Shown here one piece after another: positions 1-64,000 of a stretch of DNA of 64,000 bases. Numbering within the stretch: the stretch's first letter is position 1; each line of letters begins with the position of its first letter. The notes under the pieces were generated by a model. The model was given only the letters and a program-made list of their open reading frames with translations, had not been told where the DNA came from and made no database searches. This stretch comes from a virus, in the IMG/VR virus record IMGVR_UViG_3300045988_101454, positions 1 through 64,000 of that record, one strand, 5' to 3'. The translations under genes were made by a program, and so were the position numbers.

Positions 1-338
1 TCTATAATATTCGTCTCATACCACACTGCCGCCTGTGCCATCGTGTCCTTCAGTTCCTCTATTATCTGCTTGTAATTGCTCTGAGTGACGGCAATGTGCC
101 GTTCCGGGTGTTTCCCGTCATGGTCGCCGCTTGCCAGGTGGATGATGCAGAATGTGCGGTCCGTATCGTGATGAGCTACCATACCTCGCTCCTTGAGAGC
201 TGCCACTGTGCGGTCGAAGTCTGCCGGAGTGGTCGGTATCACCTGCAACACGCTCCAGGGACGCTCCTGAGCCGTGAGGAGTGTTTGTCCTTCCTGCTCA
301 CTAAGCAGGAAGGAGTGAATTGTTTTAGATGTCTTCAT
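1..338 (-). CDS. hypothetical protein, N-terminal part (gene runs off the left edge)
   Basis: ATG at 338-336 overlaps the TGA of the upstream ORF (ATGA). Hand translation of the minus strand (MKTSKTIHSFLLSEQEGQTLL...) stays open to base 1. It is missing from the ORF track only because no stop lies in the window. Confidence 0.5.
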   Translation of the reverse strand, partial: MKTSKTIHSFLLSEQEGQTLLTAQERPWSVLQVIPTTPADFDRTVAALKERGMVAHHDTDRTFCIIHLASGDHDGKHPERHIAVTQSNYKQIIEELKDTMAQAAVWYETNII

Positions 339-757
339 ACTGCAAAATTAAACGAAAGTTGGCGTATGTCGATTTCTTGACGACAATTTTTTCTTCTGCT
401 CACCTTATTTCTCACTTCTCGCATAATGGCATCCAGGCGTTGCTGTTCTGCCTCGATGTGCTGTCGCTCCTCGTCAGTCAACGGAGGCAAAACAAACGAC
501 TCAAGGACTTTCTTGAAGCGATATTCGCTTACAAGTTCATCGCCAATCAAGCAGTCAACACTCTGGTATGATCCATGACGAAGACGCACCTTGCCGCCTT
601 TCCACGTCAAATTACCGATGGTGTAGCTCTTATAATACCACAGCAGACAGTGATAAGTCAAACCCCATGATTTAGCCCAATGCGCAGCGGCATTTTCGCT
701 GTTATCGTAATAGTTTCCTCTTCTTTGCGCCTCGCGCTTAAACTCCTGTAAAGTCAT
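335..757 (-). CDS. hypothetical protein
   Basis: 140-aa ORF in the minus-strand gene series. A TTATAGAA leader motif lies about 24 nt upstream of the ATG. Confidence 0.6.
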   Translation of the reverse strand: MTLQEFKREAQRRGNYYDNSENAAAHWAKSWGLTYHCLLWYYKSYTIGNLTWKGGKVRLRHGSYQSVDCLIGDELVSEYRFKKVLESFVLPPLTDEERQHIEAEQQRLDAIMREVRNKVSRRKNCRQEIDIRQLSFNFAV

Positions 758-812
758 AATCCTTAGTATTTTTTAATGTTCTATAATAGGAATATTTAAT
801 CCCCGTGATACC

Positions 813-1496
813 TTATTTCTGATTTTTCGCTAATACCGTTCTCACGCTATAATAAGGCGTGTTAAACGGATATTTCACTTCGTTAATGACATATACTACG
901 GTCGGCTCCGTCATACGCAATGTGTCGCGACACTCCACACGGCCATACATACCATGTACCATAAAGTTCAGGGCGCACATCTTGCAAGCAATAGGATCGC
1001 TGTCCTGTGCCACATACTCGAAGCGACGGCCGGCAGAATGGTCCAGTTTGCTTTTCTCCATGTAGTGAGCCAGGAGCAAACGTCCGCTACCTGCTGCGCA
1101 GTCGTTCACCTTGCCATGGTCTCCGGCTCCCAGGGTACTAATCCGTGCCATAAAGTCCGAAATGCTCTGAGGCGTGAAGAACTGCCCCGTCTTCGATGCC
1201 TTGCCACGGCTCAGATACATTTCCTCGTAAAGTATGCCGAATACGTCCAGCCACTCGCCACGATCCATCGCTTTTGCCACATCGTCGAGCCACTGAAGGG
1301 CGAGAACGGCAAAGTCAGGATTCTGCTCCGTGCAGTTCAAAATGTGTTGACTATATTCAGCGGTGCCAGCCTTGAAAGCGTCAACGCTGAAGAACTCTAT
1401 AAGATAGTCGCAGAAGTCGCTGAGAGCCATTTCCTGCGGTCTGCTGTGCTTGTCGGCCTGTTCGGTCAATACGTCGAGATACTTCTTTTTATCCAT
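813..1496 (-). CDS. short N6-adenine DNA methylase-like (HsdM-type SAM-binding fold) protein
   Basis: GQFFTPQSISDFM and NDCAAGSGRLLL match motifs X and I of N6_Mtase-type enzymes. The protein is only 227 aa and I see no canonical (D/N)PP(Y/F/W) tetrapeptide. Confidence 0.55.
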   Translation of the reverse strand: MDKKKYLDVLTEQADKHSRPQEMALSDFCDYLIEFFSVDAFKAGTAEYSQHILNCTEQNPDFAVLALQWLDDVAKAMDRGEWLDVFGILYEEMYLSRGKASKTGQFFTPQSISDFMARISTLGAGDHGKVNDCAAGSGRLLLAHYMEKSKLDHSAGRRFEYVAQDSDPIACKMCALNFMVHGMYGRVECRDTLRMTEPTVVYVINEVKYPFNTPYYSVRTVLAKNQK

Positions 1497-1567
1497 GATT
1501 TTCTCAAAAATTTATGTGTTCTATAATAGGGGAGCTGCCCTGCTGCCAGGTGCAGCCCCGTGAATGA
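1497..1567 (-). repeat. intergenic hairpin-plus-leader cassette, copy a
   Basis: ATGTGTTCTATAATAGG(G)GCTGCCCTGCTGCCAGGTGCAGCCCCGTGAATGA occurs three times (1497-1567, 2386-2454, 3247-3314). It contains a GGGCTGC/GCAGCCC stem and sits between a stop codon and the next ATG. Confidence 0.75.
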
Positions 1568-1571
1568 TAGC

Positions 1572-2385
1572 TTAATAAGATAGCCACAAGTTGGAGAGGC
1601 ATTGGTACTTGCTTAGTGCGTGAGTTCTGGCGAACTCTCGAATCTCGTTATTATACTGTTGCATGTCCTTAAATATCTGTTCTGCTTTTCGTGCCAGACG
1701 CAGGTATGCCGCATACTTCCTTTTTGATGCCTTGATGTTCTCAATCGTCTCCAGACGGTCGTTTTTATACTTTTCTATAACGGCAACGGCTTTTTCTGCT
1801 TCTAAACGGTCGCCAGTATTCCACTGCCATTCGTTCGGATTCACTTCTTTCTCATTGCCAATATAGCGGCGGTAGCCATTGCCCCAACTAACATAGATAG
1901 TGATGTTAGGATAATCTATCCAGTCATTGTATCTGTAGACGTCGTAACATTTTCAGGTTAAAACAATATTCGTCGAACGAGCTATAAAAGCCAGTTTCCT
2001 TCTTCACCGCATCGTGGAAGCGTTTATTCAGCGCCTTGCCATCAAACTTTCGGCATACCTGAATAAGTCCGTCTAGGGCCTTGATTTCAAGTTTTCGGCG
2101 CTCTATCAATGCGTCCGCGTGCTTGCAATACTCCTTCACCTCGTTGGTCTTCTTGTCGGATTCATACTTTTTAGCAGCCGCCATAAAGTCGTCCTCCGTG
2201 CCGATACTGTAGGCTTTTTCCTCGCTGCCATTCTCGCGGCTAAACTGATGATGCAGGTCTATATACTTTTGTGCATCCTCCTTTGTGGCAAAGTGGCGCA
2301 CGCCATCCAGGCTTTCAGACTTCCACAGCCACACCTCGCCATCGCTGCAAATAAGATTCTGTGCTTCTACAAATATCTGTCTCAT
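1572..2385 (-). pseudogene. frameshifted paralog of 2458..3246 (split into a 153-aa and a 90-aa ORF)
   Basis: ORF 1924..2385 aligns with the N-terminal two-thirds of the 262-aa protein, and ORF 1572..1844 aligns with its C-terminus. The frames join if one base of the T4 run at 1950-1953 (A4 on the coding strand) is removed: ...FNLK|CYDVYRYNDWIDYP...NEWQWNTGDRLEAEK. Confidence 0.6.
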
Positions 2386-2454
2386 AATATTCTCAATTTT
2401 TTATATGTTCTATAATAGGGCTGCCCTGCTGCCAGGTGCAGCCCCGTGAATGAT
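2386..2454 (-). repeat. intergenic hairpin-plus-leader cassette, copy b
   Basis: Near-identical to 1497-1567 and 3247-3314. Confidence 0.75.
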
Positions 2455-2457
2455 GAA

Positions 2458-3246
2458 TTAATAACCCTTCCAGAAGTAGGAGTGATGGCTATACTGGCTT
2501 AACGCCTTCTTTTTGGCAAACTCACGGATAGTGTAGTCGTAACCTTCCATCTTTTTCATGATAGCCTCCGCTTTTCGTGCCAGTCGCAGATAGGCTGCAT
2601 AACTCTTCTTGGTAGCCTTGAGATTTTCAATAGCCGCCAAACGGTCGTTTTTGTAAAACTCTATAACAGCAACCGCTTTTTCGGCTTCCAGGCGCTCGCC
2701 CGTATTCCACTGCCACTGTAAAGCAGGATATGATGTTTTTTTCCCGTGGCTCCAGTCTGCCGAGATCATTACGGATGGTCGATACTCTACATAACAGTTA
2801 CGGCTGTAACTTTCAAGCTCGAAGCTATATTGAGAGAACGAGTTATAGAAGCCTGTCGCCTCCTTCACGGCATCATGGAAGCGTTTATTCAGCACCTTGC
2901 CATCGAATCGTCGGCATACCTGAATAAGTCCGTCCAGGGCCTTGATTTCAAGTTTTCGGCGCTCTATCAATGCGTCCGCGTGCTTGCAATACTCCTTAAC
3001 CTCGTTGGCCTTCTTGTCGGCTTCATGCTTTTTTGCAGCCGCCATAAAGTCCGCCTCCGTACCAATGCTGTAAGCTTTTTCTTCCATACCATGCTCACGG
3101 CTAAACTGGTGAAACAAATCTATATACCTCTGCGCATCCTCCTTTGTGGCGAAGATGTTTACGAACTCTATGTTATCAGAAATCCACAGCCATACGTTGC
3201 CATCGCTGCATACCAATTTTTTTGCTTCTTCAAATATCTGGTTCAT
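2458..3246 (-). CDS. hypothetical protein (intact copy of the duplicated gene)
   Basis: 262-aa ORF. Long identical DNA stretches are shared with 1924..2385, for example around 2070-2135 versus 2940-3000. Confidence 0.7.
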   Translation of the reverse strand: MNQIFEEAKKLVCSDGNVWLWISDNIEFVNIFATKEDAQRYIDLFHQFSREHGMEEKAYSIGTEADFMAAAKKHEADKKANEVKEYCKHADALIERRKLEIKALDGLIQVCRRFDGKVLNKRFHDAVKEATGFYNSFSQYSFELESYSRNCYVEYRPSVMISADWSHGKKTSYPALQWQWNTGERLEAEKAVAVIEFYKNDRLAAIENLKATKKSYAAYLRLARKAEAIMKKMEGYDYTIREFAKKKALSQYSHHSYFWKGY

Positions 3247-3314
3247 GATTCCTCTATTTTTTATGTGTTCTATAATAGGGCTGCCCTGCTGTCAGGTGCA
3301 GCCCCGTGAATGAA
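3247..3314 (-). repeat. intergenic hairpin-plus-leader cassette, copy c
   Basis: Near-identical to copies a and b, with one C-to-T change in the loop. Confidence 0.75.
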
Positions 3315-3316
3315 GA

Positions 3317-3709
3317 TTAGTAAGACAATACCGCTATACGATAGTATTCTGTTTCTCCTTCTTCCGGAATGTTGGCAATACACATATCGCCTGTAGGTGC
3401 CTCATAAACATACGAGCTGCCTATAATATCGTACACCGTGAACTCGCCTCGCTGTTGGCTATGCTCGCCGCCGTTGGCAATACATGTGATGCCGTTGTGA
3501 TAGCCTCCTGAAGGTACGGGGAAGTCCCCACCTACCATTCTATCCTGGAGGAAGCGCGACGAATATCGGCCCGCCTCCTTGCTTGTCAGTTTTAGGGCCT
3601 GTGCCAGGAGTCGCTTTGCCTCCTTCCATCGTGACTCGTTGAATATGTCTCGACGCTGTGGAAAATATTGTGTATCGTTAGTTACGTTGAATAATGCTAT
3701 CTGTGCCAT
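3317..3709 (-). CDS. hypothetical protein
   Basis: 130-aa ORF. Two TTATAGA-type motifs lie in its upstream leader (3712-3760). Confidence 0.6.
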   Translation of the reverse strand: MAQIALFNVTNDTQYFPQRRDIFNESRWKEAKRLLAQALKLTSKEAGRYSSRFLQDRMVGGDFPVPSGGYHNGITCIANGGEHSQQRGEFTVYDIIGSSYVYEAPTGDMCIANIPEEGETEYYRIAVLSY

Positions 3710-3764
3710 AATTCTATAAAATCTTAAAATGTTGTGCTATTGGAATGTGCCTATAATAAGGCGG

Positions 3765-4022
3765 TTAATACTCGATACAGAGCAATATTGCTACTACCGC
3801 TGCAATGATGTTGTAGCCTACGAACTGCCAGCCGGTGCACTTGATGGGATCGCCGTTCTGGCCATAAAAGCTGTGCTGCGACTGGAGCCACTGGCGAGCC
3901 GTTTTTAAGGCTGCCAGGGCGTTTTCAACCGTGCGACTGACGAGTAACACGATAACGGCAAATAAAGCCGTCAGAAGGGCACGTGTGCCCGTTGTGCGTG
4001 ATATTGTGATATTCTGTGCCAT
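3765..4022 (-). CDS. small membrane protein (2 predicted TM helices)
   Basis: 85-aa ORF with two hydrophobic stretches: LLTALFAVIVLLV and YNIIAAVVAILLCI. Confidence 0.55.
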   Translation of the reverse strand: MAQNITISRTTGTRALLTALFAVIVLLVSRTVENALAALKTARQWLQSQHSFYGQNGDPIKCTGWQFVGYNIIAAVVAILLCIEY

Positions 4023-4035
4023 GATGATATATTGT

Positions 4036-4710
4036 TTAAGCGGTTTTCTTATTCTGTTCTTCTACTTCTTGCCAGAGACGTTTACCCGCTGTGCTGTAGC
4101 CGGCTTCACCATTGAAGGCCTGCCAGGCACAGAACATCTCCTCGTCACAATATTTCGAAAAGGCAAGCTCGGCATCGTTTTTCAGGCCGTCTATAATAGA
4201 CTCTATTTTGCGGATGATGTGTGCAGCGTGAATCTTGCTGAGTCCTTTGTTCTCGTACCAGTCGTCGCGGATCACGTCGTCGGCTGTCAAGTCGTTGTAA
4301 TCATAATCACACGTCTCGTAGTAATAGTCTACCTTTCTGTAGGTCTTGATATTTACAAACCAGTCAAAGTTGGCTGCCTGATAATAACCAGACGTGCAGC
4401 CGGCTTGAATGGTGATGTCGATGGTATTGTCGCCGCACATGATAGATACGGTTTTCGCTGAGAATAGAGTAGTAGTGTAGCTTCTATCGCCGTCGCACTC
4501 CTCTATATCGTGCCAGCCCTTCGCCTTTAGTTCGTAGGCAACATTATCTTTGTCGGCATCATAATTAAATTCTGTGCCTAACTCGTCAATTTCGCCTAAA
4601 AGGTCCTGGTCGAGTTCGCGCTCGTCAATTTCTTCCTGTGTATAATAAACAGGCATACCAAAAACGAAATAGCGTGAAGCGTTTTTTAATGCAAAATTCG
4701 GTGTACTCAT
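4036..4710 (-). CDS. hypothetical acidic protein
   Basis: 224-aa ORF with a very D/E-rich N-terminal half (EEIDERELDQDLLGEIDELGTEFNYDADKDN). Function not recognised. Confidence 0.65.
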   Translation of the reverse strand: MSTPNFALKNASRYFVFGMPVYYTQEEIDERELDQDLLGEIDELGTEFNYDADKDNVAYELKAKGWHDIEECDGDRSYTTTLFSAKTVSIMCGDNTIDITIQAGCTSGYYQAANFDWFVNIKTYRKVDYYYETCDYDYNDLTADDVIRDDWYENKGLSKIHAAHIIRKIESIIDGLKNDAELAFSKYCDEEMFCAWQAFNGEAGYSTAGKRLWQEVEEQNKKTA

Positions 4711-4769
4711 AATCTATAAAGTATTTAAAATGTTGGTGATTTTAGATGTAGTCTATAAAAGGGAATATC

Positions 4770-4994
4770 TTATATTGCATAAGACTTCACCGTGACGGCC
4801 TTGTCAGCGCAGAACTCCACTGGATCCGTCTTCAGTATATAAGCCTTTTCGCTTCTATCATATTGATAGCCCTGATTTTTCACAGACTTCATAACAAGGT
4901 TTTTCTCGCGATAGTCAACACGCGAATAACCTGTAAGCGACCATACACCGTTTTTTCGGTTTATGGCGTAATCTATTAGATACATTGTTTTCAT
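4770..4994 (-). CDS. hypothetical protein
   Basis: 74-aa ORF, 33 nt downstream of a TACCTTTG -7 box. Confidence 0.5.
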   Translation of the reverse strand: MKTMYLIDYAINRKNGVWSLTGYSRVDYREKNLVMKSVKNQGYQYDRSEKAYILKTDPVEFCADKAVTVKSYAI

Positions 4995-5027
4995 AATCGT
5001 AAAGTATTGGTTTCTTGTTTACGTTTG

Positions 5028-5035
5028 CAAAGGTA
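5028..5035 (-). promoter_or_regulatory. Bacteroidota-type -7 promoter box (TACCTTTG)
   Basis: The reverse complement of caaaggta matches the TAnnTTTG consensus. It lies 33 nt upstream of the ATG at 4994. Confidence 0.5.
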
Positions 5036-5075
5036 TTGCATAAATTTGATACAACCAAACTTTTCGATTAAAAAA

Positions 5076-5095
5076 TTATCAAATACATTTATTTT
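5076..5095 (-). promoter_or_regulatory. 20-bp conserved upstream element, copy 1 of 3
   Basis: TTATCAAATACATTTATTTT. It has the same sequence, spacing (about 40 nt upstream of the -7 box) and orientation relative to transcription as 6311-6330 and 6874-6893. Confidence 0.45.
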
Positions 5096-5261
5096 AACGT
5101 TTATGCACAATTACATATATTTATAATATGTATTATTTACATTTGTTTACAATTCCCTAATATCTGTAATACTCTATAAGATCTATAACGAGCCCAGTGA
5201 GCACCGCTGCAAAAACTCTAAAATCTGTGATTTACTATAAGTGTATAACGTAACAAAGTGG

Positions 5262-5389
5262 GCACCAGGACGGGCGCAAATGGCACACGGGCGTAATACT
5301 CCATCCGTGCCAGCATAGAGGCACCAGACGGGCGCAAATGGCACACGGGCGTAATACTCCATCCGTGCCAGCATGGAGACACCAGGACG
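5262..5389. repeat. tandem direct repeat, about 59 bp x 2.2
   Basis: GCACCAG(G)ACGGGCGCAAATGGCACACGGGCGTAATACTCCATCCGTGCCAGCAT(A/G)GAG occurs at 5262-5320 and 5321-5378, with a partial third copy up to 5389. The region is non-coding. Confidence 0.85.
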
Positions 5390-5391
5390 AC

Positions 5392-5422
5392 AAAAAACGG
5401 GCTGCAAACAAATTGCAGCCCG
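5392..5422 (-). terminator. rho-independent terminator after 5430..5780
   Basis: A 10-bp stem CGGGCTGCAA/TTGCAGCCCG with a 5-nt loop, followed on the minus strand by T6. Confidence 0.75.
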
Positions 5423-5429
5423 TGAATAG

Positions 5430-5780
5430 TTAAAACATTCTGTATAATCCATTATACATATTATAAGCCGGATCTTTTGTAAGATATTCGGTAAATTCGG
5501 CCGCACGTTTTTTTGTCATAACTTTGTAGTTATGCAGCGCCTTAAATGCTTTCTTTGCAGCCGCTTTAATTTTCGAGAGTACGTCAATAATAACGTTTTT
5601 TATTGCGCTTTGGTACAAATAACTTTCCCACGTTCTGTTATAATAACGTATCTTTGTGTAGCCAACTTTAAACGTGTCGTTTTTATACAACGTTACTTCG
5701 TGTCCCCAACTGTTACGAGTTTTCCAAGACTCGCAAACAAAAGTAAATTTAACGCCGTTAATTTCTTTGTTATATATCAT
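5430..5780 (-). CDS. hypothetical protein
   Basis: 116-aa ORF followed by a strong terminator. Confidence 0.6.
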   Translation of the reverse strand: MIYNKEINGVKFTFVCESWKTRNSWGHEVTLYKNDTFKVGYTKIRYYNRTWESYLYQSAIKNVIIDVLSKIKAAAKKAFKALHNYKVMTKKRAAEFTEYLTKDPAYNMYNGLYRMF

Positions 5781-5840
5781 AATATAAGTATTTTGTTATT
5801 GTTAGATGTAAGGACCGGCGCCGCCGGTCCTGGTTCTTGT

Positions 5841-6194
5841 TTAAAGTTTTATTTCTTTAATATTCGCCAGATCAAAAATAGCTATCTGGTTGTTATAACG
5901 TCCAATATCTTTGGCGGTTTGCAAATCGTCTACAATTACGGTTGCGTCAAAATAAAATTGATTATTGTCGCTATTGTACCAGCCGCCGAAAGCGTTAATG
6001 TTTGGATGTTCTGTAACATATTTAACAACGTTTGCAAGACCTTCCAAGCCGAAAGAGTTTTGAGTATCTGCAACGGCTACAGCATAACCGCTTGACACCG
6101 GCCGCAAGTTGGCAGCTCCCACGGTAAAGCCTTCTTTGTTAGCTATTGCGATCGCTGCAAGTGCGATCAAAATTTTTGTTTGTTGCTTATTCAT
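5841..6194 (-). CDS. hypothetical protein
   Basis: 117-aa ORF with a hydrophobic N-terminus (KILIALAAIAIA) and its own TACTTTTG -7 box. Confidence 0.6.
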   Translation of the reverse strand: MNKQQTKILIALAAIAIANKEGFTVGAANLRPVSSGYAVAVADTQNSFGLEGLANVVKYVTEHPNINAFGGWYNSDNNQFYFDATVIVDDLQTAKDIGRYNNQIAIFDLANIKEIKL

Positions 6195-6263
6195 TGTTTT
6201 AATACGGAATTTTTAGCGGTTGCCCCCCGATTTAAATTTTTATTTGTTTCTTATTTACAGTTG

Positions 6264-6271
6264 CAAAAGTA
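6264..6271 (-). promoter_or_regulatory. -7 promoter box (TACTTTTG)
   Basis: Matches TAnnTTTG and lies 69 nt upstream of the ATG at 6194. The surrounding ~80 bp is homologous to 5021-5100. Confidence 0.5.
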
Positions 6272-6310
6272 CTACATATAATTATAATAGCCAAATTTTC
6301 GACCAAAAAG

Positions 6311-6330
6311 TTATCAAATACATTTATTTT
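6311..6330 (-). promoter_or_regulatory. 20-bp conserved upstream element, copy 2 of 3
   Basis: TTATCAAATACATTTATTTT, identical to 5076-5095. Confidence 0.45.
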
Positions 6331-6418
6331 TAACCTCCTTAAACAAATATATATGATTTGTTTACATTTATTTGCAAATAGATATAATTGCATACCTTAT
6401 TATATATATGTCCGTTGT

Positions 6419-6560
6419 GTGGTGTCCTCCCTGGTGGTTCTCGTGGTGGCTGCCATCGGTGGAGTGGTTCTCGGTGGCTGGTGGTGTCCTCCCTGGTGGT
6501 TCTCGTGGTGGCTGCCATCGGTGGAGTGGTCCTCGGTGGCTGGTGGTGTCCTCCCTGGTG
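6419..6560. repeat. 62-bp tandem repeat x 2.3 in a GC-rich island
   Basis: 6419-6480 and 6481-6542 differ at one base, and a third partial copy runs 6543-6560. The unit is full of GGTGG submotifs. The period is not a multiple of 3. Confidence 0.85.
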
Positions 6561-6873
6561 TGCGTCCGCATATTCACAGCCGGACACGTAGGCGGGTGCA
6601 CGCAAGACTCTCCAGTGCGGCGGCGCTCTTGTGTGTGAATCGAAGTTGCAAGGAAAGTTTGCTGGATGCGATTGCTCTAATTATCAATTATTTATGTGTC
6701 CCTCTTGGGTTAGCTTTTACAGGTTAGTATATCGGTTAAAGTGTTGATTATTAACTATTTGTAGGGGTAAAAGAAAAATTCAAACACAATAAAAGCAGAT
6801 TATATATCCCTCTTTTTTTCACCAATAATACATAAAAACACTGTTAATAGATAAAAATATACTCTTATGAACA

Positions 6874-6893
6874 AAAATAAATGTATATGATAA
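6874..6893 (+). promoter_or_regulatory. 20-bp conserved upstream element, copy 3 of 3 (serves the plus-strand HTH gene)
   Basis: AAAATAAATGTATATGATAA is the reverse complement of the 5076/6311 element with one mismatch. It lies 41 nt upstream of the TAACTTTG box. Confidence 0.45.
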
Positions 6894-6933
6894 CTATTTC
6901 TAAGAAAAACTTGTAGAATACAAATATATGTAT

Positions 6934-6941
6934 TAACTTTG
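6934..6941 (+). promoter_or_regulatory. -7 promoter box (TAACTTTG)
   Basis: Matches TAnnTTTG and lies 25 nt upstream of the ATG at 6967. Confidence 0.5.
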
Positions 6942-6966
6942 CAACCAAAATAATACAAATATATAC

Positions 6967-7371
6967 ATGAAAACAAAAATCGACATCCGTCGCGCCATAA
7001 CAGAGCGCGGTTACACCATTACGTCTTTCTGTCAGAAGTTCGACCTAAAGACGCAGAACATCATTCAGAATTACATCAAAGGCAACCCTACAATAAAACG
7101 TTTGGAAGACCTTTGCGAGAAACTGGATTGCGACATCACTGATTTATTCTATCCAATAGGTGATTCAGACGATGCTAAGAAAAACGTTCTTTTATTCAAC
7201 AAAGAAAAAGAAGAGAAAAAAGATTCCGATTCAATCGATACTGAAGTTCTCGGCATCAAAGATACCGCTGTTCATATTCCCGAACCACAGCCGATAGTCA
7301 ATACTACCACCTTCTGCCCTCATTGTGGCGAAAAGGTTCGTGTCGGTGTGGTGCTCCTTCCCGAAGAATAA
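6967..7371 (+). CDS. Cro/CI-type helix-turn-helix transcriptional regulator with C-terminal CxxC
   Basis: The N-terminus RRAITERGYTITSFCQKFDLKTQNIIQNYIKG...LEDLCEKLDCDITDLF fits the XRE-family HTH pattern. The C-terminus has FCPHCGEK. The gene is divergent from the minus-strand early genes. Confidence 0.75.
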   Translation: MKTKIDIRRAITERGYTITSFCQKFDLKTQNIIQNYIKGNPTIKRLEDLCEKLDCDITDLFYPIGDSDDAKKNVLLFNKEKEEKKDSDSIDTEVLGIKDTAVHIPEPQPIVNTTTFCPHCGEKVRVGVVLLPEE

Positions 7372-7750
7372 GATAATCCCACGGCAAGCCGTGTGCCTAC
7401 CGTGGAAAATAGCGAAGACTTCTGGCTTGGGCGACCTTTAAATCTCCATCTCGCCGCCAGGCTTCTGACCGCCGCCACATTCAGTGGTGGAGCCGCCGGG
7501 CTTCACGCCACCCGTGAGGTCGTTGCTGGCAAGCATGACCTTGAGGTCGTCGGTGACGAGGGAACGCATATAACTGTTGCCCGACATCTCGAGTTTTCCG
7601 ATTGTAAAGGTACAAAAAAGGCGCGTGAAACATCGAAAATAGTAGGGAGTGAGGGCAACATCGGACGAAACTAACGGTTCGTGATATTCGTGTCATTGGA
7701 TGATGAAAATATAAATCTACGAAAGTATTAATGTATAAAAATATCAATGT

Positions 7751-8320
7751 ATGAAGAAACTTTTTAGAATGACAATGCTGTTGGCGATGATGACGGCAGC
7801 ATGTGTAAGTATGGGCAGTTGCAGCGGCGACGACAACGAGGAACCGGAGTATGTGCCGGTGGAGTCGGCTTTTTCAAAACTTCTTAAGGAGAAGCCAGTG
7901 TATCAGTTGAATTACGGTCAGAATCACGGCAAGGGATTTTTTGCCCTATGGAGCGACGCACAGGTAGGCAATTACAAGACCGACTACTACACTATAGACA
8001 TAGTGGTCTACAATGCTCCTGCTGATGATATGTACGACGGCCGTTATCTGGTTGCAGAAGTAGGCGCTGCGGTATGGGGATGGAAAGAGCAGTGGCAGCC
8101 CGAATACAAGAAGCACGAACTAAGCACTTGGAAGAACAACCAACCCGTAAAAGGAGCCTGGGCGGAGATAAAGACTCTTGATAAGGGCGACGAATATGGA
8201 TATAAGACGTTCCGCGTAAAGCTACACGTTGACGAAATGACGGAAAAGAACGGCGATTATGCCCGCGACATCAACATTTCGTTTACAGGCCGCGATACAG
8301 GACCAATGCTTGTCAATTAA
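7751..8320 (+). CDS. lipoprotein (signal peptide plus lipobox Cys)
   Basis: MKKLFRMTMLLAMMTAACVSMGSCSGDD looks like a signal peptide with a cysteine lipobox. This is one of only two confident plus-strand genes. Confidence 0.7.
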   Translation: MKKLFRMTMLLAMMTAACVSMGSCSGDDNEEPEYVPVESAFSKLLKEKPVYQLNYGQNHGKGFFALWSDAQVGNYKTDYYTIDIVVYNAPADDMYDGRYLVAEVGAAVWGWKEQWQPEYKKHELSTWKNNQPVKGAWAEIKTLDKGDEYGYKTFRVKLHVDEMTEKNGDYARDINISFTGRDTGPMLVN

Positions 8321-8419
8321 TGCAAGCTGTCTTGCAGGAGAAAGAAAAAATATGTACCTTTGCAAAAGTATTTTATTAGAATTTCATATTCTATAAAGTA
8401 TTTAAAATGTTAAAACTTA

Positions 8420-8456
8420 AAGGCTGCTATCCGTGAGGACAGCAGCCTTATTTTTT
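8420..8456. terminator. bidirectional terminator hairpin between convergent genes
   Basis: A 9-bp stem AAGGCTGCT/AGCAGCCTT, with T6 after it on the plus strand and TAAGTTTT after it on the minus strand. Confidence 0.7.
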
Positions 8457-8468
8457 ACCTTTTTACTT

Positions 8469-8711
8469 TTAAATGCTTGCTCCAATTACCGCTCCCACAG
8501 CATCCGCAACTACGTCCTTCCAGTCAAACTCTTCTCCCGTAGCCACATCATACAGCTCCTTAAGCAGTCCTACACCCAGTGCAACAGCAGCCCCTATCAC
8601 CACACTGCCCGAGCATCGTTTCGCCACTACAGCAATGAGCGCACACGTCTCAACGTGCATCACCTTGTCCGTACCCACCTTGTCTACAATCTTTGTTACT
8701 AAATTCTCCAT
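8469..8711 (-). CDS. small membrane protein, holin candidate
   Basis: 80-aa ORF with hydrophobic segments, immediately downstream of the endolysin gene in the same operon. The function is assigned by position only. Confidence 0.5.
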   Translation of the reverse strand: MENLVTKIVDKVGTDKVMHVETCALIAVVAKRCSGSVVIGAAVALGVGLLKELYDVATGEEFDWKDVVADAVGAVIGASI

Positions 8712-8791
8712 AATTCAAAAAATGCAATTCACAATTCAAAAATCAATAACTCCTAATCGCCAAAGGCGACCAATTCCTAACTCCTAATTCG

Positions 8792-9220
8792 TCACTCCGC
8801 AAAGCGGCTTGCTTCCCACCGTCTGCGACTCTTCAGTCCTTCCAACGGTCTGCCACCTGCGTAAATCCACTTCAAGAACTCCGCCTGGATAGCAGCCACC
8901 GAAGCCTTCTTCTGAATCAGCTTAAAGAGCGTAGACCCCTTGAACGCACCCGTACCAAGGTTAAAGCAGAAATCCACACACGCATCAAAGCGTCCTTGCG
9001 ACTTACACACCTCCGGCACGGCAGACAAGAAGCTCTCAATCGGCGCAAGGTCAGCCCTCAGCCACTTCTCAGCCTTTGCCTTGTCGCACACCGTGCGAGC
9101 CGTCACACCCTTGGTATGCCCATACCCACACGTCCACACCCCAGCAGGGCATCGGTAAGCCTTAGCCCGATACCCCTCAAACTGCTTCAGTTTGTCAATC
9201 AATACGTCACTTGCTTTCAT
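8792..9220 (-). CDS. endolysin, glycoside hydrolase family 24 (phage lysozyme)
   Basis: FEGYRAKAYRCPAGVWTCGYGHT, then FCFNLGTGAFKGSTLFKL and LEGLKSRRRWE, match the GH24 lysozyme signature. Confidence 0.9.
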   Translation of the reverse strand: MKASDVLIDKLKQFEGYRAKAYRCPAGVWTCGYGHTKGVTARTVCDKAKAEKWLRADLAPIESFLSAVPEVCKSQGRFDACVDFCFNLGTGAFKGSTLFKLIQKKASVAAIQAEFLKWIYAGGRPLEGLKSRRRWEASRFAE

Positions 9221-9239
9221 AATTCAAAAATGCTTATTA

Positions 9240-9911
9240 CTAACTCCTAATAACTATCGCCCCTCGCTCCTCGTCGTAATCCACGCTAATTGCTTCGCAT
9301 CTCTCCGCTGCCTTGTTAGCTCTCTCCGTTGCCGTGTCCGCATCAGCCTTAGCCTTAACAGCGTTATCGGTAGCAGTATTAGCCTTAGCAGCAGCAGCGT
9401 CAGCCTTATCAGCCGAAGCGTTAGCCCTCTCCGTAGCCACATTCGCCTTCTCGATAGCCTCGTTTGCCCCCGTTATCAGGTTGCCAAGTTCTACGGTAGG
9501 AGGCAGCACCACAACAGCCGTGTCCATCTCCACGCTGTCCTCACCTTCTTGCGGTTCGAACACCGTATCACCCTGGGCATTGTTGTCAACAAGCATTATC
9601 TGTTCATACTCATTGCTTCGCCACGAGGAACCGAACAGCTTGCCCTTCACCTCAAGGGCATACGCGCCAAGAGCCATTTCCGAGCTTTGCACCCTCACCT
9701 CAAGCAGCGAGTCATCCTCCACGCCTATCGTATGCGCCATTCTTCTTCGGCGGAACGCATTAACAAGATTTACCTCCACCTCCTCGCAAGCAGGCAATGG
9801 AAACTTCTCCGCCTCTCCGCCCACAATCTTCCTTACCGGCACTCGCAACGTAAAATCGTTACCTCTTACTATCTTCTTCATAAAAGTCTGTTTTTTTAAT
9901 TCAAAACTCAA
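9240..9911 (-). CDS. tail-fibre-associated protein with Ala/Asn-rich coiled-coil segment
   Basis: 223-aa ORF; the start may instead be the ATG at 9881 (MKKIVRG). It has an ANEAIEKANVATERANASADKADAAAAKANTATDNAVKAKADADTATERANKAAE segment like the N-terminus of the DGR target. It ends GAIVIRS with a TAG-TAA tandem stop. Confidence 0.65.
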   Translation of the reverse strand: MSFELKKQTFMKKIVRGNDFTLRVPVRKIVGGEAEKFPLPACEEVEVNLVNAFRRRRMAHTIGVEDDSLLEVRVQSSEMALGAYALEVKGKLFGSSWRSNEYEQIMLVDNNAQGDTVFEPQEGEDSVEMDTAVVVLPPTVELGNLITGANEAIEKANVATERANASADKADAAAAKANTATDNAVKAKADADTATERANKAAERCEAISVDYDEERGAIVIRS

Positions 9912-9970
9912 AATTCAAAAAACTCAAAATTGAATAATTTCTAATCGGCACCGCCGACAATTCCTAATTC

Positions 9971-10246
9971 CTAACTCCTAATTACTATTGCTCCTTTCTC
10001 CTCGTCAAACCCAATGTCAACCATACTCACCTTCTGTATCTGTGCCACCCACTCGTCACGAGTACCCGTATATCCACCAGCCTTCGCCACGTCATACGCG
10101 TCCTCGCCACGGAAGTCAGCACCCTCAACACGATAGCACTCCTGCGAGCCATCCTCCTTCGGACGGATAAGCAGCAGCGTGTCACCCGTCAGCACCTTGT
10201 CAGCCTTCGGCAGACTCAGCACATCAATAGTCTCAATACTTGCCAT
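9971..10246 (-). CDS. hypothetical protein sharing a C-terminal motif with 9240..9911
   Basis: 91-aa ORF ending DEEKGAIVIRS-TAG, compared with DEERGAIVIRS-TAG in the neighbouring gene. Confidence 0.55.
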   Translation of the reverse strand: MASIETIDVLSLPKADKVLTGDTLLLIRPKEDGSQECYRVEGADFRGEDAYDVAKAGGYTGTRDEWVAQIQKVSMVDIGFDEEKGAIVIRS

Positions 10247-10262
10247 AATCTTAATCGTTTTA

Positions 10263-10736
10263 TTAGATGTTACACCAATAAGTACACAATACCAACAAAA
10301 TGGCTGTCATCTCCGCCACAAACCAAGGCTTGTCGTCCTTGTCTCTGCAAACCCAATACACACCGTAAAGGCCCATAGCAGCCATCGTCAGCTTAATATC
10401 TACCGTCAAGCACCAACTTACACTCGCAACGGCACTAACAACAGCTGCTCCCTTATGAAGTCTCCGCTCGCTCTCGTCCAAGAACCTTGGCGCAGAGCCT
10501 ACGAACATCAGTCCGGCACAGGCAATGAACGCAAGACATTGCTCGCCTAATCCACTGTCAAGCAAGCACATCATCATGGTTGCGCCAAACGCAATCATCA
10601 ACAACTGGAATACCCAACCTCTCTTGCCAAGCAAGTAGTATATGCTGCTCACCATCTCAGGCACTCCATACTTGTAAGTCACTACGCAAAGCATCGCAAA
10701 GAACAGCAATGCCGCAATAAAGCTCAATGCTATCAT
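10263..10736 (-). CDS. integral membrane protein (4-5 TM)
   Basis: 157-aa ORF that is hydrophobic throughout. Confidence 0.6.
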   Translation of the reverse strand: MIALSFIAALLFFAMLCVVTYKYGVPEMVSSIYYLLGKRGWVFQLLMIAFGATMMMCLLDSGLGEQCLAFIACAGLMFVGSAPRFLDESERRLHKGAAVVSAVASVSWCLTVDIKLTMAAMGLYGVYWVCRDKDDKPWFVAEMTAILLVLCTYWCNI

Positions 10737-10750
10737 AATCTTTTACTTTT

Positions 10751-11335
10751 TCAAACGTTCATCATCAGCACATCCGGGTACCCCTCCTTATAGTCGTACC
10801 CTAACACACTCTCCACCGTACTCATTTCGCTTACAGCTTTCTTATGTGCCGCCGTGACGTTGAAACACTCCAGGGCATACATCTCCAATGCCGACAGCAG
10901 CTGTATCGCCTTGTCGCACTCCACTACCAACTTCACATCGCCAAGCCACAGCGTAGTAGTCGGCTGTCCCATCGCCTTTGCGATTGTTGTAGAGTTCATC
11001 AGACCTACACGTGTCGCCTTGTCGAGCCACACACGCTGTCCGTTGAGGATAAAGCCATTAACGGCAGATGAAGTGTCGTGCTTATCAATCTCTGCAAGCA
11101 CCATCTTCTGTGCCGCAGCAGTAAGCGCAGCCTCCGAAGTCATGCCGCCCGTCTCCAGGCGCACACCGTCATACACCCACACCTTGCGCACCACCGCTTC
11201 GGTAGTCGCCAATCCGTTCTCGCCAGGCATACCACCCGAAATCTCCGTCTCCTCCTTGCCGTTGATAAGCAACAGTACAACACCATCGCCAACAGTCAGT
11301 CTTGGCTGTGCCTCGTCAAAATAATACTTCTCCAT
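10751..11335 (-). CDS. hypothetical protein downstream of the RT
   Basis: 194-aa ORF. There is a weak impression of a tail-fibre-accessory type protein, and it does not look like Avd. Confidence 0.55.
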   Translation of the reverse strand: MEKYYFDEAQPRLTVGDGVVLLLINGKEETEISGGMPGENGLATTEAVVRKVWVYDGVRLETGGMTSEAALTAAAQKMVLAEIDKHDTSSAVNGFILNGQRVWLDKATRVGLMNSTTIAKAMGQPTTTLWLGDVKLVVECDKAIQLLSALEMYALECFNVTAAHKKAVSEMSTVESVLGYDYKEGYPDVLMMNV

Positions 11336-11388
11336 AATCTTTAAATTTTAAGAATTTATCCATTTTTACTCTTTTACCTTTTTACTTT

Positions 11389-12768
11389 TCAAATGTACTT
11401 CATCTGATTCGTTGAGCCCTCAAAGATATATCCGCACTCGTCCACAATCCTCACGTCCTCCAACGGCAGCAAGTTCTTCTTGCCATACTCCTGCTCCGCC
11501 GTCACCATCCAAGCCACGATACCCATCATGCCGCCGTGTACCTCCCTTGCCACAGTCTTGCCTGTCAGTTCTCCGTCGTCGGTCACTTCCGGCATACCTA
11601 TCAGCATCTTTATCCAGTTAGGCTCACCCGTCTTCTCGCTCTTGCGTATCTCGTAGTCAAAGACAGTAAACACCTGTCCGCTACGTGCCAGTTCCAGTGG
11701 CTTGATATTCGGAGCGTCCATCTTGCGGTCTATGCGTATCTTCTTTGTCAGTTCTCGTAGCTTCATATCTTTCTCAATTTTTACCATCTCTCCGAATCCG
11801 TCCGTATGGCGCATTAGTCCAAAGTAACTGCCCCAGGAATTGTCGTTGTCGCACATCCTCGCTCTCAGCAACGTATCTTTGCGTATAAGGCAAAATCCTT
11901 TGTTCGGGTCTGTCACGCTCTTGTCGGCGTTGCGTATAACTCTGTAGCCGCAGAAGTCAAGCCCTCGCTTGTCGTTGAGACTCGTCACCCTCGTGTCGCC
12001 ACGCTTAGCCCTTATGTCAAGTTCATACCACCAATATTGTCTTATCCGCCACTTCATCTGCTGTGCTTCTGCTCTCGTCCTACAAGCCACCATGCAGTTA
12101 TCGGCATAGCACAGCCGCCATTCAGTGTTTTGGCATAGCCATTCGTGAAATCTCAGCATCAGTATATGGTGAGCAAGCGGACTCGTCGGTGTGCCTACAG
12201 GCAGTTGTCCGTCAACAAAGCACAGCTCTACGGCAAAGTCTATCAGCCACTTGTCGCCAATAAGATATTTCAGTTCCTTACGCAGCATGCTCGGCTTCAC
12301 GTGCATATAGCATTGTCGTTGGTCGGCTGTAACTATCCAGTCCATCTCCCGCAGGTCGTAGAATAGATGTTTCACTCTCGGCAGCACATAGTTGCTTTTC
12401 AGTTCCTTGTGCTTCGCCGATGGTGTTATGCCACACCCTTCCTTGCAGTTGAGCGACACCAATGGGTCACGTCTACGATATATCGGCTCCAGTTTGTTCT
12501 TCAGCAAGTGTTCATACACTAAAGTTCTAAACGAAGGAGCGTCGATGTGCCTCACCTTCTTGTTGTTGTTCACCTTGGTCAGCTTACGATATTCGATGTC
12601 CTTACGCCAACTTCCATCTTTGAGATGTTGTTTAATACTTGCGCATAGCCCGTCTACATCCTTCAATGCCTCCTTCACCTCGGGTCGTTTCTTTCTGCCT
12701 TTTGCGGCACTCCACACAGCCTTTTCGTAATCGCCGGCAGTGAATGGTATGTAATTGGGTCTATGCAC
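11389..12768 (-). CDS. reverse transcriptase of a diversity-generating retroelement (atypical)
   Basis: RT motifs are visible in order: RHIDAPSFRTLVYEHLL, SLNCKEGCG, TADQRQCYMHV, LPVGTPTSPLAHH, LCYADNCMV and GLDFCGYRV. The gene lies directly 3' of a TR/VR pair. It apparently uses a GTG start and encodes 459 aa. Confidence 0.85.
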   Translation of the reverse strand: MHRPNYIPFTAGDYEKAVWSAAKGRKKRPEVKEALKDVDGLCASIKQHLKDGSWRKDIEYRKLTKVNNNKKVRHIDAPSFRTLVYEHLLKNKLEPIYRRRDPLVSLNCKEGCGITPSAKHKELKSNYVLPRVKHLFYDLREMDWIVTADQRQCYMHVKPSMLRKELKYLIGDKWLIDFAVELCFVDGQLPVGTPTSPLAHHILMLRFHEWLCQNTEWRLCYADNCMVACRTRAEAQQMKWRIRQYWWYELDIRAKRGDTRVTSLNDKRGLDFCGYRVIRNADKSVTDPNKGFCLIRKDTLLRARMCDNDNSWGSYFGLMRHTDGFGEMVKIEKDMKLRELTKKIRIDRKMDAPNIKPLELARSGQVFTVFDYEIRKSEKTGEPNWIKMLIGMPEVTDDGELTGKTVAREVHGGMMGIVAWMVTAEQEYGKKNLLPLEDVRIVDECGYIFEGSTNQMKYI

Positions 12769-12951
12769 GTTTGTTATATATGTTTTTATGCGGATTTCTC
12801 CGCTGTTGATATTCAGTGTCGGGCTAAAAAGTTGACGGAACTGTCTGTCCGTCAGAATGTCTCTCGGTCACGTCCGCTGCATCACGTACAGCCATCGTGC
12901 TACGCTCACATCCCTTGTCTTTGATAATCTCTGCTTCTCCTGAGCGAGAGT

Positions 12952-13115
12952 GGTGTTCCCGTGTTCTTAGTTCTGCATCTTTTATGATGCCCGACGTTGG
13001 GCAGAACCGCCATTATTCACGTTCGAGTTATTGACCGCATTGTTCGCATTGAGGTAGCGAGCTGAACAATTCGCATTATTCGCATTGCCACGAAAACGCA
13101 AGGCTCGGGAACACC
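12952..13115 (-). promoter_or_regulatory. 10-bp perfect inverted repeat bracketing the TR
   Basis: GGTGTTCCCG at 12952-12961 is the reverse complement of CGGGAACACC at 13106-13115. The latter starts at the first base after the TR/VR homology ends. Confidence 0.6.
12998..13105 (-). repeat. DGR template repeat (TR)
   Basis: 108 bp matching 13348-13455 at an offset of +350. All 12 differences are T on the plus strand, which is A on the coding strand. In the target frame the TR reads ALRFRGNANNANCSARYLNANNAVNNSNVNNGGSAQ. Confidence 0.9.
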
Positions 13116-13274
13116 AACCTCTTTAGCCATCATCTATATGGATGGCATCACCTCTCATGCAGGCTTCAGAGGCTTCGGCCCTCATGCCGAGCTTGTCCTG
13201 GTTTTGAGGAAATAGATTGTCTTTCTTCATCTTTCCTAATTCTTAACTTTTAACTCCTAACGTAACTCCAAAAT

Positions 13275-13298
13275 GGGCCCCGGTTGCACCGGGTGCCC
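13275..13298 (-). promoter_or_regulatory. GC-rich hairpin downstream of the VR (DGR target-recognition hairpin and/or terminator)
   Basis: GGGCC-CCGG-TTGCA-CCGG-GTGCCC forms a 9-bp stem with a 1-nt bulge. On the minus strand it is followed by ATTTTGG. It lies about 30 nt after the target stop codon. Confidence 0.5.
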
Positions 13299-13328
13299 AC
13301 GTTGCACGAAGTTGCACTTGGCTGCGCC

Positions 13329-15743
13329 CTATTGCACGATGCGACACTGGGCAGAACCGCCACTAGACACGCCCGAGTTATTGACCGCATGGTCCGCATC
13401 GAGGTAGCGAGCTGAACAATACGCATTAAGCGCATCGCCACGAAAACGCAAGGCTATGCGGGCACGCTGGTCAATGGTAGACGACCAGTAAGGGTATATG
13501 TCACCATAGTAGCACTGCCAGTTGGCGAGGTTGCCTCCTATCTCCACAGGCCACGGAGTAAAGCCTTTTCGGTTCTTTATGTAGCTGTTTGTCAACATAG
13601 GCGGACCGAAGGTACCAATCTTGCTGTATGCCTTTTCAAAGCCGAAGGTGCCGAGGTTGTTTCTTGTCGAGTCTGTCTCGTATGCCCACTTCTTCTGCTC
13701 AGGCTCAAGGTATATGTCGGAGAAGTTTACCTTCGCACGGTCAACAACGCTCGATGCGTTCGACTTGCAGGTGCCTACAATCTCACAGCCGCCGCCCCAA
13801 TAGGCCAAAATGTCTCCAACGATGTTCATACCTTGAATAAGGCTCATTCTCAGACTTAGCTCAAGGTCGTAGGTAGCCAATGTCTCGGCATCCTTATAGC
13901 CCTTGCAAGTGCCTGTCTTTTTACGGTATACTTTGCAGTTCATCAAGCCGTCTGCCAAGCCCTTCACACCTGTTATGTTCTTGTAGTGGTACATCACGCC
14001 GTACGCCTCGTATTCTGTGTCCTCGGCTATGCCAAACTCCGCTGCCCACGATGCCGCCATCTGACTCTCCATGCACTGTTCCTTCGGGCGGTAAAGGTTT
14101 ATGAAGTACGAGAAGTTCTGCTTCTCCATCTTGGCGTTGCAACCAAATGGCGTTGTCTGGTTAAACGGACGGTAAACCCAATCCTCGGTGCCTTGCTCCC
14201 TTGTCCTCACACCGCCATTGTTCAACCACGTGTCCTCATTGCTACAGCTGTCGTTAGACGATATGCCAGAGCCAAACAATCGGTTGTCGTGCAAATACTT
14301 TGTACCGTACAGCAGCTCCATACACATGATAAAGGTGTTGATAATATGATAACCGCCCTCTGCAAACGGCAGCGGCATTTTCGGGTCTGTATTATTGGCA
14401 CGGGCGTACTTCATGGTTGATATTTGGCTCATATCAGATACGCGAGGATATGTTCTGCCGTCGTTCACGTATATAGCGCACATCTCCTCTCCGTAGGCGC
14501 TTGCTCCGTTCGTGGTGTTTGGGTCTTTTACCGCATACGCAAAGAAGAAGTTGCGTGTCTTGTTGCCAACGGTCGTCACTGGGCATGGCGCCAGGGCTGT
14601 GCCAAGCAACGGAAACTTGCCAGTGTTGATGCCGTCATACTTCATCGGACGCTTGAACACTCCCGACAACACCTTGCCGCTCTCGCCAGTCTGACGGTCT
14701 ACGGGATAGATAGTGTCGTAGCGACCAATCAGCACCGAATACTTGGTATCTGTAGTCTCCCAAGGCAGCAACTGACGCACCTTGTTACCCTCTCCGTCGT
14801 ACAAGTCCACCAAGCCGAGCGAGTTGTACACCTCGGCAGCGTCATACGGATGCGCACCTGTCTTGTCCGTTACAACCACGCCGTTCTTCAATGTCAGCAT
14901 CTGTGTATGCTCCGCATCGGTATAGAGTTGTATATCACAAGCGGTACGCATCTCCTCAGTAATGCCCACGGTAGGAGCAAACGCACCCGTCACAAAGCGG
15001 AAGTGATTGTTGTCCATCAACTGACCTACAGGGTGTGTACCCTCGCCCGTGTTGTCGGTATGGTCGATAAGGAACGGATGCCAGTCGCCCAACACCTCCT
15101 TGTTGCCCTTGCCGTTCTTAAACTTAGGGCCGCCCGTCACCTCGTCGTTCTCGGCAACGTAGTAGTCCTTAACGTTCTCCTTCAGCTCCGCAATCTCCGC
15201 CGTGTTCTGCTCCACCTGCTTCGCCATCTCTGTTGCCGCAGCCTGCGACACCAGCTCCAACGATTTCTCGGCTCCAGTTCTGTCCGTCACCTTCAGAATA
15301 TTGTCGTCACCAAGCACAGCGTTCACCTTCTCGGCGGCAGCGGTAGCGTCGTTAGCCGCAGTCGTTGCAGCCTGTGCCGCCGATGTAGCGGCGTTGGCAG
15401 CCTTCGTAGCCTGGTTTGCCTCGCCAACAGCCGCCACCGTCGCCGTCTTGGCATCCATTGCCGCTTGAGCCGCTTTGTTGGCGGTAGTCGCAGCAGCATT
15501 AGCAGCCACCGTCGCAGCAGCCGCCAGGCTCTCCGCCTCGCTAAGGTCGATGCACTTGTTCCACCACGCAGTGTCCGTAAGCTGATGTCCCACGTTCTTG
15601 CCCGTCGCAGCGTCCACCTTAACGCTCACCCACACTGCCTTGCCGTCGCTAATGTAGTCAAGCCTCTCATACTCCCTCTCTGCCGACCATTCCGACCCTG
15701 CCGGAGTCAGCACAACCTTAATTACTTGCTCGTTGTTTGCCAT
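13329..15743 (-). CDS. DGR target protein; putative receptor-binding tail fibre with a variable C-terminal domain
   Basis: 804-aa ORF with an Ala/Thr/Asn-rich coiled-coil N-terminal region typical of fibres. The VR is at its extreme C-terminus. The stop codon is TAG at 13329-13331. Confidence 0.85.
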   Translation of the reverse strand: MANNEQVIKVVLTPAGSEWSAEREYERLDYISDGKAVWVSVKVDAATGKNVGHQLTDTAWWNKCIDLSEAESLAAAATVAANAAATTANKAAQAAMDAKTATVAAVGEANQATKAANAATSAAQAATTAANDATAAAEKVNAVLGDDNILKVTDRTGAEKSLELVSQAAATEMAKQVEQNTAEIAELKENVKDYYVAENDEVTGGPKFKNGKGNKEVLGDWHPFLIDHTDNTGEGTHPVGQLMDNNHFRFVTGAFAPTVGITEEMRTACDIQLYTDAEHTQMLTLKNGVVVTDKTGAHPYDAAEVYNSLGLVDLYDGEGNKVRQLLPWETTDTKYSVLIGRYDTIYPVDRQTGESGKVLSGVFKRPMKYDGINTGKFPLLGTALAPCPVTTVGNKTRNFFFAYAVKDPNTTNGASAYGEEMCAIYVNDGRTYPRVSDMSQISTMKYARANNTDPKMPLPFAEGGYHIINTFIMCMELLYGTKYLHDNRLFGSGISSNDSCSNEDTWLNNGGVRTREQGTEDWVYRPFNQTTPFGCNAKMEKQNFSYFINLYRPKEQCMESQMAASWAAEFGIAEDTEYEAYGVMYHYKNITGVKGLADGLMNCKVYRKKTGTCKGYKDAETLATYDLELSLRMSLIQGMNIVGDILAYWGGGCEIVGTCKSNASSVVDRAKVNFSDIYLEPEQKKWAYETDSTRNNLGTFGFEKAYSKIGTFGPPMLTNSYIKNRKGFTPWPVEIGGNLANWQCYYGDIYPYWSSTIDQRARIALRFRGDALNAYCSARYLDADHAVNNSGVSSGGSAQCRIVQ
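13348..13455 (-). repeat. DGR variable repeat (VR), 3' end of the target gene
   Basis: Encodes ALRFRGDALNAYCSARYLDADHAVNNSGVSSGGSAQ, which is residues -41 to -6 from the C-terminus of the 804-aa ORF. Confidence 0.9.
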
Positions 15744-15845
15744 ATCATTAAGTTTTTAAAAATTTATTCCCTAAAAAGCTATAGGATTTTTCACTTTTCA
15801 CTTTTCACTTTTTCACTTTCTACTTTTTACCTTTTTACCTTTTCC

Positions 15846-18800
15846 TTAATCAACAAGACTATGCCGCAAGCATCGCCACAACTCTCCGTCGAAAAACAGT
15901 TCAGAGTCTTGTACGAATTGGTCAAGGATACACGACCCATCGGTTTTATATACCACACCAATATTCTTTACGCCATAAGTGATATTTTTCCCGTTACCAT
16001 TTATTGTCACGGCAGATGCCCCTTTTATTATCTTATAGTATTGCCCAATCTCTGGGTCAGACGGCAGCGTCAGCGTCACACCAGCACGGCACACCACTAC
16101 ACACTCCATCTTGCTCAATGCTCTGTTGGCGGTAGCCACCGTCAGCATAGGGCGCATACCAGCAATGTCGCCCTTCGAGATAAACAGAGCATGGTTGCCG
16201 TTAGGCAAACTACTGCCTGCTATGTTTTGCAGCTCCCTGTGCTCAAGGTTCATCTTGCCCGATACACTCAGCATCATGCCGAGATTTACCTGCTGATAGT
16301 CGTAGGCGTCATTCCAGTTTTTTACCAAGTTCAAAAGCACACCACCTTGCTCATTCATTCCTCCAACACCGCTAAAGATGCCGTTGCCCATAACAAGGTC
16401 AAAGTTGTTGTCTCTACTTCTGAACACGATGTCAGAGCTGTTCAGGCACATATAGTCGGTCTCGCCAAGCGTGCCGTGCTTAAGGTAACTGGCGTCAATC
16501 TCAAAGCAGCCTATATAACCCTTTACCGCCTTCATCGCACCCGTGCTCGTAACATAGAACGGAGCATCCTTGGCAGTAGACGTACCCACAAACAGCGGAG
16601 CATACTCGCTGCCCACCTTGCAGGCATCCATCTCGTAGTTGCCAAAGTAGCCCACTTTATTCGTGCCGTCCTTGTTCACAGCCCATAGATGCTTCACGTT
16701 TATTAGGTCTGCGTTTAGTCCGTCCTCGTCAAACACCGCAACCTTCTTTCCCGTCCTCGTCCTGAACTTCGTCCTTTCCGCCGTCAAGGTCATCTCCTTG
16801 CTGTTGATGTCGATGCCAACTTCAAGCAAGGAAGCCAACATGCTTCTGTCTTCCACATAGTCGCTGCTCTCGGCAGTCCATTCCGTAGCCGTGGCACCCA
16901 CCTCAAGCTTTATTTGCGATACTAACAGCCTGCTGCCGGTAAACGTGCGCAACACAACAGCCTGTGGGAGCGAGTCGCCTATCACACGCCAATGAACGTA
17001 GTACATTTGCCATTTGCCCGAAACACTCATAAGTGCCTCGCCGTCTGGAGTTGAGGTGTTTATCACGTGTCCGCATATCTCCACCGCCACGTCAGGTGTA
17101 CCGTCGTTGTGCAAATAAGCGGCTATATGCGCATAGGCATCCGCATCGCTGTCACCCTTAGCCATAAACGACAGCATATAGTCCTGTCCCTGCTTTATCA
17201 CACCCTTGCCCGAGAGGTCCCAGGTCACGGTGTCAATCCTGCCGACAGCACCGCTTCTTATGTCCGTACACAGCGTAGCATAGCTGCCGTATCTGTCCGC
17301 ATCGCCCTCGCTCAAGAGCTTGGTAAAACTGCTGTTTACCGTCAGCCCGTCGCCGCTTGTCAAAGTGTCCGCCCTCGCAAGCAAGTTGCCGCCACGATAG
17401 TTGCAGTCCTCCTCCGACAGCGACCATCCTAAAAACTCGCTGCCCTCTGTCAGCATAGGCAAGGCAATGCGTGCGGTGTGCGCACCCGAGTAGATAAAGA
17501 CACAATCAGCATACACCGTCCTTGCGTCAAGCTCAAAGGTCTCGGTCATAAGGTTCCACCCCGTACTCATTTTCTTCGCCACCTCGCAGTATATGCTAAG
17601 ATTGTTGCCTATGTCGTTCATCTGTGCGTCCTTCTGCACGATATACACGCCAAAGTCACGATAAGCCACATCCCCGTCACACGCCAACATTGCGCTTACC
17701 GTATGTGTACGGTTTCTGCCAACCTTAACACGCAAGAAGTCAACACCTCTGTTCTTTCCCGTCGCTCCTTCTATCACCACAGCGTTAATGCCGTCATACT
17801 GATATACGGTCGTAATCCAAGGCTCATACGTGTCGTTGCCAGTCCACGATGCCTCCTTGCGCTTAAATGCAGTACCCGTAAGCAGGTTGAATCTGCCCTC
17901 GCTGCGCTGCCCAACCTTCAAGCTAAACTCCTTCGACGTCTGCTTGAAGGTGGTAAGGTCTGACTTCACTTCGCCAACAAGATTATTCGTCTCCTCTACC
18001 TTGCTCGTGACGCCATCCACGCTCACCTTAATGTCCGTAAATTTTTTCGACAACGTCATGCTGTTCCCGATGTCACCCGTGAACAGCATAAATTTGTCCG
18101 AGTTCACATACGTCATGGCAGGGCTCGCCAAGAACGTCAGGTCTCTCCACATATACACCTTGCTCAAGTCCTGTCTGTCGTTCACAATATCGTATCTGCC
18201 AATGCCATAATACATCGCAATCGCAGGAGCCGTGCCCGAAGCGTCGTCCTCCGTAGACGTCGACAACTTAATAGCGTTGCCCCTCGACAACCACTTCACC
18301 TGGTCGCCCACTTGCACAATCACGTCACCAGCCATAGGCGCACCAGGCTCGCCGCCACCCTTGACAGGCTCATAGCCAGCATAGTTGCGTCTGCTTACAG
18401 AGTTTTTCTTGTCGTCCATCTTTATGCCGTCCTGTTCAAGTACCGCCCCGAAGCTCGTCAGCCCACTCGCAGCAGCCACAGCCACGGCAGCACCGCCAAA
18501 GGTCAGCACCTTGCCCGTACCGTCGGCAAGCAGCTTCAAGCCATAGCTCGGAACAACTTCGTCCGTGCCGTTGAACCGCTCCACGTTGCTCAACACCACA
18601 TAGTCGTACAGCCTTCCGTCCTCAAGCGTCTCTTGACCCACAGCCACCACCAATCGCCAGTAGTAGCGGTTGGCAAGCTCGCCCTCTGTCTGCGCCTTAA
18701 CGTTAAAGGTCTGGCACATCGCCATCATGCCCGGTCGCCACCAGTTCATCGTCCTCGTCGTGCCGTCGTCGGCGGCAGCATAACACTTGTACGCAATCAC

Positions 18801-19880
18801 CTTCTCACCATTGGCGTCCATCACATAAGCCACCTTAACAATCGTAGAGCCTGCATTGCTAAAGATAGTCGTGCCGCCCGAATAGCTTACCTTGCGTATC
18901 TCAGCACCTGCCGCAAACATCTTAACGCGAGTCGTCAGATAGTCAATGTACATGTGGCTCTTTCCGTCCACACCCATATACAGGTCGAAACCCTGCGCAC
19001 CGATAATGGTTCGGTCCGCCTCGGTAGAGTGATGGTCATGCGCCCTGTCCACAACCACGTCGCCAAGCACAGCGTTGCCCTCGCCAGTAAGCCCCTTCTT
19101 CCCGTCCTTGCCCAGCTTCAAGCCTTCCATAAAGGTTATCGCCTTCTGCGCCGTGTCCTCGTGAACGCTCGACAGCGCATTGTCGTCAAGAAACTTAGGT
19201 GTAACGATGCGGTCGACAGACGACAGAGGGGTGTTATCATTAACGATGCCGTTCAAAGAGCCCTGTCCTTCGAACGTCAAGCTGCCACCCGACACGATAG
19301 TAAAAGTCTTGGCAAAAAACTCACGAAACTTCGTGCCTGCCTTCATCGTGAGGTCTTTTAGGAAGGTAACGATACTATCGACAGAAGAATATTTGTACCA
19401 TTCGCTTTCGGTTGTACTTGCGTCTAACGCCTCGTCGGACGACAGATAACCCGTGAAAACACGTGTATCCCAATCGCGATCTGTGGTGCCGTTGTCACCC
19501 GAAGACGTTATCTTGCCCTGCATAAAGATGTAATAGTACCGCTCGTCGCCAATCTGTTCTTCCTTCTCGTTTTTGCCGTAAATGTCAATCAGCTCAGACG
19601 GAAAAACAACCCATGCCGAAGCCGTAGAATTTAAACTACGCGGAATGGCGGCATAGACGTATTTTTCGGTGTGCGAATTGAAGACTGTAGGCGAAGCCAG
19701 CAAAGGCCAACGGCGATAATTGTGACCGGCATCGTAGCCAATGATATCCTTGACGTACACAAGTATCTGGGCACCGCTCACGCACGATGCCTGGATATAG
19801 TCGGGATTGCCCAAAGCGTTTAGTTCGATGTGCAGCGCCGAGGATGAAATCCAATAGTCTTTGGTTGTTGCTTGTGTCAT
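15846..19880 (-). CDS. very large virion structural protein (tail fibre / host-specificity-like)
   Basis: 1344-aa uninterrupted ORF in the late operon, directly upstream of the DGR-diversified fibre. The function is assigned by size and position only. Confidence 0.7.
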   Translation of the reverse strand: MTQATTKDYWISSSALHIELNALGNPDYIQASCVSGAQILVYVKDIIGYDAGHNYRRWPLLASPTVFNSHTEKYVYAAIPRSLNSTASAWVVFPSELIDIYGKNEKEEQIGDERYYYIFMQGKITSSGDNGTTDRDWDTRVFTGYLSSDEALDASTTESEWYKYSSVDSIVTFLKDLTMKAGTKFREFFAKTFTIVSGGSLTFEGQGSLNGIVNDNTPLSSVDRIVTPKFLDDNALSSVHEDTAQKAITFMEGLKLGKDGKKGLTGEGNAVLGDVVVDRAHDHHSTEADRTIIGAQGFDLYMGVDGKSHMYIDYLTTRVKMFAAGAEIRKVSYSGGTTIFSNAGSTIVKVAYVMDANGEKVIAYKCYAAADDGTTRTMNWWRPGMMAMCQTFNVKAQTEGELANRYYWRLVVAVGQETLEDGRLYDYVVLSNVERFNGTDEVVPSYGLKLLADGTGKVLTFGGAAVAVAAASGLTSFGAVLEQDGIKMDDKKNSVSRRNYAGYEPVKGGGEPGAPMAGDVIVQVGDQVKWLSRGNAIKLSTSTEDDASGTAPAIAMYYGIGRYDIVNDRQDLSKVYMWRDLTFLASPAMTYVNSDKFMLFTGDIGNSMTLSKKFTDIKVSVDGVTSKVEETNNLVGEVKSDLTTFKQTSKEFSLKVGQRSEGRFNLLTGTAFKRKEASWTGNDTYEPWITTVYQYDGINAVVIEGATGKNRGVDFLRVKVGRNRTHTVSAMLACDGDVAYRDFGVYIVQKDAQMNDIGNNLSIYCEVAKKMSTGWNLMTETFELDARTVYADCVFIYSGAHTARIALPMLTEGSEFLGWSLSEEDCNYRGGNLLARADTLTSGDGLTVNSSFTKLLSEGDADRYGSYATLCTDIRSGAVGRIDTVTWDLSGKGVIKQGQDYMLSFMAKGDSDADAYAHIAAYLHNDGTPDVAVEICGHVINTSTPDGEALMSVSGKWQMYYVHWRVIGDSLPQAVVLRTFTGSRLLVSQIKLEVGATATEWTAESSDYVEDRSMLASLLEVGIDINSKEMTLTAERTKFRTRTGKKVAVFDEDGLNADLINVKHLWAVNKDGTNKVGYFGNYEMDACKVGSEYAPLFVGTSTAKDAPFYVTSTGAMKAVKGYIGCFEIDASYLKHGTLGETDYMCLNSSDIVFRSRDNNFDLVMGNGIFSGVGGMNEQGGVLLNLVKNWNDAYDYQQVNLGMMLSVSGKMNLEHRELQNIAGSSLPNGNHALFISKGDIAGMRPMLTVATANRALSKMECVVVCRAGVTLTLPSDPEIGQYYKIIKGASAVTINGNGKNITYGVKNIGVVYKTDGSCILDQFVQDSELFFDGELWRCLRHSLVD

Positions 19881-19951
19881 ATATTAGTTTAATTTTCTAT
19901 TGCGAATTTAGAAAAAAGCGTTAGCATGATGCGGACATATCCTAACGCAAA

Positions 19952-19983
19952 CGACCCCAAGAGCATGGTGTCTCTTGAGGTCG
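19952..19983 (-). terminator. strong intercistronic hairpin (attenuator or terminator candidate)
   Basis: A 12-bp stem, CGACCCCAAGAG/CTCTTGAGGTCG, that pairs perfectly with one G-U in minus-sense RNA. It is followed by UUUGCGUU. Confidence 0.45.
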
Positions 19984-20028
19984 TAAATCGGCTGCAAGCC
20001 GACCATTCCCTAATTTGTAATTCCTAAT

Positions 20029-21066
20029 TCAAATCAGACTGCTTCCCCTAAAGTCGAGTTTCGCCGTGAACGACACGCTGTGCATCGTTTCCTTAGTATT
20101 GTCGTCAAACGTGATTTCGTCTTCAGCAGTGATGGTGCAAGGCAGATATTTGCCGTTGATGTTTATCCATGCGTGTTCTGCCATCAGGAACTCATGCAGA
20201 TACCATGCGAGCCATGCTTCATCGAGAGGATCGGTCTGGAAGTTCCACTCCTCTTGATTGTTCTGCTTACGAGCGGTTGCACGAGAGAACGAGCGCATCG
20301 TTTCTTTCCGTGTCACGATGTAGTTGTTTACCGTCATACCGAACTTCTTGCTATACACTCTCGGCACACTGACGCTCTCCAACACACCAAACGAATTGAT
20401 GAAGCGGAACTCCGTGCGACGGCTGGCTTCCGACTGCGGCATGGCATAAACACTGATGTCACCAATGGTCTGCTGTCCCTCCCTGGTAATAGTGAAAGCT
20501 TTGGCTTCGGGTGCATCCCATGTGGCTGTGGTGAAGTCGATGGCAGGAGAATAGGGGTCTACGTAGATGATGGTTTCGCCTACACACGCCAACTGCGGTA
20601 TGGTGGTGGGCTTGCGAGTCATTCGGCTAACAGCCATTATGTTTTCAGAACTTATTAGGCGCTCGTAGTCGGAGAAGCCACCGAACATGGTCTGTTTTAC
20701 CTCATCTCCTGGCAAATAAGACACGGGTGCCTCCTTATGCACCTCGCCGTCAATCATGTACTCGTCGTATGCCGACACATTGAACTTCACTACGGGCATA
20801 ACACCCGGCTCGGGAGTATACTTATAAGAGTCGCGGAACGAGCGTAGAGCCGACGATATATCAGCATCAACATAGCCACCGCTTTTGCCCGTGATAGGCT
20901 CTGACATCTTTATTATCTCGTAATCGCCGCCGCTTATGCCACACTTTACCTCAAATATCATACGATGAAACGAGGGTGTGCCACTAAGAGCGACTGACTT
21001 GACTGCTACCGTTATAGGATTGCCATTAAACACAGAACCCGTAACTATTTTTATACGACTTGCCAT
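20029..21066 (-). CDS. virion structural protein (tail/baseplate, by position)
   Basis: 345-aa ORF between two very large structural ORFs. Confidence 0.6.
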   Translation of the reverse strand: MASRIKIVTGSVFNGNPITVAVKSVALSGTPSFHRMIFEVKCGISGGDYEIIKMSEPITGKSGGYVDADISSALRSFRDSYKYTPEPGVMPVVKFNVSAYDEYMIDGEVHKEAPVSYLPGDEVKQTMFGGFSDYERLISSENIMAVSRMTRKPTTIPQLACVGETIIYVDPYSPAIDFTTATWDAPEAKAFTITREGQQTIGDISVYAMPQSEASRRTEFRFINSFGVLESVSVPRVYSKKFGMTVNNYIVTRKETMRSFSRATARKQNNQEEWNFQTDPLDEAWLAWYLHEFLMAEHAWININGKYLPCTITAEDEITFDDNTKETMHSVSFTAKLDFRGSSLI

Positions 21067-21095
21067 TGTTTCAGTTATTAATTGGTAATTATTAA

Positions 21096-23933
21096 TTAAA
21101 TGCTGTAGATCTCAAGCTCTACTTCGCCTATTCCTTCCTTTGCCGATACGTCAGCATTTACTTTGTTGATTAAGCATTTCTTGCCGTCGATGTTCCACCA
21201 CTCTTTCCAATGGTTCTGAATGTCGGCTATCTGTGCTACAGAGGCAAGACACTTGACGTAATACTTCTTGCGATGTAGGAGAAAATAGATGTAATCGACG
21301 AGGAACACGTCTACGTAGCCACGGTTCTTGACTGACGGGGTGTTTACCACAAGCGGAGCATCTGCCCATTCGGGCTGCACCCAAGCACGAGGCTTCAGGG
21401 AGAAACGCTCCTCATTGCCGATGCCCGGCTCTACACCGTTGTAATCATACTCATAGCCGTATGGGTCGATGGAGTCGGTAGTCAGGGCATACTCGCCAGC
21501 CTTGGTGCGCCATTTGGAGTTACCGAACCCGTCGTAGTTGTAGTCATAGGCTTCATGTGTTGAGTCCACGCCGCCACCTCGCATGATAGCCACCGACAAT
21601 CCCCAGTCGTATGACTGAAGGGGCGAGTTGCCGTCATCGGTGGAAGAAGGATCATAGCTCTCACGCAACGAGAGTTCTTCGGTAACGTAGAAGTCAGCCA
21701 CCATCGACGACATAGTGTTCTTGATGTACTGCTTCACAAATTCATGCTCCATGTCTTCGTCAACGAGAGCTGCCATCTGAGTCTTGGCGTAAGATCCGTT
21801 TATTTCGACAAACTCATATCCAGGGTATTCCTTGCCTACCTCAGCAGGTTGCTTGGTGTTGTCGGTAGCACATTTGCTGCCCGTACTGGAAGCAAGAGCT
21901 TTGCGATAGTTGGCATCCACCATGCCGACGGGAACGAACGATGACTTAAATTCCTGAATGAAGTCTTCGTTTATTGTCGAACAATCACCTTCCTCCACTC
22001 CCTTCATTGCTGCCACCTCAAACAGTCGCGGCTCCATATCACCAGCATTGGTGAAGTCTTTGTCTATCTTCACGCGATATTTATTGCCCGTCTGAAGGTC
22101 AACGAATACGCTCATTTCAGTATTCTTGACACGATGAATGATGTCCTTATATGTAAGGCTCGTCACGGTGCGGTCCTTGGGATATTCTATATAGTCGTAA
22201 TCGGTGTTAAAATCCTTTACTTGGTTCTTCACGTTGTCTTTCTGCTCCTTGGCTTCACTCTCGGCTGCATATCCAGCACGCACACCGGTTATCTTCTCCG
22301 TCATTGGCACCATAGACAGCACTTCGGCATGGAAGGTGCGAGGGTCGGGATTCTGCTTGCGGAACACGTCACGGATAAGATAAGCAGTTACCTTCTTCTG
22401 CTCGTAGTCGTAATGAAACTTAATGCCGAACTGCTGCTCAAGCGAGTCAATAACATCTGATACCGACTCGGCAGGGAAGTTCTGCTCATTGGCATACATA
22501 CGGAAGATGCTTGCACTCATCTGTGCCTCCTCGATAGTACTCTTGCAAGTGATGCTTGCCACCTTGTCTATGCCTACAGTTACGGTAGTGAAACCACTAT
22601 CCAGCACCGTCACAACCTCGGTGTCCTTGAATACGCCCTGATCGAAGAAGCTGCCGTCATACGGTTTCTCTACTACCTTATACGTAACCTTGCGATACTT
22701 CACCTCCTGAACGCTCTTGTCTTTCGGATTTTCAAGTTTTAATTTGCCGCCACAACCGCGCGAACTGAGCCATGCGTTTACATCATCGAACAGATTAGCA
22801 ACATCCTTTTCGCTGTTGGCTTGTTTTTGGAAAAAGCCAACCTTCACGTCGCCCTTCTTTTTCAGTCCGGCAATAACCTCTTTGTCGTTCTCTTTGTAGA
22901 TTTCCTTGGCATAAAGCGGTTCGATATTGTAGGCGCATTTTGTGGTGAAGAAGCAGAGACGGTTCAAGTCACCGATGGCTGTAAGAGCCGAATTGTCGAA
23001 CTGTACGCCAAGATGCTCAAAGAGGCAGTCGAGGAAGAACAGCACATAGAAACAAATGCCCGATTGTGGACGGTCGGCATCCAATACCCAGATAGGACCA
23101 CGGTCTTCATACATTTCCTGTTCCTTTGTGCTCAAGCTGTCCTCGTTGTTGCGACCGTGAATGCTCTTCACAACGCTGTCGGATGTCGTTCCGTCTTCGG
23201 CAAGGTCGTAATGCTTATAACAAACACGGGCATTGCAGTATGGCTTCAGAGGATAAGGATCGCTTACGTTGATATATGATTTCAGCACTTCGGGCACCTT
23301 CACCTCGTTGCCGTTAGGATAAGTGTAAGTCTTCTTCAGCTTGGCTTCGTGATTGTTGCCTTCCTCCACACATTGTGCCGGGTAAGAGAAGCCGAGAGCT
23401 TGCGGAGAAAAAGACGCTTCGGTCTTGTCTTTGCCCACCGAACCATAACTTTTATCGCCTTTCTTGCCCTCGTATTTAATTACAACGCTCGTATTGTAGG
23501 TCACGCTCACATCCACCTTGTCAATCTTCTCGCCTATCAAGAGTTGGTCGTGATATTTCTGTGGTATAGGCACCTCGTTGCACTTGAGGTCGCTAATGAG
23601 GTCGGAGAACGACTGTGTAGATGCGTCGATGTTGAGCGAGAGGGAGTCTTCCAGTCGTTCGTCTTCCTGGATGATGGCTGTGCCGGAGGCGAAGGGTACG
23701 CCGTCGGCGATGATCTGCATCGGCGTGTGCTCGTAGCTCACGGGTCGGATGTCGCTACTGACATCATCCACGTTTTTGAGAAAATGTCGGTTGCCTTCGA
23801 TAGGCAGGTCCACGGGATAGGAGAACATCTCGGTGTCGTTGAACAATGGGTTGCTCAACTCGATGCTGATGGATGTGTCTTCCTTTAGGGCGAGCGGCTT
23901 GCCGTCGGCAAGAATGGTGAGTTTGCTGTTCAT
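21096..23933 (-). CDS. large virion structural protein (baseplate / tail hub-like, by position)
   Basis: 945-aa uninterrupted ORF in the late operon. Confidence 0.65.
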   Translation of the reverse strand: MNSKLTILADGKPLALKEDTSISIELSNPLFNDTEMFSYPVDLPIEGNRHFLKNVDDVSSDIRPVSYEHTPMQIIADGVPFASGTAIIQEDERLEDSLSLNIDASTQSFSDLISDLKCNEVPIPQKYHDQLLIGEKIDKVDVSVTYNTSVVIKYEGKKGDKSYGSVGKDKTEASFSPQALGFSYPAQCVEEGNNHEAKLKKTYTYPNGNEVKVPEVLKSYINVSDPYPLKPYCNARVCYKHYDLAEDGTTSDSVVKSIHGRNNEDSLSTKEQEMYEDRGPIWVLDADRPQSGICFYVLFFLDCLFEHLGVQFDNSALTAIGDLNRLCFFTTKCAYNIEPLYAKEIYKENDKEVIAGLKKKGDVKVGFFQKQANSEKDVANLFDDVNAWLSSRGCGGKLKLENPKDKSVQEVKYRKVTYKVVEKPYDGSFFDQGVFKDTEVVTVLDSGFTTVTVGIDKVASITCKSTIEEAQMSASIFRMYANEQNFPAESVSDVIDSLEQQFGIKFHYDYEQKKVTAYLIRDVFRKQNPDPRTFHAEVLSMVPMTEKITGVRAGYAAESEAKEQKDNVKNQVKDFNTDYDYIEYPKDRTVTSLTYKDIIHRVKNTEMSVFVDLQTGNKYRVKIDKDFTNAGDMEPRLFEVAAMKGVEEGDCSTINEDFIQEFKSSFVPVGMVDANYRKALASSTGSKCATDNTKQPAEVGKEYPGYEFVEINGSYAKTQMAALVDEDMEHEFVKQYIKNTMSSMVADFYVTEELSLRESYDPSSTDDGNSPLQSYDWGLSVAIMRGGGVDSTHEAYDYNYDGFGNSKWRTKAGEYALTTDSIDPYGYEYDYNGVEPGIGNEERFSLKPRAWVQPEWADAPLVVNTPSVKNRGYVDVFLVDYIYFLLHRKKYYVKCLASVAQIADIQNHWKEWWNIDGKKCLINKVNADVSAKEGIGEVELEIYSI

Positions 23934-24020
23934 GTTGGTTGTTATTTAATGAGCCTTTTGAGCCTTACTGAGTCTTTCTAAGCCTTGGAGAAATATTAGA
24001 GAGTGCTGAGCCTTGGATTG

Positions 24021-24662
24021 TTATACTATGAATTTGGCGTTGCCGTAGAGCGTGATGTTACGTTCTGATGTGGCATATACTTTTGTGTCGCCGTAGGCTT
24101 CGATCTTACGGTAGGAGAGAGCCTTTACGGTACCTCCGTGTGCCTCGCACGTTACGCTGCCATTGAGAGAGGCATCGGTGGAGGTCCATAGGCGGGAGTG
24201 GCCGAAGGCTACCGTATTGCCCTTGCTGACGTGACCGTAGGAGTAATCGTAGAGATTTATGATGGCTCTATCGTTCTTTTCGCTATACACCTGGGCGTGG
24301 TCCCAGGCGCGAACCCTTGCCTTGCCAAGGACGTAACACTTGGCGTAGTCGTTTATCTCAACGATGTGGTCATAGTCGGTAACAATAACAAGGACGTACT
24401 CGGGGGCTGTCTGAGGACATTCGTTGACGTAGATGCCGGCTGCGTTCATTTCTTCCTTTAGTGAGGGGTAGAGAGCAGGAAGCAGATCGTTGATGATGTC
24501 GGCGTATTTGCTCTCAACGATGTCTTCCAAGTTGGCTCGCCACACAGCCATGAGCTGACTGATGTTTTCGGTGGCGAGCATGGCACGATAGCCTTCGGCG
24601 CAAGCATGGCGGTCGTGGCAGGCATGGGTGCAGATTTGTTTGAGTTGATCGAATGAGGTCAT
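24021..24662 (-). CDS. hypothetical late-operon protein
   Basis: 213-aa ORF. Confidence 0.6.
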   Translation of the reverse strand: MTSFDQLKQICTHACHDRHACAEGYRAMLATENISQLMAVWRANLEDIVESKYADIINDLLPALYPSLKEEMNAAGIYVNECPQTAPEYVLVIVTDYDHIVEINDYAKCYVLGKARVRAWDHAQVYSEKNDRAIINLYDYSYGHVSKGNTVAFGHSRLWTSTDASLNGSVTCEAHGGTVKALSYRKIEAYGDTKVYATSERNITLYGNAKFIV

Positions 24663-24683
24663 GGGTCTTGTTTTTAAGCCTTA

Positions 24684-25745
24684 CTAAGCCTTTGGTGAAA
24701 CTTCGCTTTTGGTTTTCTCCAATATTGCCTCGAAGCCTTTTATCTCATCTTCGGTCACGATGTCGGCGTAGTCTTTGCGGAGTTGGGCGATGCGGTCGGT
24801 AAGGCCCTTTATGCGGGCTTTGGTCGATGGCTTGTCCTTTCGCATGATGTACTTAATGAGAGCATCGGCTTCGGCTTTGTGCTTGGCTGCTGCATCGCGG
24901 GCGGCTTTCACCTCGGGGCGGTCGTTGGCTATCTTGTCGGCTACCGACTGGGCGAAGAGAGGATCGCGGGCGAGTGCCTTGTCGTAGAAGGGACGGAACT
25001 GGGCGCGTAGGTTCTGCGGTGGGACGTTGCACGCTTTCTCTATTCGGGCGATGTATTCGGGGTCGCCGGTGCGTGGGGATAGGCGAAGGTATGCCTCGCC
25101 AATTTCGCGGTCAACGTTGATGTAGATTCGAGGGAGGATGTCGCTTTCTATCTTTACGGCACGGGTGGCGAGAAGGGCAATCTCTTCTTCGGTGTAGATA
25201 GGTCTGCCTGCCTTCTCATTGGCTTCGGCCATGGTCTTGGCTTGCTCAGCCTTTGCTGCCATCTCGTTGCGCAAGGAGCGCACGGTGTTGACTTGCTCTT
25301 GCAGACGTTCGGAGAGGAACGGTCGGAGCTGCATGAGGTTGGGCATGGTGGACGCGATGGTCTCGCCGTTGGGGTTGGCTACGATGCCGCCGTAGGTGAG
25401 AGGCTGCAAGGTGAGGTCGGGCTTTAGGTCGGGGAAGAGCGAGCGACGCGCTTCCTCAAGAGCTTTCTCCTTCTGCTGCTCGGCATAGAGAGCCTGCTCC
25501 TCACGGGTAGGGCGACCGACGTGACGCTTTATCTCCGTGCGAGAGGTCTGCATGGTTTGCAGATAGGTGAGGAGCTGACGCACACGACGATGGTAGTCGC
25601 GGAATCGTCGGCTCTCCTTAACGAACGACATTGCCCGTGGATTCTGCTCAAGAAGAGTAAGACCGCGCTCGAAGGCTTCACGCTGGTCGGAGGTGAGCAT
25701 ACGGGCGGAGAGGGCAGGGGTCAAAATGCGGATTATTTCTTCCAT
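24684..25745 (-). CDS. hypothetical late-operon protein (helical, charged)
   Basis: 353-aa ORF. Confidence 0.6.
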   Translation of the reverse strand: MEEIIRILTPALSARMLTSDQREAFERGLTLLEQNPRAMSFVKESRRFRDYHRRVRQLLTYLQTMQTSRTEIKRHVGRPTREEQALYAEQQKEKALEEARRSLFPDLKPDLTLQPLTYGGIVANPNGETIASTMPNLMQLRPFLSERLQEQVNTVRSLRNEMAAKAEQAKTMAEANEKAGRPIYTEEEIALLATRAVKIESDILPRIYINVDREIGEAYLRLSPRTGDPEYIARIEKACNVPPQNLRAQFRPFYDKALARDPLFAQSVADKIANDRPEVKAARDAAAKHKAEADALIKYIMRKDKPSTKARIKGLTDRIAQLRKDYADIVTEDEIKGFEAILEKTKSEVSPKA

Positions 25746-25804
25746 AATTTTTTCTTTTTAAGTCTTACTGGGCCTTTTGGGGCCTTTCTAAGTCTTTGGG
25801 GAAA

Positions 25805-26839
25805 CTAATACAGCAGTGGCGATACGAATATCTTGCTGTCTGGCTGATTGTTCTCGTAGCCTTTGCTTGTTGAGTCGGTGGTGTTGGTTGAGGGCTTGTC
25901 TGGGGTGGTGTTGGCAACGTCCGCTGCCTTGCGCATTTCCATGAGCCGGAGCACCGAGGTGCGTAGGGCGATGGCCTCGTTGTGGGCAGCTGCTCGGCGT
26001 GCCTTGTCAATAGTGAGTATTGTTGTGCGCTCTTCGAGGTGGGCCACCATCAAGCGACGTACCTTGCGAAGGAGTGGCTTGTCGTTAGGATCGTAGGTGT
26101 GGAGAAGACGCTGCACCGTGTCTTCGCCAATAGCCTCGCTGATGTATTCGTCTTGAATGAAGTGGAGGTCGGGCAGAAGACGGATGAACTTCTCACGGCT
26201 CTCGTAGATGTCGAGGTAGTGCTGAAGGTCGGCACATGTGGCAATGAGGAGGTCGTGGTGGAGATAGTAGTACTGGCTCTCCTGCCACAATAGGCTTATC
26301 TCCTCAATGGCCTTGTGCTGCTCATCCTTTGGCTCGGTGGTCGGCGGCTCGGTGGAGTCGGCATCGGCGATGGCTGCGGGGGTAGCCATCTTGCGTGCCC
26401 AACCTTCGAGCATTACGAGCATCTGATTGAGCGACACCATAGCCTCGCGCTTATAGCCCTGCACTCCCTTGTCGAGTAGGTCTTTTGATGCCGTGCCGTA
26501 GTCGTCGCTTGAAGCCACGTTGATGCCGGTGCCGTTGATAGAGAGAGCCTGTGCGTAGACGAAGCGCGACATGGCATCGTATGTCACCATGCGCTGTGCC
26601 ATAAGCAGGAGTTGCATCCAAGGTTGCTGAGTGTGCTCACCGTTGCTGACTGCCATGTAGAAGTCGTCGGGCGAAACGGTCTGATAATACTCGCACAACC
26701 GATTGTAGAGCGAGTCGCCCAACTTGTCGCGCAGAAAATCTTTCTCGCTGTTGTCGAGTATGCCTTGAAGAGAACTTATCTCGTCAATGGCGTTGCTGGG
26801 GATGTGGAGCCGAAGCTCCTTGGTGGTTGATAAAATCAT
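25805..26839 (-). CDS. hypothetical late-operon protein
   Basis: 344-aa ORF preceded by an (AATTCAAA)n low-complexity leader. Confidence 0.6.
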   Translation of the reverse strand: MILSTTKELRLHIPSNAIDEISSLQGILDNSEKDFLRDKLGDSLYNRLCEYYQTVSPDDFYMAVSNGEHTQQPWMQLLLMAQRMVTYDAMSRFVYAQALSINGTGINVASSDDYGTASKDLLDKGVQGYKREAMVSLNQMLVMLEGWARKMATPAAIADADSTEPPTTEPKDEQHKAIEEISLLWQESQYYYLHHDLLIATCADLQHYLDIYESREKFIRLLPDLHFIQDEYISEAIGEDTVQRLLHTYDPNDKPLLRKVRRLMVAHLEERTTILTIDKARRAAAHNEAIALRTSVLRLMEMRKAADVANTTPDKPSTNTTDSTSKGYENNQPDSKIFVSPLLY

Positions 26840-26929
26840 ACGCTATGCGAATTTTGAATTTTGAGTTTTGAATTTTGAATTGTCGGCAAGCCGATTAGGA
26901 ATTACTCAATTTTGAATTATCCATGTCTT

Positions 26930-27259
26930 TTACATTCCAAACTGTTTTTTCAAGAAACTATTTTTTTTGATAAGCCCTTCCATCTCCTGCTCCGAATGAT
27001 AGCCTTCCCAAAACAAATTGGTATGCGAACCTAAGCGATGGTCGTCAAGCGACGTTGGAATAGAATAGGCCGTATATATCAAATCGTAATGACGGACATA
27101 ACGAGTGCGCTTTTCTGGCTCGCTATACAGTTTATTTATCCAACCGTCGTTGTCACACTCACACCACTTGTTGTATTCGTCGTCTTTCAGATTTGCGTCA
27201 ATACCTATTGCTGTATGACCGCTACAGCCATTCGTTCCAAAATAAACAATCTTTGCCAT
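26930..27259 (-). CDS. hypothetical protein
   Basis: The tracked ORF 26930..27364 overlaps the methylase gene. The internal start MAKIVYFGTNGCSGH at 27259 removes the overlap. Confidence 0.5.
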   Translation of the reverse strand: MAKIVYFGTNGCSGHTAIGIDANLKDDEYNKWCECDNDGWINKLYSEPEKRTRYVRHYDLIYTAYSIPTSLDDHRLGSHTNLFWEGYHSEQEMEGLIKKNSFLKKQFGM

Positions 27260-27287
27260 AAGAATCACTTTATATAGTTTTTCTGAA

Positions 27288-28058
27288 TCAGAACATCTTA
27301 AGCTGCGCTTGCTCCAACTTGATGCGCTTACAAGCCTTGTCGTAATACTCCTTGTTGAGTTCAAATCCGATGAAGTTGCGCTTCTCTTTTATACAAGCAA
27401 TGGCGGTGGTGCCGCTGCCCATACAGTTGTCTAAGATGGTGTCGCCCTCGTTGGAATAGGTGCGAATGAGGTACTGAATAAGAGCTACGGGCTTTTGAGT
27501 AGGGTGCATATCAAGATTCTTTTCTTTGTCGAAGAACAGTACAGATATGGGATATTTCTCTGTTGTTACTTCTTTTGAGTTGGGCTCAATATTATAATTG
27601 CCATAACAGACATTACCCTTTGCTTTTCCGTATTTATGCCCTCGTGAGTGAGAGGGGAAACCTTGTCTCATCTGCGGATTGTATGTAGGTAGCGCACGAT
27701 AGAACACAGCAATATCCTCATGGCTCCGCATAGGCATGCGCTTCGCATTGAGAAATCCTGTTGGTCGGTTTTTTTGCCAAATTAGATTATATCGCCATGT
27801 GTCAGGTTCTGCCATCATTAGCTGTGCCGTAAACATTCCTTGACCGAAGAGAATAATAGGAGCGTTAGTTTTTGCTATTCGCCAGTATTCCTTGAATAGA
27901 GGCTCCATCGGGATAATGTTATCCCATCGTGCCTTTTCATTGCCTTTGTTCAGAACTTCATACGGCAAATCGCACACAATGCAATCCACGCTCCCGTTTG
28001 GAATCCTTTTCATTCCTTCGAGGCAGTCTTCATTATATATCTTATTCAGTTCAATCAT
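27288..28058 (-). CDS. DNA methyltransferase, N6-adenine/N4-cytosine (beta-class, DPPY-type)
   Basis: DCIVCDLPYEV is a DPPY-like catalytic motif at the N-terminus. DNCMGSGTTAIACIKEKRNFIGFELNKEYY is the SAM-binding FxGxG-type motif at the C-terminus. Confidence 0.85.
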   Translation of the reverse strand: MIELNKIYNEDCLEGMKRIPNGSVDCIVCDLPYEVLNKGNEKARWDNIIPMEPLFKEYWRIAKTNAPIILFGQGMFTAQLMMAEPDTWRYNLIWQKNRPTGFLNAKRMPMRSHEDIAVFYRALPTYNPQMRQGFPSHSRGHKYGKAKGNVCYGNYNIEPNSKEVTTEKYPISVLFFDKEKNLDMHPTQKPVALIQYLIRTYSNEGDTILDNCMGSGTTAIACIKEKRNFIGFELNKEYYDKACKRIKLEQAQLKMF

Positions 28059-28080
28059 TCTCTATATCATTTGTTCGTTA

Positions 28081-29841
28081 CTATTCCTGCATTGTCACCC
28101 CCGTTTTCGAGTTATCCAGCGTGGTGAGCACTTCGCGGTCAATCTGCCACACCAGGTGCGAGTCCCACTTATTGAACTTGCTTATCACCTCCAATGGTCG
28201 GAGCATGAGCTGCTGCAATGGGGCGAACTGTATCTGCTTTACGAGGAAACGCTCGCGGAGGTCGGTGCCACCCGATGATGTAGCGTCGCCTGGGGTGTTG
28301 CCAATGAGCTTTGAGTCGAGACCCATGGCGAAGAAGATAATGGAAGAAATTTCCTGGAGCTCGGTCTTCTCGGCTTGCGCTTGCGAGTTGGCCTTGCTCT
28401 CAATCTCCACAATCTCCCAAGCCTTGTGCTCCTTGCCGTCCAATCCGGTGAACACGGCAGAGATAAGAGCCTGACCTGCATTGTCGGGATTGGAGAGCCA
28501 ACGGTTGATGTCGGTGAACACCTCCTGCTGAATCTGCGCCATCGTCTTGCTCTTGTTCTCGCCCTGCTGGGTGTAGAGCTGCTTGAGATATTCCTGATGA
28601 ATGTAGATTACGCGACCGATGATGTTGCTGTTGCGCTTGCGAGTGAGACGGTCGTCAACGATGGTGAAGGCATACTCGAAGATGCTTCCGGCAAAGATGC
28701 TGTGCCAAAGAGCGTCGGCATAGTAAGGCCCGCCGAAGTCGCGTGGCGACATAATGAAGCGTGTGGGTCGGTTCTTGCGGCTCACTCGCTGCTGACGAGC
28801 CTCACGCACATGGCGGTTGAGGTCGGAGACGGCTGTGTCGGCAGCGAGATAAGGCACGGCAGCAATGCGACGGTCGGTTTCGGTGAGCGTCTGAGTGGAG
28901 TCAAGCCACTGGTTAGAGAGGTAGGCATAGTTGATGCGATATTGACTATCCATACGCTCCAGTCGGGTGGTGAACACCGAGCGTGGCTTGATGCCGACAA
29001 TCTTCGGGGTCCACTGCGACGTGGGCACGGGGCGACCTTCAGAGTCCAACTGGCGTTGGTTGAGCTGCAACTCGCAGAAGCATTGCGACATGAGCGACAT
29101 ATCGCCTGCCATCTCAAGGTAGGTCTTGTGGAGGTCGTTGTTCTCGATGAATGCTTGCAACTCCTCATTGGTGCGCTTCCATTCTTTCAATGCTGCCTTG
29201 AGCAACTTCATATCTTCGCTGTCCTCACTCTCAGAATTGTTCGCCGATTGCGAGAATTGATTATTCGACTCTGACGATTGATTTACCGAACGTGACGTTT
29301 GGTTTTCCGATTCTGATATTTGCTTTTCCTTAGCTTTGAGGTCGGCTATCTGTCCGCGGAGCAGGGTGCCAGCCGAGGAGTAGAGGATAGAATTCTCGGT
29401 GATATTGCCACCGACATACTGCGTATAGTGATACTTGGGCGAAGGACCACGGCCTACGAGAATTTTCTTCACGAAATCCACTCCCGCTGCCGGAAAGGGC
29501 GACATCTTGGAGAGCAGATATACAAGGTTGGGCAGATTGTTGCCCACGCCCCATTCCATAAAGCCCAATCCCTTAGTGCCTACACCTTCGGGTTTGGCTT
29601 TGTTCTCGCCGCCCGACGAACCGAACACGGCGGAAATCTTCTGTCGTGCCGCATTGCCTTCCGCTCCGGTCATGGTAGCCGAAGCCGTGAGCTTCTGGTG
29701 AACGTACTCGCCCCACGAAAACACGTTGCTGCCTCCCTGCTTGGACGCACAGAACGCACCAGGCAGAACGGCCTCGTAGCCTTGCGACTGGAGCTCCTCA
29801 CTACGTTGTTGGAGCTCACTTAAGTTGCTAACTGTTGTCAT
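28081..29841 (-). CDS. portal protein candidate
   Basis: 586-aa first gene of the late operon, with its own TATATTTG promoter. The general portal-like size and composition is a by-eye call only. Confidence 0.5.
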   Translation of the reverse strand: MTTVSNLSELQQRSEELQSQGYEAVLPGAFCASKQGGSNVFSWGEYVHQKLTASATMTGAEGNAARQKISAVFGSSGGENKAKPEGVGTKGLGFMEWGVGNNLPNLVYLLSKMSPFPAAGVDFVKKILVGRGPSPKYHYTQYVGGNITENSILYSSAGTLLRGQIADLKAKEKQISESENQTSRSVNQSSESNNQFSQSANNSESEDSEDMKLLKAALKEWKRTNEELQAFIENNDLHKTYLEMAGDMSLMSQCFCELQLNQRQLDSEGRPVPTSQWTPKIVGIKPRSVFTTRLERMDSQYRINYAYLSNQWLDSTQTLTETDRRIAAVPYLAADTAVSDLNRHVREARQQRVSRKNRPTRFIMSPRDFGGPYYADALWHSIFAGSIFEYAFTIVDDRLTRKRNSNIIGRVIYIHQEYLKQLYTQQGENKSKTMAQIQQEVFTDINRWLSNPDNAGQALISAVFTGLDGKEHKAWEIVEIESKANSQAQAEKTELQEISSIIFFAMGLDSKLIGNTPGDATSSGGTDLRERFLVKQIQFAPLQQLMLRPLEVISKFNKWDSHLVWQIDREVLTTLDNSKTGVTMQE

Positions 29842-29878
29842 TGTGTTAAATATGTGTTTTGTTGAATGTTTTATAATG

Positions 29879-29886
29879 CAAATATA
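29879..29886 (-). promoter_or_regulatory. -7 promoter box (TATATTTG) of the late operon
   Basis: Matches TAnnTTTG and lies 37 nt upstream of the ATG at 29841, just downstream of a terminator. Confidence 0.5.
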
Positions 29887-29934
29887 GGGAAAGACGGGGA
29901 GAAGGGGCGGACATGGTTAGGGAAGGGGATAAAC

Positions 29935-29967
29935 AAAAAGCCCTGCTATCCTCACGGACAACAGGGC
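29935..29967 (-). terminator. rho-independent terminator after 30030..30422
   Basis: GCCCTG/CAGGGC stem, followed on the minus strand by TTTTTG. Confidence 0.6.
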
Positions 29968-30029
29968 CATACCTAAGTCAAATTTGCGAATGAAGCATCC
30001 AGTCAAAATATATTGTTAGTTGCGTCCGC

Positions 30030-30422
30030 TTACATGTCGAAGTCTGCCATCTTATTTGCAGCCTGTATCTTGTAGCTCTCCACGTCGTCAATCACCATAT
30101 CCTCGCCGTTGAATAGCTTAATTATCAGTCGGCAGTTCTCAGCATCGGGATGCACCGAACAGATGTTGTTGTTTGAGATCCAGATAGGATAGCCCTGCGT
30201 CGTCTTATAGACCACGAGATACCACGGACCAGTCTTGTATTCCTCTATCATCCTAAACAGTTTGGACGTGGAATGTACGCAAATCTTGTCAATGGCCTTC
30301 TCAACGGTCTTGTAAGTAGAAACCTCCTTACGCTTTGCGCCGAAGCTGTCAATCCATGCCGCAAAGATGGTAAACAGTAGGATAAGCAGGATAATGATTA
30401 ACGCTGAAATAATTGATACCAT
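30030..30422 (-). CDS. membrane-anchored protein (N-terminal TM)
   Basis: 130-aa ORF beginning MVSIISALIIILLILLFTIFAAWI. Confidence 0.6.
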   Translation of the reverse strand: MVSIISALIIILLILLFTIFAAWIDSFGAKRKEVSTYKTVEKAIDKICVHSTSKLFRMIEEYKTGPWYLVVYKTTQGYPIWISNNNICSVHPDAENCRLIIKLFNGEDMVIDDVESYKIQAANKMADFDM

Positions 30423-30452
30423 AATTGTTGTTTTGTTTAATTGTTGTTTATA

Positions 30453-31091
30453 TTATTTGTTCTTATCTCGTTTCTTGATGTCTCCATCCAAGTCAAAGCT
30501 TTCGTTGCCAAGAGGTGTTTCTTCTCGATTGAAAGTAAATTCATAGCCGAGCTTTGTCATGCAATGGTAAAACTGCTCGAAATCGTCACCATCAACGAAC
30601 GGGATCAGATTGTAGTCGTTTTGCAGGGTTACGCCTACATGTCCCGATAGTTTGTTGAAGAAACCGGTAGAAGGCAAGCAGCCACCATCGGGATAGTCGG
30701 CATCTGCAACGTACATTTCGCATTTGCCGTTCTTGTCAATCAGCATAAACGCATAACATTCAAGAATGTCTCCGTCCAGACTCCGAGCACAACAGATAGT
30801 CTTCTCTTTCTGTCGCTCTGAGTCGTCGGGATAAGTCAGTTCATAGAAATGTTTCGGGTCAATCTTTCGTGACTCATAAACCTGAGAAGGTTTCTTTTCC
30901 ACATTATTGCCGGGCGAACCAGACTTGTGGTTTGCGCATGGATGTTTTTTCAACTCCTCGAACTTGTCGTTCCGTTGGGCCACTTGATAGCTCAAGTCGT
31001 CCAGTCTATGGCCATGTCCCGTGACAACCGCTTTTACTTCGGCAATCTCTGACATCAGAGTGCCCAAAATTGACATTACATTTGAATCCAT
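30453..31091 (-). CDS. hypothetical protein, paralog of the 31105..31746 C-terminal domain
   Basis: TICCARSLDGDILECYAFMLIDKNGKCEMYVAD aligns with CILCAKRYDAEEGQLYCYAYLWISGNGHYNLHVID, and FVDGDDFEQFYHCMTKLGYEF aligns with YIEDRDYNTFVQSLQAAGFDW. Confidence 0.6.
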   Translation of the reverse strand: MDSNVMSILGTLMSEIAEVKAVVTGHGHRLDDLSYQVAQRNDKFEELKKHPCANHKSGSPGNNVEKKPSQVYESRKIDPKHFYELTYPDDSERQKEKTICCARSLDGDILECYAFMLIDKNGKCEMYVADADYPDGGCLPSTGFFNKLSGHVGVTLQNDYNLIPFVDGDDFEQFYHCMTKLGYEFTFNREETPLGNESFDLDGDIKKRDKNK

Positions 31092-31104
31092 ATTTCTTTG
31101 CTTG

Positions 31105-31746
31105 TTATTTTGTTCTTGTTTCTTTTAAGAGATATGTGTAAGAGCCAAGTATGTTATCTTCGCCCTTCTCAATCTTCCAGTCGAACCCAGCCGCTTGCAA
31201 ACTCTGCACGAAAGTGTTATAGTCTCTATCTTCGATATACGGAGAAATGTTTTCTTCTTCAAAGACAACGCAGCGAGGGTTGATGTCAAAGTCAATGCGC
31301 AATGACTTGCCACCAAGAAATTTGCATGACTGGGACGTGTCGCGAGGGTCGATGACGTGTAGATTATAATGCCCATTTCCGCTTATCCAAAGGTAGGCAT
31401 AGCAATATAGCTGTCCTTCTTCGGCATCGTATCGCTTGGCGCATAAAATGCAAGTCTCGGAGTTGCGGAGCGAGGATATTGCATAAAAACGTCCGTCCTC
31501 GATATGGTTGAGCATATATTCGCGACGCTCTTTCGGAGAGAGAAGCACAGGCGGCTCCGGCAGCCATATACGTTTTTCCTGCTGTTGGCATTCCTCCTTT
31601 TGCTTTGCCTTCTTCTCTCTCCAGTTAAGATATAATTCGCGCAACAGTAAAATGAGATAGTAGACCAAAACGACTATCCCTATCACGCCCATCATGCACT
31701 GGAAGAATAAAGACACGCTGTAGTATTTCAATAAAAATGTTTCCAT
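31105..31746 (-). CDS. membrane-anchored paralog of 30453..31091
   Basis: 213-aa ORF with a TM segment (MMGVIGIVVLVYYLILLL) plus the shared C-terminal domain. Confidence 0.6.
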   Translation of the reverse strand: METFLLKYYSVSLFFQCMMGVIGIVVLVYYLILLLRELYLNWREKKAKQKEECQQQEKRIWLPEPPVLLSPKERREYMLNHIEDGRFYAISSLRNSETCILCAKRYDAEEGQLYCYAYLWISGNGHYNLHVIDPRDTSQSCKFLGGKSLRIDFDINPRCVVFEEENISPYIEDRDYNTFVQSLQAAGFDWKIEKGEDNILGSYTYLLKETRTK

Positions 31747-31766
31747 TGTTCTCTATTTTGTTATTA

Positions 31767-32864
31767 CTAATTTCTAAAACCATTCCTCACTACCCACACG
31801 CTCAGTCCTATGTTGAGTAAGAGCATGATGATAATGATGGCCCAATACTCCTTATTGCTCAGTTCTACCGAAAGATACTTGAAGTCGGAAAACTCCTTGC
31901 GTTTCCACTCCTTCTGCACAATCGGTTCGATGTACGAGGCGAAGGCGCAGAGGTCAAGCCGGTGCGACATAAACCAGTCGCGGCTCTTCACGGCAAGCAC
32001 AGGCGAGTCACACCAAGAGAAGGCATCGCTCCACATTACGCGGTTACGGCTGTCAAGACCTACGCACACCACAAGCTCGTTCTTGTTGCCTCCCTGCCAA
32101 TAGGAGCGTTGTTGGTCGGCAATGGATAGCGGCTTGTTGCGATAGAATAGCAGATAGATGCGAAACTCCTTCTTCGGTCCGTACTGGGCATTGAACACAC
32201 GGATGGCTCGTTCCTGACATGCAGAAAACTTTGCTCCGATGATAGGGCATTGGTCACGCAGACGTATGTCGGGATAGTCGTATAGCCCGATGCGGCGAGC
32301 CTCCTTCTTGCTGATGTCCTCAAACTTGAACACCGAGCGCGAAGCCTTCACCTTGTTCTCGTATTCATGTTCACGAGTAACGGTATAGAGCGTAGTGGGT
32401 TGACCGTTCCATCGGTATTCATACGCATCGCCATCACGAGTGTAATAGTGGCGGTGCATATCCACGAACACCGAAGCCACCGACAAGCGACGCTTCATAG
32501 CCGAAAACTCCTCATTGGAACACTCTCGTTCACGTCCCGAATGGTCGTAATAGGTCCAATATTCGGGATGGTTCTCCGTGACATAGTAGGTTCGAGTGTG
32601 CCGATGCCCTTTCGAGTCGGTATAGGAGCGAGTCTTCCTCACAAGCTCATTCCACGGCTCGTAATAGCGTATCTTCGTGACATAGCTGCCTAAGTATTCC
32701 GTGTCGCTTGACTCTACGCGCTCAAACGCCCATATCATCGCTGCGCCCACAAGGAGCGAGGGGATGATAAGCACGGCGTGCTCCCACCATGTGGTCTGCT
32801 TGCGGAAGAACAGTAGCAACACAGCCGACACAAAGAAGGGGATAAGGAAAACGAGTAGTTCCAT
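31767..32864 (-). CDS. membrane protein (two N-terminal TM, one C-terminal TM)
   Basis: 365-aa ORF directly downstream of the LemA-like gene. Confidence 0.6.
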   Translation of the reverse strand: MELLVFLIPFFVSAVLLLFFRKQTTWWEHAVLIIPSLLVGAAMIWAFERVESSDTEYLGSYVTKIRYYEPWNELVRKTRSYTDSKGHRHTRTYYVTENHPEYWTYYDHSGRERECSNEEFSAMKRRLSVASVFVDMHRHYYTRDGDAYEYRWNGQPTTLYTVTREHEYENKVKASRSVFKFEDISKKEARRIGLYDYPDIRLRDQCPIIGAKFSACQERAIRVFNAQYGPKKEFRIYLLFYRNKPLSIADQQRSYWQGGNKNELVVCVGLDSRNRVMWSDAFSWCDSPVLAVKSRDWFMSHRLDLCAFASYIEPIVQKEWKRKEFSDFKYLSVELSNKEYWAIIIIMLLLNIGLSVWVVRNGFRN

Positions 32865-32870
32865 ACGCCT

Positions 32871-33422
32871 TTATTGTTTCTTGCCGAACAGATCCACGTC
32901 GTTGTCTTCGCCTATATCCATCACCTCCTTGGAGCGCGACGACGAAATAACCTTATACTCGATAGGCATGGTGTTCGAGACAAACCATCGGGCAGGGTAG
33001 GTGCGAGTAAGCGTTTCGTGTTCGCGGATGATGTCAAGCATACGTTCCTGCGAGGTCTGAAACTCGGTGCGCTGTATCTCGATGGCTTGCATGAGGTCGC
33101 GGTAGAGCGACACATCAAAGTTGGGGTTGCTCTCCTTGATCCATTTCATCATCGTACCCTGGTCGTTCTGATAGCGTCCGGCAATAAGCTGCGGATAAAT
33201 CTTCTCGAAGGTCTGCTTATACTCGTCAGTAACCTGCGCCTTCTGCTGAATGATTTTCCACATCTTGTCGTGAACGCCCTCAATCTTTCCACGCTGCGCT
33301 TCGGCTTGCTGGCGAAGCGCAATCTCACGGTTGTTGTAACTGAAGTAGGTGGCTACCAATGAGCCGATAACGATGGCTACCACAAGCAGTATGGATGCCA
33401 TAACGATGTTTTTTGTTTTCAT
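32871..33422 (-). CDS. lemA: LemA family membrane protein
   Basis: 183 aa with an N-terminal TM followed by a helical region. Architecture and length fit LemA. This is recognised by eye and was not searched. Confidence 0.6.
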   Translation of the reverse strand: MKTKNIVMASILLVVAIVIGSLVATYFSYNNREIALRQQAEAQRGKIEGVHDKMWKIIQQKAQVTDEYKQTFEKIYPQLIAGRYQNDQGTMMKWIKESNPNFDVSLYRDLMQAIEIQRTEFQTSQERMLDIIREHETLTRTYPARWFVSNTMPIEYKVISSSRSKEVMDIGEDNDVDLFGKKQ

Positions 33423-33454
33423 TGTTTTGTTGTTTTATAAATTTGTTATTTGTT

Positions 33455-34630
33455 TTACTTAGCCTTAAAATTATATATCGGCTTGATGCGCTTCACGATG
33501 TTCACAGTGTCGCCTATCAGTTCTTCAATCTCCTCTGCCGACTTGTACGCCATTGGTGCTTCGTCGATGGTGGACTCGCATACCGATGTGGAGTAGATGT
33601 CGTGCATCTGTTGGCGGTATTCTTCCATGCTGAGCTGCTTCTTTGCTGCCGAGCGCGACATCAGTCTGCCTGCACCGTGCGGAGCCGACTGAAGCCAGTC
33701 GTCGTTGCCCTTGCCAGTACACAGCAGCGAACCGTCGCGCATGTTCAGAGGGATAATCAGAGGCTCGCCCTTCTTTGCGCTCACAGCTCCCTTGCGGATA
33801 ATGCCGAAGGTGTCGATGTAGTTGTGCATGGTGGTGAACACACGACCTGTAGACTTTAGTTCAAGACCTTTGATTATGGTTTGCGCCATAAGAAAACGGT
33901 TCAAGTCGGCATAATGCTGACACAAGCGCATGGCATCATAGTAATCGCCAAGCGTGGGACCGCTAATGTAGGCCATGTCTTTAGAAACGGGTTTCAACCG
34001 GCGCAGCGCATCGTTTATCTCGCTCTGTCTGCCCTGAGCTTTCAGTTCGGAAATGATACGTCCACGTTCCTCACTGTTGTTGCATTGTCTTGATGCCAAC
34101 TGCTGAAAATGTCGGCATATCTTTACGCCTAAATTGCGGCTACCCGAATGTACTACAAGATACTTGCGTCCTTCGTCGTCCACGTCCACCTCAATAAAGT
34201 GGTTGCCACCGCCAAGGGTGCCGAGCGAACGCAGTACATAGTCGAGGTCAAAATATTGCTTCCACGGAGGCAAAAAACACCATATTTCATTGTGCATAAG
34301 GGAAACCATCTCTGACGACAAACGCTTCTCATGCACATTGAATCCGCTTGGAATGTTGTCGTTGATGATACGGTCGAGAATCTCCATATCAATGTTGGCA
34401 AAGCCTAAATCCCACACGAGCATACCACAGCCGATGTCTACGCCCATGGTGTTGGGCACCACTTTGCCGCGGGTCTCAATCACGGTGCCTACGGTGCATC
34501 CCTTTCCGGCATGGCAATCGGGCATAATGCGAATCTTACAGTTGCGGTAAGCCTCGCTCTCTGCCATCTGCCTTACTTGCTCCTGGGCTTCAGGTTCAAT
34601 GGTCTTTGCAAAAATCTTTAAGTCACTCAT
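33455..34630 (-). CDS. rtcB: RtcB-family RNA 3'-phosphate ligase
   Basis: Characteristic RtcB metal and GTP ligand motifs are present: MPDCHAGKGCTVG, GVDIGCGM, GGGNHFIEV, VHSGSRNLG and APHGAGR. Confidence 0.9.
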   Translation of the reverse strand: MSDLKIFAKTIEPEAQEQVRQMAESEAYRNCKIRIMPDCHAGKGCTVGTVIETRGKVVPNTMGVDIGCGMLVWDLGFANIDMEILDRIINDNIPSGFNVHEKRLSSEMVSLMHNEIWCFLPPWKQYFDLDYVLRSLGTLGGGNHFIEVDVDDEGRKYLVVHSGSRNLGVKICRHFQQLASRQCNNSEERGRIISELKAQGRQSEINDALRRLKPVSKDMAYISGPTLGDYYDAMRLCQHYADLNRFLMAQTIIKGLELKSTGRVFTTMHNYIDTFGIIRKGAVSAKKGEPLIIPLNMRDGSLLCTGKGNDDWLQSAPHGAGRLMSRSAAKKQLSMEEYRQQMHDIYSTSVCESTIDEAPMAYKSAEEIEELIGDTVNIVKRIKPIYNFKAK

Positions 34631-34823
34631 TGTTCGTTGTTACTCTATAAATCCGTTAATAAAAAGAAATGTGCAGTGGTTGAGTTTTCCTTCTCCTCGC
34701 TCGTCTGCACCAAAGCCCGTTAATTACGTTTTACGGAGTGGTGACATGCGACACACTGAGTACGGTCCCTTGGCCTTCGGGATGAGTCTCTTTTATTGAA
34801 ACGCCTTTCTGCGGTTGCGTACC

Positions 34824-35195
34824 TTACAGCCGTTTGAGCAGCGTGCTGCATTTATGGCCTGATGCCTTTTCTTCGTAACCCAACCTTTCGTACCAATGCA
34901 ACACCCATGGAGGAGAATCGCGTCCGTCCCACGAGATTGCGACGGTCTCTACGCCGCAATACTTCAGCTCTTTTTCTACTGCCTCCATCAGTTTTTTTGC
35001 CACCTCACGGCCGCGGTGAGCTTCGTCAACCCACAGCGAGTAGATGAGAGCATCCGCTGCGCCATCCAAAGGTTTGTCTTCGGAATGATTAGGAATGAAC
35101 GCTTGTATGCTGCCATGATGCTGCTCGTCGGTGACGAGTATGCGAATAGAGTCTTCCCAATGTTGATGTTGTATCATAGTTGAAATGTTACGCAA
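34824..35195 (-). CDS. GNAT family N-acetyltransferase
   Basis: LWVDEAHRGREVAKKLMEAVEKELKYCGVETV...WYERLGYEE matches the acetyl-CoA-binding motif A (R/Q-x-x-G-x-A/G) and the following beta strands. Confidence 0.8.
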   Translation of the reverse strand: MRNISTMIQHQHWEDSIRILVTDEQHHGSIQAFIPNHSEDKPLDGAADALIYSLWVDEAHRGREVAKKLMEAVEKELKYCGVETVAISWDGRDSPPWVLHWYERLGYEEKASGHKCSTLLKRL

Positions 35196-35230
35196 TTTTG
35201 TTTAGTCAGTCGACTGTCTGTATGCTTGTG

Positions 35231-35238
35231 CAAAGGTA
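35231..35238 (-). promoter_or_regulatory. -7 promoter box (TACCTTTG)
   Basis: 35 nt upstream of the GNAT ATG at 35195. Confidence 0.45.
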
Positions 35239-35249
35239 GATTATCCCTT

Positions 35250-35618
35250 TTACTCGATACGGACATTCTCCTCGAAGTCGTATCTCACGTCTCGGCTTTG
35301 CGAAAAAGCCACAGGCGTTTGGGAGAAGATGTCTGCCTCACAGTCGGCAACGGCTCGCACGAACGCCTCGTACATCTTCTGTTCGTCATATTCTTCCAGA
35401 AAGCCCTGGCTTGTCTGCTGCCATAGCAGATCAGGGCGTTTGCCGTCCTTCTTGTTTCCTTTAACAATCAGCATGACACTTACGGAGTTTTCACCCTCGC
35501 GCACATCCGCACGAAGTATGCCGTAGCCAAGCGGTTTGCCAAAAGTGTAGCAACCACGATGATTCCCAAGAAAGCGGTAGCCGTAGTTTCGCAATGCCTT
35601 TATCACAAATTTTCTCAT
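35250..35618 (-). CDS. hypothetical protein
   Basis: The tracked ORF starts at a TTG (35624). The first ATG is at 35618 (MRKFVIKAL). Confidence 0.55.
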   Translation of the reverse strand: MRKFVIKALRNYGYRFLGNHRGCYTFGKPLGYGILRADVREGENSVSVMLIVKGNKKDGKRPDLLWQQTSQGFLEEYDEQKMYEAFVRAVADCEADIFSQTPVAFSQSRDVRYDFEENVRIE

Positions 35619-35630
35619 ATTCAATTTTTT

Positions 35631-35800
35631 TTATAGTTCTACTAATACTTTTATCTCTGTATGCCCCCCTCCTGCGTATGCAGCGTGGGCGATATTCCTT
35701 TAGCGGAATACACGCGGCGGTTCTGCTCAAATATACGGTCGTAGGGTGGTGTCTGCATCATGCCGACTACGAGGGTGTGTGCGGTGTCAGTCATCGACAT
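35631..35800 (-). CDS. C5-methyltransferase TRD-like mini-ORF (dispersed copy J), -1 shift at G6
   Basis: MSMTDTAHTLVVGMMQTPPYDRIFEQNRRVYSAKGISPTLHTQEGG is followed by a G6 tract (plus-strand C6 at 35664-35669). The family-typical tail HTEIKVLVEL* is in the -1 frame. The frame as sequenced stops at 35651. The ATG overlaps the end of the upstream ORF. Confidence 0.45.
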
Positions 35801-36485
35801 CGATAAATCGGACCTTTGCTTCTGCAAACTTTTTCTCGCAAATAACACCAAGACCTTCAATGATGCCCAGGCATGATTTACATTCCAGACAGAATGTGGA
35901 GCATACATGAGGACCATCTTGATAGTACGGGCAGTTCGCCCCCTTTGCCATATAGAGTTTCTTGTCCTTCACAAAGGAATGAATTGCCTTTGCAAAACGC
36001 TCCAATTCCTTGTTCATCATTTCCACCGTGTCGCAATGATAGCGCAACTGGTTCATGTCGAAAGAAGTCTGCTTTGGCGTTTTTTCGTCATGCTGCTTCT
36101 CCGTTTCGTTCAACTGGCGTACCACGTCGTTGTAGTCGTCCATGAGCTGATGCACGCGCTGCTCAAGCTCCACGTTCTCTGCCTTCAAATCGGCGATGAT
36201 GTAGGCAAGCACCTCCATTCGGTTGTTCTTAGGTAGGTCTATATACTCGCATACAGCCAGATGTCTTTCCATATACTTGCGTTGCTCGTCAGTAGCGGGG
36301 TCGTAGGCATCGGCTGTTCGTGTGCCTACGCGATAGGGTGGAGGTGGGGTCTGAAAAATTCTTCGCATATCGGTAATTGCCGAATACTTCACCACTCCAT
36401 CTTCGTCTACTCGCGCTACCTTTACCAACATCTTTCGCTCTTTGTCGTAAAGGATGTCGCCAGGGGTGATTTCTTCTGTTTTCAT
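35787..36485 (-). CDS. hypothetical coiled-coil protein with Cys-rich C-terminus
   Basis: 232-aa ORF with the leader AAACAATAGAGACAATG. Confidence 0.6.
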   Translation of the reverse strand: MKTEEITPGDILYDKERKMLVKVARVDEDGVVKYSAITDMRRIFQTPPPPYRVGTRTADAYDPATDEQRKYMERHLAVCEYIDLPKNNRMEVLAYIIADLKAENVELEQRVHQLMDDYNDVVRQLNETEKQHDEKTPKQTSFDMNQLRYHCDTVEMMNKELERFAKAIHSFVKDKKLYMAKGANCPYYQDGPHVCSTFCLECKSCLGIIEGLGVICEKKFAEAKVRFIDVDD

Positions 36486-36509
36486 TGTCTCTATTGTTTT
36501 TATTACATA

Positions 36510-37073
36510 TTATACAACAGCGAAATTATTGTCTTGCTGCTTCCGTTTTTGTCCTTCCTTGCAAACTATCTTGCCTCTGTCCTTCAGTCGGAGGCAGAAA
36601 TATTCACAATTCCAACACGCACAGCTATCCACTCTTACTGTTTCGAAATTTTCTTTGCAGAATGGGTCTCCAGTCTCCACCATATCGTGAGGACATTCTG
36701 TGTTTTTTACGAGAGCGAACCCTTTTTCCTCAAGCAGGTCGATAAGGGTGCTGCGCTCTCTCTTTAAGTTCACGTTCTCGCTTCGCAAGTTGGCAAGCGC
36801 GTTTCTGAGGTTGTCAGTCTCACGTCCTTGCGCTATGTTAGCGTTGCAGACGTTGGTGTAACCCTTATACAATTCCTTGAGATTGGCCTCCGTATTTTCC
36901 AGTTCCGCCACCACATCCTCATGCTTGTTTTCCAGATTGCGGAGATTCTTTACTACTCTTTTATAGCCTCTGGAAAAACGACGTATTTTTAGTTTCATAG
37001 CCTCGTTTTCGGCTACCAACTCTCCATAACGCCTCGCATCTGCAACACGCTTTTTCCATTCCTGATGTTTCAT
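36510..37073 (-). CDS. hypothetical coiled-coil protein with Cys-rich C-terminus
   Basis: 187-aa ORF with the same leader motif as 35787..36485. Confidence 0.6.
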   Translation of the reverse strand: MKHQEWKKRVADARRYGELVAENEAMKLKIRRFSRGYKRVVKNLRNLENKHEDVVAELENTEANLKELYKGYTNVCNANIAQGRETDNLRNALANLRSENVNLKRERSTLIDLLEEKGFALVKNTECPHDMVETGDPFCKENFETVRVDSCACWNCEYFCLRLKDRGKIVCKEGQKRKQQDNNFAVV

Positions 37074-37096
37074 TGTCTCTATTGTTTATGTTTTTT

Positions 37097-37264
37097 TTAA
37101 TTATACAACATACTCATTAATGCCGCAGCCCTTCTCTTGTCGGTAAATCCTTTGATGTTTACCCACTTGCCGAAGATGCAGTCTCCGACTCTTTTCTGAA
37201 CCATCCAGACGGTCACGGGTATGCAACCGTTGTAGGCATCCATCGGAACAATTCTTAGTTTCAT
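37097..37264 (-). CDS. small hypothetical protein (55 aa)
   Basis: Hand-translated as MKLRIVPMDAYNGCIPVTVWMVQKRVGDCIFGKWVNIKGFTDKRRAAALMSMLYN*. It fills the gap between two genes and is below the track's size cutoff. Confidence 0.4.
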   Translation of the reverse strand: MKLRIVPMDAYNGCIPVTVWMVQKRVGDCIFGKWVNIKGFTDKRRAAALMSMLYN

Positions 37265-37267
37265 ATC

Positions 37268-37447
37268 TTATTCAAATTTATATACTATATGCGGTGTGGT
37301 GTTGCCCAGTCCGTCGCGAGGGTCGGCAAAGCAGCCAGGCGGTGAGGTTGTCACGGCATTGGCTATCTGCTTGCGCGGTCGGCTCTTTACGAGGCCCTTA
37401 CCGTCCTTGCCGCTGCGTACCCATCCGATGTAATACTTATCAGTCAT
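37268..37447 (-). CDS. C5-methyltransferase TRD-like mini-ORF (dispersed copy K)
   Basis: Hand-translated as MTDKYYIGWVRSGKDGKGLVKSRPRKQIANAVTTSPPGCFADPRDGLGNTTPHIVYKFE*. It has an ATGA overlap with the stop of 37444..38250. Confidence 0.45.
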   Translation of the reverse strand: MTDKYYIGWVRSGKDGKGLVKSRPRKQIANAVTTSPPGCFADPRDGLGNTTPHIVYKFE

Positions 37448-38250
37448 CGGTCTGCGTTTTGCCCTGTCCCCAATCGTTCAATAGACTGGCATAATATCCC
37501 TTGTATTCTACCTGCCTCTTGCTCTGCCCTCTTTAGAGCTTCGTCACGCTCATGCTCCAGCTTTATGCAATATTCAGTCAAGCGATTGTATTCTTTCTGC
37601 AAGGCATTGAAATCCTCGCGCAGCTGCTCCAAATTGGGGTTTTCAGAATCCAATAACACAAGACGTTGCTTTTCCTTGTCCCATCTTTTCCCGATTTTCT
37701 CCACGGAATTGTTGAGAAGTTTTTCTTCCGTAGGCGTAGCGTATCTCAGTTCGATGCTTTTTTCTTCTTCGCGTGTACCGCGAAGGTCAAGCTGAGCGTT
37801 AAAAGTAAGCACGTCGCTGTTTTTGCATAAGCAGGCGTATGTCCTTATCTTGGGATAATCAGTAGATTCCACTCCGCTGAAAATCACAATGTAGGTCAGA
37901 ATGTTGCCATCTTCATACTTAATATCCATTGCCACGATGTCACCCGGCTGGAATTTGAGCACATTCCAACTTCGGTAAAGATGCGAGAGAAACAGCATAC
38001 ACTCTCCTTTGTCAAAACGCGCTATACGCCCGTTGTAAAGAAAAAAATGGTCGTATGCTTCATTCTCGTCAGGATGATGGAGGCCCAGCACAACACCCGA
38101 GGCGTTGAAATTATGCACCTCCATATAACCTAACAGAGGCGAATAAAGCATAGCGTCTACAGGCAAACTGTGGAGAAAAGCTGATAGTTTCTCATTCTCG
38201 AAAGTTTTTGCTCCCGTTTTAGGGATGCTTCTTGTTTCTTTTTGACTCAT
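37444..38250 (-). CDS. hypothetical protein
   Basis: 268-aa ORF. Confidence 0.6.
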   Translation of the reverse strand: MSQKETRSIPKTGAKTFENEKLSAFLHSLPVDAMLYSPLLGYMEVHNFNASGVVLGLHHPDENEAYDHFFLYNGRIARFDKGECMLFLSHLYRSWNVLKFQPGDIVAMDIKYEDGNILTYIVIFSGVESTDYPKIRTYACLCKNSDVLTFNAQLDLRGTREEEKSIELRYATPTEEKLLNNSVEKIGKRWDKEKQRLVLLDSENPNLEQLREDFNALQKEYNRLTEYCIKLEHERDEALKRAEQEAGRIQGILCQSIERLGTGQNADR

Positions 38251-38270
38251 AATGTCTCTATTTTAAATTG

Positions 38271-38422
38271 TTATTCATATTCTATCAATACAATGGTGTG
38301 CTGTCCGTGTTCATCGTAGAGCCCTGCCCATCCGTCGTAGCGGGCGGACAATGCCGTGGAATACCCCCCCGACGTGGGCAGAGCTGGGATGTGCGTTGTA
38401 CGAAAGGGATTTGTTTAATCAT
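38271..38422 (-). CDS. TRD-like mini-ORF I, -1 shift at G7
   Basis: MIKQIPFVQRTSQLCPRRGG is followed by a G7 tract (C7 at 38364-38370). The conserved tail YSTALSARYDGWAGLYDEHGQHTIVLIEYE* is in the -1 frame. The frame as sequenced stops at 38285. Confidence 0.45.
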
Positions 38423-38590
38423 ACGTTATCAATACCATATTGTCTTTGCCTACTGATGTGAGGGTGTTGGTTGTCCCCCCCCCCCGTTTATCTCCATTCG
38501 CTGAAAGAAGCGTCCGTTGGAGGGATGCTTGCGGTTGGACGGATTATCGGGGGCACGGCCTCGGAAGGCTGCTATGCGAAAGTCAATCAT
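38415..38590 (-). CDS. TRD-like mini-ORF H, -1 shift at G11
   Basis: MIDFRIAAFRGRAPDNPSNRKHPSNGRFFQRMEINGGGG is followed by a G11 tract (C11 at 38475-38485). The -1 frame continues TTNTLTSVGKDNMVLITYD*. The frame as sequenced stops at 38450. Confidence 0.5.
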
Positions 38591-38876
38591 CCCCATTCCA
38601 TTTTTCATCATCCACAGTTCGTGCTATGAATATGCGATATGGGTTCTTCTTGTCTGTACTGGTTAGCTCTATTGCTTTTTCGATACTCTCCCTCGATACA
38701 AAGTCGCGTATCATCAACACTGCAAGGGCATCGAACTCGTCGTCCGACAAACAAACAGTATCTTCTCCTCGGCGGATAGTAACAAAGTCGCAAATAGTGT
38801 TGTGCCCGAAAGCCACATCAACATCTTCATTACGTTCGAGGTCTCTGACTATTATTTTTTCTGCGTAAAGACTCAT
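38583..38876 (-). CDS. hypothetical protein embedded in the mini-ORF array
   Basis: 97-aa tracked ORF with no obvious TRD-like motif. Its stop overlaps the start of the next module (ATGATTGA). Confidence 0.55.
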   Translation of the reverse strand: MSLYAEKIIVRDLERNEDVDVAFGHNTICDFVTIRRGEDTVCLSDDEFDALAVLMIRDFVSRESIEKAIELTSTDKKNPYRIFIARTVDDEKWNGDD

Positions 38877-38903
38877 ATTTCTTTTTGTTTATTATTTGTA
38901 CTA

Positions 38904-39080
38904 TTAATCGTAACATATTGCAATCAGATTGTCAGTGGTGAGGGAAGTACCTATACATTGCATCCAACATCCTTGTCGCAGATGCCATTCCTTATCACGG
39001 AAGTCGTTAGTGCCGATTAAGCGACGCACGGCTTTCGCGTGTTCGGTTCTGGCTTCGTGTATCAGATGAATGTTAAGCAT
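38904..39080 (-). CDS. TRD-like mini-ORF G
   Basis: MLNIHLIHEARTEHAKAVRRLIGTNDFRDKEWHLRQGCWMQCIGTSLTTDNLIAICYD*. This uses an internal ATG of the tracked ORF 38904..39128. Confidence 0.45.
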   Translation of the reverse strand: MLNIHLIHEARTEHAKAVRRLIGTNDFRDKEWHLRQGCWMQCIGTSLTTDNLIAICYD

Positions 39081-39244
39081 AATAGGTTGTCTTTTGTTAC
39101 AGTTGTTATCGAATTGCTCCACGGCCACGGACTGGGGCGGTGATACTTTTCGCCGTATTTACACCCTCCGCGGTCGCCATGCTCACGACGGAAGGCTTTG
39201 GCTTCCTCGGTGCGGTAGTGGACGAGGACGGAACGGTCAATCAT
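39062..39244 (-). CDS. TRD-like mini-ORF F
   Basis: Tracked 60-aa ORF MIDRSVLVHYRTEEAKAFRREHGDRGGCKYGEKYHRPSPWPWSNSITTVTKDNLLCLTFI*. Confidence 0.5.
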   Translation of the reverse strand: MIDRSVLVHYRTEEAKAFRREHGDRGGCKYGEKYHRPSPWPWSNSITTVTKDNLLCLTFI

Positions 39245-39386
39245 ACTCTATCAATATTTTCGGTTTATCCACGTCGTGACCCTTACCTCCCCCGGCTATG
39301 CACAAGGCTATGCCGTGTGGTGACACGATGATGCCGTTCTGCGAGGGGCTGTAGGAGCCAAGGATGATGGGGCGAGGGTTGTTCAT
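39237..39386 (-). CDS. TRD-like mini-ORF E (intact)
   Basis: MNNPRPIILGSYSPSQNGIIVSPHGIALCIAGGGKGHDVDKPKILIEYD*. It has ATGA and ATGATTGA overlaps at its two ends. Confidence 0.5.
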   Translation of the reverse strand: MNNPRPIILGSYSPSQNGIIVSPHGIALCIAGGGKGHDVDKPKILIEYD

Positions 39387-39550
39387 AATTCTACTGCTAC
39401 ATAATAGTGGTTACGACTGCTCACTCCAGCTTGAATGGTGTAGATGATACCCCTCCCGAATTGCTTGTTCTAGGTGTCTATCCATACGGCATGAGAGGGG
39501 CGGAAACCACGTTTGTACATTATTTCTAAGCGAGCGTTCTTGTTAAGCAT
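39383..39550 (-). CDS. TRD-like mini-ORF D with an in-frame TAG
   Basis: MLNKNARLEIMYKRGFRPSHAVWIDT, then TAG (39470-39472), then NKQFGRGIIYTIQAGVSSRNHYYVAVEL*. Confidence 0.35.
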
Positions 39551-39679
39551 ATTCAATCAGTACCCCTCCAGTTTTGTTGACAAGGTTAGGGTGGGGTATA
39601 TTCCTTTAGTACCGCAGATGTTGCCATCAAAACCGGACTTCCACTTGTCGTAATAAATGTTGCCAATCTTTTCAATCAT
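39543..39679 (-). CDS. TRD-like mini-ORF C, -1 shift at G4
   Basis: MIEKIGNIYYDKWKSGFDGNICGTKGIYPTLTLSTKLEG is followed by a G4 tract (39563-39566), with VLIEYA* in the -1 frame. The frame as sequenced stops at 39557. Confidence 0.4.
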
Positions 39680-39827
39680 ATTCTACTATTACTGCCGTTG
39701 CTGCCCTGCCTCCCGTTGGCTTAATGAAATTCACCAAAGAATTGCGTTGGTACTGCGACTTAACGCATCGACATAACGCGGGAGAGGTAGAGACACTATC
39801 AGGGTTTAATGCTTTTATAAAAACCAT
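39672..39827 (-). CDS. TRD-like mini-ORF B
   Basis: MVFIKALNPDSVSTSPALCRCVKSQYQRNSLVNFIKPTGGRAATAVIVEYD*. Its start overlaps the previous stop (TAATG). Confidence 0.45.
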   Translation of the reverse strand: MVFIKALNPDSVSTSPALCRCVKSQYQRNSLVNFIKPTGGRAATAVIVEYD

Positions 39828-40453
39828 TATTCAAACTCATACAATACTACTGCCATTGGGTAATGGGCGAGCGTGAGGATGTTGGTAGGTCCGATAGCCT
39901 CGTAGCGTGTGGTTATGGTTGCCGCACAACATCCGTCAGTAACATTCACCATCAGTCCGCTACCCCATTCAGACGGAATGGAGGTGCGACGTGGGTCAGC
40001 TTACACTCCATCCTTCTTCCTCTCCATATTTTCTTTGAACAATTCCTCAAATCCCTCGAATGGGAACGTGTGGTAATTGCAGAACGATTTCCAATAGCTA
40101 TCAAACACGAGTCGCATACCCTCTATACTATCCGCCAATTCGTCAAGCTCCATATCCCATCCGTTGATGGTGTTTATGAGGTTTTGTAGCCACGTCTTGA
40201 GGAACATTGCCGCCTCGTGTGTCGGTGGCAGGTCGAACTGAAGGAATAGGGCGTTGTCAGAGTCGTTGGTCGTGAGGAACTTGCTCACGGCATCGTCCTT
40301 GAGGAAATAGCGGCCGGACACTTCCTCTTCGAGCACGTCTTCCAGTCGGGTAAGTAGCTCGAAGGGTTCGGGAAACTGGTAGTCGAAGGCCACGTCACGG
40401 CGCATGGAGAGGCAGAACACCCTGTCGCGGTTTTGTGGCACGCCGTAGTTCTA
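39827..40453 (-). pseudogene. 5'-truncated C5-cytosine DNA methyltransferase remnant (motif VIII onward)
   Basis: ...THYND-TAG(40451-40453)-NYGVPQNRDRVFCLSMRRDVAFDYQFPEPFELLTRLEDVLEEEV matches the C5 methyltransferase motif VIII (QxRxR) and the following segment. Motifs I-VI are absent because ORF 40514..41149 abuts it. There is an in-frame TAA at 40001-40003, followed by ...GCCAATITTRYEAIGPTNILTLAHYPMAVVLYEFE*. Confidence 0.6.
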
Positions 40454-40513
40454 GTCGTTGTAGTGGGTTTGTGGGGAGTCTTGGTTTTGTTAAAGTTCAT
40501 GGGGGTTGGTGTT

Positions 40514-41149
40514 TTATCGTCTTACTTCCAGCCATGTGTTACAGCGACCGATCCCAAACTTTGCAGCCACCGCACAAAAACTCTTGTCGTGATGACCAGA
40601 CCGACAAGTCCCTAAGTCAGCACAGGTATCACAGCCGAAATCCATATAATCTGGATGATACCATACCTTGTCGCCAATCTCACGGATATAGCCTCTCTTT
40701 GTATCTACCACCAAGGTTCTTCCGACGGAATTTCTTTTGGGTTTATTCACAACAACCTTATACCGATTGTTTTTCTTCCTTACGACATGACATTCATTAC
40801 GCATCGACCATCTCGGGTCAAAAACACGGAAGTCAATGCGCCACTTTTTGGGAAAATGGAACTTCTTCGGGTCGCAATAGTTGGAAAGTACTTTGCGGTC
40901 AGTAGAAACAATCTCTTCCCAGTTGTCACAACAACGAAGTACGTCAACCCTCCATCCTATGCGACGCTGTACTATATCTAACAGCGATGGATAATTACGC
41001 GGCTTCTCCCAGATTCCTCTAAAGTAAAGATTGTATCTGTCAAGCAGCACCTTGTTTCTTGCTTTCATAGTCTTTATAAATTCTTTTATATTGTTAATGT
41101 TTTCGCATTGAGCTGAAATCTTTGTTTCACCAATATGCTCTTTGAGCAA
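40514..41149 (-). CDS. hypothetical protein with Cys/His-rich C-terminus
   Basis: 211-aa ORF ending CDTCADLGTCRSGHHDKSFCAVAAKFGIGRCNTW. It occupies the place where the methyltransferase 5' half would be. Confidence 0.6.
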   Translation of the reverse strand: MLKEHIGETKISAQCENINNIKEFIKTMKARNKVLLDRYNLYFRGIWEKPRNYPSLLDIVQRRIGWRVDVLRCCDNWEEIVSTDRKVLSNYCDPKKFHFPKKWRIDFRVFDPRWSMRNECHVVRKKNNRYKVVVNKPKRNSVGRTLVVDTKRGYIREIGDKVWYHPDYMDFGCDTCADLGTCRSGHHDKSFCAVAAKFGIGRCNTWLEVRR

Positions 41150-41210
41150 AATACTCTTTTAAGGATAGATAACTACGCTTGTGAAAACGCATTTTCATCT
41201 GACTGGGATT

Positions 41211-41348
41211 TTAGTGTCTATGCTGACGTTTTCTTGCCAAACGAATACTTGCACCAAAGACACAATATCCTCCATTCACTTTCACTAAATTTTCCGAATC
41301 AAACGAAATTGTGTACTCGTAAGTACGTTCTTTTATATTTGCTGCCAT
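41211..41348 (-). CDS. small hypothetical protein (45 aa)
   Basis: Hand-translated as MAANIKERTYEYTISFDSENLVKVNGGYCVFGASIRLARKRQHRH*. It only fills a gap. Confidence 0.3.
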   Translation of the reverse strand: MAANIKERTYEYTISFDSENLVKVNGGYCVFGASIRLARKRQHRH

Positions 41349-41351
41349 ACG

Positions 41352-41819
41352 CTATTCATCTTTGAGGTTCAACTTCTCTTGCCATTCTGGGTCGTGTATA
41401 TCACCGACAATCTCAAAGTCCTCAAGTTTCTGTTGCGTGATTCCGTCAGAGATGCCATCAGAGATGCCACGCACAGCGGATTTCGGGTTTTTGACACAGG
41501 TGAGAAAAAACATCGCCTCTTCATCACTCCACCCTATAATGCCAAAGTAATTGTCACGCGCACCATCCTCCATGCGACTGAATGGGTATTCGTCCGAGCG
41601 AAGAAGATCGCCCTCATAAATCTCCTTACCGTTCTTGTCGAGGTAGCCGGTGAACTGGCAGACGGTGCGAGGGTCAACCTTGTAGGGGATGTTTCTATTC
41701 AACATACTTTCCTTTTGCCTATCCTCGATAATGTATGTGTTATCATTCTCCTCGTAGAAGTAACCACAAGTCCATTCTTTATTATCAAGGCGTTTAGCCT
41801 TAAACTTGATTGTTCTCAT
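41352..41819 (-). CDS. YopX family phage protein
   Basis: IKFKAKRLDNKEW...VDPRTVCQFTGYLDKNGKEIYEGDLL is the typical YopX N-terminal pattern. Confidence 0.8.
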   Translation of the reverse strand: MRTIKFKAKRLDNKEWTCGYFYEENDNTYIIEDRQKESMLNRNIPYKVDPRTVCQFTGYLDKNGKEIYEGDLLRSDEYPFSRMEDGARDNYFGIIGWSDEEAMFFLTCVKNPKSAVRGISDGISDGITQQKLEDFEIVGDIHDPEWQEKLNLKDE

Positions 41820-41822
41820 AAC

Positions 41823-42350
41823 TTATTCCTTCCCAATTAATTGTTCATATTCTGACCTTGTGATTTCTACAAGGTCTGGATTATCCTTGTCAGCTCGAAC
41901 ATTGTCGCCTAAACGGATAAAACAATGTCCATTTGTGTAGCAAAGTTGGGGTAATGTTATACGATTTCCGCTTCCTTCATTCAGTCCTAACTCTTTGAGA
42001 ATTTGGAAACAGTTTGCGACCGCGTTATATGAGGACAAGACAGCACTGATAGCTTTGCCTTGCTTGGTTCTTTTGATGGGTATTATTCGTATATAATCTT
42101 TGATAACCTCTTCCTTTTTCCACAACTTCTTGTCAAGCTGCTCCCATTTTTCCTTGTCTACGAGGATAGAAGTGACTTTGCAGATTCGGGTTAGCGTGGA
42201 GTCTGGCATGTAGCCACCAAATTTATCTAACTCAAATCCGACAGCTTCTTCTACTCTCTTGACATAAGCCTTACACTCTTTGTCTTCGGCTTCACAAATG
42301 CTCTTAATGTACTCGTAAACCTTGCTTCCTTCTTTTGCTTTGTATACCAT
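41823..42350 (-). CDS. hypothetical protein
   Basis: 175-aa ORF. Confidence 0.6.
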   Translation of the reverse strand: MVYKAKEGSKVYEYIKSICEAEDKECKAYVKRVEEAVGFELDKFGGYMPDSTLTRICKVTSILVDKEKWEQLDKKLWKKEEVIKDYIRIIPIKRTKQGKAISAVLSSYNAVANCFQILKELGLNEGSGNRITLPQLCYTNGHCFIRLGDNVRADKDNPDLVEITRSEYEQLIGKE

Positions 42351-42352
42351 GA

Positions 42353-42787
42353 TTATTCCTCCTTAATACCAAATGGTGTTCCGTCAGCAAATGTATATTG
42401 CTTAAACGTTTCATTATAATTATAAAATGTCACTTCCTCGCATACTTCTATCATTGAAATTCTACTATCCGTAATTTTTAGAATGTGGTAATTTTCTTTT
42501 TCTTCTTTAAGTTTTAACCAACCGAACGGTTGGTGCTTCAGCATTTCCTGCCAACATTCTTCTGCGTTCTTAAACGAACGATACTTGGGCTCGGGCTTGA
42601 TACGGTAGTTGTACAAATCAGGTCTAAAAAGATGTTCTTCATCCACATCTACCCATTTATTGTTGAAATTAGGCTCTCCTGGATGTTCAATCTTAAAGCT
42701 AAGGTCTACGTCGTAACACTGGATAGTTTTGCCATTTACATACGCCTGCATAACATCCACCAACTGCTTTATTTTTTCTTTTCTCAT
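42353..42787 (-). CDS. hypothetical protein
   Basis: 144-aa ORF with the leader TTAACGAAAATATAGAGAACAATG. Confidence 0.6.
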   Translation of the reverse strand: MRKEKIKQLVDVMQAYVNGKTIQCYDVDLSFKIEHPGEPNFNNKWVDVDEEHLFRPDLYNYRIKPEPKYRSFKNAEECWQEMLKHQPFGWLKLKEEKENYHILKITDSRISMIEVCEEVTFYNYNETFKQYTFADGTPFGIKEE

Positions 42788-42821
42788 TGTTCTCTATATT
42801 TTCGTTAATACTCACATCGTT

Positions 42822-43085
42822 TTATCTCTTTCTTCGCTTCGCCTTGCGTCGTTCTTGCAGGTTATGCTGCACAAGTTGCGTAATGGTGAACGATGGCGAC
42901 CCGTCGGGCAAAATGAATCGGATTATCCTCTTCGCCTTGCCTTCAATGAACTTGTCAATACACTCCAATACTTCCTGCAAAATCTGCTGCTGCGATTTAT
43001 TCTTGTCGGTCTACTGCTCATACAACTGGCGGATGTATGCCGGATTGACGGTAACGATGTATTGTCTTTCTTTATGTATCTTCAT
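42822..43085 (-). CDS. hypothetical protein interrupted by an in-frame TAG
   Basis: The conserved leader and ATG at 43085 give MKIHKERQYIVTVNPAYIRQLYEQ. TAG (43011-43013) follows, then 62 more in-frame codons (TDKNKSQQQILQEVLECIDKFIEGKAKRIIRFILPDGSPSFTITQLVQHNLQERRKAKRRKR*). These end just before the next gene's leader. Confidence 0.4.
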
Positions 43086-43120
43086 TGTTCTCTGTATTTT
43101 CGTTAATACGTTATCGCTTG

Positions 43121-43504
43121 CTATGATTTAAGAATATTGAAGCAATCCTGTAATTCCTCATCACATTCGGGTGGCCAAAGTGTGCGTACCTTCATGCCGT
43201 TGTTGTCGATAAGAGGTTGGGCTAACGGCAGGATTGCGTGCGGCTCTTTGTGCCACTCTATAACTGTTCCGTCGTTGTATATTGTAGGATTGTAATCAGA
43301 TCCATACTTTAGCAAAGAGATAAGTTTTTGCTGCATACAATACTTCAAATCAGACCATGACTTGCTACGTCCCAAATAGCCATTCACGACATACCCTCCG
43401 GCACAATACTGATAGGAGACACCATCGAGCCGATGAGAGTAGAGCGTGATGCCGGCTTGGGCGCAATAATACCTTAATGTCACCATTGTTGCATATTTAC
43501 CCAT
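43121..43504 (-). CDS. hypothetical protein
   Basis: 127-aa ORF with the same conserved leader. Confidence 0.6.
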   Translation of the reverse strand: MGKYATMVTLRYYCAQAGITLYSHRLDGVSYQYCAGGYVVNGYLGRSKSWSDLKYCMQQKLISLLKYGSDYNPTIYNDGTVIEWHKEPHAILPLAQPLIDNNGMKVRTLWPPECDEELQDCFNILKS

Positions 43505-43528
43505 GATTCTCTGTATTTTCGTTAATAC

Positions 43529-43885
43529 TTACGTCGTTTCACTTAAATCCTTACAAATCAAATCAGATAGAAGATTGTCCTTTTCCTCCACCTCCTTCAA
43601 CGACTGTTCTATCATTGCCCTGCATACAGACGGGTCGAGTGCCGGAAGTTTATGGTCTATTGCATTTGCGGTTTTTGGTGGAGCGAATGGATCCTTTATT
43701 AGTGAAAAGCAGACAACATCCGCACGACTCATTATGTTGGCAATGGCATCCTCGATGGAGTCGAATTTGCCCATAAAGACTTGTCCAGGGGAGAGTTCCA
43801 CTAAAAAACATTTCTCTGTGGTGCGGTCCTTGCCGAGCATTACGATGCAGTCGGGACGATTGCGACGATTTACTTTTATATACAT
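43529..43885 (-). CDS. hypothetical protein
   Basis: 118-aa ORF. Confidence 0.6.
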   Translation of the reverse strand: MYIKVNRRNRPDCIVMLGKDRTTEKCFLVELSPGQVFMGKFDSIEDAIANIMSRADVVCFSLIKDPFAPPKTANAIDHKLPALDPSVCRAMIEQSLKEVEEKDNLLSDLICKDLSETT

Positions 43886-43888
43886 AAG

Positions 43889-44494
43889 CTAATCTATTAA
43901 TTCAAAATCATAAACGAATACATAAGGGTTGCTCTCCCAAGTGCCTTTGCCAGAGATGCGGTCGATGAGGGATGCGTAGGCATCCTGCGGAGTGCGAAAC
44001 CAGGAATTGGCAAGACCGTGATACCAATAAGTCGTACCTTCAAGTCCTACGTCTCCAGCCATCCAGAGACCTTCCTTTAAGCAATCCTCGCTTTTTATGT
44101 CTTGCAAACGCTCAATACGAATATTGGTTATACGGATATGATGGGGCATATCTTCGGCACGAACAAACATTTTGTTATTCCAACCTATTTCCTCTTTGCG
44201 AGCCATACAGTTTGCCCAATCTACTTGAGGCGTAATGTCGGCATACGATTGCGCAATAGCTACGATCTCGTTCTTTTGATAGCGCATCACACTGCGATTG
44301 TAGATGAATCGCTCTCTTAAATCAGGATTTAATAAAAATCGAAAGTAAATAGTAAAGAGCGCCCCCAACGTATCGAACTTCTTGATGACTTTAAGCATCT
44401 CCTGGTTGGTGATAATTCGCCTTGTCTGCGTCTTTCGCTTTGCAAGCACGGCATCAGTCAGTCCGTACTTGTCGTTGAACATAATCTTTTGCAT
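43889..44494 (-). CDS. ASCH-domain-like protein
   Basis: AKRKTQTRR...IRITNIRIERLQDIKSEDCLKEG...NPYVFVYDFELI resembles the ASCH fold pattern. This is a by-eye call. Confidence 0.45.
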   Translation of the reverse strand: MQKIMFNDKYGLTDAVLAKRKTQTRRIITNQEMLKVIKKFDTLGALFTIYFRFLLNPDLRERFIYNRSVMRYQKNEIVAIAQSYADITPQVDWANCMARKEEIGWNNKMFVRAEDMPHHIRITNIRIERLQDIKSEDCLKEGLWMAGDVGLEGTTYWYHGLANSWFRTPQDAYASLIDRISGKGTWESNPYVFVYDFELID

Positions 44495-44542
44495 ACTCTA
44501 TATTTTCGTTAATAAGCCATTGGATTTTTAGCTTTTCCCTTT

Positions 44543-45619
44543 TCACTTCGCGTTGCGAATCTTCTCCGTTTCCTCATTCTCCTTCGAGATTCGCTCCAGA
44601 TGCTCCAATACAAGCGAATACGACTGATTGTTCACCTGGTCTTCGGTGAGCGAGGCGTATTTCTGCATAGTGGCGATGGTGGCGGTGTATATCTCAAGTG
44701 GGGTGGATGGTGGTTGCGTGCGGTCGATCTTCTGCACCTTGAACACATGAGGATAACGCCGTGAGAGGGTTTGCATCATGCCGGTCCACCAGAAGAGAAT
44801 GGGTTGCCACTGGTGGTCGGGGAAGTGGCGGAAGAGTGGAGCTTGGGTGTCGAACTGACGCACGTCGTAATGGAAATCATGTACCTTCAGGTTGGTGTTG
44901 GTGTCGATGAAGTCGATGCGACGGTTGAAGATTGTGGCAAGGAACATAGAGCGTGCCTGGTCTACGCTGTCGGCTTGCTGCGCTATCTGTTCGGCTGTGA
45001 ACTTGCCCATCTTCTTCATCTTGACAAGGTTGTTGTCGAGCGAGGTGTTTTGTCCCATGAGATCATGGGCAAAGCGAAACTGCTGCCATGAGAAGCCGTC
45101 CATATCCTGCGCAGGACCTTCAAACTCAATCTTGCGACGTAGCAGACCACGCTTGTTGCGAAGGCGAAGGGTGGGGTAGGGAAAGCGAGTGAGGTGAGCA
45201 CCACGCTCGTTGTCGAGCCAGTCGAGCAGTCCGGCACCAGAGGCAAGATACTCAGCCGAGTTACGGTCGTCGGTCTTCGGCTTTGGCGTTAGCCAGTAGT
45301 TGAGTTGCCATAGGTAGACGGGGAAAGTTTCGTCCTTCTGCTGCTTGCGGCGGAAGAAACGGTTGCGACGGATTGTGGTGGAGAGTCGGCAAGTGTAGTG
45401 TTGCTCTTCGAGAGGTTTCGAATCGTCTATGCCTTCCACTATCTCTATGCCCGACAGGACAAAGAAGCACGCTATCTTGACATTGCGCATGTCGAAGCGG
45501 TGATAACGGTCGGCTCGCTGTATCTGTTCAAGCATTATGCGAGAGACGAGCTCCAACTGCTCTGTGCTGCACTCGTTCCATGAGCGGGGCAGCGTAAGGT
45601 TGATTTTCTGTTGTGACAT
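44543..45619 (-). CDS. hypothetical protein (358 aa)
   Basis: The tracked ORF starts at 45775, but a TACATTTG -7 box lies inside that extension (45760-45767). The start was therefore moved to MSQQKINL at 45619. Confidence 0.55.
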   Translation of the reverse strand: MSQQKINLTLPRSWNECSTEQLELVSRIMLEQIQRADRYHRFDMRNVKIACFFVLSGIEIVEGIDDSKPLEEQHYTCRLSTTIRRNRFFRRKQQKDETFPVYLWQLNYWLTPKPKTDDRNSAEYLASGAGLLDWLDNERGAHLTRFPYPTLRLRNKRGLLRRKIEFEGPAQDMDGFSWQQFRFAHDLMGQNTSLDNNLVKMKKMGKFTAEQIAQQADSVDQARSMFLATIFNRRIDFIDTNTNLKVHDFHYDVRQFDTQAPLFRHFPDHQWQPILFWWTGMMQTLSRRYPHVFKVQKIDRTQPPSTPLEIYTATIATMQKYASLTEDQVNNQSYSLVLEHLERISKENEETEKIRNAK

Positions 45620-45778
45620 AATTTTCGGGTTTCTTTCATGAGCAAAGATAGACGTTTTTAATTTGCCGGAGCGGACATGGTAGGGGAGCGTATAAGGCGA
45701 AGATACAAATGAAGCCACTCTGCGATTTGTGTAATTGGCGCAAAGTGGCTTGAAAAAAACAAATGTAAAATTCAAAAT

Positions 45779-46282
45779 TTAGAGGGTGGCGTGTAGGGCA
45801 TTATAGTCCCATACCTTAGTGCAGTCGTCTTCGCATGGCTGCCAGTCGTCATCGCAGAAGTAGAAGGCATAGGCTGCCTTGATTATCTCCTCTTCGTTCA
45901 TCCAAGCGCAAAGGTCGGCATACATAGAATTGAAAGCGACGTATTTGTCCCATGCGTTGACGTTGGCGTGAAACTTCATGCCCTTAGTCAGCTCGTCTAC
46001 CTTGATACGAGTCCAATGTGCGCCGCCGTCGGTTGGCATACCCTCTTCATCGTACATGCCGCTATAGACAAGAGCATTCACATCGTGGTTGGCCATCTTC
46101 TCAGAATAGTGCCGTCCGTAGAGAACGGCGTGCTGACGGCGCAGGATGTGCCAATAGAGCTTAGGATCGGTCTGCTCCAGCGCAAGAAGGTCGGTAGAGA
46201 GAGTTTCTACTGCTGCCCACATCTTCTTCTCGGTAGCCATACCATTGGCACGAGCCTGTTCAATCATCTGTTTGTAATTCAT
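45779..46282 (-). CDS. hypothetical protein
   Basis: 167-aa ORF. Confidence 0.6.
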   Translation of the reverse strand: MNYKQMIEQARANGMATEKKMWAAVETLSTDLLALEQTDPKLYWHILRRQHAVLYGRHYSEKMANHDVNALVYSGMYDEEGMPTDGGAHWTRIKVDELTKGMKFHANVNAWDKYVAFNSMYADLCAWMNEEEIIKAAYAFYFCDDDWQPCEDDCTKVWDYNALHATL

Positions 46283-46414
46283 TTTATTTATACTTTATAT
46301 GTTTAACATGTAGGGCAAATGCCCCGAAAATGTGGGACAATCAGGCTTTTTTGCACAGAGACATGCAATATAGGAAAGAATGTCTGCGCCTCGGGCTTGC
46401 TTTCTGCCTTTGCC

Positions 46415-46714
46415 TCAGTGGTCGAGGCGGTCGGTGGTGTGTCTTTCTTTTTCATATAGCTTTGTGAATTTACGTTGAAGGATAAGCAACAACAACACAA
46501 ACCAGTTTGACAGATACGCCACCACAATAGCCGCCAGTGCCGATGCGTAGACATCGTGGCCGAGGTAGAGCAATGCCGACATTGTAACCCAAAAAGTGAA
46601 ACACTGAGGGCATGATGCCACCTTGTCAACAACATGGGCAATGGCTTCGGCCAGTCCGAGGTGTTGGGCGAGCGTGGCGGCTATCATGGTGGCTATAGCT
46701 ATCAGAACTATCAT
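46415..46714 (-). CDS. small membrane protein (3 TM)
   Basis: 99-aa hydrophobic ORF. Confidence 0.55.
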   Translation of the reverse strand: MIVLIAIATMIAATLAQHLGLAEAIAHVVDKVASCPQCFTFWVTMSALLYLGHDVYASALAAIVVAYLSNWFVLLLLILQRKFTKLYEKERHTTDRLDH

Positions 46715-46718
46715 GGCT

Positions 46719-47147
46719 TTATGTAGTTACAAGGGTGAGCGTTACGGGGCAGTCGGAAACGAAAGTCTTGGAACAGCTGCAACACGACATGCGTGCTATG
46801 CCGTTCTGGACGGTTCCCACTGCTATTGTTGCCGAATTGATGGCGGTGGCGCTGAACACAGGAATGGTGAAGTCTTGCGACACCACTTGTGAGCGTGTGC
46901 AGCACGAGCCGCAGTTGCAAGGGATGTAGTTTATTACGCCCTCGACATGAATGACGATGATATACTGTGAGGTGCCTACGTTGGCAATGCTCTTGACGGA
47001 GAACTTCGGAGCGAACACGGGTGTCTCGTCTACACAAGCCGGTGTGCAGAGCTGCTGTGTGATGTTGACATCATAATAGGGTGCGGCGGCGGTTGCACCT
47101 GCCGCAAGTGTGGCTATGATGATAGCCGGAATGGTACGTTTGTTCAT
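46719..47147 (-). CDS. secreted Cys-rich protein
   Basis: A signal-peptide-like N-terminus (MNKRTIPAIIIATLAAGATAAA) and clustered Cys residues (CNCGSCCTRS, MSCCSCSK). Confidence 0.55.
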   Translation of the reverse strand: MNKRTIPAIIIATLAAGATAAAPYYDVNITQQLCTPACVDETPVFAPKFSVKSIANVGTSQYIIVIHVEGVINYIPCNCGSCCTRSQVVSQDFTIPVFSATAINSATIAVGTVQNGIARMSCCSCSKTFVSDCPVTLTLVTT

Positions 47148-47205
47148 AATCGTTTCTGTTTTATTATAGCGACGATGCTTGCCGCCGCTGGTGTTGTTAC
47201 TCTGT

Positions 47206-47628
47206 TTAATGTTTTACATGATAGCCTTGCGTCTGCTCTACCGGAAGGTTCTTGTCAAGAAGATCGGCAAGCTCGTTGAGGTCTTCTTCTTCAAACGTCA
47301 CCATACCTTCGAGCACAGACAGCGGTCCGTTACCGCGCATCTTCTCCACTATGTCGTGTGCCATCTGCGGTATACTCTCTTCGGGTATCTGACCGAAATA
47401 TCGCGCAAGCATAGGTGCGACGAGCGAGTTGACGATGGGTTGGATAAGCGGCTCAATGTCTTTCTGTAGGGCATAGTTGCCACTGACAATGCCTAACGAG
47501 CTGATGGTGGCTTGCAGAGACTGAAGCATGGGTAGGCGCATGAGGTTGCCTGCGGCTATCTGCGAAATGGCGGGTCGTGCCCATTCGGACACGACTGCCG
47601 CCAAGATTTGTGAATTTTTGTATTCCAT
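47206..47628 (-). CDS. hypothetical protein
   Basis: 140-aa ORF. Confidence 0.55.
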   Translation of the reverse strand: MEYKNSQILAAVVSEWARPAISQIAAGNLMRLPMLQSLQATISSLGIVSGNYALQKDIEPLIQPIVNSLVAPMLARYFGQIPEESIPQMAHDIVEKMRGNGPLSVLEGMVTFEEEDLNELADLLDKNLPVEQTQGYHVKH

Positions 47629-47654
47629 ATATATAACAGGATTACATCATTCTC

Positions 47655-48191
47655 CTACTGATTGCATCCGCAACCGCAACCGGTCTGGCATACGTTGGTT
47701 GAAGGGATGAACAACTTGGTTACGCTCGACAACGATGCCACCTGCGACTTGAGCACGTCGATGCTGGCGTTAGCTGCCGCATTGTAAGCCATCTGCTGTG
47801 CGTTGACGGCTTGCTGCGCATCCTTGTTTGCATCCACTTTGTCTTCTACACGGCGCAACTTCGTGTCGAGATACTGTGTCACTTCAATAAGCTTCTTGTC
47901 GGTGTAGTTCTCGCTCTTCTGAATGGCGAGTTCGGTCTTCAGAGTGCTGTTCTCCTGGATAAGGTTAGTCTCACTCTTAGTTACGAAACGCGCGTCAGGG
48001 TCGGACGGATTGGCGGTCATACCGTTGTTTTTTCCCATTCCCATGAGCGACACGCCACCTCCAAGCAAGCTGGTGGCCAATCCTGCGATGCCGAGACCCA
48101 AGGCTGTGTTGCCAAGGCCTTTGCTGGCAACATCATAGTTGCCGTCGTTAGTTTTAATCTGCATAGTTTTTTTGTGTTTGGTTTCGTTCAT
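47655..48191 (-). CDS. membrane-anchored coiled-coil protein ending CQTGCGCGCNQ
   Basis: 178-aa ORF with a Gly-rich TM segment (ALGLGIAGLATSLLGGGVSLMGMG), a coiled coil and a terminal Cys-Gly repeat. Confidence 0.55.
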   Translation of the reverse strand: MNETKHKKTMQIKTNDGNYDVASKGLGNTALGLGIAGLATSLLGGGVSLMGMGKNNGMTANPSDPDARFVTKSETNLIQENSTLKTELAIQKSENYTDKKLIEVTQYLDTKLRRVEDKVDANKDAQQAVNAQQMAYNAAANASIDVLKSQVASLSSVTKLFIPSTNVCQTGCGCGCNQ

Positions 48192-48205
48192 TATTGAACT
48201 TATTG

Positions 48206-48213
48206 CAAAGGTA
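48206..48213 (-). promoter_or_regulatory. -7 promoter box (TACCTTTG)
   Basis: 14 nt upstream of the ATG at 48191, immediately downstream of the LysR terminator. Confidence 0.45.
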
Positions 48214-48296
48214 TGGGAGAAAGTGGTGGGAGCGAAGTGTTTCTTATTAAGTGTTCTTGAGGTGATATAACGTATAATTTCGACTAATACTTAAAT

Positions 48297-48325
48297 AAAA
48301 AAGCCTCACGCTGCTAACGTGAGGC
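48297..48325 (-). terminator. rho-independent terminator of the LysR gene
   Basis: An 8-bp stem GCCTCACG/CGTGAGGC, followed on the minus strand by T6. Confidence 0.75.
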
Positions 48326-48355
48326 TCGGTTCGGTATAAGAAAATCTAATGACTA

Positions 48356-49282
48356 TCAAGGTGGCGGTGTGAACTTCCCTTGCGACTCTTCGGCTACGGA
48401 AATGTATGGCACCACTTCGTCGCGAATGATGTCGAGGAAGATTTGTGCGGCTCGCTTCTTTGGTACGTCCTGCATACAGTGGGCGTTGCTCATCAACTGC
48501 TGTTCGAGTCCGACGATGGGACGCGCTACAAGGGTAGGGTGGTTGCGCAGGTAGAGCTTAGGCATGAAGGTTATATACTTGGTTTCTTCCACCGAAGCAA
48601 GAGCTTCGTCAGGGTCGCTGATGATGCACTTGATGTTGAGCTTATATAGGTCGCGCTGTATGTATTGCTGAAAAGTCTCAATGGCACGCTCGCCTACGTC
48701 GGGCATGATGATGGGGTGCTTCAGAATGTCCTCATACGACACCTTTGAGAGCGAGGCAAGCGGATGGGTGTCGCGCATGATAGCATACACATTAAAAGGT
48801 ATGCAGGGTCTCGACTCTATTCCTTCGTGGCGGTATGCCATATTCATAGTGAAAGCGAGGTCTAACATGTGCGCCCTTAGCGATTGATTAAGAAGGTATG
48901 CTTTGGTGAAGTCGGCATTGATACGCACGTTGGGGTATCTCTCTATGAATATCAATGCTGCCATACGGACGTACGGAGCAATAAACGAACCTACGCCTAT
49001 ACGCAATTCGCCGGTCATGCAGTTGTTGAGGGCGTTGATTTGCTCCTTACAGTCCTCGGTCTGCTTCAGTATTTCTTTGGCGCGAGGCAACAGGGCTTCG
49101 CCACTTTCGGTGAGCATAATGCCGTGTGATGTGCGGATAAGCAGTTTGCAGCCCAACTCGTCCTCCAGGGCACGAATGTGCTGGCTTACCGCCGACTGGG
49201 TGACGCAACAACGTGTGGCAGCCGTACTAAACGACTTTGTTTCGGCGACATAAACAAAGGAGCGTAAATGTCTTAGTTCCAT
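48356..49282 (-). CDS. LysR-family transcriptional regulator
   Basis: The N-terminal winged HTH MELRHLRSFVYVAETKSFSTAATRCCVTQSAVSQHIRALEDELGCKLLIRT is the canonical LysR signature. A ~200-aa substrate-binding-like domain follows. Confidence 0.9.
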   Translation of the reverse strand: MELRHLRSFVYVAETKSFSTAATRCCVTQSAVSQHIRALEDELGCKLLIRTSHGIMLTESGEALLPRAKEILKQTEDCKEQINALNNCMTGELRIGVGSFIAPYVRMAALIFIERYPNVRINADFTKAYLLNQSLRAHMLDLAFTMNMAYRHEGIESRPCIPFNVYAIMRDTHPLASLSKVSYEDILKHPIIMPDVGERAIETFQQYIQRDLYKLNIKCIISDPDEALASVEETKYITFMPKLYLRNHPTLVARPIVGLEQQLMSNAHCMQDVPKKRAAQIFLDIIRDEVVPYISVAEESQGKFTPPP

Positions 49283-49345
49283 AAACTCTATATTTTTAGT
49301 TATTCTACGTTTACAACAATGTAATTAAAAAGGCTTTTCTAATTA

Positions 49346-49353
49346 CAAAATTA
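49346..49353 (-). promoter_or_regulatory. -7 promoter box (TAATTTTG) of the LysR gene
   Basis: Matches TAnnTTTG and lies 63 nt upstream of the ATG at 49282. Confidence 0.45.
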
Positions 49354-49439
49354 ACAACAATTATTCCATTTAGTTTGCATTTGATATTAAAAACACTAAT
49401 TTTAGTATTATTTTGTCAGAATACTAATATGTATATAAT

Positions 49440-49490
49440 AAAAAATCCCTGCATCTATACCTTTTATATATAAAGGATAGATGCAGGGAT
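49440..49490 (-). terminator. rho-independent terminator after the capsid-module operon
   Basis: A 14-bp perfect stem ATCCCTGCATCTAT/ATAGATGCAGGGAT, followed on the minus strand by T6. Confidence 0.8.
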
Positions 49491-49649
49491 TTGTCGTATG
49501 ACAAAAAAATCTTTCTCGTATGAGCGATTATTTCTTGATCTTCTTTGCCGTTGTTCCTTCATCTTCGTCACTTGTGCTGAAGAAAGAAGAATCGGCATCG
49601 TCGAGCACTTCTTTTGCGATATTGTCCTCGCTCTGTGCGTCAATATCGC

Positions 49650-50213
49650 TTACTCTTTTTTTGAAGCGAGAAGCGAGTCCCAACCGCCAGTTTCAGGCTC
49701 TGCAATCTCATAGCGTCCGTATGCTGTGGGCTGGAGAGTTCCGCTACAAACAACGCTACGTTCATCGTCAGATTTTTTGCCCGTGTCGCCCTTAATGCCA
49801 CCGGAAGCGTACTCTACCTTATGCTGAGAATCGTACACGATGATGCTCTTTTCACCATCCTGGAAGATGTAGCCAAGGTCGAGGTTGTTCAGAGCACGCG
49901 CCACTTCTGCCGACTCTGCATTTACGCTTTCGAGTACATAGTCAATCTGCTGTTTATAACCGCCTCTTCTACCAAGTGACTCAAAAGAGTGTCCCTGGCT
50001 ACTCTCCTTACACTCGAATTTGTAAAGACCCTTACCAGTGTTGAACGACTCAGAGGTCAATGCAGGGTAGATGTTCTTTTCGGCCTTCAAGGGAGCTTTA
50101 AGGTCAGCCTTATTGAAGACGTAGACATTGACACCAAGACCGCCAAAATTCTCTAAGCATTCATTAGCTGCGAGGACGTCCTTAATCTCAGGACATATTG
50201 CTGTTACTGCCAT
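49650..50213 (-). CDS. virion structural protein candidate (tail-tube-like or head accessory), possible -1 frameshift extension to 49528
   Basis: 187-aa ORF directly after the capsid gene. It ends TCA AAA AAA GAG TAA, and the -1 frame stays open for 42 more codons. Confidence 0.6.
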   Translation of the reverse strand: MAVTAICPEIKDVLAANECLENFGGLGVNVYVFNKADLKAPLKAEKNIYPALTSESFNTGKGLYKFECKESSQGHSFESLGRRGGYKQQIDYVLESVNAESAEVARALNNLDLGYIFQDGEKSIIVYDSQHKVEYASGGIKGDTGKKSDDERSVVCSGTLQPTAYGRYEIAEPETGGWDSLLASKKE

Positions 50214-50331
50214 ATTCTTATTAGTTTTTGTGTTGTTGTTTGGAAAAGAAGGGCGACGGGTTAGCGTGTTCCGTTAGGTCAGCCACGACCGTCGCCCAGA
50301 AAATATAGAGTGAAAGAAACTCCGTTAAGGA

Positions 50332-51621
50332 TTAGCCGTTCTTCTTGAAGAAGGCTGTCAAGCCCATGTTCATACCGGAAGCGGTAAGCTGGATTGTCTT
50401 ATCGGTCTTGCCGTTGCTCCATGACACGAACTTGTAAGTTGTGCTGTCTTCAGCTACGAGAGAGATAATCTGGTTGGGAGTCGTCTCAATCGGAGTCTTG
50501 TATTCTACGCCGTCCACCTTAACCTTTGCGTCAATATTGCCTGTGTCTGAGTCAGAATGAGCAAGAGTAACAACGAGGTTAGAGTTGGTGTAGTCGCCCG
50601 ACTGGAAGTCTGTGCTCTGAAGGGGACCGTCTGTGACGGCAAACGAATGAGACAGGGTTGACGCTACCATTGCTCCCTGAATTGACTGACACTGGAAAAC
50701 AATGTCTCTCAAATCGTTGTCAGAGCCAAGATGCACTTCAACGAAAGTCTGGTTGCTCTCGGTGTCAACAGCATAAATAAGGTTGCCCTCTACTGAGAAG
50801 ATGATGCGGTCGCCAACACCCATGCCTTCAACAGGCGCGATGGTGAGCTTTGGCAGCTCGGGGATGATGTAGTTGCCACCATCCACAACGTCGAGCTTGT
50901 GTGTGCCGTATGACTGAAGAGCATAACCGTCAGCAATGTTGATGGCTGTCTCGGGAGTCATATAGGCGTAAACCTTCTGACGACGCAGACGTGGATCAAG
51001 GCTCATATAAGCATCACGGAAGTTCTTGTAAGCCGATGAGTCGGTAGCGTCGGCAGGAGCCGAGATTGCCTCACAGTGAATGAGGTTGTGGTTAGCCTCG
51101 CTGATGACGCCGTCCTCGATGTCGTGCTTGATGCAAGTGATGAAACCGTCGTAAAGGCCCATTGCCTTCTTCTCCTCCGATGCACCTGGCACGTCGTTGT
51201 CGATGTCACCCCACCAGAGGTTGTTATAAAGGTCGTCGGCGTGAGTCTTGATTACTGCTTCCACTGCCACCGTAGAGAGAGGATAGGCACCCTGCGCGTC
51301 TACGCCGAATACCGTCTCACAGTAGTGGTCGATATTGTCAGTGCCCTTAAACCAGGCGAGTTTAGCTGTCAAAACACGCTCCTTGAGGAATCCGATTGTG
51401 CCGTTCATGGTCGGGTTCATGTCCTTACGGCGAGTAGTGCCACCCTTGCGGACGAACACGTTCATTGTGCGCTTGTACTGGACTCCGCTAATAGTCTTGA
51501 TGCCGAGTCGCTTCATCTCCTCGGGATTAGCAAAAGCAGGACCCTGTACTACACTTGCGAATACTTGATTAGCCACTTCCTGAAGTGCGCTGATACCAAT
51601 AAAGTCTTTAGGTGTTGCCAT
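50332..51621 (-). CDS. major capsid protein candidate
   Basis: 429-aa ORF immediately downstream of the protease-scaffold gene. Assigned by position and size only. Confidence 0.55.
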   Translation of the reverse strand: MATPKDFIGISALQEVANQVFASVVQGPAFANPEEMKRLGIKTISGVQYKRTMNVFVRKGGTTRRKDMNPTMNGTIGFLKERVLTAKLAWFKGTDNIDHYCETVFGVDAQGAYPLSTVAVEAVIKTHADDLYNNLWWGDIDNDVPGASEEKKAMGLYDGFITCIKHDIEDGVISEANHNLIHCEAISAPADATDSSAYKNFRDAYMSLDPRLRRQKVYAYMTPETAINIADGYALQSYGTHKLDVVDGGNYIIPELPKLTIAPVEGMGVGDRIIFSVEGNLIYAVDTESNQTFVEVHLGSDNDLRDIVFQCQSIQGAMVASTLSHSFAVTDGPLQSTDFQSGDYTNSNLVVTLAHSDSDTGNIDAKVKVDGVEYKTPIETTPNQIISLVAEDSTTYKFVSWSNGKTDKTIQLTASGMNMGLTAFFKKNG

Positions 51622-51679
51622 AGTCTTGTTTAATTTTTGTGTTGGTTGTGTTTTGTAATTGTCTTGTGTTGTTGTGTTG

Positions 51680-53386
51680 TTAGAGGATGCCGTTCTTACG
51701 CTTGTATTCCTCGATGGCTTTCTTAGAGCCTACGGGGTCGGCTTGGTTCCATTTGGGATAGCCGGTCTGAACATGTTGGATGTTAGCTCCCTCGCCATTG
51801 TTCTCAGGAGCCTCGCCAGCGTTCTGCTCAGTGCCAGCATCGTGGGTCAGCTCGTCAATCTGAGCCTGCTTGTCGGCAATGGTCTGCTCGGCTGTAGCAA
51901 GTGCGTCCTTAGCAGTCTGAAGGTTTGCCTCGGCATCAGTCTTGTCGACTGTGAGCTGGGCAATCTCCTTTTTCTTTGCCTCGGCGAGAGCATTCAACTC
52001 GTCGCCCTTTTTAGCAATGGCATCGGCGTGCCGTGCGTTAAGGTCGCTCAGTTCTTTACTGTGAGCCACCTTGGCTTGGGCGAGTGCGGTCTCCGCGACT
52101 TTCTTAGCTTCGTTGGCTGCGTTTACTTGAGCGGAGAGGTCATCAAACTTGCCCTGCAATTTTGCGAGAGCGTTCTCCGCTGTGGTGGCTTTCTGCTCGG
52201 CATCAGTCACCTTCTGCTCGGCCTCCTTCATGTGGGCTTCGAGAGAGTCAAGAAGAGAGGCGTTCATATACGCGCCCTCTTCCGTAACGGCAATCTCGCC
52301 AGCCTGCAGTCCGCAAGCAGAGCAAATCAATGGGTAATTCTCCATGTTTATATTTGTGTTTGTGTTGGTTGCTGTCTGTTCCGGCTCGACTGTAGGCTCG
52401 GCTTCGGGGGTCTGCTCTGGGTCACCATTAGGCTCGGCTGTCTGCTCACGGTTGATAAGTTCGGCTCTGCCGTCATAAAGTTCAAAGGCGTGTTGCACCA
52501 CTTCCATAAATGATGACTGACCATCCATCAAAATGCCCTTCACGTCCTCGGCATTGAACACCTTGCCATGCAGGTGCTCGTCGGTAGCATTGGGGCAAGC
52601 TTTCTTTACGTCGGCACGAAACTCAACGCCAAGATCGGCAAGCTCCTTGATAAGTTCCTTGTCATCATCCTTATTAGCAATGTCGCGGTAAGCCTTGTTC
52701 TTGTCAAACGACTTCGGATCATAAAGCTCGTGATAAGTTTCATCGGTAAATTGGTCTACTGTGCCATCAGCAAGAGTATAGAACGCTGCCATTACGCCGA
52801 TGCAACCAACCTGGTCTTTCGGATTCATGTAATAGCGTTCGTCGCAAAGCGAAGCGAGGTACATTCCAGCCGAAGCACAAAGACCATCAACCAAGGCAAT
52901 GACCTTCTGACCCTTTGAGTGGGCATAGTCGATAGCAAGAGCATAATCGTTCTTTGCCCAAGCAGAACCGCCAGGAGTGTTGATGATGAAAACATGACCA
53001 CGACAAAGAGGATGATCGGCTGCTCGCATCATCATGTCGCGATGGTCGATAGAGCCATACGAACAATAGCCGCCGTTGCGTGTGATAGGGCCGTCAACAG
53101 TAAGAACCGAAACGAAAGGAAACGTCTGCGCATCCTCGTCATCAGCAGGGAGGGTAAGACACCAGTTGCCTCTCACCTGTGTACCATCCTCTGAAACCTG
53201 ATATTCCTCTGGATAATAGATGTTGCCATCCTTATCCTTAGCTGTGACATAGCCACAAGTCTTCTCCGGCTTGCTGAAAGTCGCATGAGTATTCAGATTA
53301 TGCTCAAGCGACTTGCGAATACCATGCACAAAGTCGGGACTGACCATCCACTTCTTTTCGGTAAGTATTTCAAATAAGCCTTTCAT
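51680..53386 (-). CDS. head maturation protease (S49/ClpP-like) fused to a coiled-coil scaffold domain
   Basis: FIINTPGGSAWAKNDYALAIDYAHSKGQKVIALVDGLCASAGMYLASLCDERYYMNPKDQVGCIGV matches the S49 serine protease core. The C-terminal ~200 aa is an Ala/Glu/Lys coiled coil. Confidence 0.8.
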   Translation of the reverse strand: MKGLFEILTEKKWMVSPDFVHGIRKSLEHNLNTHATFSKPEKTCGYVTAKDKDGNIYYPEEYQVSEDGTQVRGNWCLTLPADDEDAQTFPFVSVLTVDGPITRNGGYCSYGSIDHRDMMMRAADHPLCRGHVFIINTPGGSAWAKNDYALAIDYAHSKGQKVIALVDGLCASAGMYLASLCDERYYMNPKDQVGCIGVMAAFYTLADGTVDQFTDETYHELYDPKSFDKNKAYRDIANKDDDKELIKELADLGVEFRADVKKACPNATDEHLHGKVFNAEDVKGILMDGQSSFMEVVQHAFELYDGRAELINREQTAEPNGDPEQTPEAEPTVEPEQTATNTNTNINMENYPLICSACGLQAGEIAVTEEGAYMNASLLDSLEAHMKEAEQKVTDAEQKATTAENALAKLQGKFDDLSAQVNAANEAKKVAETALAQAKVAHSKELSDLNARHADAIAKKGDELNALAEAKKKEIAQLTVDKTDAEANLQTAKDALATAEQTIADKQAQIDELTHDAGTEQNAGEAPENNGEGANIQHVQTGYPKWNQADPVGSKKAIEEYKRKNGIL

Positions 53387-53460
53387 TAGTAAAATCTGTG
53401 TTTTGTGTTGTGTTATCCTGAATACAACCCTTTTACCTGGTTGCCTGTGTTATCCGTATG

Positions 53461-53468
53461 CAAAATTA
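53461..53468 (-). promoter_or_regulatory. -7 promoter box (TAATTTTG) of the capsid operon
   Basis: Matches TAnnTTTG and lies 74 nt upstream of the ATG at 53386, downstream of a terminator. Confidence 0.45.
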
Positions 53469-53494
53469 AAGACCAAGGTTTTTAACATTAGGAC

Positions 53495-53526
53495 AAAAAA
53501 AGCCGCCATTCTCACGAATAGCGGCT
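53495..53526 (-). terminator. rho-independent terminator after 53570..54061
   Basis: AGCCGC/GCGGCT stem, followed on the minus strand by T7. Confidence 0.65.
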
Positions 53527-53569
53527 CAAACATTATATTATAAGGTATCAAAAAAATGGCTCACATCTT

Positions 53570-54061
53570 TTATTCTCGAAGCGTGATAGGTATTGGCTCC
53601 GACAAGGCTTGTGTGGTGGCTGGGAAGGTTCGCGCCAACTCAGTCTGGCTATTATCCGAGGTGCCACCAATACCGAATGTATGGGGTAGGGTGTAGCATA
53701 ACTGCAACGAACCGTCCAGCTTGCGCAACACCACATAATACTCCTTATCGCGCATATTTCTGTAGGCTTCACGCACATTTTCGCCTCCATTTACCACATT
53801 AGCACTAATATCATAGGTATATATAGTGCCATTGCCCTGTTTGGCGAGCGTCATCTTCACTTTAAGATTCTCTACAATAACGTAGTTTTCGCCACTCGTA
53901 GCCAAGCGCAAAGCAGGCTCGGCAGGCAAACTACAATTATTGATATATAACACTTGTGCCATATTGAACGGCACAGGGATTACACACTCTTCCATTGGAT
54001 AAAACATTACATCGGTAATGCCATCAAGGAACAATTCTTTGCATTTATTGGGTAGTTGCAT
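53570..54061 (-). CDS. hypothetical protein
   Basis: 163-aa ORF. Confidence 0.6.
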   Translation of the reverse strand: MQLPNKCKELFLDGITDVMFYPMEECVIPVPFNMAQVLYINNCSLPAEPALRLATSGENYVIVENLKVKMTLAKQGNGTIYTYDISANVVNGGENVREAYRNMRDKEYYVVLRKLDGSLQLCYTLPHTFGIGGTSDNSQTELARTFPATTQALSEPIPITLRE

Positions 54062-54130
54062 TTTTGTACACCTAAAATGGTTGTTTTTTAAATTGTTTTA
54101 AACTTCAATTTAACTCTTGTTTACATTGCC

Positions 54131-54865
54131 CTAATCATCGAACAATACATCATCTACAAAGTAAACCTTCTCGCTGTCATCTATGTACTGCATATCAGCG
54201 CATGAATAGGCTTTGAAATTGCTATGATCCGAGCTTAGCCATCGATTGATGATGCGACGCAGGGTGTCTTTTTCGTTCTCGTTCTGGTCTATGCCATAGC
54301 GCATCAAGAAACGCTCAAGCATGGCTGTCTGACGACGGCAAATTATACGCTTGTTGGATGTGCAATAGTCGAATGTGGCTAAAGCCCATTCTACGACACT
54401 ACGCTTAAAATCGTCGTTCAGCATGATAAGCAACTGACGGATGCCGCGCGTACTCAGATTCCATGCCGGCGTGACCTGACGAACCACGTCTATCACCTCT
54501 ACCTCCGAAGGTAGCTTTATACACAAATAGTCTTCTTTGTCGCTCTTAGAATATTCCTGTATTCCATTAAACCGTTGCACCTCGTCAAAAGACAGGTATT
54601 CATGCGAATCGCGCTTTGTGACAATCTCGCCACCGTTGGGGTGTTTGCCTTGCATCATGTTACGCCATTGTTGATGTGAGAAGCATTGCGGATTCACCTT
54701 TTGTGCAACGGCAGGAATGTTGGTTATATACTTGCGCAGTACGAAGTGGTGAGGCATATACGGACTAAACACCAACGGCTCGTCCTTGGCAAGCACGTGC
54801 TTGGAGTCGCGATTGCGAAAAAACTGGCAGCGACTGGTAGGTAGGCGAAGGTAAATGTTAGGCAT
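54131..54865 (-). CDS. hypothetical protein
   Basis: 244-aa ORF. Confidence 0.6.
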   Translation of the reverse strand: MPNIYLRLPTSRCQFFRNRDSKHVLAKDEPLVFSPYMPHHFVLRKYITNIPAVAQKVNPQCFSHQQWRNMMQGKHPNGGEIVTKRDSHEYLSFDEVQRFNGIQEYSKSDKEDYLCIKLPSEVEVIDVVRQVTPAWNLSTRGIRQLLIMLNDDFKRSVVEWALATFDYCTSNKRIICRRQTAMLERFLMRYGIDQNENEKDTLRRIINRWLSSDHSNFKAYSCADMQYIDDSEKVYFVDDVLFDD

Positions 54866-54873
54866 AACGTTTA

Positions 54874-55827
54874 TTATTTTGGTTTGGGCCGTTTGTATTG
54901 GCTCATAATTAAATCGGTGGCATTGAAGCTGTAGCGCAATGCGGTATCGGTCATGCTGTTCGACTGCATGTTGCCAACCACTTTTTCTACCTTCTCGATG
55001 TCGTTACGACTAAGACGGAGACAGAGCTGCGCCATGTCAATATAGCAACCTCCCGACTCGGTATGACCGATAACGCTCATGTCAAACTTCTCGTTACGGG
55101 CAAAGAATTGGTTAAGGCCTTCTATGAGGTCGGCTTCAGTGTAAATGGGCGAGGCTGGGTGCATCTTACGATACTTAGTAGAATACGTCTTCAAACGTTT
55201 TTCGACATAGCTGTAGATGGAGTCGGCATATTCGTAGAACAAATCTCCCTCACAAGAATCTACATCTTTCGGTCCCGCCGACCGGAAATAGCCACGTAGT
55301 TGATGAAGCACCTGCGAGACAGTATCAAACTGATTGAACTCTATATGACCCTTGAAAATGTCAAGCATATCGCCACGAATGTCAGTGGCTATACGGTCAA
55401 GACACTCTGCAAGAAATGTCAGTCGGTCGAGTCGGGAAGCAAGCAAGTCAACCTTCTCCTTCATACCTGGCTTTGAATAGTCAACATAATACTTTAGCAA
55501 GGTAGAGAAATTCATAAAGTCGTAACTGACATCAGAGCGCAAATTAGTTAGCACCATCGTAGCATACATTATGTCTGCCAAACGACGGTCATGCTGTTGG
55601 ATGGTGCGCAACAGATTACTCATTTCGCTTGTGCCAATACGCATACGTTTGCTTGTCTCAACAAGTCGGTTACGTTTTTCCACAGCGTCCAGATAATCGG
55701 GGTTATGGAAAAGAGCATCAAGCGACTTGGCATATTGCGTTGACGGAACATCCTTGAAATGGAATTGATAGACCGTAGGTTGCTGGCGCACAAATTCCTC
55801 TCGGTCGGGAAGCGGTTTTTTACTCAT
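54874..55827 (-). CDS. hypothetical protein
   Basis: 317-aa ORF. Confidence 0.6.
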   Translation of the reverse strand: MSKKPLPDREEFVRQQPTVYQFHFKDVPSTQYAKSLDALFHNPDYLDAVEKRNRLVETSKRMRIGTSEMSNLLRTIQQHDRRLADIMYATMVLTNLRSDVSYDFMNFSTLLKYYVDYSKPGMKEKVDLLASRLDRLTFLAECLDRIATDIRGDMLDIFKGHIEFNQFDTVSQVLHQLRGYFRSAGPKDVDSCEGDLFYEYADSIYSYVEKRLKTYSTKYRKMHPASPIYTEADLIEGLNQFFARNEKFDMSVIGHTESGGCYIDMAQLCLRLSRNDIEKVEKVVGNMQSNSMTDTALRYSFNATDLIMSQYKRPKPK

Positions 55828-55870
55828 AATTTCTCCTATTTATCATAAGGTCGATTACCGGATGAAATTA

Positions 55871-56260
55871 CTAACGTTCGTCACCGTCGCCAGCAATGAC
55901 ATTTCGTTGCTTGCGTGAGGCAAGTTTTGCGAGGTTTTCTTCAGCCACTTCTTCGAGCGTGACACCCATCACCTTGGCAAGTCCGGCAGTCTGCCAGAGA
56001 ATATCGCCGATTTCAGAGAGCATAAGATGACGTTCCTCGTCAGATACGTTCCACACCTGCGTATGAAGGATTTTGCCTTCCTCGTCGCGTTGTGTTGTGG
56101 TTATATGCAGCTTGCCTTTACGCATGTGCTTGCCGGCTTTGCTTGCAAACTCGCCAACCTCACCTACGAGATTGGCAAGCATATAGAAAAGATTGTCGCT
56201 CTCAGGCATACAAGTACTCATAGCCTTGTCCTGATATTCGTTTAATGTTAAATTTGCCAT
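55871..56260 (-). CDS. mazG: MazG-like nucleotide pyrophosphohydrolase
   Basis: LNEYQDKAM...LVGEVGEFASK...EIGDILWQTAGLAKVMGVTLEEVAEENLAKL matches the all-alpha NTP-PPase EExxE/D motifs. Confidence 0.85.
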   Translation of the reverse strand: MANLTLNEYQDKAMSTCMPESDNLFYMLANLVGEVGEFASKAGKHMRKGKLHITTTQRDEEGKILHTQVWNVSDEERHLMLSEIGDILWQTAGLAKVMGVTLEEVAEENLAKLASRKQRNVIAGDGDER

Positions 56261-56284
56261 GATATATATTGTTTGAATTGTTAA

Positions 56285-57181
56285 TTAAATTTCAAAACTC
56301 GGAATATACTGCTGCATTCTATCATTAATGATTCTACTGATTTGTTTTGCTACGATAGAAGCGTCAGGATGTGCGATTCCAGTTTTATTGCGTAAGCGCA
56401 TATCCAAAATATGCTTCCACTCACTAAGAGTGTATGTATAACCACAAATGGTATAGGTATTAAAAGTTAGGTTCCCCCTTGCATCTTCAGGTTTTAGACC
56501 TGTAAATATCAAGAACTTATAAACCTTCTCTGCCACCCAATAGCCAAAATGAGAAGCCCAAAGTTGATAACACTTAGCTTGTTCCTCCCAATGTGGGCGA
56601 CAAATTTGTACGCCACCTTTCCGTGAAAGGTTTACATAACGTGTACTTTGTTCAGCTATACAATTTGGTGATTTTCGATTATACGACTCTCCTTGTATGC
56701 GTTGCGTTGTCACTACCAGCGTCATGCGGATAATGGAGAATGCCTCCTCACACTTATACTTCTGAGCCTTCTCGATAAACTCGTCTTCGCTGACACCATA
56801 TTGACTAAGCGCGTCCATCAGTTTCTTGTTCTCAAGCAAGAACTGCATATTAGTGCTGATCCATACTTTGTGGTTCTTTGTGGCATAGTCGATGTAGGGC
56901 GAAGCATTCAGATACGCCCAAATGTAGTTAGGGAGACCCTTTTCATTGGGCATGAAGAAGTAGACGGTGCCGTGGCGATACATCGAGCGATGTCCGCTTT
57001 CCCAGAAGCCCTTGCAGCGTTCTTCGTCGCGATTCTGAATGAACGCTTCCACTTCCTCTTCGGTCATTCCTTCTTCGGGCTGCTTGCCCTTAGCCTTGTA
57101 GCATATTCTGCCCACTCTTGCTATATGTTGTGCAAGAGAGGTCTGCTGCCACCATTCTACTTGTGGCTCGGTGAATTTCAT
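56285..57181 (-). CDS. thyX: ThyX-like FAD-dependent thymidylate synthase family protein (divergent)
   Basis: ESGHRSMYRHGTVYF, AEQSTRYV and the C-terminal RGNL...LSEWKHILDMRLRNKTGIAHPD resemble ThyX blocks. The RHR motif is not clearly conserved. Confidence 0.55.
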   Translation of the reverse strand: MKFTEPQVEWWQQTSLAQHIARVGRICYKAKGKQPEEGMTEEEVEAFIQNRDEERCKGFWESGHRSMYRHGTVYFFMPNEKGLPNYIWAYLNASPYIDYATKNHKVWISTNMQFLLENKKLMDALSQYGVSEDEFIEKAQKYKCEEAFSIIRMTLVVTTQRIQGESYNRKSPNCIAEQSTRYVNLSRKGGVQICRPHWEEQAKCYQLWASHFGYWVAEKVYKFLIFTGLKPEDARGNLTFNTYTICGYTYTLSEWKHILDMRLRNKTGIAHPDASIVAKQISRIINDRMQQYIPSFEI

Positions 57182-57236
57182 TGCTTATGAATTTTAGTTG
57201 ATTATTTAATAGATAGTGCATTCTCATTCTCGATGC

Positions 57237-57734
57237 TTACACAATCATGTATCTCACACGCTGCACTTCTTCCAGCAAGTCGCTTGGCGAATCGTTGTTG
57301 AAGATTACCGCGTTGAAGAACGACAACGGCAGACGCTTGCGCTGCTTGTCACGTGCCATGCGCTCAGGAGTAACGCCTCGGCGAAGACGTGTGCGCTCTT
57401 TAGCCGACACGCAAATATTGAACAGCTCGATGTCGGGGAATTTCTTGCACAAGGCTTTCAGACCGTCTTCGTCAATGACGTAAATAGCCTTGTCACCCAC
57501 CTGCTCAACGGTGGTCCAATATTCATAGCCGCCATACTGCGTATATGCCAGCATCTTGTCATGCGGCACATCACACTTCTCCACAAAGTGATGTTCCACG
57601 CCATCAATCTCGCCTTCACGCTTCGGACGGGTGGTATAAGAACATATCACTTTATAGCCACCCAAGTCGGACAGCATCCGAGCCACAGTGTCCTTTCCTG
57701 CACCACTCGGACCGGTAATTGTTATTAGTTTCAT
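57237..57734 (-). CDS. guanylate/dNMP kinase
   Basis: A P-loop (ITGPSGAGKDT) and YTTRPKREGEIDGVEHHFV match the guanylate kinase signature. The start was moved from 57824 to the MKLITITG ATG at 57734. Confidence 0.75.
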   Translation of the reverse strand: MKLITITGPSGAGKDTVARMLSDLGGYKVICSYTTRPKREGEIDGVEHHFVEKCDVPHDKMLAYTQYGGYEYWTTVEQVGDKAIYVIDEDGLKALCKKFPDIELFNICVSAKERTRLRRGVTPERMARDKQRKRLPLSFFNAVIFNNDSPSDLLEEVQRVRYMIV

Positions 57735-57901
57735 ATCTCGTTTTTGTTTGAATTTTAACATTTGAGGAGTCATAGGACAATCATAGAACAACCGTAAGAC
57801 AACCGTAAGACACGCATAGAACACGTTTTAGCCCTCTTTTGCCCTGTTTTCGAGATTTTGATTTAACACTTGTAAAAAGTGTTTATGCCAAATACACTGT
57901 T

Positions 57902-58975
57902 TTACCCTTTCATTTCACTCCAAACTCGCCTGCATATCTGCCGATAAAAATCCTCACCAAGTTCCACCTTGCAAGCATGGATAAGATAATTGTAAGAGAC
58001 GGTCTGACTATTGCCCAACTGCTGCCATTTCAGGTTTGTCTGTGCTTCATTATATTTGGAGCTGCATCTTGATAGTTGGTGGAAGAGGTCAAGACCATAC
58101 GGATGTGAGCGCAATGCCCATCCTGCTTTCACCCAGTCGTCATAACTCTCGGTAATGTTCCGATGGTTGCCCACAAGTTCCTGCACGATAATCTCAATCA
58201 GTCTGTCTTGCACACGCTTCTGTTCCCAGAAGTTAGAATTGCCTTCTACTTTATACCCTACATTCGCATTGTACGAGCGATACGCTTGACGTGAAGCCAA
58301 GGAAACGAGCTGAACTTGCTCACCTTCCAATCCCTTATAGGGTACCACATTTTCATTGATATATATATGCTCAGGATCATCCCATGAGGCGAAGCGCACA
58401 CGTCCGATGTTGCTACAAGCCTTGTCAAGCGTGATGCCGATAGCGGCATAATCTTTGAGTAGAGCTTTGAACTGGTCCTTGTGCCGTTCAGGGTACGCCA
58501 ACTTAACCAAACCGAAATATCCGCTGCCGGAGCACGACCGCATCAGCAAGGCTATCTCCGGACGAAAACGGCAAATCATGCGCACATTCTCAAAATTGCT
58601 CATTTGCATATTGTCCGCAAGGTCTATGTCGATGGCGAGCCAGCCGGTATGTTGCTTTAGGTGGGTCTCCCGACGGCTCACCATTACCCGCTGCCCTGGA
58701 TGTGTTAGGCTGTCATCTTCATATAGAGCGAACAAGCCGCTAAGAGTGGCACCAGGTAACTTTTTCTTTGTTTCGATATACTCCGGCATCTGCTTCGCCT
58801 TACTGCCGTACTCCTTGCGCATAGCGCGAAGATGCTGCACATAGGGCTTCCATCTATCCGTCAAGCAGAACTCACGGATAGACATCTGCGTGATGCACTC
58901 GCCAGTTTCTTGGTCAACAAACTTTCCCTTGGCATCATGCGCATCTTGATATATGGAGCATATCTCGTCGAACAT
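57902..58975 (-). CDS. primase-like replication protein (BT4734/VirE-like N-domain plus PriCT-2-like C-domain)
   Basis: WLAIDIDL and TESYDDWVKAGWALRSHPYGLDLFHQLSRCSSKYNEAQTNLKW resemble primase-associated domains. This is a by-eye call. Confidence 0.45.
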   Translation of the reverse strand: MFDEICSIYQDAHDAKGKFVDQETGECITQMSIREFCLTDRWKPYVQHLRAMRKEYGSKAKQMPEYIETKKKLPGATLSGLFALYEDDSLTHPGQRVMVSRRETHLKQHTGWLAIDIDLADNMQMSNFENVRMICRFRPEIALLMRSCSGSGYFGLVKLAYPERHKDQFKALLKDYAAIGITLDKACSNIGRVRFASWDDPEHIYINENVVPYKGLEGEQVQLVSLASRQAYRSYNANVGYKVEGNSNFWEQKRVQDRLIEIIVQELVGNHRNITESYDDWVKAGWALRSHPYGLDLFHQLSRCSSKYNEAQTNLKWQQLGNSQTVSYNYLIHACKVELGEDFYRQICRRVWSEMKG

Positions 58976-59012
58976 ATTTTATATGATTAGTAACCATTGT
59001 ATTTTACCGTTG

Positions 59013-59020
59013 CAAATTTA
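59013..59020 (-). promoter_or_regulatory. -7 promoter box (TAAATTTG)
   Basis: Matches TAnnTTTG and lies 37 nt upstream of the ATG at 58975. Confidence 0.45.
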
Positions 59021-59760
59021 ATAATTATAATTGATAAAAACAATTCTTACTATTGTTATTAACTTTTATTTTATTTATCAACAATTCTTACCGTTGTTTA
59101 ACTGTACAAAGTCTGAAGTTTAGTTTTGAACTTTACAGCCTCCAAAAGTCCAAATTTTAAACTTTGAGTCCATTTTCCAAAAAAACGCCGAAAACTGAAA
59201 AGTTCGTAATTTTGAAAAACGCTTCTGCTGTCCACCCAAAATCCACATCGTGACCCCCCAATGAATTTTTCAAAAAGTGATTTAACTTTCTGATTTTCCG
59301 CTATTTATCTATTAAAAGTTTAAAAACGGGGTAATTTTTATATACTTATACGAGCGCAAAGAACAAAAAATATATAAAGAATAGTAGAAATAAGGCCATT
59401 TTTATAGTGTTTCTCTCGCTTAGTTGCCTTTTCTCATACCCCTTAACTTATTAAATGTCAACTATTTACGCCATAGGCGTTAATGCTACTAACTATATTG
59501 TTAGGGTTGGGGAGTTTTGAAAATAGGAAAGAAAGAAAATTGGCGAAATTTATATAAGGTAGTAGCCTTGATTAGTAGATTTCTGGACTTTTGAAGAGTA
59601 GACTTTAGATAAAGTCCATGATTGTTAGGTAGTTACGAAAATTTGTTGTTTTGGACTTTGGGGGACGTAAGTTTATTCTTAAACAAGAAAGAAAACGGAA
59701 GAAAAGGCGAGCGAAGCGCAAAAGAAAAGGCCGCCTCGCCTAACGGCGCGACGACCTGAT

Positions 59761-59858
59761 AAATGCTTCGCTAATTGCGAAAGATAGCGCAAGATAAATG
59801 CTTTGCCGCTTGCGAAAAGCGTAGCGCAAGGAAATGCTTTGCTGCTTGCGAAAGACTA
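59761..59858. repeat. ~35-bp tandem repeat x 2.7 with internal hairpins, abutting the tape-measure stop codon
   Basis: AAATGCTT(C/T)GC...TTGCGAAAG...GCGCAAG units start at 59761, 59796 and 59832. Each of the first two forms a (C)TTGCG/CGCAA(G) stem. Confidence 0.75.
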
Positions 59859-62800
59859 TTTGTTCTTCATAAACTGATTAGCCCTTGTCATGCTGTCATA
59901 GAGCTTGCCACGTCCATACATATCAATCTTTGCCTCGATAGGTTGCTCCAGGCGTTGCAAGAGCGTGTTTACGGCTTGCAGGAGCGCAATATTTGTGTTG
60001 GCTTGTGCAATAGTCAGTTCATCGCTTACAGAAGCTCCTGTAGATACTGTGGGGCTTGTTTCGGCTATATTGCCAGCGTCGTAGGCGCGACGGCCTGAAT
60101 AGTTGCGATCGTAATTTACAAGAGCCTTCAACAGTTGCGGATTGTTCATCATCATTGCCTGGGTTGTCTCTCGACCGATTACCAACTCGGGACCATTTTC
60201 GGCTACCAGGGACGGATGACCGTTGATGGTGGTGGCGGTTGGATGCGTAAGGAGCGACACGCCGTTGTGCGGCTTGTTATCCTCGGTTGCCCAATAGAGA
60301 CTACCATCGTTACCGACGAACGGACGGAGGTCTTGCACGTTGCCGGAATCGTAGGTAAGCATACCGGAAACAACCTTAGTATTCTTACCCTTGGCTGTCT
60401 CGTTTTTAGACTTGTCGCTGCCACCAACCTTGCTGATAGCAAAGTTGAGTAATCCCATGAGGATTGCCATCATTGCGCTGTAAGCGATTGGACCGGCAAT
60501 AGGTCCGAGAGTACTGACACACCAACCAAATATACCCGCAGAACGAAGAGCTGCCATTACCTTTTGGTGAGCAACCTCAAGCTGTTCCTCTGTCTGGTTA
60601 TTTACCGTCTTTGCCATAAGCAAAGCCGCTCCAGTGGCAGCCTCCCCTTCTACCTTTGCTGTACCGAACGCCTGCTGCATGAGAAGCAACTGCGTATAGT
60701 GAGCCGTGGTCTGCGCACGGTCTATCTGCTGCTGACTTATCATCTGCAAGGTGTTAGTGGCAAACGATTTTATCATCTGCTTTAAGGCTGTCTTCAATGC
60801 CTTGCGTCCTTCCGCTGCGTTCTCGGTCATAGTGGCAAAAGCATCGCCCACCGACTCGCCAAAGGTTTGCAACGGTCCCATGAAAGTAAGAAGAGAATTG
60901 TACTGCTCAAACATATCTCCCGTGAGCTTCTTGGCATAGTTAGCCTGTTCCGCCATTATTGACTTTCGGGCATCAGCAAGTTGCTGCTCGGTGGCGTTGT
61001 GCTCTTCGAGGAACGTATAATACTGCCGAGCAAACTCCATGCGAGCCTTCATAAGTTCAAGCTCAGGGTCGGAAGCTGACACCGACTCCATACCCATACG
61101 CTGACCGGCATTGCGATAACTGACATTAATGGAAGACTCCTGTTCCATTCCTGGTAGTTTACTTTGGTAATCTTTATAGAAATCAGTCTTAGACCAACCG
61201 TAATCATTCAGCTTCTTGCGCTCGTCATCGCCCTTTTTGTTTGCCGACTCGTATTCGTCGTTGTATTGAATGAGTTTCAGAAAGAAGGCTTGCCATTCGG
61301 CTGCACTTGAGCCGAGAGTTTCGGAGATACGTTTGCCCATTCCGTCAGGATCTTCACCAAAGAGCGTTTTCATAAGTAGTCCCCTACCCTCTTCGGTAGA
61401 TACGTCGGCGGCAAATATCTGAGAAATCTCCTCACGAGCCCTCTCAAACATGGCAATGATTTTTGTCTTGCGCGTATCAAAAGCCGCCTTATCTTTAACC
61501 TCAGCATCAGTAGGATTGGCATAGCCGAGAGTATTAAAGGTATCGTATGCGCTTTGCTTCACCACACCCGTGTAATCATGCTCTTGCATCGCCTTGCGAC
61601 GAGCCTCCTGCTGTTGTGTTTCGAGTTTTAGATTAGCTTGTGCGTTCTTGGTGGCCTTGGCAAATACCTCGGCGAGAATGGAGTTAAGAGAACGGTTGAG
61701 ATTACTGCCCAATTCGTTCAGTTTCTTACGCAAAGCGTCTATATTGTTAGACGTAATACCTTTGAGCAATCCTTCAGAAAGATTTACACCGGTCTCGTCG
61801 GTTTGCTCGATAAGGTCGTCCTTCATGGTGAGCTTGAACTGCTCCCATGTGTTAGTCTGTCCTGCGATAGCAAGGCGAACCTGCTCAAGAGCCTCGTTCA
61901 TGCGTCGCTTTACTGGCTCCACAAACAAGTCTTGCTCGGTTTTATCCATACCCAAGCCGATGGCCTCCTGCATCTTGGCGTTTATCTGACGCTCATAGAA
62001 GTTGCGTACGTTATCCATGATAGCGTTCGCGTCGTCCTGCTTCTGCTTCAGTTCCTCACGCCAAGCACGCTCTAGGGCGCGCCTGTCTCGCTTTTCCTGT
62101 GCGATAGCGTCGTTGTCGGGAACATCGTTTTCAAGCGTGCCAGGTGTTTCTTCGGGGTACGGGGTGTAGCCTTCAGGAAACCACTTACGGTAATTGTCTT
62201 CAATATCCTTTTCTTTCTTCCTTCTTCTACCCGTAGAATTGGCATACCAACGAGCAGCGAACAACAAGTCTCGGAGCTTGTACTGCATCTGACTATCATC
62301 AGAATTAATACCCGCCTTTCCTCCGTCATAAGTATCTCTATAAATAAAGCCACCTTTACTAAGTTTCCAATTAAAGCCGTCTATCAAGCCCGACTTGTTC
62401 TTAGGCATCTTTTTAACCAAATTCCAAAAAACAGCGTTACCGTTAGCACCCTTACTCACCCATCGGTCTATATCAGTGAAAGAAACCCCGAGTTTGTCAA
62501 TGCCCAATTTTTGAATCTGAGCCAACAAAGCGTTTGCAGCAGAATCCCTATCCGCATCGAGTTTCGGCAGAGCTTGTTGCTTCGCTTTCTCCATCATACG
62601 ATAATAAGTAGCCCTCTGGGCCTCTTGCGCCAACTCTGAATAGTGGTCGCGCAAATCCTTTACACTCTTAATTTCAATGCCGAGGTTTGAGATATACGAG
62701 CGGAAATCCTTGTTGAATCGCGATATGAGACCTTGACGTTCCTTTTGCGAAAGGTTCGTCTCATTCATCATCCGCTTGTAGTTCTCGAGTTTCTTGTTAA

Positions 62801-63986
62801 GAGTTGCTGTCTCTACAGCAGCCTGACCAAGAGTAGATTTCCATGCGTTTGCCTGACGTTCTGCTTCTTTTTGAGCTTTTGCCGCTTCTTTTGTCTGCTG
62901 TGCATAACCATACACAACTCCAGCAACAGCAACTATAACGCTTGCAAGAGCCACCCAAGGATTCACCTTCATTACAGAGTTAAGTCCCGTTTGAGCTGCG
63001 GTGGCTGTGCGCGTGGCCGTAACATACGCATACAGTTGGCTTACAGCCGAGCCAATGGCTGCTCCGAAATTCTTAATAAGAATCAATCCGGAATATATAC
63101 CCTGTGAAGCCATATAGCCAATGATGACTGGCAGAAGGGTCGCTACGGCTTTCAATGCCATAAGAACCATCTGAAGAGAAACAAGCAATGTGCCTTTCAG
63201 CAACGGACTGTTTGTCATCGTTGCCGACATCTCATACCACCATTCCGCCATACTCTTTACAGCATCCACACCGTCGGGATTTACAAACGCCTTCTCCCAA
63301 AGATTGTTGGCTCTTTCGAGAATACCTATGGCCGACTGTTGCTGCATCGAGTATTCATTACCTACGGCAGTGGCTTCACGGAAAGCCTCTTCCGACTCGT
63401 AGAGATGATCCTTCAGCATATCCACGTTCTTCGACATGGTAACCATAGCGGTAACGAGTCGCTGACCGTCTGAACCGAGGTCTTTAAAAATGCCACCCAA
63501 GGCGTTCATGTTGCCCTTGTCGCGCATTTTTTCGAGCACAAGCACAATAGCATCCATAGCGTGACCCGACGCATAGAGATTCTTGATTGTCTCGTCGGGT
63601 ATGCCGAGTTCCTTTGCAATAAGGTTGTGGTTTTTCTGCAAAGCTACGATAAACTTACCCATAGCGGTAGAGGCCACCTCCGGCATAAGCATCATCGAAG
63701 AACTTGCAGAACCGAGGGCAAGCAACTGGTCGGTGGTGATACCCGCGGTACGAGCAACACCCGTCAGCCGCTTTGAAAATTCTACAATGTCGTTGGAAGT
63801 TGAAGTGCTCGTAGAAGACAACTTAAACAGGGCAGAACCCGTAGCCTCCATTGCCTTGTCGATACCCATCTTCGGGATAAGACCCATCACCTCCACCATC
63901 TTAGAGAGTGCCGGCAACGCTTCCTCGCCCATTTCCTCACCAATGGCAACATTTATCTTGTCGGCTGCTTTTACGAACTGAGCCAT
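59856..63986 (-). CDS. tail tape measure protein-like (at least 1376 aa)
   Basis: The N-terminal region (GEEALPALSKMVEVMG...TAGITTDQLLALGSASS...) resembles the TP901-type tape-measure core. The protein also has long helical regions, hydrophobic segments and a Gly-rich C-terminus. The frame is still open upstream of the ATG to the window edge, so the true start may lie outside the window. The stop codon is TAG. Confidence 0.7.
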   Translation of the reverse strand: MAQFVKAADKINVAIGEEMGEEALPALSKMVEVMGLIPKMGIDKAMEATGSALFKLSSTSTSTSNDIVEFSKRLTGVARTAGITTDQLLALGSASSSMMLMPEVASTAMGKFIVALQKNHNLIAKELGIPDETIKNLYASGHAMDAIVLVLEKMRDKGNMNALGGIFKDLGSDGQRLVTAMVTMSKNVDMLKDHLYESEEAFREATAVGNEYSMQQQSAIGILERANNLWEKAFVNPDGVDAVKSMAEWWYEMSATMTNSPLLKGTLLVSLQMVLMALKAVATLLPVIIGYMASQGIYSGLILIKNFGAAIGSAVSQLYAYVTATRTATAAQTGLNSVMKVNPWVALASVIVAVAGVVYGYAQQTKEAAKAQKEAERQANAWKSTLGQAAVETATLNKKLENYKRMMNETNLSQKERQGLISRFNKDFRSYISNLGIEIKSVKDLRDHYSELAQEAQRATYYRMMEKAKQQALPKLDADRDSAANALLAQIQKLGIDKLGVSFTDIDRWVSKGANGNAVFWNLVKKMPKNKSGLIDGFNWKLSKGGFIYRDTYDGGKAGINSDDSQMQYKLRDLLFAARWYANSTGRRRKKEKDIEDNYRKWFPEGYTPYPEETPGTLENDVPDNDAIAQEKRDRRALERAWREELKQKQDDANAIMDNVRNFYERQINAKMQEAIGLGMDKTEQDLFVEPVKRRMNEALEQVRLAIAGQTNTWEQFKLTMKDDLIEQTDETGVNLSEGLLKGITSNNIDALRKKLNELGSNLNRSLNSILAEVFAKATKNAQANLKLETQQQEARRKAMQEHDYTGVVKQSAYDTFNTLGYANPTDAEVKDKAAFDTRKTKIIAMFERAREEISQIFAADVSTEEGRGLLMKTLFGEDPDGMGKRISETLGSSAAEWQAFFLKLIQYNDEYESANKKGDDERKKLNDYGWSKTDFYKDYQSKLPGMEQESSINVSYRNAGQRMGMESVSASDPELELMKARMEFARQYYTFLEEHNATEQQLADARKSIMAEQANYAKKLTGDMFEQYNSLLTFMGPLQTFGESVGDAFATMTENAAEGRKALKTALKQMIKSFATNTLQMISQQQIDRAQTTAHYTQLLLMQQAFGTAKVEGEAATGAALLMAKTVNNQTEEQLEVAHQKVMAALRSAGIFGWCVSTLGPIAGPIAYSAMMAILMGLLNFAISKVGGSDKSKNETAKGKNTKVVSGMLTYDSGNVQDLRPFVGNDGSLYWATEDNKPHNGVSLLTHPTATTINGHPSLVAENGPELVIGRETTQAMMMNNPQLLKALVNYDRNYSGRRAYDAGNIAETSPTVSTGASVSDELTIAQANTNIALLQAVNTLLQRLEQPIEAKIDMYGRGKLYDSMTRANQFMKNK

Positions 63987-64000
63987 ACCCTCAACGCCGT

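Follow-up and report, generated by a model that had tools for sequence, protein, structure and literature searches.

Eleven mini-genes in a phage genome segment, each encoding 45-65 aa, are probably the TRD genes of a split phage C5-cytosine methyltransferase in which slippery G-runs flip individual genes ON or OFF, the copies found here most likely being remnants of that system. The segment is a stretch of 64,000 nucleotides (the window), and nearly all of its genes are located on the minus strand. More than 100 related phage contigs of ~90-100 kb were identified in which TRD-like mini-genes flank a circularly permuted core. Across these relatives the G-run shows DNA-level length polymorphism that extends to genomes which are otherwise nearly identical, and loss of frame follows length.

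Mini-genes of the window and their G-tracts

The mini-genes, named modules A to K, all lie on the minus strand. Every one has its own ATG and stop codon, and they are thus separate genes and not a tandem single chain; in several of them the stop codon overlaps the next ATG (TATGA). The conserved module ending is (V/I)LIEY(D/E), directly followed by the stop codon. Modules A, C, H, I and J are out of frame, module D carries a nonsense codon, and modules B, E, F, G and K are intact. Among the intact modules are B (39672-39827) and a block at 38904-39386 made up of E (39237-39386), F (39062-39244) and G (38904-39080), with stop/start overlaps between them. E, F and G are each full length and 96.7-100% identical to the closest orthologue, and module E, which has an interrupted run (GGGGGAGG), is intact as already described. 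Module K (37268-37447; ANAVTTSPPG...NTTPHIVYKFE) is TRD-like and was assigned on motif and tail similarity only.

An uninterrupted repeat within the coding region sets the frame of the module, which is clear for H, I and J. Module H (38415-38611; orthologue start MIDFR/MLHFR at ~38590) contains a G11 tract at 38475-38485, C11 on the plus strand, giving a spacer of 11 nt where 9 or 12 nt would be in frame. Its zero frame ends in EINGGGGQPTPSHQ and a stop codon, and its shifted frame reads TTNTLTSVGKDNMVLITYD and a stop codon, with the tail VLITYD. Module I (38271-38422) has G7 at 38364-38370 (plus-strand C7), and the shifted frame gives YSTALSARYDGWAGLYDEHGQHTIVLIEYE before the stop, with the tail VLIEYE. 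In module J (35631-35794) the run is G6 at 35664-35669 (plus-strand C6), located in a Gly-rich loop (TQ(E)GGG), and the shifted frame ends in HTEIKVLVEL.

The dependence on a repeat is weak for modules A and C, where the run is G4. Module C (39543-39679) goes out of frame at GGAGGGG, the plus-strand C4 being at 39563-39566; this "G4" belongs to an interrupted run and is no true homopolymer. The shifted frame of C ends in VLIEYA, and its spacer is 15 nt in the window versus 13 or 16 nt when in frame. Module A (39827-40011) is one G short at a C4 at 39963-39966, having G4 where six relatives have G5. Module A, which the preliminary description did not list among the shifted modules, in fact begins with an ATG lying within the last codons of the core gene upstream of it (MECKLTHVAPPFRLNGG...). 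A read-through fusion of the core with module A was considered and rejected, since most relatives have A in another frame with its own ATG overlapping the core end.

The preliminary description had placed the conserved C-termini of four family members, H, I, J and C, in the -1 frame behind a G-tract. Upon recomputation the C11, C7, C6 and C4 runs were found where reported and the minus-strand translations matched. The required shift is indeed uniform, each of the four modules needing one additional nucleotide (or the loss of two). All four cases stand, but the count was incomplete, as module A makes a fifth.

Module D (39383-39550) is interrupted by an in-frame TAG at 39470-39472, and a second in-frame TAG is found in the remnant of the core gene described below. 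These two codons had prompted the idea of stop reassignment. Reading of TAG as a sense codon was rejected, as the relative L011 has Tyr at the module D position in the same frame and Lys at the core position, no suppressor tRNA was found, and all long ORFs remain open when read with code 11. A shufflon or a set of silent recombination cassettes was likewise rejected. All that the module junctions have in common is a ~24-nt element of 75-83% identity, which is explained by the conserved coding sequence for LIEYD, the stop codon and the following ATG, and there are no long identical or inverted repeats.

Long runs of G or C are few in this DNA. There are five G/C runs of at least 6 nt in the whole window; mini-genes contain both of the longest, and ~2 kb of module sequence accounts for three of the five. 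Elsewhere GGG is avoided: in the long ORFs of the window no Gly codon is rarer (50/924, 5.4%), and none of the 60 Gly-Gly pairs in those ORFs begins with GGG. In a set of 51 loci, 123 of 157 G/C runs of at least 7 nt are concentrated in 6 kb surrounding the core. When 7-14 kb are taken, the runs in these loci show a coding-strand polarity of 107 G versus 17 C. Such tracts are thus commoner here than in the remainder of the genome, and this enrichment is not accidental.

Long homopolymers elsewhere had been offered as controls. The frames around the run at 49656-49662 and the T8 (26961-26968) are unbroken as claimed, but the controls are weak, the first being situated in the last few codons of its ORF and the second in an ORF of 109 aa. 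Better controls lead to the same opinion that a blanket homopolymer artefact is not obvious: 43 intact ORFs of 150 aa or more contain a total of 74 G/C runs of 4-5 nt, all in frame, and six A/T runs of 7 nt or longer occur within intact window ORFs that are 100 aa or more in length.

TRD homology and the catalytic core

Searches of Pfam and of PDB sequences with single modules gave no match because the peptides are too short, and family profiles were needed. The profile of the module H family aligned with residues 356-402, in the variable region, of the C5 methyltransferase of Dulem virus 39 (hhalign 98.5%, E = 1.8e-15). That of the module J family aligned with residues 300-328 of SPbeta MtbP, just before motif IX (hhalign 95.6%, E = 1.3e-8), and tblastn matched module J to the C5 methyltransferase genes of the phi3T/H2/rho11s phages. 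Since the J homology ends just before motif IX, the J tail (LVEL and stop, compare LIEYD and stop) sits where an ordinary enzyme enters motif IX. The families of modules H and J are homologous to C5-cytosine methyltransferase TRDs; homology was computed for H and J only, and the other modules were assigned by motif and tail similarity.

Among orthologues pN/pS was 0.12-0.27 for five modules and 0.44 for module B (n = 4), with E, F and G at 0.12-0.22 across relatives. The J family comprises 271 clusters of stand-alone proteins of 53-63 aa, named 'hypothetical protein'. The modules are real genes under purifying selection across relatives. Comparison of the window with GenBank phages by megablast gave no near match, PHROGs gave almost no matches for ten window proteins, and no description of an architecture of a core with stand-alone TRD mini-genes was found in the searchable literature.

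In the relatives the core is ~438 aa, and some 7-14 TRD-like mini-genes, each encoding 45-65 aa, are found on either side of it. The motifs, read in L011-L013, occur in the order IX (IRKLTPKEC), X (QAGNSIV), I (FSGYDSQ), IV (SSPCQDIS), VI (QENV) and VIII (QNRDRVF). The core (L011-L013, P0001) is a circularly permuted C5-cytosine methyltransferase, the order having been read mainly directly from L011-L013. In a PDB search core residues 192-359 aligned to M.MpeI 115-285, and for the motif IX part residues 15-50 aligned weakly to M.MpeI 333-368 (i-Evalue 87). Homologues of the core numbered 7915 among 8000 scored candidates, and the best 120 listed were 434-464 aa in length. None of the four homologues that were read contained TRD-like motifs, and from its sequence the core of the relatives appears to be without a TRD. 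Following motif VIII is an extension of ~90 aa, also without TRD motifs, of which the last ~70 residues are helical in an AlphaFold2 model. That model (P0001, 18-sequence alignment) is poor overall, with a mean pLDDT of 49.7 and a pTM of 0.35, and is confident only in those last ~70 residues. Some relatives have frameshifted poly-C tracts within the core gene.

The window retains only a 3' remnant of the core, located at 40001-40477 on the minus strand. It consists of codons 281-438 with motif VIII (QNRDRVF) and the C-terminal extension, tblastn covering only query positions 281-438. An ORF within it (40001-40441) matches Pfam PF00145 around motif VIII (E = 6.4e-7), and the remnant contains an in-frame TAG ahead of NYGVPQNR at the position where L011 has Lys. 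The deletion junction lies at 40461-40519 (minus strand). Relative to L013, ~2.36 kb is missing. Lost with it were TRD genes located upstream as well as codons 1-280 of the core (motifs IX, X, I, IV and VI), so that core codon ~281 now adjoins the gene at 40514-41149. Motifs I, IV and X are absent throughout the 64 kb window, where PCQ, ENV and motif X do not occur in a suitable context, and no other core is found there. The junction has no exact match in IMG/VR, nor is the truncated 146-aa product on record. Neither the relation of the modules to methyltransferase TRDs nor the deletion of the catalytic core had figured in the preliminary description.

With the core missing, the OFF states of the window cannot be those of a working switch. 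The shifts of modules A and C at G4 have the appearance of common deletions that became fixed. In a five-family table there is a single further OFF allele with a run of 5 nt or less, that of module I in L014, a genome with a frameshifted core, and it too fits decay. Most likely the window modules are non-functional remnants of a disabled system, caught at OFF lengths. For this genome by itself the message is therefore a modest one, the core being lost and the broken modules being what remains.

Tract length across relatives

All tract lengths reported here are those of consensus assemblies. The position of the G-run is fixed within the orthologues of each module, and lengths range from G4 to G11 overall. 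For module H the relatives and the window together show G6, G7, G8, G9, G11 or an interrupted GTTGGAGGT, with G8 in frame. Module I occurs with G4, G5, G6, G7, G8 and G9, of which G5 and G8 are in frame, and module J with G6-G11. In relatives module C is in frame with G5 or G8 and out of frame with G6, and module D has G6-G8 and is broken at those tracts. The lengths for module A are G4 (window, out), G5 (the six relatives, in), G6 (out), G8 (in) and G10 (out). Module I is intact in a single frame in most of ~80 related loci, and its G7 allele is found in six distinct sequence contexts.

Counted over five families, runs of 5 nt or less are in frame in 89 cases and out in 2, and runs of at least 6 nt are in frame in 15 and out in 25, with both +1 and +2 offsets. 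A cruder count, based on the tail motif, covered 58 non-redundant genomes in which the core is intact; modules with at least G6 were intact in 42 cases and broken in 69, and 42 of the 58 genomes had at least one such broken module. Long tracts are OFF in ~62% of cases, near the two-thirds expected under neutrality.

Close relatives differ from each other at these sites, and ON and OFF states are both present, as in a contingency locus. Between L055 and L056, which share 99.97% identity across 20.4 kb, there are three indel events, of which two are TRD G tracts. The J tracts of L055, L056 and L070 are G7, G8 and G9 within identical flanks. L093, whose identity with the window in the region of modules F-J is 98-99.9%, has G8T in H (in frame), G6 in I (out) and G7 in J (in frame) where the window has G11, G7 and G6, respectively. 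A second ENA contig with a separate assembly record, L094, reproduces the G7 of module I and the G6 of module J exactly; its end falls within the C11 tract, a fact that gives no more than a hint of within-population variation. A comparison of tract lengths in related genomes had been proposed earlier as a check, and it shows that lengths at the same site vary and that the conserved tail is in one frame in most relatives. Among the explanations offered at that time, slipped-strand variation is now well supported by the range of G4-G11 in relatives, by the offsets of both kinds and by the differences between genomes 98-100% identical in the flanks.

Plain decay, by which the G-runs would be mutational hot spots in genes that are being lost and the shifts would pseudogenise them with no switching role anywhere, is an unlikely general account. 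Much in the window agrees with it, namely the absence of core codons 1-280, the nonsense codon in D and the shifts at the short G4 runs in A and C. Outside the window it can draw on the core deletion of L093, which is independent of and larger than that of the window, on a nonsense codon in module J of L046, and on the proportion of long tracts that are OFF, as neutral length drift would give. However, the modules are under purifying selection in the relatives (pN/pS 0.12-0.27), and OFF alleles occur in most of the genomes with an intact core alongside in-frame modules with G6 or more. In-frame G8 and G10 alleles exist, and pure G tracts are enriched in exactly the TRD genes even though GGG is the rarest Gly codon and GGG-GGN goes unused elsewhere.

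We consider it very unlikely that the window shifts arose in sequencing or assembly by undercalling of G/C homopolymers, with true tracts of G12, G8, G7, G5 and G5. A systematic undercall would account for the fact that the same additional G repairs all five shifts; a run of G11 is long enough for errors, an independent contig (L094) ends in the C11 tract, and no intact long ORF of the window has a G/C run of 6 nt or more inside it as an internal control. Yet the 74 short G/C runs that remain in frame indicate that the G4 cases are not the product of general undercalling, and L094 repeats G7 and G6 base for base. In relatives the offsets are of both signs and of 2 nt, G7 of module I recurs in six distinct contexts, and the occurrence of only three indel events between assemblies 99.97% identical over 20 kb shows that such assemblies are accurate. 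Programmed recoding, in which full-length modules would be made by -1 ribosomal frameshifting or by RNA-polymerase slippage adding a G, is highly improbable. Most relatives encode each module in one frame, with interrupted Gly codons, and OFF relatives need +1 nt or +2 nt case by case, so there is no conserved recoding geometry. The 80 nt downstream of the tracts are without unusual structure (z-scores 0.11, -0.44, 0.46 and 1.38), and the G4 runs of A and C cannot support slippage. What recoding has in its favor is that the conserved tails are in the -1 frame in all window cases and that a run of G11 could plausibly permit transcriptional slippage, but nothing calls for such slippage at G11. 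Of the earlier suggestions, programmed -1 frameshifting is accordingly not supported and blanket platform undercalling is unlikely.

Proposed switching and relation to known systems

Simple repeats mutate by slipped-strand mispairing. In the reading that we prefer, that of TRD genes switched by their G-runs, a G-rich stretch at the fixed position of each tract-bearing module would have been turned into a pure G-run in many lineages, and such runs would gain or lose bases by mispairing at replication, so that single TRD genes flip frame. We infer that the TRD peptides would dock on the core in trans, lending it several specificities, and that the tracts would act as contingency switches that diversify the methylation pattern of the phage. 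Switching of this kind could be a hedge against two opposite types of restriction system, those cutting DNA that lacks methylation and those cutting DNA that carries it. A phage DNA-modification gene toggled via a homopolymer is found in T2 agt (bioRxiv 10.1101/2025.10.21.683753). In an artificial split, the permuted large domain and isolated TRD of M.MpeI and M.SssI were inactive (PMC5944983).

The multispecific C5 methyltransferases of Bacillus phages (SPR, phi3T, rho11s, H2 and SPbeta MtbP) and the methyltransferase of Dulem virus 39 likewise use several interchangeable TRDs for several targets, and their TRDs are homologous to modules J and H. In the Dulem virus 39 enzyme, motifs IX and X also resemble the N-terminus of the relatives' core. 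In those enzymes, however, the TRDs are in tandem in one chain between motifs VIII and IX, whereas here one TRD is one gene of 45-65 aa. To our knowledge no poly-G switches have been described in them.

Circular permutation of C5 methyltransferases occurs naturally in M.BssHII, M.Alw26I, M2.Eco31I, M.Esp3I and M2.BsaI, which are like the phage core in this regard. These keep the TRD in the same chain, while the phage core ends in the ~90 aa extension that is without TRD motifs. M.EcoHK31I is a two-chain C5 methyltransferase. In the natural permuted enzymes motifs IX-X precede I-VIII, and the permutation site is in the variable region (PMC5944983). M.AquI (alpha/beta) is cited in the same source as a C5 methyltransferase split in the variable region, whose separately encoded chains reassemble, and engineered fragments split in the variable region can complement each other (PMC5944983). 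Both halves of the two-chain enzymes carry conserved motifs, unlike the arrangement proposed here of a TRD-only peptide and a complete catalytic domain with many alternative partners.

With respect to switching, the closest likeness is to phasevarions (Type III mod, Type I hsdS/hsdM), in which slippage within a methyltransferase or specificity gene toggles that gene. Phasevarions are cellular, mostly concern N6-adenine and have one or few switches; the present case would be that of a phage, of C5 methylation and of up to a dozen separately switched modules, sometimes with a switch on the core as well. Contingency loci already described in phages include A-runs of T2/T4, among them agt, the poly-G of Campylobacter Fletchervirus receptor-binding genes and the poly-G of a Bordetella phage methylase. 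Hypermutable homopolymers in phages lead to mixed progeny, and T2 agt escapes modification-dependent versus modification-sensitive defences in this way (bioRxiv 10.1101/2025.10.21.683753). Those loci are single genes, while here a set of specificity modules would serve one enzyme, with the switching deduced from comparative data only.

The wider phenomenon joins several known kinds of system, namely phase-variable, multispecific phage and permuted or split C5 methyltransferases, and the observation of the preliminary description is both confirmed and extended. A more far-reaching proposal is put forward tentatively. A very common group of ~100 kb gut phages may possess a TRD-less permuted core with as many as a dozen peptides of 45-65 aa programming it in trans, most with their own poly-G switch and the core sometimes with a poly-C switch, such that each burst might carry a combinatorial, phase-variable methylome; such a system would appear to be undescribed. 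The mini-genes are without a Pfam domain and, where named (J family), are called 'hypothetical protein', and annotation pipelines are likely to 'correct' or discard their frameshifts.

The design in which very small recognition peptides are lent to an entire catalytic domain failed when it was engineered (PMC5944983), and a natural solution could provide programmable cytosine methyltransferases. Slippery repeats are a well-known source of phase variation in bacteria, and only recently has the phenomenon been recognised in phages. If the proposal is true, some ten independently switched methylation specificities would be a new form of counter-defence against the many restriction systems of gut Bacteroidales, and could account for part of the strain-level host range of these phages.

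Junction element of the TRD array and G/C runs in the window

An element of about 24 nt, which reads ...TTGATAGAATATGA... on the coding strand, is repeated at the junctions between the TRD modules, the target-recognition-domain-like mini-genes on the minus strand of the window. Copies are located at 38268-38291, 38412-38435, 39234-39257, 39540-39563 and 39669-39692. Because the element both encodes the conserved ...LIEY(D/E)* tail and holds the ATG of the next module, its arrangement suggests that translation is coupled along the array.

Across 43 long minus-strand ORFs from the whole window, glycine codon usage is strongly biased against GGG (5.4%), and Gly-Gly is never encoded as GGG-GGN outside the TRD genes. 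Apart from the tracts in the TRD modules, the sole G/C runs of at least six in the window are C6 at 6223-6228 and C6 at 59254-59259, both outside the long ORFs. An independent contig, L094 (ENA ERZ27229712 k119_13864), is 100% identical to window positions 33444-38481. Its end, at 38481, lies inside the C11 tract (plus strand 38475-38485, G11 on the coding strand of module H), as expected if reads disagree at the tract.

Deletions, frameshifts and an insertion in the core gene

Relative to the related contig L013, about 2.36 kb is missing from the window, with the junction at 40461-40519. With this deletion went the upstream TRD genes and core codons 1 to ~280; the core is a permuted C5-cytosine methyltransferase (C5-MTase). 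The core remnant (40001-40477) contains a TAG in frame ahead of NYGVPQNR. L093 (Logan SRR31841354_63), which is very closely related to the window, shows its own, larger deletion in the same core gene (L093 2100-2550) and retains only core codons ~325-438. Since that deletion is independent of the one in the window, core loss is recurrent in this lineage.

In some relatives the core gene is itself frameshifted at poly-C tracts, found in L014 (9460-9490), in L010 (7590-7605, equivalent in L051 and L059) and in L075 (9195-9210). One of these tracts is a C8 in the linker, while the rest are C7 tracts within motif IX (RKLTPP...); they may act as master switches. Contigs L076 and L079 carry an insert of ~1 kb in the core gene at codon ~212 (about 8686-9760); either an intron or the insertion of a homing endonuclease might account for it.

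Gene neighbourhood and a single-chain counterpart

In the window, the TRD/core region is neighboured by genes for an RtcB-type RNA ligase (33455-34630), a GNAT acetyltransferase (34824-35195) and a YopX-domain protein (41352-41819), a neighbourhood that looks accessory and of counter-defence type. Dulem virus 39 (PP511791.1, 29453-31036) encodes a canonical single-chain C5-MTase of 527 aa, with several TRD-like segments in its one chain. Motifs IX and X of this enzyme are closely similar to the N-terminal part of the split core, so a single-chain enzyme of this kind is a plausible ancestor type.
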